Translations under genes and position numbers: made by a program
Notes under the pieces: generated by a model
Databases searched by the model: none
Seen by the model: the letters and a program-made list of their open reading frames with translations, nothing else
What the model was told of the DNA's origin: nothing
Shown: piece by piece, positions 1-62,217 of the stretch
Layout of the letters: each line of letters opens with the position of its first letter
Position numbering within the stretch: the first letter of the stretch is position 1
Assembly (NCBI RefSeq): GCF_004010195.1
Contig: NC_057710.1
Coordinates: 90,664,171 to 90,726,387, forward strand
Reading direction: 5' to 3'
Length of the DNA stretch: 62,217 nt
DNA from: Chiloscyllium plagiosum
Taxonomy: Eukaryota

Positions 1-93
1 CTTCTATGCTGACTCTGCTTAATTATGCTCTGTATTCCTAAATGCTCTGCAACTACATATTTTATAACAGACTAACATTTTCACAGATGAACA

Positions 94-425
94 GGGCGGC
101 ACTGTTGCCTCACAGTGCCAGGGACCCAGGTTCGATTCCAACCTCAGGCGACTGCCTGTGTGGAGTTTGCATATTCTCCCAGTGTCTGCATGGGTTTTCT
201 CCAGGTGTTCTGGTTTCGTCACACAATCCAAAGAATGTGCAGGTGAGGTGAATTGGCCATGCTAAATTTCCCATAGCATTCAGGGATGTTAGATTAGGTG
301 CATTAGTCAGGGGTAAGTGTAAGAAAGTGGGGTAGGGGAATGGGTCTGGGAGGGTTACTGTTCGAGGGTTGGTGTGGACTTATTGGACCGAAGGGCCTGC
401 TTCCATAGTGTAGGGATTCTATGAT
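94..425 (+). mobile_element. HE1-type shark SINE, degraded
   Basis: GGGCGGCAC start, B box GGTTCGATTCC, V-SINE core GTGTGGAGTTTGCA...GGGTTT, CR1-like tail GAAGGGCCTG. A box is deleted. Confidence 0.85.
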
Positions 426-429
426 AAAC

Positions 430-770
430 TGACTCAATTGAAGTTTTTAAGATTCTGAATGGTTTTGAGTAAGTGGACGTAGAATGAAAGTTTCCTCTTG
501 TGGGACAGTCCAGAAATACAGGACACTTTTACAGAACCAGAGGATGCTCTTTCAGGATGGAGATGAGAAGGATCTTTTTCTCTCTGAAGGCTGTCAATCT
601 CTGGAATTCTTTGCTTCAGAAGGCAGTAAAATTGAGGTTGTTGAATACGTTTAAGCCAGAGATGGATATCTTTTTGTTAGGCAGGGAATCAAAGGCGATT
701 GGGGGAAGATAGGAACAGACAATTCAAAACAGAAACTCATCAGCTATGAAGGCTGATCTCTATTCCTTCT
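430..770 (+). mobile_element. CR1 LINE 3' fragment
   Basis: ORF 500-712 resembles the CR1 ORF2 C-terminus (RRIFFSxxxVNLWNSL...FKxxMD). Confidence 0.75.
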
Positions 771-1159
771 TTATATGTTTTTATTGCTATGTGATATTTG
801 CAACTGTGAAAATAATCTACTGAGCTTGAGCTTTAACACTAGCTTTCATAATTCTAGTACTTTTCCAGATTAAATAAAAAGAATAGATTTTTAAAGCTTT
901 ATATTTGGTTCAATTTTTCAAACATAAACATGTGTGCTTAAGTGAGAAAAGAAACATACTGATCATACGTCTGTTGCAGCTTTTGTGGCCTATAAATTTG
1001 GGAAAAATGTATTAAACTGAGAAAGATGGACTACAAGTGAGAAGTGGTAAGTGAGAGGTTTCAATGACCATCTGTTGTATCAAAGTTAGGAAAATAAAAT
1101 GGAGACATTAATTATAAGACCTTATAATTAAAAGGAACAACACAAAGTGGCATACTCAC

Positions 1160-1392
1160 AATTGAGGTGCTGAATGCTACTTGACGTGAATGTGCAATTT
1201 TTTCATGTTCATCATCCTCATATACATCTTTCTTAGTCAATGTTGAGCCTTTAGAAGTCAAGCAATTTAATGAGCTATGGCTTCCCACTATTGGTAGGGA
1301 TCTGCAGCTGTTCGAATGGTGACAAATAGGTTCCATAGAAGTGTTACAGCAATCTTCAGAATTAAAATTCTGATAAAACTCCAGCCTTTTTG
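1160..1392 (-). CDS. ATP10D: ATP10D exon, variable N-domain insert (AKRLEFYQ...HSRQVAFSTSI); gene continues beyond position 1
   Basis: 233 nt, CCAATAG| acceptor, ATT|GTGAGT donor. Ends (AxRLExYQ, HSRQxAFSxxI) are conserved with ATP10D; the middle is divergent. Confidence 0.9.
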
Positions 1393-2869
1393 CTATTGGA
1401 CAGGTGAAAGACAAACATCAATATGAATATAAAGGATTGAAGTGGATTGATTTAAACATTCTAGTGTTCTCTTCTGACAAATAACACTGATCAAAAATCT
1501 CAGTACATTTCAAACATTCTTTACAAATATCCTGTTTAAACGTTACAGAAGACATGATGCACAAAATTGGTTTTAAACACATGTTCGGTGTATATGAGCA
1601 CAAAATGACTCTTTTCTGTTAAGATCAATGATGAGACCATTAAATTGTTATGATTTTGTTGGGGATCAATAATTTTCCTTATGTTTAAAGCAGAGAAAGT
1701 TTGAGATCTTATGTACTTAGTAAGGGAATAAAGCCACACAAGACTCCATTGTTTTGAACTATACTTTTCTGTGCAAAGTTAGAATATAAAACAATTAAAT
1801 CCGTACATCTTGCCGAAACTGACATGAGGCAAGAGTAAATTAACAGACAAACTGTGATTCATCAGCCCACAAAGCATATCAAACAGAATATGTCGTTCAG
1901 ACAGATTCCAGGAATTTCTCATCAACAACTATCAGCCTGACATTACAAGACATCAAAACTCATTATAACTTTGCCTCCTTCACAAGGAATGTCAGTTCTT
2001 AACTTTCAAAGATCTAGCTTTCATTCTTCCTTAAAACCTGCAGTCACGCATGGACTGCCTCAATGGCTGTTCAAATCCTGATAATTTAATCTCTTGCCCC
2101 AATACTGGGTTCCACTGGACTTCTATCTACACTTTAGTACCTATTCATGAGCACAATTCCAGATTTTGCCTAGTTTCACTATGTGGTAGTGCCCCTGGGT
2201 TTCTTGGAGATCTAGTATTTCTCAGTGGAGATCTGGGTGGAATGCATTTTGGAGGGTCAATGCAGACTTGACGGGACTAATGGCCTGCTTCCACACTGGA
2301 GGGATTCCAAGATTATTACTATTTCCTGGAACGGCTTCTCTTAACACATAAGTCAGCGTTCAAGTCAATAGTCCTAACTAGTACATATGAAGAGGAAGTA
2401 TTCACTGACAAACAAAATAAAACACCAAAATTTAACACAAGTTTCTCATTTTAGAAGGAAACTGGCATCAAAAAGTAATATTTTTATATAATTTAAGAAA
2501 ATCTATAAATTTGTTATCTAAATCCCACTCCATTAAATAGAATAGTACAAAATTATAAAGTAAACTAAGTTTAATTAAATGAACCTCATCTTTACTGGAA
2601 AAAGGAACAAGAATTACACTTCTAATAACACTTTTGATGACCTTCAGATGCTTCACAATCAATGAAAATGTTTTCAACATTGATCGCTGAGTGGGTTGAG
2701 GTTGAGAAATAAATATGCCAAATCATCTTGGTTGGTGTATCCATGAACTGACTGGATGACATCAGACAGTGAGGTAGTCCATGTGATTATTTAAAGTACT
2801 TTCAAAATCTAGCAAAATTGTAAATTTTGTAAATGAAACTTCTAAATTGTAAACAAAATAGAAACATAC

Positions 2870-3122
2870 CATTTTCTTCATGAAAATACTCAATCCCAGC
2901 AATGTTGCACCTGCTGAAAACCATTTTGTTCTCTGTAAGTGTTCCAGTTTTATCTGAAAATAGGTATTCAATCTGCCCCAGGTCTTCAGTGATGTTCAAC
3001 GCCCGACATTGAATGGTAGAATCTGTATTTTCATCATACAAGTCAATGTCACTCTGGAGGAGAAGTACTTGGCCCAACTTGACAATTTCAATGGACACGT
3101 ACAACGAAATTGGGATCAACAC
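2870..3122 (-). CDS. ATP10D: ATP10D exon, TM4 PISL and phosphorylation site ([18 protein letters not shown]...[16 protein letters not shown]...HEEN)
   Basis: 253 nt, TTTTTAAG| acceptor, G|GTATG donor. PISL and DKTGT motifs intact. Confidence 0.98.
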
Positions 3123-3789
3123 CTTAAAAATAAAATGCCAGGATGGCATAGGTTTAAGTTTGAATATTTGATGTTATTGATATCACTATTTTCAGAGCAC
3201 ATAAAATAGACTGTAAAAATCACACCTAGTATCTTTGTGAATATAATTCTTACAGAAAATCAAGCATCTTACATTTCAAAAATCTTCCTTTCAGAACCTC
3301 CATCTTTCAATTAAAAGCTGGTTAACCACCTCCTACACTGTTCAGCTAATGCAACTGTAGCAAACTCACTGAATGATTTTCCTAGTCTCTGTGAGGTATG
3401 CTTTCCTTTTCATACCACACAATTCGGCCCTTATTTTTGTACTGGGTCTCTGTAAAGCATCTGAAATTCAGTTCATTCTACACCCGGCTTTTCTATATAG
3501 CCTGTAATTTGTTTCACATTATCACATTTTCTTTTGAAGATCCCAAATGACCCTGTCTCCACCACACTTGCAGGTAATGTATTTCACTTCCTAGCCATTC
3601 TGTAAAAAAAGAATTTCTGTGTGTCACCATTGCTTCTTTTGCCAATTATCTTAAATCAATATCTTATAGTGCACAATGTCAATGGGGACAAATTACTCCC
3701 TGTGCATGATATGTCGATCTCTCATGATTTTGAACACCTTCACTAAATTCCCTCAACTTTAACTTCTCAAAAGGTAAATAATTCCTGAG

Positions 3790-4250
3790 TGATGGTCAAT
3801 GAATATTTTTCAGGCTGGAGTAAGGTTTGTATTAGAGTTCCCCACAGGTCTGTAATTGGGACCCTTGTCTTTCCCTGATATAGATCAATGATCTGGATCT
3901 TGGTGTTCAGGGGACAATTTCCAAGTTTGCAGATGACATTAAACTTGGAAGAATTATAAACTCTGAAGAGGACGATGTACAATTGCACAATTCAAAAAGG
4001 GGTGCAGGAGCAAAGGTACCTGGGTATACAGATCTTTTAGGGTGTCAGAACAGGTGGAGAGAACAGTTAATAAAGCATGCAGTGTTCTTGGCTTTATCAG
4101 TAGGGACATAAAGTACACAGCAAGGAGATGAGGTGAACGTGTACAAAACATTTGTTAGAACTCAGTTGGAGCACTGTGCACAATTATGCACTGGAGAGAG
4201 TGCAGAAGAATGGTTTCAGGAATGAGAAATTTCAATTTTGAGGACAGATT
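3790..4250 (+). mobile_element. Old CR1 RT fragment, resumes at ~7385-7775
   Basis: Degenerate GVPQGSVLGP / ISKFADD-coding sequence. Continues after the minus-strand insertions as GGATTGTTCTCCTTGGA. Confidence 0.7.
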
Positions 4251-4254
4251 GAAG

Positions 4255-4612
4255 TACAGAGTTATACAGTACAGAAGATGTCCTTTGGCCCATCGACTCT
4301 ACACCAATCAAAAAAAACCTACTGTAACTCTACACAACTTCCACTTACCAGCACTTGGTCCATAACACTGAATATTGTGGCAATTCAAGTGCTTATCCAA
4401 GTACTTTTTAAAGATTGAGAGATTTCTCACTTTAATTATCTTCCCAAGCGGTGCATTAAAAATTTTCTGCACCTTCTGGGTGAAAAAGCTTTCCTCAAAA
4501 CCCCTCTAAACCTCCTGACTTTAAGCTTAAAATTGTGGTCCCTTATTATGGACTCTTCAACTAAGAGGAACAGGTGCTTTCTATCTACCTTACCCATGTG
4601 CCTCATACTTTT
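4255..4612 (-). mobile_element. CR1 LINE 3' end (second subfamily)
   Basis: Parallel homology to the adjacent CR1 3' end at 4614-5040. Confidence 0.7.
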
Positions 4613-4613
4613 A

Positions 4614-7375
4614 TAGAGTCATGGAGATGGACAGCATGGAAACAGACCCTTTGGTCCAACGTGTCCATGCCAACCAGCCATCCTGACCTGATCTAGTCAC
4701 ATTTGCCAGCACTTGGCCCATATCCTTCTAAACACTTCCTATTCATATACAAATGCCTTTTAAATGTTGTAATTGTACCAGTCTCCACCACTTCCTCTGG
4801 CAGCTCATTCCATATATGCACCACCCTCTGTGTGAAAAAGATGCCCCTTAGGTCCCTTTTATATCTTTCCCCTCTCACCCTAAAGCTATGCACTCTAGTG
4901 CTGGACTCCCTCACCCCAGGGAAAATACCTTGTCTATTTATTCTATCCATGTCCCTCATGATTTTATAAACCTCTGTATGGTCACCCCTCAGCCTTCGAC
5001 ACTCCAGGGAAACCAGCACCAGCCTATTCAGCCACTCCCTAAAGATTAGATTACATTACAGTGTGGAAACAGGCCCTTCGGCCCAATAAGTCCACACTGA
5101 CCCGCCGAAGCGCAACCTACCTATACCCCTACATTTACCCCTTACCTAGCACTACGGGCAATTTGGCATGGCCAATTCACCTGACCTGCACATCTTTGGA
5201 CTGTGGGAGGAAACCGGAGCACCAGGAGGAAACCCACGCAGACACGGGGAGAACGTGCAAACTCCACACAGTCAGTCGCCTGAGGCGGGAATTGAACCCG
5301 GGTCTCCGGCGCTGTGAGGCAGCAGTGCTAACCACTGTGCCACCGTGCCGCCCATAAAGCTCAAATCCTCCAACCCTGGCAACATCCTTCAACCCTGGCA
5401 ACATCCTTGTAAATCTTATCTGAACCCTTTCAAGTTTCACAACATCCTTCTGATAGGAAGGAGACCAAATTGCACACAATATTCCTAAAGTGGCCGAACC
5501 AATGTCCTGTACAGCCGCAACATGACCTCCCAACTCCTATACTCAATACTCTGATGAATAAAGGAAAGCATACCAAATGCCTTTTTCACTATCCTATCTA
5601 CCTGTGACACTACTTTCAAGGAACTATGAACCTGCACTCCAAGGTCTCTTTGTTCAGCAACATTCCTGAGGACCTTGCCATTAAGTGTATAAATGCTGAT
5701 CTGATTTGCTTTTCCAAAATACAGCACCTCACATTTATCTAAATTAAACTCCATTTGCCACTCTTCTGCCCATTGGGCCATCTGATCAAGATCCTATTGT
5801 ACTTTGAGGTAATCTTCTTTGCTGTCCATCACACCTCCAATTTTGGTGTCAACTGCAAATTTACTAACAATACCTCCGATGTTCACTTCCAAATCATTTA
5901 TATAGATAACAAAAAGCAGTCGATCCAGCATGATCCTTGTGGCACACCACTGGTCACAGGCCTCCAGTCTGAAAAATAACCTTCCACCACCACCCTCTGT
6001 CTTCTACCATTGTGCCAGTTCTGTATCCAAATGGCTAGTTTCTCCTGTATTCCAGGAGATCTAACCTTGCTAACCAGTCTCCCACGGGGAACCTTGTTGC
6101 AAGCTTTATTGAAGTCTATATAGATCATATCCACTGCTGTGCCCTCATCCACCCTCTTTGTTGATTCTTCAAAAAACTCAATCAAGTTTGAGAGACATGA
6201 TTTCCCACGCACAAAGCCATGTTGACTTTCTCAAATCAGGGATAGTTTTGCCTTTGCAAATACAAGTAAATCCTATCCCTCAGAATTCCCTCCAACAACT
6301 TGCCCACCACCGACGTCAGGCTCACTGGTCTATCATTCCCTGGCTTGTCCTTACCACCTTTCTTAAACAGTGGCATCACGTTTGCCAACCTTCTGTCTTC
6401 TAGCACCTCACCTCTGACCATCGAGGATACTAATATCTCAACAAGAGGCCCACCAATCACTTCCCTAGCTTCCCACAGAGTTCTTTGGTACACCTGATCA
6501 GGGCCTGGGGATTTATCCACTTTTATGCGTTTCAAGATATCCAGCACTTCCTCCTCTGTAGTAAGGACATTTTCCAAGATGTCACCATCTATTTCCCGAC
6601 ATTCAATACCTTCCATGTCCTTCTCCACAGTAAACACTGATGCAAAATACTCGTATAACATCTTCCCCCATCTCCTGCGGCTCTACACATAGGCTGCCTT
6701 ATTCATCTTTGAGGGGCCCTATTCTCTACTTAGCTACCCTTTTGTCCTTAATGTATTTATAAAATCCCTTTGGATTGTCCTTAACCCTATTTGCCAAAGC
6801 TTTCATGACCCTTTTTGCCCTCCTGACTTCCCTCTTAAATGTACTCCTACTGCCTTTATACTCTTCTAAGGATTCACTCGATATCTCCTGTCTATACCTG
6901 ACATATGCTTCCTTCTTTTTCTTAACCAATACCTCAATTTCTCAAGTCATCCAGCATTCACTACATCTACCAGCCTTTCCTTTCACCCTAACTGGAATAC
7001 CCTGTATCTGGACTCTCGTTATCCCATTTTGAAGGCTTCCCATTTTCCAGCTGTCCCCAATCAGCTTTTGAAAGTTCTTGCCTAATACTGTCAAAATTAG
7101 CCTTCCTCCAATTTAGAACTTCAACTTTTAGATCTGGTCTATCCTTTTTAAAAACTAATAAAATTATGGTCACTGCCCCCAAAGTGCTTCCCCATTGACA
7201 CCTCAGTCACCTGCCCTGTCTGATTTCCCAAGAGTAGGTCAAGTTTTGCATCTTCCCTATTAGGTACATCCACATTACTAAATCAGAAAATTTTCTTGTA
7301 CGCACTTAAATTCCTCTCCAACTAAACCCTTAACACTACGGCAGTCCCAGTCAATGTGTGTAAAGTCAAAATGCA
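4614..7375 (-). mobile_element. 5'-truncated CR1/HER1-type LINE, broken ORF2 (RT), interrupted by a SINE
   Basis: ORF pieces KSPGPD...ANVMPLFKKG..RPVSLTSVVGKLLE, SCLSNL..DFNKA..SGVPQGS, WAEEWQMEFNxDKC, RDLGV, FFTQRVVHIWNELP. Has stops, frameshifts and a 19-bp tandem duplication (5371-5389/5390-5408). Confidence 0.95.
5045..5353 (-). mobile_element. Full-length young HE1-type SINE
   Basis: A box TGGCACAGTGG, B box GGTTCAATTCC, TAATG/TAATC tail. Possible TSD TAAAG at 5040-5044 and 5355-5359. Confidence 0.95.
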
Positions 7376-8486
7376 ACGAAATCAAAGTATTTGGGATTGT
7401 TCTCCTTGGATAGGAGACAGTTGAAAGGAGAGTTGATAGGTGATTTCAAACTTATGAATGAGCTGGGTACAGTAGATAGGGAGAAGCTGTTACAACTTGT
7501 AGAATAAAAAGAACATTGCCACATAGATATAAAGTAATGTGCAAATGAAGCAAGGATGGAGAAAAAAATGCACAGTGAGTAGTTAGTGTAGCGCTGCCTG
7601 GAAATGTAGTGGATGCAGATTCAATTGAGGGTTTCAACAGGGTAATTATTAATCACTTAGATAAAAATTGCATGCAGGGATATGGGGAAAAGGCAAGAAA
7701 TTTATACGAGGTAATAAAACAGGTAAAAGGAATAATGGGCAAAATGGTTTCCTCCTGGGTCGTAACAATTCTGTGGTTTCTCCAATTCATTCGTCATTCT
7801 GAAACTACTTTCATGAATCTTTTCTGTACTCTCTCAACATCCTTCCAAAATTATGCCATCCAGAATGGACATAACGTTCTAGAAAAGCCAAATCAATGTG
7901 TTATATAGGATTACAAAAGTTTCTTTTGTACTTTACGTCCCTACTAATAAATCCTAATCTTTGACTTTTTATTCACCATTTCCTCAACCTGCTCTTCCAG
8001 ATTCAATGGTTTGTGCATTTGCTCTTGCACCTGTTTAGACCTGCACTTTTTATTTTATAATGTATTTTTATTTTCTACTGAAATAAATCACTTCACATGC
8101 ATCTACATTCAAAATGACACCTCTAAAATGTTTGCCATTCCACCCTCTTGAAATTTCACACTAGCCATCTCAGTACATAATTTTTTCAAGTTTTCTGTCA
8201 TCTGCAAATTCTGAAACTATCCAATATATCCAAGTCTAGGTCTCATAATGCACAGAGAAAAACAACATCAATGCCAGAAAACCCAACTCTATATCTTCTT
8301 CCAGTCCAAAAAAATACTCACAATGACTCGACGCTTATTACTTGGTCAACTTCATATCCACGCCTCCCCTGTCTTTATAGCATAACGCTATAAATTAAAA
8401 TTTTTGTGCTTATGAAGTGCCCAAACTTCCAGTAGGGTCAGATTTAGACCTGCAACATCATACATTATTTGTACAGCCCCCCTTAC

Positions 8487-8614
8487 CTGAAGTAAAATAA
8501 TCATGGTCCAGAACATGTAGAATGCTGCCAAAGCTGAAGGGGTATGTTCTCCATCTGGCTGAGGGACATTAAAAATAGGAAATTGCGAATAGCTACTTAA
8601 CCAAATTCCATGAC
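8487..8614 (-). CDS. ATP10D: ATP10D exon, TM3-4 loop and TM4 start (GHGIWLSSYSQFPIFNVPQPDGEHTPSALAAFYMFWTMIILLQ)
   Basis: 128 nt, not in the ORF track. GATTAG| acceptor, CAG|GTAAGG donor. FYMFWTMIILLQ matches ATP10D. Confidence 0.96.
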
Positions 8615-9303
8615 CTAATCATAAAATAAAAGTAATTAAGGTTAGACTTTTAAGATATTAAATTGCATTATTCACAATATTTCTTTTGAAAACCGCACAC
8701 AATGAAAAGGTTTTTGATGACATCATTGCAATCTTCTGATCAATAAGATGTAGGAATTGCGCATCTCGTAATAGCCCGGAATATCCTGGAACAGGACAGA
8801 AAAGTCTACCAAGATCAAAGGTAAATCAATTACATATATGATTTCATAGGTAACAGGAAAAGCAGCCCAATCTGATGAGCAGTAATAGAAATTTGAATTA
8901 AGTAACCATGATGAAAAACTTTCTCAAAGATTAGTTAACAGGCTTATGCAATTCACATTATTTATGACACAATTCACAAAAGGTATTGCATTCTAGGCTT
9001 GTAGACAATATCTAGTTATCAAAGAAAGGAGGACACTTGCAGGATGAGAAAGGTAGCTTTGTCAAACTTCTGTAGGTAAGTGTTGAGAACTACAAAATGG
9101 CAAATACACATGCTAAATGACAAAGACGTATATTGTTAAATAAGGTTTAGCAGAAAAAACAAATTCAAGTATGCTAACTGACCATACACTGAAATGTACA
9201 ATGTTATGTGATAGCAACTGCCACTGTAGAATGTAATCGTGTGTGAATAGAATTTAGGTCAATGGTAATTAGAAGGGTACCACATTTAAACCAGTAAAAT
9301 TAA

Positions 9304-9402
9304 GGGGCTGTTGTGGTGCACTGGTAGTATACGTACCCCTGGATCAAGAGATCCAGGTTCAAGTTCCATCTGCTCCCATCTCTGAGCAGGTTGATTAGAA
9401 AA
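9304..9402 (+). mobile_element. Short tRNA-derived SINE (second family; minus-strand copies near 12250-12345, 12625-12755, 57490-57680)
   Basis: TGGTGCACTGGTAG A box, GGTTCAAGTTCC B box, shared tail CTGAGCAGGTTGATT. Confidence 0.65.
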
Positions 9403-9427
9403 ATTGATTAAACGAGTAAAAAAAAAA

Positions 9428-9742
9428 GGACGGCACGGTGGCTCAGTGGTTAGCACTGCAGCCTCGCAGCACTAGGATCCCAGGTTCGATTCCAGCCTCA
9501 GGTGACTGTCTGTGTGGAGTTTGCACATGCTCCGCGTGTCTGCATGGGTTTCCTCCGGGTGCTCCGGTTTCCTCCCACAGTCCAAAGATGTGCAGGTCAG
9601 GTGAATTGGCCATACTAAATTGCCCATAGTGTTAAGTAAGGGGTAAATATAGGGGTATGGGTGGGTTGCGCATCGGTGTGGACTTGTTGGGCCGAAGGGC
9701 CTGTTTCTACACTGTAATGTAATGTAATGTAATCTAATCTAA
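9428..9742 (+). mobile_element. Full-length HE1-type SINE
   Basis: A and B boxes, V-SINE core and (TAATG)n(TAATC)n tail. Confidence 0.95.
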
Positions 9743-9825
9743 ATCTATTCTGTCAATAGGTGAATCAGAGATAGAAGTGGACTAAAAAGCAGCAATAATA
9801 CATTTTAATGCAATTAAGAGAATAA

Positions 9826-10245
9826 AATACACATTTTGGCAAAGATTTTCATTTTATACTCATCAGAACAATTCACAAATATATCATTCGAGAGTAAAAA
9901 CAACTTTTATATTGAGTGAATAGAGAATGTTGATTAGTTGGGAAGTGAACTGCAATTGGGAGGGGAGTTGCCATGGAGAATGTACCAATTCATGCTGATT
10001 GACAGTTAACAGCAAGCTTTATGTTTTAAACTAGTTGACTGTCATTGGTCATGGCACTGCCCTGAGAAATGAACCAATGAATGATTGTCACCTACTTAAG
10101 ATGAACAGGCGCAGTGCACATATGTATTACTTCTATCTCTAAACCAGTGCTCTTTCAAATTGTCCTGAAGAGCGCAAGATGAAAAACTTAAACAAAATGT
10201 GTCTGCCTTTCAGCAATAATCAAGTTCTGTACTACCAAATAACTA
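9826..10245. mobile_element. Non-coding element with ~45-bp inverted ends carrying degenerate hammerhead cores (probable non-autonomous PLE)
   Basis: Reverse complement of 9828-9873 (AATTGTTCTGATGAGTATAAAATGAAAATCTTTGCCAAAATGTGT) aligns with 10158-10202 (AATTGTCCTGAAGAGCGCAAGATGAAAAACTTAAACAAAATGTGT). Confidence 0.6.
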
Positions 10246-10329
10246 TAATTAAGAACATTAAAGTGGCACAGTGAAAAAGAATGTTGCGCTAAATAAAGAC
10301 AAAAGTTAAAATTATGTGCCTGCAAACTG

Positions 10330-10710
10330 ACTGCAGTTGTAACATCACTGAACTAGTGATCCAGAACCCAAGATTAATGTTCTGGGGATATATTTTAAAA
10401 TCCCACGATGGCAGGTTGTGAAATTTGAATGCAGTACAAGTCTGGAATAAAAAGCTAACCTAATGATGACCACGTTAATCACTGTTATCCTCATAAAAAT
10501 CCAACTAGTTCACTAATTCCGTGCTCCAAGGAAGGAAGACTGTTGCCTTTACCCAATCTGGCTTACATGTGACTCCAGACCCACAACAATGTGGCTAACT
10601 CTTGACTGTCCTCAGAAATGATCTAGGAATTCACTCAGGTCCACTGCAATTAGGGAAGAATAATAAATACTTGCTTAGCCAGTGATGCTCACATCCTTTG
10701 CACAATATTT
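10330..10710 (+). mobile_element. Ancient SINE, SacSINE1/DeuSINE-like (minus-strand pieces near 12340-12450, 29520-29645, 39160-39770, 50480-50600, 52110-52350)
   Basis: Recurrent core TACATGTGACTCCAGACCCACAACAATGTG and tail GCAATTAGGGA..AATAAAT..GCCAGTGATGCTCACATCC. Family name is from recall. Confidence 0.65.
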
Positions 10711-11350
10711 TTAAAAAAATTAAGTTGTTAACTCAAAAAACAGAAACTTAGTACAAAAGGTCTTGAGATGCATTCTTGCTTAATCCTGAGTCAGGTTTCA
10801 AAACTATAACAGAACCATTAGCAAGACTGTCAAATTCTACTTACACAACATTACCACCCACATTCACTCAGTGAGTTGCTCATTCTGAGAAGTGACATAA
10901 ACATGCTGGGCTAAATGACCCCCTCCAGCACTATGACAATTTTGTTAATTAGTCTTAACTCACTCCCATGATTGTTTTGATGTAAGTTACAACTTATATA
11001 TAATCTCTCAACTTGACTGGCTCCCCATCTGAATAGCACATCAATTGAAAATGAATTTTCTCTCTTTTCAAATACAAAGGGAATCTCTTAGCCCACGTCT
11101 AAAATATATGTTTAGCAATACTTACATTTTAGTTTAAGAAAAACATGGATTTGTCTAAGGGACAACTAGCACTGTTCAAACCACGGCATAAACTAATTAA
11201 ATAGTTACAGTGAATTAGCACTTCACACTTCAAAAAAGATATTTTTTCCATACTGATAAGATAATTATTGTGCAATTTCTTTCAAAGGGAGGTATGCTTG
11301 TCCTAATGCAGTCACACTAGACATCTTTCTTCCACATTTTGGCCACTTAC

Positions 11351-11482
11351 CAAATGCTCCAATTAGACTCATCATGAATAGTAGGACCACACACCAAAGA
11401 ACATCTGTATTAAGCTTCCTTTCAAGTTTGCTGCGCTTGTAGCGAGGGCCACTGTTATTCATCATTGCTTTGGTTTCATGTC
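11351..11482 (-). CDS. ATP10D: ATP10D exon, TM3 ([44 protein letters not shown])
   Basis: 132 nt, CCAG| acceptor, G|GTAAGT donor, phase 1-1. GHETK and [10 protein letters not shown] motifs. Confidence 0.97.
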
Positions 11483-11710
11483 CTGGTTTAGAAATAAATA
11501 ATGAATGATCACCGGCAAATCCAATGTTACTGTTAAATTAAACTGGGACTGTGTATTCTCCTTAATTAATAGAACTAAACAATATAAAACAGCAATAATA
11601 ATGAGAAACTGGGCTCCTTTAACCAACTAGACTATTCAGTTTCCAAAGCTGCACTAGCAGCCATATGTTTACATTGTCACCAGCTCATAAAACCTTTCAC
11701 ACTATGGTTA

Positions 11711-12123
11711 TACCATATATATTCTAGTAATAGTTAATTTTTTTACTACTTTTTAAGGTTAAACTTATGGGGTTGACCATTACATGGATACTACATTTGA
11801 AGGGTTGAAAGTTATGCCTGTCAAAATTCATACCATAGCATTAGAAGCCCAATTGATCTCTGAATGAATCAAGAAAAAAAAGATGAATTATGGTAATTCT
11901 GAAAACCCAGAATGGAACTTAACAGCCAGCAGACTGGAAGACCGGGAGCGGAACAATCACCAGATTGAAAGCTGGAGTGGGACATGACGGCCGGCATACT
12001 GACTAATCAATGTTGATCTGTTATCTGTCAAGAACTAGGGTCGACTTTTACACAAGATATATGGAAAATTCCAGGTTATTTGGCCAAAAGTACTGGGTCG
12101 ACTATTATTTGAGTATATACAGC
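11711..12123. mobile_element. Tc1/mariner-pogo-type MITE
   Basis: Imperfect TIRs TACCATATATATTCTAGTAATAGT / ACTATTATTTGAGTATATACAG. Second copy at 18578-18910. Confidence 0.7.
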
Positions 12124-12509
12124 AATTTCTGAGATCACATTGATTTCACTTTTAATTTTTGAACTTCCATCCGAATAAGAATACTATAGATAAAGAGAAA
12201 GTGTTTGCCATTTCTGAAACTAACATCAAACACAGTATCTATTGATACTTTCAATCAAATTGTTCAGATGTGTTATGACACACTTCTTGAACAAGTGGAA
12301 CATATGGCTCAGAGATAGGGACACTATTACTGTGCCACACTACCCCCAATGATTTGAATTTAAATTCCACCTGCTGCAGTGGTGACATGAACCCACGTCT
12401 CCAGAGCATCAGCCTTGGGCTTCTGGATTACTGGCCTAGTGACATTACTACGACACCACTGTTTCTCCTAAGACAACAAGTGTACCTGAATCTGTAGATA
12501 TTTTTATCA

Positions 12510-12618
12510 GGTAAATTCTTGGTCTATTCCTGATGAAGGGCTTTTGCCCGAAACGTCGATTTTCCTGCTCCTCGGATGCTGCCTGACCTGCTGTGCTTTT
12601 CCAGCACCACTCTAACCC
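12510..12618 (+). mobile_element. 109-bp PLE-derived insertion containing a minimal hammerhead ribozyme motif
   Basis: CTGATGA-A-GGGC-TTTT-GCCC-GAAA-CGTC at 12530-12557. Flanked by the perfect 14-bp direct repeat AGATATTTTTATCA (12496-12509, 12619-12632). Confidence 0.85.
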
Positions 12619-13139
12619 AGATATTTTTATCAACCAGTTCAGACATTTTGCAACACATGCATGTGACAGGTGGGACTTGAGATAGCCCAGAAGTAGGCAC
12701 ACTACGAATGTCTGGGCAGGTAGGATCTGAACTACCACTGCACCAGAAGAGCCCTCATAAGGTGCAATAGTATCATTAATTCAATAACTAAAAATCAATA
12801 CGTGTTGATAGATGTTATGTTATTGCCTTAAAAGTGATCAGAATGATTGAGTCCTCCAAGCTGAATGAATCTGAAGTGACGAAGCACACTGTCCAAAGTA
12901 AAAGTCAAATGTATGACCGTAATATTTCAAATGAAGCATTAATTAATTTGAATTTCTAAAAGGAACCAAGAGGATGAAGCTGTTAAAAATTCTTCCAATG
13001 CAATTTCTCACAACTTAAACATTACTAAAAATAAAATTAAAAATGTTCACAAAAAAGCCCCATCAAATTCTTCAACCAGACTTATTTGGAGAGTAGATGC
13101 CACATGTGTCACTGGCTTACACCATTTTCAAATTCCTAC

Positions 13140-15297
13140 TGTGGTGATTGTAGCAAGGACAGCCAGATGGACTTCATTGAATGAATTGCCTGATTGGAGC
13201 TGTTAAACTGGTCCAAATAGGGAGCCCTTGCTGATGGACAAACAGGAATGGGAGATGTTCTGCTTACTCAGAGAGCTGGCTTTGAGGAAGCCAGACCAGT
13301 GTCAAGTACTATGCATGTCTAAATAAAGGATGACTTGGTGATGGGACACTGGCCTCTGTGGAGTTATTTCAGTGACGGCGAGAGGAAATTCTGAAGAAAT
13401 TCGCTTGCAACAGCCATCTTTGAATTGAGGTAAGCATTTCTGGCATCATGCCATTATTTAGGAAGGTTGACTTGTTCGAGCCTGCTGTCAAAGGTTAGGC
13501 CCAGAGGGTGAAAAGAACTCATTTTTTTTTCCCAGGCAAATGACATTGGGGCAGATAAAAAGCAATGAGTAATTTTCCTGTGGACCCATAACTTTTTCAG
13601 TTATTAAGAGCCTAATATTTCCTAACACACCAGATACCAAAACATTTCAAGATGGATTTAGTTAAGGAATATTACAACCGCAAGTCTCCTCTAATTCTGA
13701 GATGCTATCAGGCTTACTCAGCAGTTCGAGAATGAGAGGAATCCAGGTCAGGATTTTTGATGAGGTTATGACAAGTGGCAGAGGCATGTGACTTTGGCTT
13801 AACCCTTAATGACATGCTGAGAGACCATTGGTATGTGGAATTAATTATGTAATTGTGCAAAAGCACCTACGAGCTGAAGCCCAAGTGGATTTCAAACAGG
13901 CCCTACAACTGAGTCTGTCATTAGAAAATATGGCAAGTAGAACGCACGCATTACAAGGTATGCTGATGGAAGTGGACACCGTTGCCTGGCCGACTGAGCT
14001 TGAGGGAACACCATTTGGGCAAAGGCAATTGCATAGCCATACTCAGAACATATCCTCACCAGATGGACTTTAGATCAGTCCATAGAAAATCCCCCAAAAC
14101 AAAGCTAAGCCTCAGTGACATGGTTATCATTTTCTTCAGGATTCGGGCCGGCAAGCCACTGAAGTTGCTGCCAGTATGAGGACCTGAGACAGCAAAAGAA
14201 TCCCACTCAGCCTGAATTGAGTAAGATAACTCATGGGCTAGTATCCAAGAGAGTGCACACCCTGGAAAGCTCACCTATATCTGGCTTGGAACAATTGAAT
14301 TGCTGAGCAGCATCCAAATCAGAAACAATCAAAATAAACTTTTGGTTAAATGGTCACCTGGTTCTGATGGAGGCCGATACTGGCACAATTGTTTCAGTGA
14401 TCACAGTGCCAGTCTTTAGCAAAATTTGATCTTGACTGCAACCTTTAAGTTTGGGCAAGACCTCAGCTAGACTGAGAACCTATACTGGGAAACCTTTGTA
14501 GATTCAGCATAAAACTTCGGTTCTGGTCTCAAATAAGAAGCAACTGGTTCACTTACCACTGACATCACATGCCCAAGCCTGACGGGATGAAACTGGTCGC
14601 AAAAGATTCACCTTGAGTGGCTCAACAACTTGCGATTAAAAAATGGCTGCCTGAGTGAAGTTCAAATTAAATATCCAGAAGTTTTTCAGGAAGCTCAAGG
14701 GACTATTAAAGGAACCAAGACAATTCTACAAGGCCCACCCAGTGCCTTTTGCCTGATATGCAAAAGTAGAGGTAGAAATCAGGAGGCTAGAAAGTGAACG
14801 AATCATCAAACCTGTAACTTGTGGAATGTGCTGCACCTGTTGTACCAATTGTGAAGCCTTACAGGACGGTTTGTCTTTGTGGGGATTTTAAACAAATGGT
14901 AAACTGCTTCTCGCAGTTGGATAAATACCCAGTCCTTCATGTAAAAGAGTTAACTATATACGTAAAGCTGGCTGGGCAGGGCTGTCCTTCCTTTAACTGG
15001 ACAGGAGTCATCTGCACCTGCTATTGCAGATCGATTCCCCGAAGTATTCTACAATTAATACACATAAAGGATTGTATCATATACAAGACTCCCATGTGGG
15101 GTATCAACAGCCTGTGCCATTTTTCAGTGGATAATGGAGAACATTTTACAAGATCTACCCCAGGTCTCCAGTTATCTGGATGATGTGCTGAAAACAGGGA
15201 AAAGCAATATAGAGCAATTCGAGATTTTGGACAGAGTTCTTAGACACTTCTCCAAGGTGGGCTTATGCTTTAGAAGGGAAAAATGTGTGTCCCAGAT
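13140..15297 (+). mobile_element. Gypsy LTR retrotransposon remnant (5' LTR ~13140-13371, PBS, gag, protease, RT), 3'-truncated
   Basis: TG...CA LTR with AATAAA, then a TGGCGACGAG-like PBS (GTGACGGCGAG). Gag pieces (LRDHxVCGIN), protease DTG near 14375, RT AAPVVPIVKP..LCGDFK and YLDDVL. Many stops. Confidence 0.88.
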
Positions 15298-15719
15298 ACG
15301 TGGGGTATGTGGTGAGGAACTATGTGAGTGGGGAGGGGAGGAGAGACCTATGACACGAGTGGTGGTGATAAACATTGGGCAGACACCTGTGAGTGACAGG
15401 AGGAGAGAGAGAAGCTGTTTCACTCATTTTTCCTTTCCACTGGATATTATCAGGACAGGATTCAACCTTAATGAGATCAGTTAGGCCATGACCACCATCA
15501 AAACAAAAATTCTGAGATTTAACCATGCAGTTATTAGAACTTGGTTGGAGCACTACAGCAGCCTCCGAGCTGGTGACCCCAAAATGTTGGCTGGTGACTG
15601 TGACCCACGATTTGAACTCCTGTGCACAGTACCTCAAAGTGAAATTCTTGTTTTTCAAGAAAATTTGTCACAAAGCTATGGATTTATCATATTATTTTAT
15701 ATCAAGTTCTAACACTAAC

Positions 15720-15826
15720 CTGCATAAACTACAATTCCAACAACAGCCTCAGTATTCCTAATGGTACAACCTCGAAGCAAAAGATTGTTCTTACTGAGAC
15801 CAACCCGCTCTTTATTTTGATGTACC
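15720..15826 (-). CDS. ATP10D: ATP10D exon ([35 protein letters not shown])
   Basis: 107 nt, not in the ORF track. GCAG| acceptor, G|GTTAGT donor. Contains the [12 protein letters not shown]4-ATPase motif. Confidence 0.96.
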
Positions 15827-16917
15827 CTGCAAATTTTCATAAATGACAATGGTTAATAAGGAAAAAGCAACAGGCCTAGTTATATTTTTTCTAAAAATTT
15901 ATACAGATAGATTTCAGAGAAACAGCTTGAGAAAGTGTATATATACAAATTTGTACCATTAAACAAGACTGCTATCTTGTATAAAGAGACTGAATTAATT
16001 ACTCATTGCTTGCCTCTTCAATAATACTGCCTAGAAATTTAGAAAATTTTAGAAATTAGATTAATGTGACACAACAATTAGAGTAAATTCTGAACTTAAA
16101 ATCAACTTTTTGAAGTTAGACATCCTGATCTTCCCCAATGAATGTATCGCTCATAAATATTTTCCATGAGTGAAACCTTTTCTAAACAATTTATTAAGGA
16201 TAAACATTGTGGTGTTGGAGGAAAAATAAGAACAGTTATGAAGTCAGGACAAATACTTGCATTTTATGAAGCCATTAGAAAGCAAACATTCCAAGAAACT
16301 TCACAAGTGTGAGGAGAGTTTTGGAGGAGCGTGGGGAAATGGCAGTGAAATGACAAAAATAGATTTTAAGTCAGCTTTTGAAAGGTTAGAGGATTCTAGC
16401 AAGGCAGAGAATTTCATAATGCCAGCTTTTAACACCAGTGACAGACCCTAACATGGAGAACAAAGATTTGAGAACAGGTAGAGCAGTGAAGCAGCAAAAC
16501 AGTGAAGAAATATTATTGGCAAGCATAAAGATTTTAAAGTCAAAATATTAAGAAATAGGAAACCAATAAAGATGTGGAAAGAGAATATTGTCAGTGAAAA
16601 CATTGCCAAAACATCGATTGCAGCATTATCACATGAATTGTTACTTGTACAGGATGCAGTTCAGGATGCCACAATTAATATTTGAAAAGCTGAGATTCAA
16701 AGTGACATGGGCATGAATGTCAAATTTAGTGTATTGAAAGTGAAGAAAGAGGGTAAATGGTAATAATTTATGGGTGACAGTCGGTGACGTTAAGTTTGAA
16801 GTCCAGTCAAGTAAGACATCAAAATTATGCAACATTCTATTTTGATCCAATTCTGAAAGTCTTCATTTTCAAATTTTCAAATCTTTCTTAGTTAGTTGGG
16901 AAACACACAGCACTTAC

Positions 16918-17003
16918 ATATAACCTTTAAACTTGTTTAGATCATTGTTCGGACTTTCACATTCTATTCTGCTGGTGAACTGCTCAGGATCAGCTTCAGA
17001 CCC
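16918..17003 (-). CDS. ATP10D: ATP10D exon (GSEADPEQFTSRIECESPNNDLNKFKGY)
   Basis: 86 nt, not in the ORF track, translated by hand. TTTTTATACAG| acceptor, AT|GTAAGT donor, phase 0-2. Confidence 0.95.
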
Positions 17004-17229
17004 CTGTATAAAAAGCAATTATGTAAGGACAAGTCAATTCATTTTATTTATATAATTCTCAAATGTCATCTGTAGGACATTAGAACACCTCTGCTCTTGC
17101 TATGACTTTCTACCTAGGCAACAAGAAATAGTCAGAGAAACATATATAGGAATTACAGTAGAAGTTTCTTAAATAATGGATGGCTCGTGGGTATGTATGA
17201 ACAGGAGTTAAAGTTACTGATTTTTCAAT

Positions 17230-18040
17230 ATTCAGGCAAGTAAGCTGTCAAGAGGACAGAGAGTCTGCAGAAAGTTATAGACAGAAAAAACAAATGGACA
17301 AAAATTTGGCAGCTGGAATATCACATGGAAAATATAAGGCTGCCCACTTTGACAGGAAGAACATTTACTATTCAAATGAAGACAGACTTCAGAACTCAGA
17401 GATACAGGGTGAACTAAGTGGTTGGTTTGCAGGTTTAGCAAGTGATTAGGAAGTTAAATGGAATGTTGGTGTTTATTACAAGGAAAATAGAATACAAGAA
17501 TTGGGAAATTTTACTGCCGATGTACAGGGCCTTGTTAAGACCACATCTGGGGCATGGTCTCCTAATTAAGAACTGACAAAGCTACATTAGAAGCAGTTCA
17601 CTTAAGGTTTCACTTGTTTAGGTTGTGAGTACTTACCTTATGAAGAAAGCCTTTCATGTTGAAGTTGAGAAAATGAGATTCTGAAGGGACGATAATGTCG
17701 AGTCTGAAAGGATGTTTCCTCTTGTATAAGATACTAAAACTGGGAGTCACAATTTAAAAATATGAGGCCTAGCTATTTAAGATGGAGATGAAGATGAAGA
17801 TAAAGATAACTCTTTTCTCTCAAAATATTGTTAGTCAGTGGAATTCTCTGTCCCAGAAACCAGAGAAGACTCTAGTTGCATTTACTAACATAAATTTAGT
17901 AACACTGAGATATATAGATCTTTAACAGACAAGAGAGTCTACTGGAAAGTGGAGTTGAGACCACAACCAGAGCAGTACTGCTCTTATGGAATGACAAAGC
18001 AAGCTCGAAGGGCTAAATTGGCCTACTCCAAAGCCTGATG
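17230..18040 (+). mobile_element. Old CR1 LINE 3' portion
   Basis: Degenerate WQLEY, YRALLRPHL and VSQWNSL coding segments plus a CR1 3' UTR. Confidence 0.7.
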
Positions 18041-18339
18041 ATGCAATGCTGCTCTTTACAGCATACATTCACAATGTCCATAGTCAAAAGAAGGAAGATG
18101 ACTTGGAAGTTAAAAATTGTAACGATATGGTCAGTTGTAGATACCTTAGCAAAGTTGTGCAAAAGGGAAATTTTAAAATAAATAGTGGAGGCAAGGGAGC
18201 AAATGTTGAAAGATATGGTATACCAAAGGATACAGGCAAGTTGAGAGGCAAATAATAATATGGGAAATGACAACCAAAAAATGGTAGGGAGGGACAGAGA
18301 GAGAGAAAGAAAAATCTAGGAACACACCAATGAAGACTG

Positions 18340-19400
18340 GGTATTTCAAAAATTATAAGAAAAACAACCTAAAGGCTCTAAATTTGAATGCATGCAGCTT
18401 TCATAACAAAGCAAACAAACTGATAGTGCACATTAAGGAACATAAATATGATCTGATATCCATTATAAAGATGTGGCTGCAGCATCTCAATAATTACACT
18501 CTGAATATTCAGGACATCAGTAAATATAATCAGTTTGGGTGAAGATGAGGAATAGTAGGGGAAAAAGTTTCTATCTGCCCATATATACTCGTGTAATCGT
18601 CAAATTTTTTGACTATTTTTAAAACATTAAATTTATGGGATACTACTTTTGAGTGGCTGAAATTCATGGCTGTCAAAGTTCATAAAATATCATTAGCAGA
18701 AGCTCAACTGACCTCCAAACAAATGGAGAAAAAACCCAGCAAATTACAGTAATTCTTGACCGGCACACTGACTCATAAATGTTAACCTGTTATCTGTGGG
18801 GAACTCGGGTCGACTTTTACAGGAGATACATTGAAACTTCCAGACCTTCTTGGCCAAAATTAAGAGGTCGACTTGTACACGAGATCGACTATTACTTGAA
18901 TACATAAGGTAGTCAGAACAGTCCACGAGTCCCCACACAGTAAATGCAATGTTCTACAATGTTTCCAAAGAAATATGGGTGCTTCTGATAAAAGGTATGG
19001 CAATAAACAGAATGACTTTTAATCATTTAAACTGGGAAAATCAAACTGGTAGGAGAAGGCTAGACAAAAAGTTCATAGAATACTTTTGAGTTAGTTTCTC
19101 AGAGCTTCACATCCTGGAAGCGACCCAACAGTAGGTTATATTAATTTGGTATTGTATAATGTGACAGAATTAATGAATGAACTCAGGGTAAAGACATCCC
19201 TAGGCAGCAGCAAATATCAACATCCAGTTTGAGAGGTAGAAGATTGAACCAAACATTAGAATTTTAAAATAAGGAAAACTGTGTGGGCATGAAGGCTGCT
19301 GGAGCTGAAGTAAATAGGTGTACTAAGTTAGCGGATAGATTGATAGTGACTCAATGGTGGATACTTGAGGGAATGTTTAAGAATAGTTGGAATAAGTAGA
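18340..19400 (+). mobile_element. Old CR1 ORF2 endonuclease region, interrupted by a MITE (18578-18910)
   Basis: LKALNLNACSFHNK...YDLISIIKMWL resembles the APE N-terminus. Later GxFNHLNW-like sequence. Confidence 0.65.
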
Positions 19401-19769
19401 TTCTTACTGCATGGGCCGGAGGATCTGAGCTACTAGATTGGATCTTCTGGAGTAGTTTCCCTCGTTCCCCAAAGGTTCAGAAGTGACCTGACAGAGCTGT
19501 ATAAGATTGTGGGGCATAAAGAATTGATAGGGAGGCACACGCAGAAACAGTTCTGGCAGCATCTGTGGCGGGAGAAATGGAATTGACATTTTGAGTCCGA
19601 TTAAGTTGAAAGGATTTTGAAGAAGTGTTTAATCTGACTTGAAATGTTAACATTTTCTTTCTTGACAGATGATGCCAGATTTGATGAGTTTCTCCAGCAT
19701 TTTGTGTGTTTTTCATATTTCTAGCATGAGCAATATTTTGCTTTTATGTCGATAAGAAGGCACTTCATA

Positions 19770-20300
19770 GAATTGTAGATTTTAAATTGTGGAAATAGGT
19801 CTTTCAGCCCAATAAGTCTGCACCGATCCTCTGAAGAGCATCCCATCCAGACGCAGCTCTCCACACCCTATCCCCATAACCCCACATTTACTGTAACTAA
19901 TCCACCTACCCTGCACATTTTTGGACACTACAGGGCAATTTAGCATGGCCATTCATCCTGACTGGCACATCTATACACTGTGAATAATCAAGGTCTTTTT
20001 CCCAGGGTGTTGGAGTCCAAAACTAGAGAGCATAGATTTAAGGTGAGAGGGAAAGATTTCAAAGGCACCTGAGGGGCAACCTTTTCACGTAGAGGATCAC
20101 GCGTGTATAGAACAAGCTGCTAGAGAATGTGGTGGAGGCAGGTATAACATTTAAAAGGGGTCTGAGTGGGTACATGAATCGGAAGGGTTAAAATGGATAT
20201 GGGCCAAATGCTGGCAAATGGGACTAGATCAGTTTAGGATATCTGGTTGATGTGGACAAAATTTACCCAAAGGTCTGTTTCCATGCTGTATAACTCAATA
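19770..20300. mobile_element. HE1 SINE 3' part (-, ~19770-19980) abutting a CR1 3' end (+, ~19985-20300)
   Basis: Similar to the full SINE copies and to the CR1 end at 4614-5040. Confidence 0.75.
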
Positions 20301-20304
20301 ATTT

Positions 20305-21430
20305 TATGTTAACCAATTTATTGGAGTCCTTTGAAGGTGTAACATACATTGTGGACAATAGGAAGCCTGAAGTCATATTGCACTTGGAATTCCAGAAGGC
20401 ATATGATAAGGCATCACATAAAAGGCTATGCCAGAAAATAAAAACTTATGGTGTAACATATAACAGATTAGCATGGACAAAGGCTGGTTAGCTAGCTGAA
20501 AATGAAGTGTACACATAAATGGGACTACATTTGAATGGCAGCAAATGATGACTGAGTCCTACACAAATTTCTGCTAGGCCTCAACTTGTATAATATAGAT
20601 CAAATAGTTATCAGGGGATTGAAGTGTGGTGGCTAAATCTGCGGGAGACAAGATGAAGAATAGGAAACCTTGCTGTGAAGGCAACAGGAGGAGGTTGTAG
20701 ACATGTAAGGACGAATTGAGTGGGTGTACAAACACATGGTTAAAGTAGTATAAATTTTGAAAATTGAAGTTGATAACTTTTCCAGGAAAACTAAAAAATA
20801 GCAGAGCATTGCTTAAATCAGGAATGGCTATAAAATGCTGAGGTGCAGTGGAATTTAGGTGCTTCTATGCATGTGTTACAAAGACATAGTATGCAGGTAC
20901 AGCATATAATCAGGAATGCCAATGGGATGCAATCATTTATTACAAAAGGAGTTGACATAAAAATAGAAATATTATACTTCAGTTAGAAAAGCTATACTGT
21001 TGACACCATGACTTGAATACTATGGCCTTGATCTCCTTACTTAAGATAGTGTGTGTGTGTATACACACACTATATGGATTGGAGACACGTTTTAGATGAA
21101 GCTTAAAAGATTGATCAATGGAATGAGTAACTTGTCTTTTGAGGATAGGTTGGATAAGTTGGGCTTGTTCCCATTGGAGTTTAGAAGCTAAGGGGTGACC
21201 TGACTGATGTTTCGGATCAAGAATGGTTTTGACGAGACACATTTGGAAAGCATGTTCCCGCTTGTGGTGATGTCAGAACCAGGGAAAGCGGTTTTGTAAT
21301 TAGGGGTGCCTTTTTGCACTAAAATGTGAATCCTTTTTCTTTGAGGGTTTTGCAGCTTTTGAATTCTGTGCTTCAAAAGTCTGAGGAAGCAGTGTCATTA
21401 AATATTTTTAAGACAGAAGTATATATGTTC
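20305..21430 (+). mobile_element. Old CR1 RT-to-3' fragment
   Basis: LTNLLESFE..LEFQKAYDKxxH translation and downstream CR1 C-terminal remnants. Confidence 0.7.
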
Positions 21431-21767
21431 GTATACATTGGAGGCAAAGTGTGATCTGTGCCTTCTGTGGATGCAATTCTCTTCTGGAAAGGAGAATTAT
21501 GGACTTAATCCTTATAACTAGACCTGCAATTAATAAGGTGATATTTTTAGAATCTTGATTGGTTAAGGGTAACTTACCTACTTCAGATCTTTAGTGACTT
21601 AATTCATAATCATGTGCTTTTTCCCAATACTAAGTATTTATTGGTAAGCAAAACTATTTGGTTATTGTGATTAAAGAGTACAGAATTAGCAGTGTATGTA
21701 GTAGGAATTACCAAAATAGCTGTAGTTTGTTTATTGCTGACCTTTACCACCAAAAGACATATCTCAC

Positions 21768-21972
21768 CAGCTTTGTAAATCCCTTAACAACCTGTCTCTG
21801 CTTCAGGTTGGTTTCTCCATCCAAATTGGATGTTTCAATGTGGCAGATCCCATCAACATCAGTAGAATACAGCAACACCATATCTGCAGGGATGATTTCG
21901 TTGCAAGATAATCGGATGAAATCCCCAACGTGAACTTCCTTCCACCATTTCGCAAGATACATTTTTTTGTGT
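21768..21972 (-). CDS. ATP10D: ATP10D exon, actuator domain ([68 protein letters not shown])
   Basis: 205 nt, CATTCTAG| acceptor, CTG|GTGAGA donor. Contains the P4-ATPase DGET motif. Accepts both upstream phase-2 donors (AA+A=Lys, AG+A=Arg). Confidence 0.97.
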
Positions 21973-22114
21973 CTAGAATGAAATAACATCAACACCTCAT
22001 CAACAAAGGAGGTCTGCAGAGATCTGAATTGCAATTACAAATTTCACTTAAGGTATGCTACATGTGTCAGTATGAGTCATGTTTTAACAGCACCAGAAAG
22101 CGATTCATAAGAGT

Positions 22115-22815
22115 GATAGAAACATACAGCATGGAAACAGAACCTTCGGTCCAACCAGTTCAAGCCAAACATGATCCTAAACTAAACTAGTCCCACCTGC
22201 CTGCTCCTGATCCATATTCCACCAAACCTTTCCCATTCATGTACTAATCCCAATGTCTTTTAAATAGTGCAATCGTACCCACATCCCCACTTCCTCAGGA
22301 AATTCATTCAACACACTATTCACCTTCCGTGTTAAAAGAAAAATGCACCTCATGTCTTTTTTAAAATCACTCTCCTCTCACCTTAAAAATGTGCCCCCTA
22401 GTCTTGAAATTCCCCATCCTATGGAAAAGACAACTCCCATCAACTCTATCTATACCCCTCATTATTTCAAAAACTTCTTACAGATCACCTCTCAACCTCC
22501 TACACTTCAGCGAAAGAGGTCCCAGCGTATTCTGCCATTAGTTATAACTCAAACCTTCCATACCAGGGAACATCCTGGTAAATCTCTTCTGAACCCTCTC
22601 CAGCTTAATATTATCCTTCCTATAACAGGGTGATCAGAACTGGACACAGCATTCAGAACAGGCCTCACCAATGTCCTATACAACCTCAACATGAATTCCC
22701 AACTCCTATACTCAAAGGACTAAGCAATAAAGGCAAGCGTGCCATATGCCGTTTTAATCATTCCTTTCCACGTGTGACGTAAACTTCGTAGAATTATGTA
22801 CCTGCACCCCTAGGA
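22115..22815 (-). mobile_element. CR1 LINE 3' end
   Basis: Collinear with 4614-5640 (CAGCATGGAAACAGA..CCTTCGGTCCAAC terminus). Confidence 0.85.
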
Positions 22816-22969
22816 ACACAGGTTCTACATCATACCACTTCAAACAAAAAAGTAAATCACTCTTCGGAGAGAAAAAATTGGCAATTAGTGATCATTCTTC
22901 TTTGCAGAAAAGTTTTAGAAGAATAGTTTCAGAGATGAGAAACTTCAGGTATGAGAATAGACTGGAGAG

Positions 22970-23285
22970 CACGTGGGCGGCACGGTGGCACAGTGGTTAG
23001 CACTGCTGCCTCACAGCGCCAGAGACCCGGGTTCAATTCCCATCTCAGGCGACTGACTGTGTGGAGTTTGCACGTTCTCCCCGTGTCTGCGTGGGTTTCC
23101 TCCGGGTGCTCCGGTTTCCTCCCACAGTCTAAAGATGTGCAGGTCAGGTGAATTGGACATGCTAAATTGCCCATAGTGTTAAGTAAGGGGTAAATGTAGG
23201 GGTATGGGTGGGTTGCGCTTCGGTGGGTCGGTGTGGACTTGTTGGGCCGAAGGGCCTGTTTCCACACTGTAATGTAATCTAATCT
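22970..23285 (+). mobile_element. Full-length young HE1-type SINE with 14-bp TSD, inside an old CR1 3' fragment (~22920-23760)
   Basis: TSD AATAGACTGGAGAG at 22956-22969 and 23286-23299. Intact A/B boxes. Confidence 0.97.
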
Positions 23286-25489
23286 AATAGACTGGAGAGG
23301 TTGGTATTCATCTCCATGAACTGAATAAGGCTAAGAGGAGATCTGATAAAAGCTTTCCAAAAGGAGATTGGATTGGGTAGATAAGGAGAACTTGTTCCTG
23401 CGGGTGAAAGATCATAAACAAGACAGCACGTATTTAAAGTGATTTGTAAAAGAAGCAAACATGAGAAAAAAGTGTTGTGGCTTTCAAAAGAAAATTGGAA
23501 ATTGAAAATCAAAACATTTGGAGGACAGGGAGAAAGCAGAAGAGTAGGATTTGTGGCAGTTCAGGTCTGGAATGTACTATTTGCAAGTACAGAGGTTGTA
23601 TGTTCAGTTCAAGCATTTAAGAGAGCAGTGGATGATTAATTAAAACAGAAACAATGTGCAAGGTTATAGGGAAAAGGCAGAACAATGGCACAGAGTCATG
23701 ATGTTTATTTACAGAATAGCTGACGTGATGAGTTCAAATAGCCTCCTTTCTGTGACAGAATAGTGAGGGCACTGGAGACAATAATAAGGCCCGTAGTGCC
23801 TGTGTGAATTGTTTGAAGTGCAACTCAGCAAATCCCACTCATCTACTTTCTGTATAGTCTTAGAATTATCAATTTCCAATTTTCTTTTGAATGCCACAAA
23901 TGAATGTGTCCACTACACTTCTGGGCAGTGTACTCCAAATCCCAACCATGTGATAAGGGTTTTCCTCACGTCCCTGTTGATTCTTTTGCCTTACACTTTA
24001 CAATAGTGTCCTCTGGTTCTTGATCTATAAGCCAAGGGGAACAGTTCCTCTTTATCTACTGTTTGTAGCTTTCACGATTTTGAACATTTTTATGAAATCT
24101 CCCTTCAACTATTTTGCCTCCAGGGAGGACTGGCCGAGATTCGCTTTGCTGAAGTCGCTTCATCATTAGAATCATTTTCATAAATACTTTCCCAATCTTT
24201 CTAACACTTCCTGATATGATCCCAGCTGTAACCTTGGATAAGTCAGACCTCCAGATGAAACCTGATTTGAAAGATCATAAATTTTATTTTATAATTTGAT
24301 GACTATGGTTTCAGGTCACAGAACATATTCACACTAGGTCGCCAAAGTTCTTTTAACGAAAGAACATAACTTCCTTTTTTTCTTTTGTGTAAACAAGTTA
24401 TATAAGGAAATTCAGAAATATCTGTACAGAAAAGTACTGAAAAGTAAGGTTCCACTTGATTTTTCCCAGTAATGCTCTTCACAATAACTCAATCCCAATG
24501 AAGTAAACATCCAATCTCAACTTGACAACTTCTTACCCGACCTTCCAGTGCTGACAGCCTTGCCTTCATGACAATTATGATTATCTGAACTGCCATGAAC
24601 TAAACTGCTCTTCTGCTGGTATGAAACTATTCTTCTCAATAGAAATGTGGTTGTGGCCCCAGGCAGTCCTCCCTGATGTCATAAATATTCAACTTTGTAA
24701 ACATTTCAACAAATAACTTCCCAGGCAGTTTATTGGGTCATTTAGCATTTAGTGGCCTTCACAGAATGGGAAACTGAATTCTATTTTCCTTCCATTTTCA
24801 AATTGAAATTCCCAAATAATAACAACATAACACAAATGTACATCACACTTTATATCCTTCCAAAAGTATGACACCCAGAACAAGGCATAACACTCCAGTT
24901 TAGATCAGAGTAATGTTCTGTGAATATTCATCCTACCTTATGGTGTATAGAACTAAACTGAATCCTAAACTTAAAACAGAAGCAGAGATTTTTACCGGAG
25001 TAAAGGAAGACAATTTTTCCATGTTTCTCGTCAATTAAAAGTAGAGATCAAAGGAAATAGGTTGCTGACAAAGATTGGCAGGGTTGTGATGAAGCTGTAA
25101 ATATTATTTTAAAACTACAAGAAGTTGCCAATCTGCTCATTTACTTGGTGATCATAAAGATTCTGGTCTTCATTTCTGATATCTATAAAATGTCCATATC
25201 TTTGCATTTTTTGCTACACATCTCTTTCACAACAAATTGTAAATCTTCTCCATTGCATAGTGCACTATGTTTACAGTCAAGATATCTATTAGTGATACCA
25301 ACTACAATAAATAGATTTAAAGATAGTAAGGCAAGGCATCCCACAGGTTGCACTTACATTTCACCCATAAAATATAAATGCATTTCTTCAAGGGATTGCA
25401 TACGAAAAGATGCATGAAAATTTAATTATATACACAAAATGGTACAATAAACAATTTGCTATCAAACCCAGAACAGCAACCTTGACTAT

Positions 25490-25750
25490 AAACCACCTGA
25501 AGAAGCAGTGCTTCGAAAGCTAGTGGACAACCACCTGATGATGCAGCAGCACTTCAAAAGCTACTGCCTCCAAATAAACCTGTTGGACAATAACCTGGTG
25601 TTGTGCGCGTGAGTGTGCGCGCACGTGAGTGTGAGTGTAAAGGGCTATAAGTCAGTGAGAGGGTGCGTTGGTGGGTGAGTGTGTGGGGGGTGTATGTGTG
25701 AGCCTATGAGAGAGAGCTTGTGTATGAGAGAGGGTCTGTGCGAGTGTTCA
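25490..25750. mobile_element. PLE terminal fragment: tandem hammerhead-like units (+) followed by a GT/GA-rich segment
   Basis: CCACCTGAAGA...GAAAGCTAGTGG then CCACCTGATGA...AAAAGCTACTG. Downstream AATAAACCTGTTGGAC matches 48720-48750. Confidence 0.7.
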
Positions 25751-26319
25751 AATTCAATAGAATTTTTAAAATGGGAATCAGATAAATATTTGAAGGAGAA
25801 AACCTGTAGGAAAATAGTGAATGAGTAGAGGAGAGAGGCCAACTGGATGGGGGGGGTGGGGGAATTGGGACAGAAGGGCTACTGGAATTTGGGGTTGGTA
25901 TGTGAAAAAAAAGCAGCAAGAGATTTGATCGGAGGGGACAAGCTGCTAAGGGAGAACAGGTTTAAACATGTCAATGAAGGAATACTCAGCTAACTTGAAA
26001 TCACATTTATAGATTGTGGTCAACCAAAGTTTAACAGCATCAGGCAGAGAGGGAATGAGGCAGTCAAAAAGGAAGAGATAGGTAAGGTCGTACAGGGTCC
26101 CCAGTGTGTATTCAACTTTCCAACTGGTATTCATTTCTGAACAAAAAAAAACAAAGAACCGCAGATGCTGGAAATCAGAAACAAAAGCAAAAATTGCTGG
26201 AAAAACTCAACAGGTCTGGCAGCATTTGTGGAGAGAAAGCAGAGTTATAGTTTTGGGTCCAGTGACCTCTTCAGACCTGAATACTGATGAGGGTTATGGT
26301 TCATTTAGGGAGCAATGCC

Positions 26320-27570
26320 ACAGCTAAATCCATGGAACCATGGGTGGCTCAGCTACACGGGAGGGGGGGATACTAGGAAGATTGAAGAGCAAAATGATAG
26401 CTGACTTGATTGTTAAGAGAACAGATAGCTATTTCTGCCACAGACATGAATCTAGGATGGTGTGTTGGTACCTTGCTCCAGTACCAAGTGATGTTGATGA
26501 GCAGCTAAGGAGCACTCTGCAGAAAAAGGGCAGCAGCAGTTGTGGTCTACATTAAAACTAACAACATACGCAGAAAAAAAGGGATCTTGTTCTGCAGTCA
26601 ATTTAAGAAGCTAAGTTGCAATCTCAAGATTATTTACAGTGTCAAATGCAAGTATAGAAACAGGGCCATATGACAAATATATGGAAAGGGAGAGATGTAC
26701 GAAGGTCTTTAGGTTCTTGGGATATCAGGACCAGCACTGGGGAAGATGGGTCCTGTGCAGGCTGAACAGTTTCTACCTGAATAAATTCGACTGAGCTCCT
26801 TGTCGGGCAGTTTGTTAATGCTCTTGGGAACTGGCAGGGGTTTGGGAAGCAAGAGATGATATCAGATGGGTATACCAAAATGCACAAAATACTGGAAGAG
26901 ATAGATGACACTAGAGCAGAGGTAGTGTTACTAGGTGAGTAAGGGACAAAATAATAAAATCTAAATTAGGATCACCATGCATATGTATGTGAATACAGTG
27001 CATCATAAATAAAATTGGTGAGTTTTAGGCACAGATTGCTATTAAATATATGTTGTCACTATAACAGAGACCTGACTAAAGGAAGGACAGGATTAGGAAT
27101 TAAACACTCCTGCATAAAATATGATCAAGAAAGATAAAACAAAATGGAAAACAAAACAGGGGTGCTTGTATTGATTCAGGGAAAATTTGGAAGCAAGAGG
27201 AAGAGGATGTCCCAGAGAATTTGGCGAAAGCTAAGGAACAAAACAAATGCAATTATATTGCTTAGTGTAATCTAGAGGCCACAATTAGTGGGGAAGGACA
27301 TAGAGAATCAAACTTGCAAGGAAATTACAGGAAGTTTCAAAACAGAGAGTAGTTTATAGTGATGGACTTTATCTGAATATAGATCGTGATGATAGTGGTA
27401 GTAGTAGTAGTAGTGGAAACCAAGCCAGGGAAATGTTACTAGAGTGTGTTCAGAGCATTTTCTACAGCAGTGTCTTTCTAGTCAAATGGGAAAGGAAGCA
27501 CTGCTAAGGCCTGATTCCTGAGAATATATGGGCCAAGTGTTAGCAGGAGAACACTCAGGGGATAGAAATT
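26320..27570 (+). mobile_element. Old CR1 5' region (ORF1 esterase-like + ORF2 endonuclease)
   Basis: IADLIVKRTDSYFCHRHESRMVC resembles CR1 ORF1 SGNH esterase. Later ITETxL and GGVxVLI-like APE remnants. Confidence 0.65.
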
Positions 27571-27949
27571 AATTCACCAAATTTTATGCTGCAAGTCTCA
27601 ACAGATTCCATATTTGACAATTCATGTATAACGTTTTAATATGAATTTAAGTTCAAGCTACTTGACAATAACAACACTTGGTTAGATTGCACGTAGATAT
27701 TTTTTGGGAAGAATGGGTCATGGGCTTAAAGAAATGAAATTACCAGAGTATTGGTCCTAGGGCAGGATACAAAATATCTGAAATGCTACACCATTTGACC
27801 ATTGTCAAGCTCTGTAAATGTAATAAACACATAAACAGAAATAGACAGGAACGGATTTTTGAGCAAGGAGGTTTAGATGAGATGTGAGGAAAATGTTTTT
27901 CACTCAGTGTATTGGGAATCTATAACTCTTTGCCTGTCAGGGTGGTAGA

Positions 27950-28568
27950 GAAAATGAGGAAACTGGTGAAATCCACATTGATCCTGTGTGGTTGAAGTGT
28001 CTGTTTCAGAGAACATCTCTGGGACACCTGCACCAAATAACCCCACTGCCATGTAGCTAACACTTTCACTCCCCTCCCAATCCACCATGGTCATGCAGGT
28101 CCTGGGCCTCCTCCATCGCCAAACCCTAATTCCAGACACCTGGAGGAAGAACACCTCATCTCCCATCTTGGGACACTTCAACCACAGGGTATCAATGTGG
28201 ATTTCACCAGTTTCTTCATTTTCCCTCCTCCCACCTTATCCCAGTCCCAACTTCCCAACTTAGCACCGCCCTCTTGAACTGTCCTACCTGTCCATCTTCC
28301 TTCCCACCTATCTGTTCCACTCTCCTCTACAACATATCACTTTCACCCCCACCTTTCTAACTATCACATTCCCAACTACCTTCTGCACAGGCCCACCCCT
28401 CTCCCATTTATTTCTCAGCCCCCTTGGCCCACAAGCCTCATTCCTGATGAAAGACTTATGCCCGAAATATCGACTCTCCTGTTCCTTGGAAGCTGCCCGA
28501 CTGTGTGGTATTCCAGCACCACACTCTTCAACTCTGATCTCCAGCATCTGCAGTCCTCACTTTCTCCA
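27950..28568 (+). mobile_element. PLE 3' fragment (GIY-YIG C-terminus + hammerhead tail) with inverted 5' segment
   Basis: Homologous to 49820-50316. 27950-28001 is the reverse complement of 28172-28223. Confidence 0.85.
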
Positions 28569-31500
28569 ACTCTCTTTATAGTCTATATGTGAACATATGA
28601 AATAGAAGTAGGAGTATGCCAATCAGCCCACTCTATCCTGCTTTGCCATTAAATAAGATCCTGGCTGATGTGATCATGACCTCAACTCCTCTACTCTCCA
28701 CATCCCCACTAAGATTTCTTCTACTTAGTTAAAAGATTCTGCTTTTGAAAATATTAAGTTATATTGAGGAAACAAATTATGTTTTCTTTACCTTTTCCCT
28801 TCCAAATCAGAAATTTAAACTTTGGAATTGGATATGTCATCAACTAGTGTTAAACATTTCTAACAGACAACAAAATTAGGTGGGGACAATTCACTGGTTT
28901 CAAATCTTGACATTCTTCAAAGGGATTATCATGAAAAAGATCTTCAACTCCTTTTTCTTCACAATTTGGTCAGCTTAATTTTGTAAGTACATAGAACACC
29001 AACATGTATTTAGTACAAGCATTTCTCCCCTTACACAGGCTCTTTAAAACATATTTACTTCTTATTTTAAGCTACGGAAAAGCACACTCGTGCTTTTAAT
29101 ATTACTTGAACAAAAGCTATTGAGCAAAAAGTATCTCGGGAAAGAATCGGAGCAACTGATTTGAAAGTACTAAGGAAACTGGTACCCACAAAGTTAGTGA
29201 ACCATTTTCAGCACATGGAATCAGTCCTAGGCAAAAATAGCAAGTCAAAATCCAGGCTCTTTAGAAATATTGAAATCGATTAGAAACTTTAATTAATGCA
29301 TTTGAAGTCACAAAAGTTAATTAATAGGATGAATTTCATGTTGCGAAATATGCAATTTATTAATATTTAATTCATAATCTTGACACTTCAACAGAAGAAC
29401 GCACACATTTTATACATAAAATTCAGAGTAACTCCCATGAGCCTGTTCCACCATTCAATAAAATCATGGCTGATCTGATAATTCCAAATTTCCATCCACT
29501 ACTGATAATATTTTGCTTCATTTTATTCATTCATGGATTTGGACGTCACTGGCTGGGCCATTTACTGATCATTCCCAATTGCTTTTACTGAGCGGCTTGC
29601 TCATCCACTTAGCTGTTAAGCATTAGCGACATTGCTGTGGGCCTGGAACATACCTTCCATACCCACTCTGTCAAGATTGCTCTGGATCTTATATGTTTCA
29701 AACAAGTCATCTGTCACTATTCTATATTCCTATGGTCAAAAGCCTGCCAAGCCTTCCTTCAAAGGTAACTCTCATTCCAGGTTTTAGTTTTGTACATCTT
29801 CTCTGAACAGTTTCCTATGTTTTTACATCCTTCCTTAACTAAAGAAACTAATACTGTGCAGAGAAGTCCAGAAGTGATCTACCAATGCCCTGCCACACTC
29901 AATTACGATGTTTCTATTTGTATATTCAATTTCCCTTGCAATAAATAATATCAATCAATTAGTTTTCCTAATTATTTTCTGCACCTATGTTGTAGTAGCC
30001 GATGATTAAAGTTGACAAGATGGGGCTTTTTACCTGATTCAAGATGGCCAAAAGGGATTGGCAGCTACGTATAGCAGTTACTCATAGGCAGACTTGTGGT
30101 CTCCATACAGAATTACAGAATAAGATAATGAAAGGTCCCGTCGGGGTTATAAAAGGGTCCTGGTAAGAAGAAACATTAGGGAATTTACTTGGGTTTCTGT
30201 AAACAGACAGTTCTACACATATACGCATTTTAGAAAGGCCTAGTTTAGCCACAGTCCCATGTTTGTTACTTAGTTTAAAAAAAGCAGAAGAAAAAGTCTG
30301 TTTCTACAGTATTCTGAACTTTTTAGGTGGTTGTAAATTAGAAATGCAAACAACAAATTAGTGTGAAAGGGTTAGTTGAATTCCTTGAGCAATTGTTTGT
30401 AGGTAGTAAAAGTGGCCTATTGCATCATTAGGGAAGGTAAAGCAATAAATGGTGTAAACATGGCCTCTAAAAGACCACTAGCACAAGAGAGGGCAAAGGA
30501 AGGTTGTAAAAAAGAGATCTCAGGACTGGGGAGAGATAAACAATTGAAGCTGAAGCGTAGATGTAGATAATTTGAACAAATTCTTAAATACAGACATCAA
30601 GGGAAGAATGACAGAGACAAATTACAAAGTACAGAGTGAAGATGTGGTTATGCTCCCTAGTTACTTGTGGAATCTAAACAACTTTCATTTGATGACTTGG
30701 TAAAGTCGTCAAGTGTTCGTATTTCACCCTAATCAGTAGAATTTGAATAGACACTTTCTCAAGAAAATCAGTGATGGAAAGTGTTTAGAATAGAAACAGT
30801 AAAAGATTCATTTAAGAACTAAACTCTGGTTTAAAACTCACTTACAACTTGAGAGTAGTGGGGGTTGTAACTGCAACTGCAAGTCAGGCAGACTGTTTGT
30901 TTGATTTCCCAGGGTTAAGTGAAAGAGAAGCTGCCTCCAATTTGTTAGCTTTGTTAAAGAACTATAACTACATAACTTCATATTGGAAAAGAGATTACAA
31001 ATTTCATAATAATTGGTAAAAACTAATATCTTTTCTAATCTTCTGTATAATGTTAGTAGGGAATATAAATTGCCTTATAGAATTTGGAAGAGTTCTTAGT
31101 GATAAACAAGTATGTAGGTTATTGACAATTAATCTGATACAGCTAGCAAATGTCTGGGAAAGAGTATTACTGTTAGATGAATTGTAAGGTCCCAAAGACA
31201 GATGATGGCGGTATGTAGTAAATATCATAGGGTTATGGAAGGACCCAGAGTTGTCCATCATTGATTGTGTGTTTACAGGATTAGATGTATAGAATAGGGG
31301 GATGTGGCTAACAGCATTAATGTTGCATATAATTATTGTAACGCGAAAGGTATAAAAATGTTGTATTCAGTTGAGGAACCCAGACTGTTACTGACCTCTT
31401 CTCCGATCTGAGCTATAATTACGATAACAATTGTGTCCCATGTGAAAGGCAGATTCAGAATGGTTTTACACCTCTTGCATGTTATGGTAAAAGAACTTTG

Positions 31501-31569
31501 AGTAAAGGCCCAGGGTCAAAAAAAGGCTACAAATTTCATTTCCAATGTCCACCCCAGCCTCATCCCTGT

Positions 31570-31940
31570 ACTGAGGAGTTCACTCAAACTGAAACATTAA
31601 TTCTGATTTCTCTCTAAAGATGCTACCAGGCCTACTGAACTTTTCCAGCAATTTCGGTTTCTGCTACTGAATAACTGCATCCGCAGTTCTTTCAGTTTTT
31701 ATTCACCTGGTCCATCTCCGAATCCTCTCTGCCTCGACATTTTTGTTTCCATTTCTGTAGATAGGCTGACCACCAATATTCATTATAAACCCACAGACTC
31801 CCACAGTTATCTTGACTACAACAAAGAGAGTTCTGAGGAGGGGGGGTCACTTGACCCGAAACATTAACTCTGACTTCTCTCCACAGACATTGCCAAACCT
31901 GCTGAGCTTTTCCAACAATTTCTGTTTTAGTTTCTGAATA
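31570..31940 (+). mobile_element. PLE-derived short repeats with hammerhead-like heads (related copies ~19615 +, 26140-26278 -, 38040-38170 +, 48855-48950 +, 54140-54250 -)
   Basis: AGAGTT-CTGAGGA-(G)n-GGGTC-ACTT-GACCC-GAAA-CATT-AACTCT at 31827-31871, followed by the shared TCTCCACAGA..GCCA.ACCTGCTGAG tail. Confidence 0.7.
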
Positions 31941-33228
31941 ACGTCACTTGTACTACTGAACACAGAACTCAAGACTCGTCGTTCATATTTCTCCTTACAA
32001 TGACCTGTATACTAACATTTTGCAAATCATGGGCTAGAACACCCAGATCCTTCTACATTTTAAAACTCTGCAAAATGTTACCCTTGAGATAACATTTAAT
32101 CTTGATTCCTCCTGATAAAATGGACAATTTCACATTTTTCCACACTATCCTCTAGATCTTTGCCCAAGGGTAATTTGCAAAGATCAGAGGATGATTTAGT
32201 CATATTATAAAATAAACTAATGATGTGGTCTACTTGACAATGAAAAAAGACCCAACACTACTCAATCTACAGGAGCAATAAATAATGTAAGTGCATACAA
32301 GTGGCTAAAGTTAGCTTTGAGTGCAGTTTCTGTGGGATTTTGAGTGACAAGATGCTGTCATCCAAACATCAAATAAGTTGTGCACCTTCAACATAGCACT
32401 TGAGACCTGTGTGAACTGGACGAGCAACTGGATTTCTCCTTATCCACATCAGTTTGAAGAATTGTTAATAAACAGTTCAGTTTGAATTAGGAAGAAAGAA
32501 TTAGAACAGTGAATTCAATGTCCTATAAGATACAGAGAATGAAATAAAGAAAGAGTGAATTGAGATATAACAGTCAGAAAGGAAGACTGAATTGTGAGAT
32601 AACAAAACCAGAAAAAAATTAATCATTGCTTTCAAAGCTCCAACAATATGTAAAAGCTGATTGAGACCACAAAATTCATTTTTGTGGCAGAAATGTTTGT
32701 CAATAATTAAGAATTATTAAGAGGGTATTTAAGATTGAAATGGCTAAGCTACAAGTTGTTTTTGGAGAGCTTTTTCTATACTTATGAGTTAAGCACATGA
32801 ATTTTACACCATTGAATATATTTAAATTACAGGTCAGGTTACAAGATTCTGTATTCTCACACCTTAGGTGTTGCAAATTCAGCTACAACTTCCATATTTT
32901 CATGGTCACCAGAGGTTGGGTCCAATTTGAATAGGTATCAGTGGAAGTTGATAATCATTGAGAAACTTATAGTTTAACCAGCAAAATCCAGTGAAAGGTC
33001 TGCCTATTCCACGGCCAAGATTTTCACATCTCCAGATAGAACAAGACCAAACATATCTGGGAAACTGCACTGGGAATATTCAAAAATATCAATGCACCGA
33101 CTACATAGTAATTGTTTAGGAAGTTGAAACTTCCCATGAAATCTGCCTGGCATCTATATTCTTCTGAAAAAGTCTCCAATTTGGAGTTTGAGGAGGAAAT
33201 AAAGTGTTTGGACTCATGTATCTGAATA

Positions 33229-33363
33229 CAGAACCTCCTCAGTTACCTAAATATCAATTATCCGAATTTCAGATTATCAGAGCAAGATCTCAAGGTCCCG
33301 TAAAAACGTTATCTGAACAAAATACTCCCCACCCATCTCAGTCGGATGATTGAAGATGTTCTG
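33229..33363. mobile_element. 135-bp Tigger/pogo-type MITE
   Basis: TIRs CAGAACCTCCTCAGTTACC / GGATGATTGAAGATGTTCTG, flanked by TA on both sides. Confidence 0.75.
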
Positions 33364-35004
33364 TAATTAGTCAGAAGAAATTGAAACCTACTGTAAATCG
33401 TGGCTAATCAGAAACGTGTTCCAAACAACTCTCAATAACACACTCCACAGACGACAAACCTCAACCTAAACACAATTCCACCTTCCCACTCCAGCTCTGG
33501 ACTGGACCTAATGCTCACCAACCCCACACTGAACCAAAAACGCATGAACTGCTAAGTTCTGGACCCAACATCTTCATAACCCAACTTGCGCTGAACCACC
33601 AGCCCATACAATTATTCTAAGTACTCACCCATTTATCTACTCTAGGCAGTCACCCAGTTACCCACCACCCCATTCACCTGCTCCCCTTCATTGACTTGGC
33701 ACTGCACAACCCATATGATACTCCAGTCCCTCAGGCACCTAGCACAGCATTTCTCACCCAGATGCTACTCCAACCACTCATACTCCCAACCCTCTAACCC
33801 TGGATCTCCACCAAGGTCAGTGTGCATTTTTTTGTCTGATCAGGGTCAAATGATCTGGGCCAATAAATTCAACATATTATAGATTGTCTATTACGTATTT
33901 CAAAAGAATACATTTGGTCGTGGGACTAGACAGTGTCTAATGGCTGTTGGTTTGTACCACAAAGACTATCTTCAGGAGAGAAGTGAAATATATACAGTTT
34001 AAAATCTTACAGGAATTGTTGTGACTTAAGGGTTTGATACAAGTTCAATACAGAAATACAAACATATTAATTAGGAGTAGGCCATTCAGTCCCTCTAGAT
34101 TATCCACGATTCAACGAGATAATGACTGATCTGATTGGAGCCTCACCCTTCACATTTTCACCTACCAGTTAGATTTTAATCAATATCTTTTACTCACGCA
34201 TATTATAAAAGTCAGTTTACGTGTGAATTAAAACTGAATTTAGTGTACTAAGGAAATAGGAGTGAAAGCATTCAGGCAGACACTACAATTTCTTTTAACC
34301 ACTAAAGTCAACTGGAAATGGTGCACTGAAATTTGTTTTAAATTAGCATTTACATGTCCTCTGAATCCCGTAAAGCACTTCACAGCTATTAGATTACATG
34401 TGAATAACAACTACCTGTATTGTAATGTAGGTAACCATGGCAGTAAATCTATGTAAGGTGTTATAGCAAATGATTGAGCAAGATTTTTTAAAATTATACA
34501 GAAATAAGAACAAAAACTAAATTGAAATGTTTCTCTTCATTCACAAAATTTGTTTCAAAAAATTAAAGCTTTGTCTTGGCCATTCTGTCTGGTAACTTTC
34601 AACCACATTTCTGTTTTGAGATATTCCACGCGAGAAATTAGTCCCATGTTGTCCTATATTGCTGTGACTCAATCTCAAAGTTACTTTAAGAAGCTGACAG
34701 CAACTGAAACAATTCAATGCCTGTATTGCTTCCAAATACAGAACTGCTCAGGGAATAAAAATCTGAAAAGACACACAATTAAAAGGAGATGGCACACGTA
34801 TCGCTCCTATTGCCAGTAACACTCAGTGACAGCTTCAATCAGAAATTGCAAATACACAATATTAATAATGAACCTATGACAAATAAATACAACACCCTTT
34901 TTCAGAACATTTCTCCACGATATTCCATACCCCAAGCCCAAAGCTGATAAGTGAATAGTTAAGTAACTACATTTTTCTTAGTAAGATAGCTATTCCAGGT
35001 AATG

Positions 35005-35096
35005 ATTCCTGATGAAGGGCCTTTGCCCGAAACGTCGCTTCTCCTGCTCCTCAAATGCTGCCTGACCTGCTGTGCTTTTCCAGCACCGCACTCTCG
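35005..35096 (+). mobile_element. 92-bp PLE-derived hammerhead insertion with TSD
   Basis: CTGATGA-A-GGGC-CTTT-GCCC-GAAA-CGTC from 35009. Direct repeat ATTCCAG(G/A)TAATG at 34992-35004 and 35097-35109. Confidence 0.82.
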
Positions 35097-35164
35097 ATTC
35101 CAGATAATGCATCGGGTTCTTTCACAAAAGAACTAAATCAACAATACAACTTTCATTTCTATTG

Positions 35165-35455
35165 CTGGTTTTGAGAAAATTTGTAGCTCAGGTTGAGGTT
35201 TTGGATGTAGATTTGCTTGCTGAGCTGCAAGGTTCGTTTCCAGACGCTTTGTTACCCTACTAGGTAACATCTTCAGTGGGCTTCAGGCGAAGCAATACGG
35301 AAAATTCCTGCTTTCTACTTATATGTTTGGGCTTCTTTGGGTTGGTGATGTTATTTCCTGTGGTGAAGTCATTTCTTGTTCCTTTTCTTAGGGGATGGTA
35401 AATGGGGTCTAACTCAACGTGTTTGTTGATAGAGTTCCGGTTGGAATGCCATGAG
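35165..35455 (-). mobile_element. 3' end of the same PLE family as 44605-46906
   Basis: Reverse complement matches 46675-46906. Confidence 0.85.
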
Positions 35456-35459
35456 AATC

Positions 35460-36262
35460 AGTGTAACACACCGCTGGTCAAAAGCTTCCAGTCCAAAAAC
35501 AACCCTCTACCACCACCCTCTGTCTCCTACCTTCAAGCTAATATTGTATCCAATTAGCTAGCTACCCCTGGATCACGTGATCTAATCTTGCTAACCAGTC
35601 TATCATGTGGAGCCTTGATGAACGCTTTGCGGAAGTCTATCTCTTTTGTCACCTCTTCAAAAAATTGAATCAAGTTAGTGAGTCATGATTTCTAATGCAC
35701 CGAGCCATGTTGACTACCTCTGATCAGCCTTGCCTTTCCAAATGCATGGAAATCCTGTTCCTCAGAAACTTCTCCAACAACTTATCGCCTGCGTAAGGCC
35801 CATCCATCTACAGATTTTCTTTAGTCTTTCTTAAATAATGGCTCCATATCAGCCAATCTCCAGTCTTCTGGCATCTCACCTGTAGCTAACGATGATACAA
35901 GTATCCCAGCATGGGGCTGAGCAATCTCTTCACTAGTTTCCCACAAAGTTCTGGGAAATAAGTGATCAGGTCCTGGGGATTTATCTACCTTTTTGCATTT
36001 TAAGACCTCCAGTATCTCGTTTTCTGTAATATGAACTCTTTCAAGTAATCAGTATTTACTTTTACTTCCTAAGAACCCTAACTTCGAAGTCCTTCTCCAC
36101 AGTAAATACAGACTCCAAATATTCATTTAGTATCTCACCCATCTCCTGTGGTTCCACATGTAGTTGGCCAAGATGATCTTTAAGAGGCCCTATTCTCTCC
36201 CTAGTTACTCTTTTGCTCTTAATGTACTTACAGAATCTTTTTGGATTCTCCTTATATCTAAA
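35460..36262 (-). mobile_element. CR1 RT fragment
   Basis: KENPKRFCKYIKSKRVTRERIGPLKD...EILNEYxxSVFTVE. Collinear with 5940-6790. Confidence 0.85.
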
Positions 36263-38319
36263 TAGCACAACTTTATTCTCATTTCAAAAACTCTTCACTG
36301 TGTCTTTGTCCCTCCGAACTTTGCAGTTTCTTTTAGGCCCACTACCTTCCAAGATAATCTGCACTTCTCAAGTTCTGGCTTCACATGTGACCATAATTTT
36401 AATTGCTTCACCATTGGCAGCTGGGGCTTTTAATTGTCTTGTTCAGAGATTTCCTTCATTCCCTCCCTCCTTTCTTACCTTTCATTTTTCTCTTAACAGT
36501 CTCCTTCAAATCTACTTAGTTTATAAAGCTTTTGGTCATTTCTCCCAATTTGTCAATTATTTCTGGTAGAATGGCCAAATATATTTGACAACACTTTTGT
36601 GAAATGTCTTGAGATGTTCTAAAAGTTTAAGATTGTTGCTGTTTTCTCTCTGCATTTATACCATCAATGCCTAAAAACTGATCAAACCTTCAGGATCACA
36701 CATCGTCTCATCTGCCTTCTCAAGCAAATGTAAAAGATTTTGAAGGACAGAGACTATATCCCATGTCGCACCCAGTATTTATTTCACAGTCAACATCACA
36801 AAAATATGGTATCCAGTCATTACATTTTTATTTGTTTCCGAGAGCTTGTTGTGTATAATTTAGTTATTGTATTTCTGGACAATGCTATAGGAACCTCACT
36901 TCAAACAGTACTTTCTGGTTTGGAAAGCACTTTATGAAGAACTATACTCATGAAAGGTAATACATAAATGCATATCTTTGCTTTTCTATACTCATAAATA
37001 ACATGTGCTATTCTTAAAAGAAAATACAAGCATGCATATGCTGAATTTTTATAGAAGGGGTCTCACTAAAAAAAAATGCACAGTAAAACCATGTCACTTG
37101 ATCCACTGATTGCAGCTGTATCATTACAATCCATACTTTAAGTGTCAAATTACCCATCATTTAAATATCAATGCATTTCACAAAAATCACCTAATTAATC
37201 AAGTGCATTCAAACAGATAGATTGTTAGTAGGTTAGCTGTTGCCTAGGAAAGGATTTGCTTCATAGCCAAATGTATTTTTGTGAAAGCAGCACTGAAACA
37301 GTGTGGCTGAAATGGATAACATCAGTTACTGGATAGGTTTTAATTTCATCATGAGGTGGTTTAATAATTCAAGCAATTACTACAGTATCAAATAATGAAA
37401 TCACAGGCCTCCTTAGGACCTCTTTCTGACTGACCCCAGCCATCCAACTCTACTCAAGCTCCACTTTCACTTCTTTATGCAAATGCAGCAAGATAATTCT
37501 GAATCTCTTCTCCTGTGCTCCATCTCCAAAATTATTGCTAGAGGACAAGTCACATACCTGATTCCAAGTCACAAGCATTGAACATACCATTGATTTGAGA
37601 TACACAGAATAAAGAATGTGAAATCTGAAAGAAACATGTATGCATTATGAACAGAGATAAATGGAAACAAAATGTAGATAAATACAGTGTGTGTGTAAGT
37701 AAGTACCATAAGAGAAGCAAAGGACATGGAAACAGAGGTAATGTGCATAGCATAGAAAAAATTGAGGACAACGGAATGTAGAGGATACAGATGTAAGGAC
37801 TGACAAAAGCAGTGATTGAGACATGGAATGATGTTGATTTGTTGAACTTTGGGATGAGATGGATTGCAGTGGTCATTTGCAGTCCTAATTAAAAGGATTG
37901 TGAACAAATGTCAGATGCTCAAAGTAAAGGTATAGGGAGAAGGAGAAAGAAATAATTTGAATGATGCACGAGTAGAAGATGAACAAAATTTTATTTATAT
38001 ATTTACTAGCATATGCTACATTTCTTAGCTACAATCAATTCTGAAGGAGGGTCTCTGACCTGAACTGTTAAGTCTGCTTTCTCTCCACACGTGCTGCTGG
38101 ACCTGCTTATTTTTCCAGCAATTTCTGCTTTTATTTTTGATTTCCAGCATTTGTCATTCTTTGTTTACAATTTTGTTATATACAAGGAACATTATGGGAA
38201 AATCAATACTTATCATTCACAGAGGAAAAAAAGGGAGTTAAATTTTCAGATTGACCACTTTTCAGGACATCAGTGATCTCAAATTTTAACCCTGCATTTT
38301 TCTATCTCTGCTGATGCTA

Positions 38320-38612
38320 CATAGAATCCCTACGGTGTGGAAGCAAGTAATTCGGCCCATCAGGTCCACTATCCCTTCCAAGAGCATCCCACCCAGAATT
38401 GCTCCTCCCCTCCCCCCGACGCACCCTTCATCCCTACAACCCTGCATTTGCCATGGCTGATCCGCCTAGCCTGCACATCCCTGGACATTATAGAACAATT
38501 TTGCATGGTTATTCCACCTAATCTGTAATTGTTTGGGATGTAGAAGGAAACTGGGGCATCCGGAGGAAACCCATGCAGACAAGGGGAGAACATGCTCCAC
38601 AGAGACAGTCTT
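38320..38612 (-). mobile_element. HE1-related SINE, 5'-truncated (another copy at ~39320-39618, -)
   Basis: V-SINE core GGAGGAAACCCATGCAGACAAGGGGAGAAC. Confidence 0.8.
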
Positions 38613-40134
38613 GAGGTATATAAAATATTAAAGACGATTGACAAAATATATGTAGAGTGAATGTTTCCCATTGAGAGGCAACCGAAATCGAGTTTTAGAC
38701 TATGGGGTAATAGATTTAAAACAGAGGTGAGGAGGAATTATTTCGCTCAATGATCACAAATCTGTGGAATTCACTACAGTATGGTGGACACTGAGACACT
38801 GAATAAATTTGACGAAATAGACAGAATTTTAATTAGCAATAGGTTAAAAGTTTATAGGGAGTGGGCAGGAAAGTGGAGTTGAGGCTGAGATGAGATCAGC
38901 CAAGATCATATTAAGGGGCTGAGCACACTCAAGAATCTGAATTACCTACTCCCGCTTAAACTTCTTATGCTTGGTCCAACTGCTTAATGTCTCTCTCTCT
39001 CTTCATGATAGTGGTATATGTTTCTACAATTTGTATTTTTTTTTATTATATTTCTTCCACAGATTTTGCTACGCTGCTGCTTTAGAAACATACCTATTAG
39101 AAGGAAGGAATTAGATACCCAATTAGGAACTGAAGATATCTCTACAGTCAAATCTTTAAACTCCTGAATGTAATGTGGTTGCCCAACTCTAGCTTCCCTT
39201 GAATAGATTATAATCCATTTCAGGCATAATTAAAAGTCAATCACATTGCTGTGGGTCTGACGTCACATGTAGGCCACACCAGGTAAGGATGCTAACACTC
39301 CCTCTCTAAAAGGATATTAGTATAGAATTCCTACAGTGCAGATAGGGGCAATTCTGCCCATTGAGTTTGCATCACCCTCAAGACCACCACTCCCCAAACC
39401 TATCCCTGTAACCCCGCATTTACCATAGTTGAACCACCTAGCCTGCACAACTCTGGATAGCATAGGGCAATTCAGTATAGCCAAACCACCTAACCTGCAC
39501 ATCTTTGAACTGTGGGAGGAAACAGGAGCACCCAGAGGAAACCCTCGCCGATACCAAAGGCTAGAATCGAACCTGAGTCTCTAATGCCGTGAGGCAACCA
39601 CTGAGCGACTGTGCCATCAGACGAATTTGTTTCTGACAACCAATAATTGTTATGTGCTTCTCATTAATTCTAGACTTCTACTGAATTCAACTTTCACCTG
39701 CTATGTTAGGATTCAAACCCACAAACTTAGAACTTTATCCAGGGTCTCTGGATTACAGTGCAGTGATACTAGGTCCCTATTTAACTTATTTTAACATAAT
39801 TTTGAGATTTTATCAGTAGACAAATGCTGAGGTTATAGGTATATTGCAAAACAATTTACACCTTTTATTCTTCTACATATATAGAAAATAATTTACCTGT
39901 AAATGTCTTCTCTAGTTTTGAAACAGCACCAGCTTGCTTAAGGAGTGATTAAAATTTAACACAAGTTGATTTTTTTATATTTGTGATTCAGCAACTTCTA
40001 AAGTCATTTATTTCCTGATGAATAAAATTCCAGTACCCTCTGATCATCTGCCTAGACATTGACCACTAAAACCTCTTGCTATTTGCACCCTGAAGTTCAA
40101 AGAATTATCACAGCACTTGAAAATTATTTTTTAC

Positions 40135-40484
40135 CTGTTGTAGACAAGACATAAATTCTGATTAATTCTTTGATCTGAGATGAAACGCCTGTGATCCTCC
40201 CAGACATCTTTGATAGCATTTGGGAGAAGGACAATTATAACAGGGATAAGACTGATCACTGGCTGAAAAGCATTGACGACAGGCACAAAGTTGAGCACGG
40301 CAATGAAGATAAAATATACGTTGGCCAGTCGATGCAGCTGTTCAAAGAGATTCTTGGGAATAAAGGACCACACCGTATACTTTGTTGTCTTGATCCCATT
40401 TCCCAAATATTTTTGGTTTATGGTTTTTGTGCTCTCTCCAGTCAATAAATTAGAAGTCACAATCCTCTTAGAGCTCTCCTTCAT
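40135..40484 (-). CDS. Alternative ATP10A-like N-terminal coding exon (N-tail + TM1-TM2 in one exon) inside the ATP10D intron
   Basis: Open frame of 116 codons + 2 nt: [14 protein letters not shown]...[88 protein letters not shown]. It ends AG|GTAAAA at the same position and phase (2) as the canonical exon at 52861. Expression cannot be shown from sequence. Confidence 0.85.
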
Positions 40485-41169
40485 ATTTCATTCTTCATCT
40501 GCATTCATACAATCTTCTTCAGAATCATATTTTTCCATCTAAATATCCTCAGCCATTTAAATCTTGCTGCCCTAGTCTCCGAATGGTCAAACCCATGGCT
40601 TGGAAAACTTTGTTTGGTGAACGACAATCCTCAGAGTTACCAAGCTTGTGCTTCACTTGCTAACCATACACTTGCATTTGGCTCAACTTGCTTCCTGCAC
40701 CACCCACCTGTAAAACACCTGGTTGTACACATGCTATTTCTTTAGGAATTGTAATCACTCATGATGCTTAATACCTTAATTTCTTTGTTACTACAAACAT
40801 TGCTGCAATAGAGACAGGGCATACAGTAAACTGATATTTCATTTCACCAGTTGGAACATTCCAACAACTCCTCAGAGACAATTAACACAATAATTTGTGG
40901 ATATAGGTACACTGCATGAGCTAATTGGCCAAATCTTGCTGGAAAAATGACAGTGTGTTAATGTTGCATCACATTCTTAATGTGAAAGTTTGCCCTCAAG
41001 TTCTTCGGGGGTGGCTGCTCACAGGTAAAGGAACATCTGGCAAATAGAAGGCTTTCAAAAGCAAGATAATAACAGTTCCCGCCGGTGAGAAGGGCAAGAC
41101 TGTCAGGAGTAGGAAACACTGGGTGACTATTCTGGTCAAGAAAAGGAGGAAGCATATGTCATGCATAGC

Positions 41170-42580
41170 CAACTGGAATTAAGTGAATCCTTTGAAGAAT
41201 AAAGGGAATGTGGGAGGAAAATTAGGAGCAGAAAGATAGATTTGGTGGATAGGGTAAAGGAGAATCCAAAGATATTCTACAAGTATATTAAGGGCAAAAA
41301 CATAACTAGGGAGAGAATAGGGCACCCTAAAAATTAGCGAGGCGGACTATGCAGAGGTGAGTGTGATCTAAATAAATATTTCACATCAGTATTTACTGTG
41401 GAGAAAGACATGAAAGCTAGGGATGTCTTGTTAAGAGTCCATATTACAGAACAGGAAGTGCTAGAGGTCATAAAACAAGTAAAAGGTAAATAGATCCCTG
41501 TGTCCTAATGAAGTGTATTTTAGGACACTGTGGGAAGCTGGGGAAGAACTAGGGATCCCAGCAGGTACATCTGCATTATCGGCAGCCACAGAAAACTGGA
41601 GGGTGGCTAATGTTGTGTCATTATTGAAGAAAAGCTGCAAGGAAAAGCCAGGGAACTACACAGGGTGAGTCTAACATTAGTGGAGGGTAAGATATTGGAA
41701 GGGATTCTGAGAGACAGTATCTACATGCATTTGGAATGAATTAGGAATAATTAGAATGACTTTGTGCATGGGAAATCGTGTCTCACAAATTTGATAAGAG
41801 TTCTTTTTGAAGAGGTGACCAAGAAGGTAGAACAAACCTTGCCTCTCCAAGTTGAGATAAATTTTGTCCAATAGTTTCCCTACCACTGATGCAAAACTCA
41901 TTGGTCTCTAATTCTCTGGTCGATCTCTACCATGCTTCTTGAAAAGAGGAACCACACTAGCTGTCCTCCAGTTTTCTGGTAGATCTCCTATGACCAGAAC
42001 GTAATGAAAAATTTAGGTCAGAGCTCTCAATTTCTTCCCTCGTCTCCCACAGCAGCCTGGGATACAACTCATCAAGATCTGGGGATTTGTCCACTTTCAA
42101 GCCTGCCAAAACCTCTATAACCACCATGTTCCCTATGTAAGGCTGTTCACGGACCCTCTTTACAAATTCTGTATTTATATCCTCCTCCTCCAAATGATGA
42201 CAAAATTGAAGTACTCATTTCACACCCAACCAATGTCCTCTAGCTTCATGCACGGATTACTCTTGGATTCCAAATGGGCCCTATTCTTTCCCTGCTTATT
42301 CTCATCCCCTTGATAATTTATAGAATATCTTGGGATTCTCCCTAGTATTACCCACCAGTATCTTTCCATGCCCTCTTTGGGCCCTCCTAATTGTTTTCTT
42401 AAGCTCCTTAATTTACTTTCTGGACTTAATTAGACCCTCTGTTGATTTGCTCACTTTGTATCTGTTAAAAGCCTCCCTTTTCTATCTTATCCAGTCTTGA
42501 ATATTTATGGTCATCAAAAGTTCTCTGAGCTTTTTGCTCCTACATTTCACCTTAAAGGGAATATATTGGACCTGTACTCT
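41170..42580. mobile_element. Two CR1 ORF2 fragments tail-to-tail (+ ~41170-41830, - ~41830-42580)
   Basis: Both encode the ENPKIFYK.....SP..D..YPR.L.E...VxGKxLE region, in opposite orientations. Confidence 0.8.
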
Positions 42581-44224
42581 TACCAATACAGCAGGTGGTG
42601 TGGAATTCAGCATTGACTAACACACCTGTCTCTCCAGTGATTATCTACTATCTACAAGGTAGGAATGTGATAAAATGCTCCCCATTTGCTCGAATGGGTG
42701 CAGCTCCACCAATATTCAACGAACTAGACACCATCCATGACAAAGTAGCTAACTTGACTAGCATGCCATCCATCATCTGCAACATTCACTTCCTTCACCA
42801 CCAAACCAATGACCTCTCTCTCACTTAGATTAACAAGGGTATCAGGGTATCAGATGCAAGGGAACATCATTAAGTTCCCATCCAGGTTGCCCATCAACCA
42901 CATTTGTATCACACTCTCTTCCTAATATCAGTGTGGACGTAGCTACATCCCAAGGATGGCAGGAGTTCAGAAAGACATTCACCAGCATCTTATCCAAGGC
43001 AATGGACACTGGCATCCATTAACAAATATAAAATAATTAGACACTCACTCCTTAAGATAACAAACTATTCTTGTAATTTTTCACTTTTGTTTTCTGTCAC
43101 TTTTTCTCTCTTTGGTTCTCTTTCTGTACCTGATTTGATAATGAATTTACTCATGCTATCTATTTTTCTCCTCACAGTAATTTCTGCTTTTTTTTCAATC
43201 TTTATAAATGATTAGTTAGGGAACTGTACTGCTGGTTGTATCATTCACCAAGGTCTCATTCACCATTATCCCCACTGTCCTGTTATCAGCTTGCACTTCC
43301 AGAAATTGAAAGGGCAAACAATTTTGGAGCTATACGGTCCAGTTAGAAGTCTAACAAAGCGCAATTTGTGAGACGTCTCACTTTAGCTGTTGTGATCAAC
43401 CAATTTAAAGAGGACATGATTGTCATGTTAGGTTATCAGGCTGAGCCAGTTCAATTGTAAAGAGACCAAAGTAAGCAATTTAACTTGCTTACCGAAAAGG
43501 TTATACATTTAATTTTAAGTTGGACGCGTTATAAGTAGTAGTTGATCTGAAATCCACATGGCTATTTTTGATGGAATAGGATATATTAAAACAAACTGTA
43601 ACACTTTGGGCAATTTTCGAAACAACAAAGAAATAAAATTGACAAGAGTTAGCGGTTATGTCATTGTTAAGTATACTTTATGGGATACAGTTACAACATG
43701 GTAGAATTTCAAACTCGGTCTGAAACAGAGAAACTACACGATCAACCCAGTGTCTGCAATTTAAATAAGGCCAATTCCAGATGCACAAATAAAGTGTTTC
43801 CAAAAGCAGATTTGGAAAATAGACTAAGGAGAATGAGCAGCGGCAGACGTTTAAGCGAATATTACATAAAGCTAAGCAAAGATTTATTCTGGTTAAAAAG
43901 AAGAATTTGATGAAAAGAATGAAATACTCATGTTAAAGGTAGTCAAGGACAGCATCCAATCAGAATCTAAGGCCAGGGGATTAGGATTTTTTTTCAAAGA
44001 ACTGACAGTAGATGACTAAAGAACTAATTACGAGTTATTTCAAAGTAAATTGGCAAGAAACAGCAAGAGCTTCTATGGGTGTATAAAGGGAAAGAAAAAA
44101 TAAGTGCAAGACTGGATACAACTGAAATTAATAACTGGGTATAGAGAAATGGTAGATAATTGAAACTAATATTTTGCAATGGTTTTCACTGCAAACATCC
44201 CTAAAGTTTCAAATGTCGCAAAAT

Positions 44225-47200
44225 GTTCAGCACCATTTGTGACTCCTCAGATACTGCAAAGCAGTCCATGTTCAAATGCAACAAAATCTGGACAATCTCA
44301 GGCTTGGAATGACAAGTGACAAGTAATATTCATGCAACAAAAATGCCAGACAATTCCCATCTCCAATAAGAGATGATTTAATCATTTGACATTCAATGGT
44401 ATTATCTTCACTGAATTCCCCCTTGATTAACATCCTGGGGGTTACCAGGAAAACTAAACTGGACTAACCACATAAATAGTGGCGACAAGAGCAGGTCAAA
44501 AGTTAGGAATACTCTGGTGAGTAACTTATCTCCTAATTCTCAAAGCCTATCCACCATCTACAAAGCACAAGTCATGAGTATTTGGAAGGATACATAAATA
44601 GGAATAGGCCCAAAAATGCCACCCAGAGTGCCACCCGTGAACAGCTGTACTTCGGGCACGAATGTCTAAGAAAACAGGTACTACGTAAAAGTCTTAAATA
44701 CAAGCCTCCCCTTAACACCCCGCTAGCTAAAGCAAAAGCAGCAAAATGGCCACAGAATGCTTAGAGAAATGCCCACAACAGACTCCGTAAACACAACCGG
44801 GAAATTCTGCACCAAAAATAGTTACTCACGCATGCAACAGACCATGAACGGACAGACACAGAACAACAAGCCATTGATATTAGACAGAGACAAACACAGA
44901 AACTAGACAAACTTACACAAAGTAACAACACTGACAACACAAAGCATGGTTAAAAAAACTTACCTGAGCGACCCTTAACAGACACTGAAAAAGCCGTCTT
45001 AGTAAGAGGATTAAATTACAACTACCAGATGTGGACAAGAAAGATTTCTTAGCAGCATTGGAAACAACACTAAAAGACAACCAACTCACAGAAGAAACCC
45101 AGCAAGCCATCAGACAGATAGTCACACCAACATTAAGCAGAAAAAATGAAGGAAACACACTCAATACACAAGAAAGGAAAGTCCTAGAAAGACTAAAAAA
45201 AAAGATAAAAACATTGTCATCCTACCTGCAGACAAAGGACACTTGACAGTCATTCTAAATCGAAGACACTACATTGAAAAAGTGAACGCATTACTTACAC
45301 AGACCAACAAGTGGTGATAGACTCAACCCCACAACTAGAGAACCAAATCACAGCCTTACTCAAAAAACTTCAGAAATCTGGAGAAATAGATAAGACCGAC
45401 TTCCAAAAAAATGAAACCAGACAGATCCAATACACCATGGTTCTACAGGTTACCGAAAATTCACAAACCAGGAGCCCCCCTCCAACCCACAGTCTCGTTA
45501 CCTGGAACACCAACTTACAGATTAGCCAAGGAGTTACACCAAAGACTAAAACACTTAGTAGAAGACTCACGCCACTCCATCCACTCCACCCAAGAATTCC
45601 TGAAGACCAAAGACACTAAGATAGATAAAGCCCTGTTTACATCAATCAACATTAACCTGGTCAAGGAAACACTGACTACACTATTAGAAGACCCAAAGAC
45701 AATTACACCAAATACCACTAACTTCATCAGCAAGGACAGTATCGTTAAGCTACTGGACCTGTGCCTTACCACACATTTCACCTTCAACAACAAAACCTAC
45801 AGACAAACCAACGGAACACCCATGGGATCTCCGATATCAGGGTTCTTAGCAGAGGCAATAATGCAGAGACTCGAACAACCATCCAACCCAAGCTTTGGGT
45901 CCGCTACGTGGATGACACCTTTGTCATCACAAAACAAAACAAATTAGAGGAAACCTTCAAGACTATCAATAATACCTTTATTGGCATAAAATTTACTAAA
46001 GAGGAGGAAAACAACAACAAACTGCCAATCCTAGATGTCACAGTAGAGCGAACAGCCAATGGGGAACTTCAAACCAGTGTCTGCAGGAAAACAACACATA
46101 TGGATTAAATATCGAACTACAGAAGCAATCATCCCAACAACCACAAACAAAGCTACATCAGAACATTATTTCAATGAGCCAACACACACTGCAGCACAGA
46201 GGAGCTATGCAGAGCAGAGGAAAAGCACCTATACAGTGTATTAAACAAGAATGGGTACCCAATAAGCATAGTCCGTCGAATTCTCAGCAACAAACCCAAA
46301 CAAGCAGACAAAACACGTCCAGAAACCCTAGCCACTGTCCCCTACATCAAAGACATCTCGGAAATGACTGCCAGACTACTCAGATCTCTTGGCATCATAG
46401 TAGCCCACAAACCCACCAACATACTAAAACAGCAACCTACGAACTTGAAAGACCCTATACAGACAACAAGCAATCTAATGTCATTTACAAAATACTTTGC
46501 AAGAACTGTAACAAACACTACATTGGACAAACAGGCAGAAAACTAGCCACAACACGATATGACCCTCTCCCACTAGTATCCTTACATACAGATAAGAAAG
46601 GACACCACTTCGACTGGGACAACACATCCATCCTAGGAAAAGCCAAACAGAGAGACACACGAGAATTCCTAGAAGCATGGCATTCCAACTGGAACTCTAT
46701 CAACAAACGCATCGAGTTAGATCCCTCTACCACCCCTGGAGAAAAAGAACAGGAAATGACATCACCAACCCAAAGAAACTCAAACATATAAATAGAAAGC
46801 AGAAATCACGTACACTGCTTCGCCTGAGGTCCACTGAAGATGTTACCTAGTATGGTGATGAAACATCTGGAAATGAACCTCCCAGCTCAGCAAGCAAACT
46901 TACATCCATGAATAGGAAAGATTTGGAGGGACATGGGCCTGGAACAGGCAGGCGAGACTAGTTTAGTTTGGGATTATGTTCGGCATGGCCTGGTTGGACT
47001 GAAGGGTCTGTTTCGTGCTGTATGACTCTATTGCTCTATGATGGAGCAGTCCCGTTTGCCTGGATTGGTGCAGCTCCGATAACACTCAAGAAGCTTGACA
47101 ACATCCAAAACAAAGCAGCCCATTTGTTTAACCACACACCCACAAGCATCTGCTCCTTTCACCAACAATGCTCAATAGCAGCAGTGTGTACAATATACAA

Positions 47201-47510
47201 GATCAACTGCAGAAATTCAATGATCCTTAGACAACACCTTGCAAAACCACGACTACTTCAATCTAGAAGGACAAGTGCAGCGGGTATACTGGAAAACTAC
47301 TACCTGCAAATTCTCCTCCAAGCTACTTAACATCTTGACTTAGAAATATATCAGCATTCCTTCACAGTTGCTGGGTCAAAATCCTGGAATTCCCTCCCAA
47401 AGGGCATTGTGGGTGAACCTACATGCAGCAGGTGGGCTGTAGCAGTTCAAGAGGGCAGCTCACCACCACATTCTCAAGGGTAACTAGGGACAGGCAATAA
47501 ATGCAGACTT
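44225..47510 (+). mobile_element. CR1/L2-clade LINE 3' part split by nested insertions (44225-44580 and 47037-47510; related copy ~42650-43020)
   Basis: ...YKAQV|...PFAWIGAAPITLKKLDNIQNKAAHL. 3' tail CAAGGGTAACTAGGGACAGGCAATAAATG is shared with the SacSINE1-like SINE. Confidence 0.75.
44605..46906 (+). mobile_element. Near full-length Penelope-like element (RT + GIY-YIG), frameshifted
   Basis: PADKG, YRLPKIHKP..PLQPTVS, LFTSI, GTPMGSPISGFLAE, WVRYVDD, NVIYKILCKNCNKHYIGQTGR. Terminal hammerhead-like motif at 46831-46870. TSD-like CAT(A/G)AATAGGAA at 44593-44604 and 46907-46918. Confidence 0.95.
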
Positions 47511-49320
47511 AATGGCTAGCATCCAAGTGTTTTAAAAGGAGCTAACAGCAGAGATAATGGAGGCATTGATTGAAATATTCCCAAACTCAGAATTCTGGGA
47601 GGGTTCCAGCAAATTGGAAAACCAGTAAAGTGATACCTCTGTTCAACAAGGAAGGAGACAAAAAGCAGGAAACTACAGGCAAGTATACCTTATCTGTTGT
47701 TGGGAAAATGCTAGAATCAGTTACTAAGGAAGAAAAAGCAGGATATTCGTAAAGCTAAATGCAATTAGAGAGAGTTAAATTTTTGTTTTTGCAAGGAAAA
47801 TCATGTTTGTCAAATTTGCTAGAGTTCTTTGAGGATAATAACAAGCAGAATTAATAAAGACAAACGTCAACGTAGTGTAGTTGGATTTCTCTAAGGTGCT
47901 ACAGAAAGGTTAATGCAGAAGATGGGTGTAACAGAGGGTTAATGTCTTGGCATGGATTGTAGATTGGTTAACACATAGAAGACAGAATCAGGGTTAATAA
48001 GTCTTTTACAGTTTGGAAAAATACAACTAGAGGAGTGCCACAAGGATCAATGCAAAGGCCTTAATTTTTACTAGTTATATTAATGACTTAGAAAAGGACG
48101 GGGTGTAATGTATCAAAGTTTGCTGATAATACAAAATAGGTGGGAGGGCATATTGTGATGAGAGCCTAAGGAATTGGCAAGAGTATACAGATAGGTTAAT
48201 TGAGTAGACAAAAACACACAAATATACACTCTCTCTCACTCAACCCCCCAACCCAGACAGACAGACACACACACAAAGACCCACATGCACACATATACAT
48301 ATATGTTTGTGGGGTGAATTTTGACTTGCAGAGTTACATTGTACTTTGCTCAAAAACTGCATGAATTCATGTAAACTGTTATCTCACTTTTTAGTTTACG
48401 ATCAGTCTAAACATTATAGCAAAGACAAAGAACATAGGGGGCTAAGACCTTCAATGCATTGTCTAGCTAACACCAATTGTTACGGTTAACCTGAGAATTC
48501 AACTTTTAAAAAAAAGTTGTGTGATTTACATATGAAAGAAATGGAACTATCATAGCATTCTAACAGATGAAAGCCTCAACAAACAATTAAGGTATTATTC
48601 AATGTATAATTTCAGTTACATCACACTGTAAACTTTTTGCTATAAATTCTGTGTCTGACAATTGTGTCCTCCACAACCACCTGATGAAGGAGTGGCGCTC
48701 CAAAAGCTACTGTGCTTCCAATAAAACCTGTTTGACTATAACCTGGTGTTGTGTGATTTTTAACTTTGTGCACCCCAGTCCAACACCAGCATCTCCAAGT
48801 CTTGAGCCAGATTGTGTGCTTGCCATGATGTGGAGGTGCCAGTGTTGAATTCTGGGTTCCGAGGAAGGGTCACTTGACCCAAAATGTTAACTCTGATTTT
48901 TCTCCACAGATGCTGCCAGACCTGCTGAGGTTTTACAGCAATTTCTTTTTTTGTTCATGGCTAAATAGGTCTTTGTTCATTAGAATTTAGAAAAATGAGG
49001 AGTGACCTTATTGAAACATACAAGATTCTGAGGGGACTTGACAGGGTAGAATAGGAATTTTGATTTAGGGGTTACAATTACAGAATAAGGAGGCACTAAT
49101 TTAGAAAGGAGATACAAAGGAATTTCTTCTGCAAGAGGGTAAAGAATTAATGCAATTCTGTACCCCAGACAGTTATGGAGATAGATCACTGAAAGTATAT
49201 AAAGAGGGGGGGTAAATGGTTTCTTTGAATTGTGATCTATGATGAGCTTTCATGAAAAAGGATTAAGCACCAGGGCAGATCAGCCATGATCTTTTTGAAT
49301 GGTGAGGCAGGCTTGAGGGG
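47511..49320 (+). mobile_element. Old CR1 RT region interrupted by PLE pieces (48215-48955)
   Basis: SGRVPANWK..VIPLFNK, SVVGKMLE, GVPQGS, SKFADNTK remnants, then a CR1 C-terminus from ~48955. Confidence 0.75.
48215..48830 (+). mobile_element. PLE 3' UTR fragment with CA-rich tract and degenerate hammerhead (48677-48712)
   Basis: CCAC-CTGATGA-A-GGAGT-GGC-GCTCC-AAAA-GCTA. Same family as 25490-25605. Confidence 0.7.
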
Positions 49321-49324
49321 CCTT

Positions 49325-50316
49325 CTTCCACGATCGCAACTTCCCTTCCCACATGGTTGGCGATACCCTCCAGCACATCTCTTTCATTTCACTTCACCGC
49401 CCTTGAACACCACCCTTCCCAACGCAACAAAGACAGAACCTCCTCAGTTCTCACCTTCCATCCCACCAACCTCCACATATATCGCATCATCCTCTGCCAC
49501 TTCCATCACCTCCAAACGGACCCCACCACGAGATATATTTCCCTCCCCACCCCTATCAGTGTTCCGAAAAGACCATTCCCTCTGCAACTCCCACATCAGG
49601 TCCACACCCCCCCACCAGCCCATACCTGGCACCTTTCCCTGCCACCTCAGGAAGTGCAAAATCTGCGCCCACACCACTCCTCTCACCTCCATCCAAGGCC
49701 CCAAGGGATCCTTCCACATCCATTAGAAATTCACCTGCAAGTCTCCCAATGTCATCTATTCCATCCGTTGCACCGTGATCTCCTCTACATCGGGGAGATA
49801 GGACGCCTTCATGCAGATCATTTCAGAGAACATCTCTGGGACACCTGCACCCACCAACTCCACCGCCCCGTGGCTGAACACTTCAACTCCCCCTACCACT
49901 CTGTCAAGGACATGCAGACCCTGTGCCTCCTCCACCGCCAAACTTTTACCATCAGACGCCTGGAGGAGGAACGCCTCATATTCCGCCTTGGGACCCTGCA
50001 ACCACACGGGATAAATGTGGATTCCAACAGCTTCCTCATTTCCTCTCCCCCCACATTATCCCAGTCACAAGCCTCCAATTTGGCACTGCCCTCCGGACGC
50101 ATCCATCACTGTCCCCTCTGACCTATCATCTCCCCCCAACCCCATCCCCCTCCCATTTATCTCTCAGTCCCAACCCTCAAGCCTCATTCCTGATGAAGGG
50201 CTTATGCCCGAAATGTCGATTCTCCTGCTCCTCAGATGCTGCCTGACTGGCTGTGCTTTTCCAGCACCACACTCTCGACTCTGATCTCCAGCATCTGCAG
50301 TCCTCACTTTCTCCTC
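49325..50316 (+). mobile_element. PLE 3' part (Neptune-like: Cys/His linker + GIY-YIG) ending in a hammerhead tail
   Basis: PC...CKICAH, FTCKSPNVIYSIRC, LYIGEIGR..FREHL, PVAEHFN. CTGATGAAGGGCTTATGCCCGAAATGTC at 50190-50217. Confidence 0.9.
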
Positions 50317-52860
50317 TTTGAGGGGCCGAAAAGCCTACTTTGCTCTTATTTCTTATGTTCTAAGAAGACAGTGAGTGAAATGCATGCACCTAATGACTGG
50401 AATTCAGTTAAATCCTCTTCAACATGAAACAGTCTCTCTATGGGACTGATGGTTTCAGGGTCATCTATGCTGAGATTTTCAATTCCAGGTTTACAAACTG
50501 AATTTAAGTTTCACCAGCTACCTTGGTAGGATGTGAACCAATGTCACCAAAGCATTAGCCTCGGTCTGCAGTTTACTATTCCAGTGAAATGATCACTATG
50601 CTATTATCTTCGCTTAATTTTGGAAGCTTGAAAGAGAATTAAATGCAATGTTATGCACCTTAATTATTTTCAAATGACTAAGGTAACAAGGGCTGAATGC
50701 CTATTCACACAGGTACTAACTTGTATGTAGCTCTTATCAGAGTCTGTTAATGAACCTAATTTATTTTGTATATTTTGCATTTTAATTTCTAATTTGAATT
50801 CAACCCAATCATTTTTGAAAGATACAGGTCAGTCCAAAGTGATAGAAAGTTATTGGGCAAGGAGGGGTGTTGAAGAGACAACTCTGCAGCTACTGGAAGT
50901 ATGATAGCTGCCAGCAGAAAGAAGGAATTTTCTTCAACCGAGAGCTATTTACTATCTCTTTCACAGACACTGCTGGATTAACATATTGAACAACTGGTTT
51001 GGACCCTACACAATTGGAGTAAAAAATACACATTGTTTACTGGCAATCACTTCTGATAAATTCCATTAGAACCATTGCAAATTACACAGCATTTGTCCAG
51101 GCAAGATTAATATATAGTGAACATAGTTTACAATGCCACTTGATCTCAGGTGTGCATTATTCTTAAACAATAAAAATAAGCCACAACGGTACAAGTTTAG
51201 CACCAGCTCTTTCTTAATCAATGAGAAAATTGTCAGGTTTAATATATAGCATCTCAATATTTTTAACATAAGCAAAATGAAACAATTAAAATTTCAATTT
51301 TGACATAAAGTGAACCACAAACCTTCCAAGATAAAATATTTTGAAATGTATTTTGATGAACACTGATGAATACTAATAATCCAGTGCATGCAAAACTACT
51401 AGCATACTTTCTACACTGTCTTGTAGTAGTCAATGGCAGACTTCCGTTAGCCCTTCTACAGACTGGAATAGATGTTGCTGTGGTTATTTAAGTAAAAGTA
51501 ACAAGGTTATTAACTGAAAATAGATACAAAATGACTAAAAATGGCATTTAGGCCAGGATAAAAAGATACTTATAAAGATATAGGAAGATCAATCTCTAAA
51601 ATGATTGCAGGTCTGTTACTTCTTGGTATTCCTCTATCTGAAATGAAGAGATTGAAACTTAAAGTTAGATTTAGCGAATGTGTTCTATATTCTGTGTTTC
51701 TAATAAGTTAACTGGAAATACAAGGAATCCAAAAGCAAATCTCCAAGGAGAGATAAAATAAAACTTTCATTCCTCTCTGTTTCAGTTATTAATCAGTGTT
51801 TTTTTTAAGAAACAGGTGTGCATTTTTAAACCTCTGCTGGAGTACAAGCCATGTAAAAGTTACCAACAGCAGCCTTTTGTGTGGGATAACCACTTGAATT
51901 ATTTGTTCATACACTCACTCCCAAAAACCCAAATGCAACATCACACACCATTAATTTAAGAAAGATACAATGAAAGACACTGTACAATTGAATAGTTAAC
52001 AGTTCATGAATCTTGAGAGCCTAGTGAAAGAGGAAACTTTTTCCCCTCTGGAATTGTAGTGCAGATAGCCTCAGATGGCTGGGATCAGATCCAAAGTAAC
52101 ATTTTCTTAAAATTCATTATACGTGGGTGTCGCTGGCTAGGCCAGCACTAATTGCCAATTCCTCACTGCTGTTAAAAGTCAACAACATTACTGTGGGCCT
52201 AAAGGCCAGCTAAAGGATGAGTTTTCTTCTCCACAGCACATTAGTGAATCAATAGGTTTTTCTGACAATTGACAACGGTTTCAGTCACCACTAGACACTT
52301 AATTTCAGATTTTTATTGCATTCAAATTCTACCATCTGTTTTGAAGGGATTCTATTTTTCTTTCTAATGTGATTAATTATTCACTTCAGGAATTTAAAAA
52401 TAAAACTCATTTCGATGCTTGTAAACAAAACTTTGGACAATCCAACACCACGCTCAGAACTCAAAAATGAAACCAAAACTATTTCTTCTCTTTAAACAGA
52501 TTATAGAATTACAAATTAAATATACTGCTATGCATGATTCTGTCCACTTTAGAAACCGAAGTTTCCAAATAATAACTATATATCATGAACCTTCATCACA
52601 TTGTCTTGAAGGTCAAAAATGATCTTAAGAAACCACAAAGCTTTGAAGTATGAATCGACTTGCACTGTAACAGGAAGCTCACAGATTCAAAGGAGGGAGT
52701 AATCCTGAGTATATAAATTTCAAAATTTAAAATTACTGGTTAGTAAGCATTTGATAAATAAATTCCATGACCTTTAAAAAGAACACACATAAACATTACT
52801 TGAAAGAATAATGACACTTTTCCTAAATTGTTGCGAAGAAAGGGGAATGTGCAGACTTAC

Positions 52861-53055
52861 TTGTCATATACTTTAGTTGTTCGATTGTTTATTTGTTTGT
52901 CAAACTTGTAGCGACGGTAATCTTCAATTCCATCTTTAATTGCAATAATTGCAAGAACCACTACTAATGGCAACATGGTTATCTCCTTCTGAAATGCTTC
53001 CACTAAGGGGACCCAATTGAGAACAACAATGAATAGGAAGTAAAGATTTGCAATC
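52861..53055 (-). CDS. ATP10D: ATP10D coding exon for TM1-TM2 (IANLYFLFIVVLNWVPLVEAFQKEITMLPLVVVLAIIAIKDGIEDYRRYKFDKQINNRTTKVYD)
   Basis: 195 nt, TTCAG| acceptor, AA|GTAAGT donor, phase 2-2. LNWVPLVEAFQKEITMLPL is typical of ATP10D. Confidence 0.97.
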
Positions 53056-53702
53056 CTGAAGAACACAGAAAATGAAAATGAAATTAATAATTGAAAACGC
53101 ACAAGAAAATAATTCTCTCTCTCAAATAGTTTATTTAAGCATTCAGTGGTGATTAAAATGGCATTAGAGAGTTAGGAGACTATTTCTTTGCAGCTTTTGA
53201 GAGAATAAAATGTTTTGAGAGAATAAAATGTTCGATATTTAAAAAAAATACTTTGGCTATTAAAATGTATTACGTTAAAAACAGCTCATGCTGCTGTGGA
53301 TTAACCAAAACTTGTGAAAATAAATGCATCCAATACCAGACATATTCTCAACACAAATACAGCAGATTTGAAATTAAAGAACCAAACTGCTTGTGACATA
53401 CCATTTACTCCTAAAATATTAATCAATATATGTAGAATATCTACATCATGTTAAATGCCATACATTAGTGCCAAAATGTCAGCTTCCTTAACAAGTGATC
53501 CCTGGTAGCAAATTCAAACAGCAAGACTTCAAAAATACCAGACATGCTCCAAGGAGACTGTATGGATGGGTTCAAACACAAATCCCAGTGTTCTAACTGG
53601 ATAGGTGGGAGGAGGAGGAGAATGAGAGAACGTAGCTTTCTGGAGAGATTAGGACTTTTTTATCCTGCTATGTTTCCAAGCTGGTTTTATTTTCAAGTAG
53701 CA

Positions 53703-54053
53703 ATAGAGTCATAGAGATGTACAGCATGGAAACAGACCCTTCGGTCCAACCCGTCCATGCTGACCAGATATCCCAACCCAGCACCTGGCCCACATCCCTC
53801 CAAACCCTTCCTATTCATATATCCATCCAAATGCCTCTTAAATGTTGCAATTGTACCAGCCTCCACCACTTCCTCTGGCAGCTCATTCCATACATGTACC
53901 ATCCTCTGCGTGAAAAAGTTGCCCCTTCGGTCTTTTTTTATATCTTTCCCTTCTCACCCTAAACCTATGCCCTCTAGTTCTGGACTCCCCGATCCCAGGG
54001 AAAAGACTTTGTCTATTTATCCTATCCATGCCCCTCAATTTTGTAAATCTCTA
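53703..54053 (-). mobile_element. CR1 LINE 3' end
   Basis: VWNELPEEVVEAGTIATFKRHLDGYM translation and a conserved 3' terminus. Confidence 0.92.
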
Positions 54054-55945
54054 TAGTAAATGCTTTACAATATAGTAAATGCCATTTCATGCTTCCCTCA
54101 TAATCCACTAGCTGTTGGCCGGAAAGCAATATTGCAGTTCCTGGGAGTCCGAAATAAAAATTGAAAATGTTAGAAATGCTCAGTACATCAGGTTGCAACT
54201 GTGAAGAGAACAACAAAATAAGTATTTCAGGTGTAGGACGCACATCTTTTTCAAATGCACATATTTTTTGAGAGATAAAAACATTACTGTACCTGCAAAT
54301 AACATTCCTTACATTGTAAAATGTGTTTCCTAGAGTACTAAACTGCACTGTGATAGACAAGATTTAAAAGCACTTGGGTCAGTAAGGATGCACAGTCAGT
54401 GTGAAGGGGTTTTGCCATCAGTGAGGATGAATTCAAGTGAATATATTTGGGAATTTAGTGTATGGAGGAAAGAGGTGCTTTAAGTAAAGTTTACTGCAAC
54501 TAGTAAAATCAGCTGAGTGGAGTGTTCAGTGACGGGCATGGAAGATGTGATTTTTATCTTCTCCCTTTTTTAAGCCTCCAACACTTGATTTCCATTTTTG
54601 TGCAGCAAAAGCAGCACAAAATCAGTAATAATTACTATTAGAAACCATAGGTTTTTATAAGCAATGTATTGTTTTGTCAGTATTGTAAAGTTTGTTGGCA
54701 GTACTTAAATGTATTGGGAGGTGAAGGCTGTTCTAATTATAAATTAAGTAGCAATTATTAATTAATTAACACATTTTAAAGATGGCAGGGCAGGTGATGT
54801 GCAGTGATTACAGAATATGCGAATTTCTGGATACCAGTGAGAGCCAGGGCCAACATGTCTGCTTTTGGTATTCTCGTCTGCAGAAACTTCAGTTCAGAAT
54901 GGAGTTGAAGGCAGAGCTGCAGACACCGCAACAAATCATAGACATGAAAATTACTTAGACACCTTATTCTTTGAGCCAGTCAGACTCCTTAGGAAAGGGT
55001 CTTCTGATTTTATCATTGCCTAAGCCTTTTACCTTTCGTCCTTGTACTCCACACTGACTGCCAATGTCGCCTGTCAGGCAACTTGAATTTAAAATTCTCA
55101 TCCTTGCTTTCACATCTTTCCTTATGCTCCTACAGCCTCTCAATCTTCTGAAATTTGCATTCTTCTAATTTTGGCCTCTTGAATGTTTTGATTTCAAGTG
55201 TTCTACCATCGGTGGCCATGTTCTTAGTTGCTTAGGACCCCAAACTCTGACATTCCCTCCTTATAATTCTCCACTATGTTACCTCACTTTTCTCCTTTAA
55301 GACATTCTTCCTTAAATTCTGTCTCTTTTAGATCAGACCATCTGATTTAATCTCTCCTATATAGTTTGATGTCATATTTTGCTTTTTAAGGATCTGGAAA
55401 CTTTATTACATCAAAAAATTTCTTCAGGTTGATGTATGGGTTAAAACAACCCAGGCTGTGCATCAGATCCTAAAACCTTACTTCAAAATTCAGAAAGATC
55501 AATTTGAGATATCTTATAACGACTAATACAATCTGTCAAATTCCATGGATTTTCTGGCTCCAAACCTTCCGATTAGCAGTCCAGGAAACCAACAGAACTC
55601 TTACAATTCTAAAGGATTCAACTTGGTGCTTGCAAGGCCCAAGTAATGAAGAGCAACAGTCCAGCGGGATCAGCAGTCCAGCACAATTATTGCTAATAGC
55701 TCCAAGGTGGAACATTCCCCATCCTTGTGCCAAGATATAGTGTTTCCCAAAACAGGTATGTGCCTGGAACAATGTAATATAAATACAAATTAGACTGATT
55801 GATATTCAGCCTTCAGAACTTTGTGATTCTGTTTGCACCCTGTATTCAAAATTAACATGAAAAATAATAATTGTAACCGAGGTGTCCTCCTACCTAACTT
55901 GGTAACTTACGATTGTTAAGTGATCTTCCAATTAACAGACCATAC

Positions 55946-56223
55946 CTGTGAAACTGTTCAAATAAATTCCTTGGAATAAAGTTCAGCAAGGTATATTTGG
56001 TTGTTTGAATCTTATTAGTCATATAATTCTTGAAAACCTTTTCATATTCTTCAGTAAATCCACCAAGACAAGGAATTACTAATCGATGTTTGCATCCAGT
56101 TTTCTGTGGTTGGGAAGTTTTGAACCACCCTGGGAATAGTGATACAGCGTATCTATTACTGCTTCCATGTGTCAAAAGCAATCTCTGCCATCTGTAGCGT
56201 GCCCATTGGATGGGGCGTGCCAT
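55946..56223 (-). CDS. ATP10D: ATP10D first coding exon (canonical N-terminus MARPIQWARYRWQRLL...TTKYTLLNFIPRNLFEQFHR); exon probably extends to 56280 as 5'UTR
   Basis: Matches the ATP10D N-terminal signature (QWARYxWxRL, HRxVxP, EYEK, TTKYTLLNFxPRNLFEQFHR). Donor AG|GTATG at 55946/55945, phase 2. Acceptor TTTTTTTTCTAG| ends at 56281. Confidence 0.95.
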
Positions 56224-56428
56224 CTTCTTAAGTCCTCACAAGCAGATATACTTGGGTGTTCTGGATCAACCAGCATTCAACTAGAAAAAAAATGAACAAG
56301 AATAAAATCTACATCGAATTTTTATCACCAAAGTTAGAAATTTTACAAGAGTTGAACTATTTTTCCTGTAAAATAAATAATTTTTCAACTGTTCTTTAAT
56401 ATTTTAATAATTAAGCCCTTCTTCGGGA

Positions 56429-56464
56429 AATCCTGAAGAAGGGCTTATGCCCGAAACGTCGATT
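56429..56464 (+). ncRNA. Minimal type I hammerhead ribozyme motif (PLE-derived; element ~56412-56559)
   Basis: AATC-CTGAAGA-A-GGGC-TTAT-GCCC-GAAA-CGTC-GATT. Complete core, 4-bp stems I and II, GUC triplet, predicted cut after 56460. Activity not demonstrated. Confidence 0.75.
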
Positions 56465-56844
56465 CTCCTGCTCCTTTGATGCTGCCTGATCTGCTGCGCT
56501 TTTCCAGCAACACATTTTTAAGCTCTGATCTCCAGCATCTGCAGTCCTCACTTTCTCCTATTTTAAAAATTGAAACAAACTTAATTATTAAGTATGCCTA
56601 ATGATTGAAGCTGATATTAAAAATAAATCATCACAGTTGGCACAGGATGTTACCATATTATATCCTACATTTATGTCAAACAACACAGTATATTCAGATG
56701 CTACTCCTTCTTAAAAAAGGCTTCAATGTGTTTCGTTGTTAAACTGAATTACTAAGGGCATGGCACCCCCTAGTGGATTTGCAAATTATTTCAACACCCG
56801 AGCTCAGCAAACACAAAATTCTTAACCGTTTATCATTTACTCAC

Positions 56845-57224
56845 AGAATCATAGAGATGTACAGCATGGAAACGCAGCCTTCGGTCCAACATGTCCACGC
56901 CGACCAGATATCCCAACCCAATCTAGTCCCACCTGCCAGCACCCGGCCCGTAGTCCTCCAAAACCTTCCTATTCATATACCCATCCAAATGCCTCTTAAA
57001 TGTTGCAATTATACCAGCCTCCACCACATCCTCTGACAGTTCATTCCATACACGTACCACCCTCTGCGTGAAAAAGTTGCCCCTTAGGTCTCTTTTATAT
57101 CTTTCCCCTCTCACCCTATACCTATGCCCTTTAGTTCTGGACTCCCCTACCCCAGGGAAAAGACTTTGTCTATTTACCCTATCCATGCCCCTCATAATTT
57201 TGTAAACCTCTATAAGGTCACCCC
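56845..57224 (-). mobile_element. Young CR1 LINE 3' end
   Basis: Uninterrupted GDLIEVYKIMRGMDRV...FFTQRVVRVWNEL...FKRHLDGYM. Confidence 0.93.
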
Positions 57225-57856
57225 AAAATGTAGAGAAACACACCAGGTCTCTCAATCTAAAGAGGGTGATCTGTCTCTTCTCAATCTATCTCCATATCTT
57301 TTGACGTTTGCCTCTTTTTTAATTGCCTAGCACTCTTTAAATTGAATTTATGCTATTCTCCTCAACAATTCTCTCCAGGTAAATATTGTATACACCCTGG
57401 ATAAATGAGTTTGTCCTTAATTTACTATTGGAGTTATTTGCAGCTATTTGATACTTATTACCCCTTTTTTAAAAATTATTTCCAAAACAACTTGCTCAAA
57501 GATGTTATGACACTCGTCTGGAACAGCTGGGACTTGAACCCTGGCCTCCTGCACCACAAGAGCTCTCTAAAACAACCTGTTCAGATGTGTTATTACACAC
57601 CCCAGCTTATGAACAGATAGGATTTGAAGCCAGGTATTCAGGCACAGAAATAATGGCATTACCAGTACGCCACAAGGCACTAGCTGTTTTGGAAAGCAGG
57701 AAGAAAAATTTATTAGCATTTTAAACAAACATACAATTTAAAAGGTAAGGCAGAAACACAAACAGAAGATAACAAAAGGAGATTGTGTATTAATCCTCTG
57801 GAGATACAGAAGTCATGCAACATCAGCATAGTTCATTTTAGACATTCCAGTGTTCC

Positions 57857-58052
57857 GGTGATGCATGTATGGCATGAGCTGCCAGAGGAAGTGGTGAAGG
57901 CTGGTACAATAGCAAGATTTAAAAGGCATATGGATGGGTACATGAATAGGAAGAGTTTAGAAGGATATGGGCCAAATTCTGGCAAACGGGACTGGATTAT
58001 TTTAGGCTATCTAGTCAGCAAGGACAATTTGGACCGAAGGGTCTGTTTCATG
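57857..58052 (+). mobile_element. CR1 LINE 3' end
   Basis: VWHELPEEVVKAGTIARFKRHMDGYM. Confidence 0.88.
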
Positions 58053-58229
58053 CTCATGAATCATAAAATGTTATTAATTTGGTAATTAATTTGGCAATCA
58101 GATTTTTTTTATTTCAAGGGCGATGGAGTATAATAATAGGCCTGTTATGTTAAAACTGTTCAGGGTATTGGGGAGATTGCAGTTGGAATACTTGGTGAAG
58201 TTTGGTCACTTTTCTGAGGAAGGGATATA

Positions 58230-58886
58230 CAGCAAACCTTAGTTTAACCGGCATTCTATGAACTAACACTCTCGATAATTTTGCAAAGATTATATTGCAT
58301 ATGTCATTAATGCGAATTCACTGTATTGCGATTGACGAACTGGGGATATTGTTTCTAAAGCATAAACTTTTAAAACACTAACGTGATTACATAGCCAATA
58401 ATGAAGTGCTGTTTCCAAAGTGTGATTTTTCTATAATGCAGTATTACGTAAGAACACAACCATTGCATTATACAAGATGGTACCTCAACTAGCCGAAAGA
58501 TTACTGTATTATTCTGTCCAATTATTATAGATTAAAAATTTATTTACCTCAGTGTAAACATATTTGTTGCTCAATTGAATGGCCAGACAAAATACCAACA
58601 GTTGATACAATTTTGAATTAATTTCTCCTCAAATACAGTTAACTATTACATTGTCTGAGTAGCCAGTTAACGGTATGAGTTTTATTGAAAGCAAAGTTGC
58701 ATTATTATTTAAGTGGCTTATGCTGTAAATAAAATAAAACAGTGATGTATATACCGCCTGCATTACATTTAAGTGACTTAGTATGTGTTTCTACATTGAT
58801 TATATGGACCTCTTGATTATTTGGAATATTTGATCAATCAGCAAACTCCTGGTCCCCTTTGTGCTAGATAATAAAAAGTTTACAGT
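58230..58886. mobile_element. Tigger-like DNA transposon remnant inserted in an old + strand CR1 (~58110-59350)
   Basis: Ends TA-CAGCAAACCTT / AAAGTTTACAG-TA. CR1 flanks rejoin as GGAAGGGATA..TTTGCATTGGA. Confidence 0.6.
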
Positions 58887-60174
58887 ATTTGCATTGGAAG
58901 TAGTTCAGAGAAGCTTCATCACATGGTGAAAGGGTTGCCTTATGAAGGAAGTTTGGACCTATACTCACTGGAGTTTAGTAGAATGAGAGGTGAGCTTATT
59001 GCAATAGTTAAGGTTCTGATGGGGTTTAACAAGATAGATGCTGAGAGGATGTTTCCTCTTCTGGGGGCTTTTAGGACAAAGAGGCATAATTTCAAAATAA
59101 GGAACCTCTATTTTAAGAAAGAGAGAAATGAAGAGGAATTTCTTCCTTCAGAGAAATTCTCTCTTATAGAGAGCAGTGGAAGCTGTGTCAATGAAATTAT
59201 TCAAAGCCAAGTTTTTTTTTATATCAAGGAGAGTTAAAGGCAATAATGACAGATAGAAAGGTGAAGTTAAGGTCGCAATAGGATCAGGTATGATCTTATG
59301 AAATGGTTGAGCAGCCTTCAGTGGCTGAACTGTCTATTCCTATACTATTCCTAATTATATGCAAATAGATCAAGTAAAGGAATTGACTAATATTATCTAA
59401 TGGGAAATATAAATTGCAAATGGAATGCCAATTTTACAGTTCAAGCATAACTAGGATTTTTCAAAATTGAGTGGTTCCCTGTAAATTTCATCAGGGAAGT
59501 AAACTTAATATCCTCATTCACAAACAGATATTCTTACCGTTTAGGGGTGTATTTGAAATGGCAAAATAATTATAACTCAAATGGATTGACAAAACAAGGC
59601 TTGAATTATTAATGTATAATTTATCTAAAAAAATCCAAAGGATGCGATGATTTTAATAAGTGTTTTTCTTCTGGGGAAAAAATACCATTGACCATTTTAT
59701 AAGAAATAACAGTTTAAGGAGAAGTATCTTGTTACATCAGTTGTATAAAATGAACTATTAAATAACAGAATATAATGATAAAGAGTTGCAGTGACTCCCA
59801 AACTATCTGAAAAATCTAATAAAAATAAGCCTGTGTTTAATGAAGAAAAATAGTTGAGTTTTGGAATTAGCAAATGCTACATGCAGATCAGTGAGAGGCT
59901 AGAACAGTGTGCTAACATCTTAATGATCACAGTGAGCCATCAATCTTCTTAAAAACATAAACGTTCTTGCATAGGGTGTAATCATACGTTCAGACGTTGG
60001 AGTTATCTTTTTGAACAATCAGGTATGTTTGACAATGCTCGTGACAAAGTTACTTGCTCAACTCAATCTAATTGAAAAGAGAGTGCACAATGAACAGGCT
60101 CAGTGCCAGAATATTAAATCTTTTCACAACATGATGGAAGGACCCAGAACGTCGCCTCTGCCAAAAACTGCCCG

Positions 60175-60905
60175 AGGCTGAAACACCAAGGAGGAAGCAC
60201 GCTGAAGCAGACCCAGAACGTTGTCTCTGCCAAAGCTGTCTCATCACCACCTATATAGCCATAGCCTGGAGACTGTCTCAACTCTCAAGGATTTCTGAAG
60301 ACGTCGGAAACCTCAACTTCCGAGAACCAACTGACCATCTAAATTAACTCCCGACAACTGAAAGGTCCTTCACTTTGCCACATGTGCAGACGTCTCCAAG
60401 ATATCAAAAAGAACGGACCCCAATTAATCGACGCTGGAACAGTTTCTTAAATCGCAACTGCCACAAGGAATGTACAAGACCTGCCACTAAACAGCTTCCC
60501 GCAACCTCTCCCTGCCACCGCAGAGAGAAGAAAACAAATTCAAAAGTTAAATGAAGAAAATATAAAATGGATATAGTTGGTCATGCGAGAGAGAGTCAAC
60601 AGGGCCAGAAACACCACCTAACCTGCCTCCAAATTGGGGTCTATGCTTTTCCCCTGATGTTTTGGTGGTTTCTGCCAAGGCAGCAGAGCAAACCATCTCT
60701 CGGTTCTTGGGAGTTAGTTTAGATGGTCTTCTGGTCTCAGAAATTGAGATGAGCCGTGGTCCTCGAGAGTTGGGTCAGTCTCCTGGCTGTGGTAGCTGCT
60801 GGAGTATTGGCGATGAGGTGGTTTTGGCAGAGACAATATTTTGGGTCCAGTCAGCAGCAGCTGGGATTGCTTCAGCATGCTTCCTTCTTGGTTTTGCATC
60901 GTCGG
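60175..60905. repeat. Diverged inverted repeat, ~190-bp arms (~60175-60360 and ~60700-60905)
   Basis: ACCAAGGAGGAAGCACGCTGAAGCA..TCTCTGCCAAA..GACCATCTAAATTAACTCCC versus the reverse complement of the right arm. Confidence 0.8.
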
Positions 60906-61709
60906 GATGGCTTAGTGGCTGTGGAGTGTGGGGGATTCCCACAGACACTGAGGAAATCAAGAAGCTGTGTATGGAACAAAAATGTAATTTGTCCTAATGT
61001 TGTAAAATGTATTTCTTTTTATAATTTACTTAACTAAAATGGCACCGGCTTAGGGCAACTTATGTATATTTTGTTGTATTATCATAAATACATGTAATAA
61101 TAAATGAGTATGATTCTTACTATTACAAATGAAAAAAACACTTATGTAAAAGGAGCATATCTGGTCACACTACTAATGGATTAAATTATTCGTATTTTAT
61201 TTTACAAACTTTTTCAAAATATAAAACATATGGTTTTCGTACCAAAATGAGCTAATTCTATGCTGAAAGCACCCACTTAACTGCAAACAATAATGGGTAG
61301 TGGCTGAAGGTGAAATATCACAGCACACCAAAGAATTAATTTCAATTCACAGCTTCAGCTTTCTTCTAGCCATCTGCTTCATAAATTAGCAGCAATAAAA
61401 GAAATTTCATCTCTCTCAGAGAACTGTTAACCTATGCACCCCTACATGTGCTGTCACATATTACAGCCTTGAAGTCAGTGACTAAAGATGGCAATTACTG
61501 GCTAAATAATCCCCAAACGTTGGGGTAGGAGGCAGTGGTGGGGATGAAATGGAAGAATGAAAGGGTCATCTGATATGTTGTTGGTCAGTTGTGCTGTTTC
61601 ATCTCACAGGCCTTGATTCAAATCCTCCTGGAACCACACCTATGAAATATGGAATCTATTTAATTTGGCTGACCATAACCTCGCTAACTCTTAATGGCTG
61701 CATAGGGCA

Positions 61710-61935
61710 AATTGGTTAATAACATGAGGTTCTGTGGCAGTGAGCATAAATTTAAGATGGTTTGTTGTTTTCCTTGTGCTAGGATTAAGGGCATCTCTAA
61801 ACATTTCAAGCATATTGTTAAAGGTGAGATTGAGAAATCAGAAATTATTGTGCACATTGGTAGAATGACATTGTTAGGGAAAAAGATTAAAGCAGTACAG
61901 TGTGAATTTAAGAGGTTAGCTAGAAGATTAAAAAA
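61710..61935 (+). mobile_element. CR1 ORF1 (SGNH esterase-like) fragment
   Basis: MVCCFPCARIK...KGE...EIIVHIG...EFKRLARRLK. Confidence 0.75.
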
Positions 61936-61944
61936 TATAAAAGT

Positions 61945-62217
61945 GGGGGGATCCAAGATGGCGGCGACCCAGTAAGACTGAGTCTATAGTGCTCCTCCCA
62001 AGACTTGGGCACAGTGGGTCACCTACCCCCTACCAAGCTCACCAAATCATTTATAAATCATTTATAATAGTTTAGTAACTCAATTAATTGTGTAATATTA
62101 CATTTAAGCAACTTTATCCTAAGTTAAAATGACTAAAGGGAAGGGAGCCTGCAGCTCTCAGCAAGCAGGAACCCCTCCCCCACACTCTACAGCTGCAGCA
62201 GAGGCGTCCACAGCCAC
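61945..62217 (+). mobile_element. Probable 5' end of an L1-clade LINE (5'UTR and ORF1 start at 62129)
   Basis: GGGGGGATCCAAGATGGCGGCG start (YY1 motif) after A-rich TTAAAAAATATAAAAGT. ~185-nt UTR, then MTKGKGACSSQQAG.. open to the window edge. Confidence 0.65.

What the first reader, a model, noticed from the sequence alone, without database searches (positions are those of the whole stretch)
40135..40484. Second, ATP10A-type N-terminus/TM1-TM2 cassette hidden in the ATP10D intron: one flippase body, two swappable entry-gate halves
Seen: an uninterrupted 350-nt minus-strand ORF duplicates, in one exon, what the canonical exons at 55946-56223 and 52861-53055 encode. It ends at the homologous residue with a phase-2 GT donor, so it splices in frame to 21972 (YN-R-HKKM versus YD-K-HKKM). 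No downstream exons are duplicated, so this is not a whole-gene tandem copy. It carries the signature I recall for ATP10A exon 1 (RxVxSNLL, SFxPKNLFEQ, ANVYFxFIAxLNFVPxVNAFQP, DxWED, INxxxCLV) and lacks the intron after FHR. The canonical exons carry the D signature (LNWVPLVEAFQKEITMLP). Established: TM1-TM2 with TM4/6 form the P4-ATPase lipid pathway; human ATP10A flips phosphatidylcholine and glucosylceramide, whereas ATP10D is reported to flip glucosylceramide only. Inference: alternative 5' exon choice could switch lipid specificity or localisation. The ancestral ATP10 gene may have had both cassettes, later partitioned among paralogues. I recall a similar alternative N-terminus annotated for human ATP10B, which would support ancestry but reduce novelty; this is unverified.
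Basis: partly seen in the sequence, partly recalled or inferred. Interest (0 to 1): 0.9.

Follow-up and report, generated by a model that had tools for sequence, protein, structure and literature searches.

The report
Ancient second start for lipid flippase
A shark gene for the lipid pump ATP10D keeps an intact, conserved second front end inside an intron, the same two-front-end layout already catalogued for human ATP10B, and it likely lets one gene make two pump versions whose lipid-selecting gate differs.

Summary
40484-40135 (-) is 116 codons plus 2 nt, ends in a GT donor and is in phase with exon 3 at 21972. It duplicates the N-tail and TM1-TM2 of canonical exons 56223-55946 and 53055-52861 of shark ATP10D. 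It looks selected: 101 of 116 residues match a catshark model that starts with it. It is ancient. Trees reject a copy from shark ATP10A (AU p=0.015) and a recent in-gene duplication (p=0.0002). The same genome's ATP10A locus has both cassettes in the same order, and its ATP10B has lost one. Both cassette types occur on ATP10A, B and D bodies. The human ATP10B event is already catalogued as an N-terminal tandem-exon substitution, which lowers novelty; I found nothing in print on ATP10D/ATP10A retention. The swap changes the entry-gate site (NW to NF) and the exit-gate site (Ile to Asn). A lipid switch is untested, and published data argue against a simple PC on/off switch. The splice junction was not seen in RNA.

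The parts
40135..40484 (-). Alternative (A-type) first coding exon: short N-tail, PhoLip_ATPase_N region, TM1 with NF at the GA/QQ entry-gate site (N65,F66), lumenal loop VNAFQP, TM2 with unusual P88-N89 (N89 aligns to Dnf1 T254); phase-2 GT donor at 40134-40133
40485..40800 (-). Putative promoter/5' UTR of the alternative exon (inferred): no acceptor-like polypyrimidine-AG and no TATA-like box found in the 516 nt upstream; start site unmapped
   Evidence: regex scan; low-depth contigs of uncertain RNA/DNA status cover parts of it
55946..56223 (-). Canonical (D-type) coding exon 1 of ATP10D, N-tail to FHR, phase-2 donor
   Evidence: matches the start of C. plagiosum RefSeq XP_043547552, P0428
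52861..53055 (-). Canonical (D-type) coding exon 2: TM1 with NW, loop VEAFQKEITM, TM2 with Ile at the Dnf1 T254 site; 195 nt, the same length as human ATP10B exon 2
21768..21972 (-). Shared exon 3 (start of the A domain); common phase-2 acceptor for both cassettes
16917..17003 (-). Shared body exon (approximate tblastn limits)
15718..15825 (-). Shared body exon (approximate)
11349..11483 (-). Shared body exon (approximate)
8484..8645 (-). Shared body exon (approximate)
2859..3131 (-). Shared body exon with the TM4 QVLIPISL motif and DKTGT phosphorylation site (approximate)
1160..1393 (-). Shared body exon; the gene continues beyond the window's left end

Best explanation
This intact, conserved exon is a second copy of the ATP10D front end (N-tail plus TM1-TM2) that likely serves as an alternative first exon from its own promoter, which would give a second ATP10D isoform whose lipid-gate residues differ and whose glucosylceramide handling is predicted to be tuned rather than switched. 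Shown: intact frame and matching splice phase; conservation in a catshark; both cassette types on ATP10A, B and D bodies; the same exon order in shark ATP10D, shark ATP10A and human ATP10B. Inferred: a tandem duplication of the 5' coding region in a chordate or stem-vertebrate ATP10, before the A/B/D split; choice of cassette by promoter (the exon begins with its own ATG and shows no acceptor); an isoform of about 1446 aa; later losses in different lineages (human annotation lists the event only for ATP10B; this shark's ATP10B lacks the A-type exon). Least certain: the functional effect. I put about 0.85 on a working alternative first exon, about 0.9 on pre-A/B/D origin, and about 0.45 on a measurable change in lipid preference.
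For: Frame and phase. S. torazame model GCB66025 starts with the orthologous exon joined to exon 3, 101 of 116 identical; core 80 of 88 versus 79 of 88 for the canonical core against S. canicula. Body windows in the same species pair run 52-87 of 88, with 5 of 14 at 80 or more. Neutral-decay simulation: 0 of 2000 copies stay intact at 0.2 substitutions/site, 25 of 2000 at 0.1. The contig C6 gene has D1, D2, A-type exon and an ATP10A-like exon 3 in that order. Body tree: Heptranchias VA with a D-type cassette in the ATP10A clade (100/98); an unnamed Logan protein of 1441 aa on a 6856-nt contig, with an A-type cassette, in the ATP10D clade (97/96); Salminus and Garra RefSeq VD X1/X2 pairs carry D- and A-type starts. 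Cassette tree: the D-type clade (100/98) holds A, B and D genes. AU tests. Human ATP10B event 24, N-terminal, 'Chordata' (PMC8373072 supplement). ATP10D N110,W111 and ATP10A N98,F99 are the GA-motif site, and NW substitutions abolish GlcCer transport (bioRxiv 10.1101/373712). The Dnf1 alignment maps N65/F66 to G230/A231 and N89 to T254.
Against: No junction seen: on 39900-40800 there were no joints or loose ends, and one contig runs through the donor into the intron (may be DNA). 0 of 7 Chiloscyllium/Hemiscyllium and 0 of 2 S. canicula ATP10D database proteins use the exon. The S. torazame model is an unnamed prediction whose RNA support I could not check. Only one other shark orthologue turned up in two searches (120 listed of 643; 120 of 149). 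TM2 has Pro88 (2 of 522 cassettes) and Asn89 (3 of 522), which could impair the helix. No dN/dS was computed, and the neutral distance was not measured. A-type cassettes are not one clade in the best tree: 4 unnamed non-vertebrate-like rows sit at an open fork. Against a lipid switch: D-cassette ATP10B flips PC and GlcCer, and the GA site does not set PC/PE choice.
Confidence: 0.75

Rival explanations
1. A working alternative first exon whose only role is regulatory: a second promoter widens or changes where ATP10D is expressed, and both isoforms flip the same lipid at the same membrane.
For: Swapping cytosolic N-tails left ATP10A and ATP10D at the plasma membrane with largely unchanged activity (PMC7530900). 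The main GlcCer determinant is the TM4 Gln in the shared body. D-cassette ATP10B flips PC too.
Against: Those chimeras swapped only the tail, not TM1-TM2. The cassette types differ consistently at gate sites: in 390 scored cassettes from the named searches, 248 of 259 NF/xP cassettes have Thr and 116 of 127 NW/xK-R cassettes have Ile at the T254 site (near-copies, not independent). NW substitutions abolish ATP10D GlcCer transport.
Confidence: 0.35
2. A silent or decaying relic of the ancestral second cassette, or one giving only an inactive product, in this lineage.
For: No junction seen; not used in 9 of 9 shark RefSeq-type ATP10D proteins examined apart from the S. torazame model; Pro-Asn in TM2; long branch to the shark pair, 0.42. 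This shark's ATP10B has lost its A-type exon, so loss does happen.
Against: Intact ATG, frame and donor; 91% core identity to the catshark, including the same Pro-Asn; neutral simulation.
Confidence: 0.1
3. A recent copy moved in from shark ATP10A, a recent duplication inside ATP10D, or a misassembly.
For: Single-exon form and A-type motifs resemble ATP10A exon 1.
Against: AU p=0.0146 against grouping with shark ATP10A exon 1. AU p=0.00016 against grouping with the shark canonical cassette (group named after the tree was seen). GC3 0.48 versus 0.86 for the ATP10A exon. An orthologue sits on an ATP10D body in another shark assembly. Non-vertebrate-type cassettes also appear to lack the FHR intron (16 of 50 read on into unrelated sequence after the cassette end), so retroposition is not needed.
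Confidence: 0.03

Closest known systems
Human ATP10B alternative N-terminus (ENST00000642502 vs ENST00000327245; event 24 in Martinez Gomez et al. 2021, PMC8373072; ATP10B cluster named in Hatje et al. 2017, PMC5740500)
   Same: Two D-type exons (exon 2 of 195 nt) followed by one A-type exon, all joining the same exon 3; NW versus NF; 57 of 88 core residues shared with the window exon.
   Different: Here it is ATP10D (and, in the same genome, ATP10A). That table lists no ATP10A or ATP10D event. In ATP10B the swap removes the ETTPLL endosome signal; no such known signal is at stake in ATP10D. The shark exon has P88-N89 in TM2.
Tandem exon duplication-derived N-terminal substitutions by alternative promoter, with subfunctionalisation after gene duplication (PGM1/PGM5, CACNA1F/S, FYN family; PMC9741552)
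   Same: Homologous alternative 5' coding exons, ancient, kept in some paralogues and lost in others.
   Different: The swapped unit is two of the membrane helices that form a transporter's substrate path; two exons are replaced by one; three paralogues show different retention in different lineages.
ATP10A exon 1 (class 5 P4-ATPase, PC >> GlcCer)
   Same: NF entry-gate motif, F-Q-P loop, no intron after FHR, same 3' boundary.
   Different: The window exon is a paralogous copy inherited with ATP10D, not derived from ATP10A; shorter tail; Asn instead of Thr at the T254 site.
ATP11C C-terminal splice isoforms
   Same: Alternative ends of a P4-ATPase that change its behaviour.
   Different: Those swap cytosolic tails and alter trafficking; this swaps transmembrane helices.

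Membership tests
P4-ATPase ATP10D gene (host) | Catalytic body groups with ATP10D | tested here: met
   Body tree clade 97/96; canonical exons match C. plagiosum VD-like XP_043547552
P4-ATPase ATP10D gene (host) | TM4 Pro-4 Gln and DKTGT motif | tested here: met
   QVLIPISL and DKTGT in the window-matching protein P0429/P0428 and ORF 2802-3173; motif role
A-type ATP10 N-terminal cassette | NF at the GA/QQ site, F-Q-P loop, single exon ending phase 2 before exon 3 | tested here: met
A-type ATP10 N-terminal cassette | Thr at the Dnf1 T254 site in TM2 | tested here: not met
   Asn89 after Pro88; 248 of 259 NF/xP cassettes have Thr, 3 have Asn. A common feature rather than a strict definer; the tree places it among A-type cassettes
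Tandem exon duplication-derived N-terminal substitution | Homologous exons at equivalent positions in one gene, same downstream splice site and phase | tested here: met
   49 of 88 core identity to the canonical cassette; both phase 2 into 21972
Tandem exon duplication-derived N-terminal substitution | Similarity higher between species than between the two copies within a species | tested here: met
   80 of 88 to the catshark orthologue versus 49 of 88 to the canonical copy; trees
Tandem exon duplication-derived N-terminal substitution | Both forms transcribed and spliced, one cassette per mRNA | tested here: inconclusive
   No junction in this shark; database isoform pairs in Salminus and Garra, and a full-length Logan-contig protein with the A-type start on an ATP10D body
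Tandem exon duplication-derived N-terminal substitution | Own promoter / transcription start | not testable with these tools
   Only a negative scan for an upstream acceptor; needs CAGE or 5' RACE
Substrate-switching isoform pair | The two isoforms differ in lipid transported | not testable with these tools
   Needs a flippase assay; literature is mixed
Transposed ATP10A fragment | Nests with shark ATP10A exon 1 | tested here: not met
   AU p=0.0146; separate clades

The most novel reading that the evidence does not exclude
The ancestral vertebrate ATP10 was one flippase with two promoter-selected TM1-TM2 gates (NW/Ile and NF/Thr), and gate choice sets how strongly it prefers glucosylceramide over phosphatidylcholine. 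Mammalian ATP10A and ATP10D would be frozen opposite states, sharks would still switch gates in both genes, and the little-studied A-type human ATP10B isoform would be a non-lysosomal flippase with a different lipid preference, which matters for Parkinson's-linked ATP10B work.
Probability: 0.3. Interest if true: 0.8.

Novelty: new member of a known kind. Interest (0 to 1): 0.5.

Why it matters
What makes ATP10A prefer PC and ATP10D prefer GlcCer is unresolved (PMC11775268). Natural isoform pairs with one body and two TM1-TM2 cassettes (shark and teleost ATP10D, shark ATP10A, human ATP10B) are ready-made swap experiments. The history also recasts the dissimilar N-termini of mammalian ATP10A and ATP10D as likely reciprocal retention of two ancestral cassettes. 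It draws attention to a human ATP10B isoform that lacks the ETTPLL endosome signal, whereas the functional papers I saw used the 1461-aa form. The kind of event is known and the ATP10B case is catalogued, so this is a useful extension rather than a new mechanism.

Tried and rejected
RNA: no RNA holder listed for 39900-40800. No lay covered both the exon and exon 3, so the junction could only have shown as a loose end; none appeared in 4 runs. The raw single-cell run laid 0 reads (about 2% of the run read), which is no test. Low-depth contigs from organism B cover the exon interior and upstream flank but are not on record as RNA, so I give them no weight. A single A>C difference at 40303 in one contig at depth under 5 was ignored. 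A-type exon in this shark's ATP10B (contig C14): not found in the 26,447-nt, N-free intron with 9 protein queries (tblastn, E up to 10) and 2 DNA queries. Second cassette in amphioxus or oyster: the 4 Branchiostoma and 4 Saccostrea cluster members share one cassette; their genomes were not searched. Identity of the unnamed clade sister to vertebrates (P0182, P0194, P0196, P0202): no names; the Atlas gave only 'Eukaryota, commonest Chordata', so I do not call them tunicates. Monophyly of all ATP10D alternative cassettes is neither rejected nor shown (p-AU 0.48). No CpG island at the alternative exon. Structure prediction was not run: it cannot address lipid choice. Earlier-findings look-ups returned nothing. 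The first cross-tab returned 0 rows from a regex error and was redone; two exon joins were off by one and were corrected.

Full report
Observation. Window 40484-40135 (-) is 350 nt: 116 codons from ATG without a stop, plus AG, then GT at 40134-40133. An in-frame stop lies just upstream of the ATG. Exon 3 begins at 21972 after AG, so the split codon reads Arg (YN-R-HKKM). The canonical exons 56223-55946 and 53055-52861 end in the same phase and give YD-K-HKKM. The canonical exons and downstream exons match the C. plagiosum RefSeq VD-like protein XP_043547552, and the body groups with ATP10D (97/96). The exon matches Pfam PhoLip_ATPase_N at 85.3 bits and shares 49 of 88 core residues with the canonical cassette. 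Downstream exons occur once in the window.

Is it under selection? The S. torazame model GCB66025 begins with the orthologous exon joined to exon 3: 101 of 116 residues identical, 80 of 88 in the core and 21 of 28 in the tail. The canonical cassette shows the same pattern against S. canicula (79 of 88 core, 53 of 69 tail). Fourteen 88-residue windows of the body in the Chiloscyllium-S. torazame pair range from 52 to 87, with 5 of 14 at 80 or more. In a neutral-decay simulation (assumed 0.1 indels per substitution), 256, 25 and 0 of 2000 copies stayed intact at 0.05, 0.1 and 0.2 substitutions per site. The least conserved body windows suggest a distance of 0.2 or more, but that is my inference: the neutral distance and dN/dS were not measured, and low windows may reflect model errors.

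Is it expressed? Not shown in this shark. Four runs laid on 39900-40800 gave no joints or loose ends; one contig runs through the donor into the intron and may be DNA. Of 7 Chiloscyllium/Hemiscyllium ATP10D database proteins, 6 start with the canonical cassette, 1 starts further downstream and 0 use this exon; both S. canicula proteins are canonical. Support comes from other species. RefSeq lists VD isoforms X1 (D-type) and X2 (A-type) in Salminus and Garra; their RNA support was not checked. An unnamed Logan protein (P0010, 1441 aa on a 6856-nt contig, so most likely a spliced transcript) has an A-type start on an ATP10D body and is the nearest cassette to the shark pair (96/97). Electrophorus and Prochilodus models contain both cassettes in series.

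How old is it? The assembly holds three ATP10-type exon-3 matches. On contig C6 an ATP10A-like exon 3 is preceded, on the same strand, by D-type exon 1, D-type exon 2 and an A-type exon, in the window's order. The C6 D-type exons equal the start of a short RefSeq 'VD-like' model in C. plagiosum. Their orthologue in Heptranchias is joined to an ATP10A body (100/98), and fragments exist in S. torazame and Callorhinchus. On C14, ATP10B (ETTPLL present) has D1 and D2 but no A-type exon in a 26,447-nt intron without N. Gar-family ATP10B proteins carry either cassette and bird models carry both.

Trees. The cassette tree has 61 rows and 114 columns. Before building it I dropped 6 non-vertebrate-type rows, and 3 more gave no core. 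All 20 D-type cassettes form one clade (100/98) with ATP10A, B and D subgroups. The 26 A-type cassettes fall into ATP10A, ATP10B and two ATP10D groups at an open fork shared with 4 unnamed rows, so they are not strictly one clade. AU tests reject grouping the window exon with shark ATP10A exon 1 (p=0.0146) and with the shark canonical cassette (p=0.00016; group named after seeing the tree), and do not reject one clade of ATP10D alternative cassettes (p=0.48). The body tree has 31 rows; 3 were skipped for motif failure and the oyster row was mis-started. Lamprey proteins carry the A type. Amphioxus and oyster members show one cassette. Of 50 non-vertebrate-type cassettes among the 150 listed representatives, 16 read on into unrelated sequence after the cassette end, 7 stop there and 27 continue into exon-3-like sequence. 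This suggests the single-exon form is old and the FHR intron was gained in the D copy, though split forms would score lower and be under-sampled.

What the swap changes. An ungapped alignment to yeast Dnf1 maps N65/F66 to G230/A231 and N89/D93 to T254/D258. These Dnf1 residues are the entry- and exit-gate selectivity sites (PMC4937031, passages). Roland et al. (bioRxiv 10.1101/373712, passages) equate ATP10D N110,W111 and ATP10A N98,F99 with the GA motif; NW substitutions abolished GlcCer transport, and ATP10A flips GlcCer at half the ATP10D rate. In 390 scored cassettes from the named searches, 248 of 259 NF/xP cassettes have Thr and 116 of 127 NW/xK-R cassettes have Ile at the T254 site (many near-copies). 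The shark exon has Pro88-Asn89 there: Pro in 2 and Asn in 3 of 522 cassettes, both shared with S. torazame.

Against a simple switch. The same preprint says the GA site does not set PC/PE selection, that ATP10A N98/F99 mutants only moderately affect PC, and that the TM4 Gln in the shared body is the main GlcCer determinant. The 1461-aa ATP10B has the NW cassette yet flips PC and GlcCer (PMC7244618, passages). Tail swaps left ATP10A and ATP10D at the plasma membrane with activity largely unchanged, whereas the ATP10B tail with ETTPLL directs endosomal targeting and an A-tail on ATP10B was ER-retained (PMC7530900, passages). I therefore favour promoter-selected isoforms with tuned GlcCer handling over a PC on/off switch, and a localisation effect mainly for ATP10B. 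These steps are inferred.

What is known. The supplementary table of PMC8373072 (rows seen; main-text passages) lists ATP10B event 24, N-terminal, last common ancestor 'Chordata', with the D1, D2 (195 nt) and A-type exons; ATP10A and ATP10D do not occur in that file. PMC5740500 names an ATP10B cluster (one passage). PMC9741552 describes retention and subfunctionalisation of such exons in paralogues and does not mention ATP10 in its main text or in the 15,271 characters of supplement held. For PMC4417111 I saw the search listing and a partial supplement search; its file 1 could not be searched and may bear on novelty. PMC11775268 and bioRxiv 2023.06.01.543059 were seen as passages; bioRxiv supplements were not seen. 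Seven literature searches showed no paper on dual cassettes in ATP10D or ATP10A; the library lacks most subscription journals.

Verdict. A real and probably functional alternative first exon, part of an ancient two-cassette design of vertebrate ATP10 genes that is already catalogued for human ATP10B. New here, as far as I could search: retention in shark ATP10D and ATP10A, loss in this shark's ATP10B, the link to gate residues, and the shark TM2 Pro-Asn. New member of a known kind; interest 0.5.

Noticed in passing
G000:C6:100401540-100412559 (L003, L014): The D-type exons upstream of bamboo-shark ATP10A are annotated in RefSeq as a separate 167-208 aa 'VD-like' gene with short unrelated tails, while the Heptranchias VA model joins the orthologous exons to the ATP10A body; possibly a split annotation or a cassette being decoupled.
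   Followed up: partly
G000:C14:24779557-24806020 (L023-L026): This shark's ATP10B has no detectable A-type exon, although gar, amphibian, bird and mammal ATP10B proteins carry one: a lineage-specific loss opposite to the human pattern.
   Followed up: yes
window 40218-40223 (-), codons 88-89 of the alternative exon: Pro-Asn replaces the usual Val-Thr just before AIKD in TM2 (Dnf1 T254 exit-gate site); shared with S. torazame and nearly absent from the other 520 cassettes scored.
   Followed up: partly
P0244/P0420 and P0421/P0422 (Saccostrea ATP10): Oyster ATP10 isoforms differ by an equal-length homologous swap of about 67 residues near positions 1024-1090, in the C-terminal membrane region; looks like a separate mutually exclusive exon pair in the same family.
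   Followed up: no
P0153, P0158, P0166 and similar short unnamed ORFs: Single-exon A-type cassettes with a VEAFQP loop group with otophysan ATP10D alternative exons (98/97); probably unannotated ATP10D alternative exons in other fishes.
   Followed up: partly
P0182, P0194, P0196, P0202: Unnamed proteins whose bodies (P0194, P0196) are sister to vertebrate ATP10 (93/89) and whose cassettes are NF with a proline loop; they may date the A-type cassette before vertebrates.
   Followed up: partly
L002 (G000:C6 A-type exon of ATP10A): GC3 of 0.86 against 0.48 for the window exon and 0.34-0.36 for the canonical exons, as expected if it is the GC-rich main first exon of ATP10A.
   Followed up: no
window 4693-6682, 45278-46791, 49256-50246, 56743-58085: Introns hold fragmentary ORFs that look like LINE reverse-transcriptase and SINE-type repeats (recalled resemblance, not tested).
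   Followed up: no
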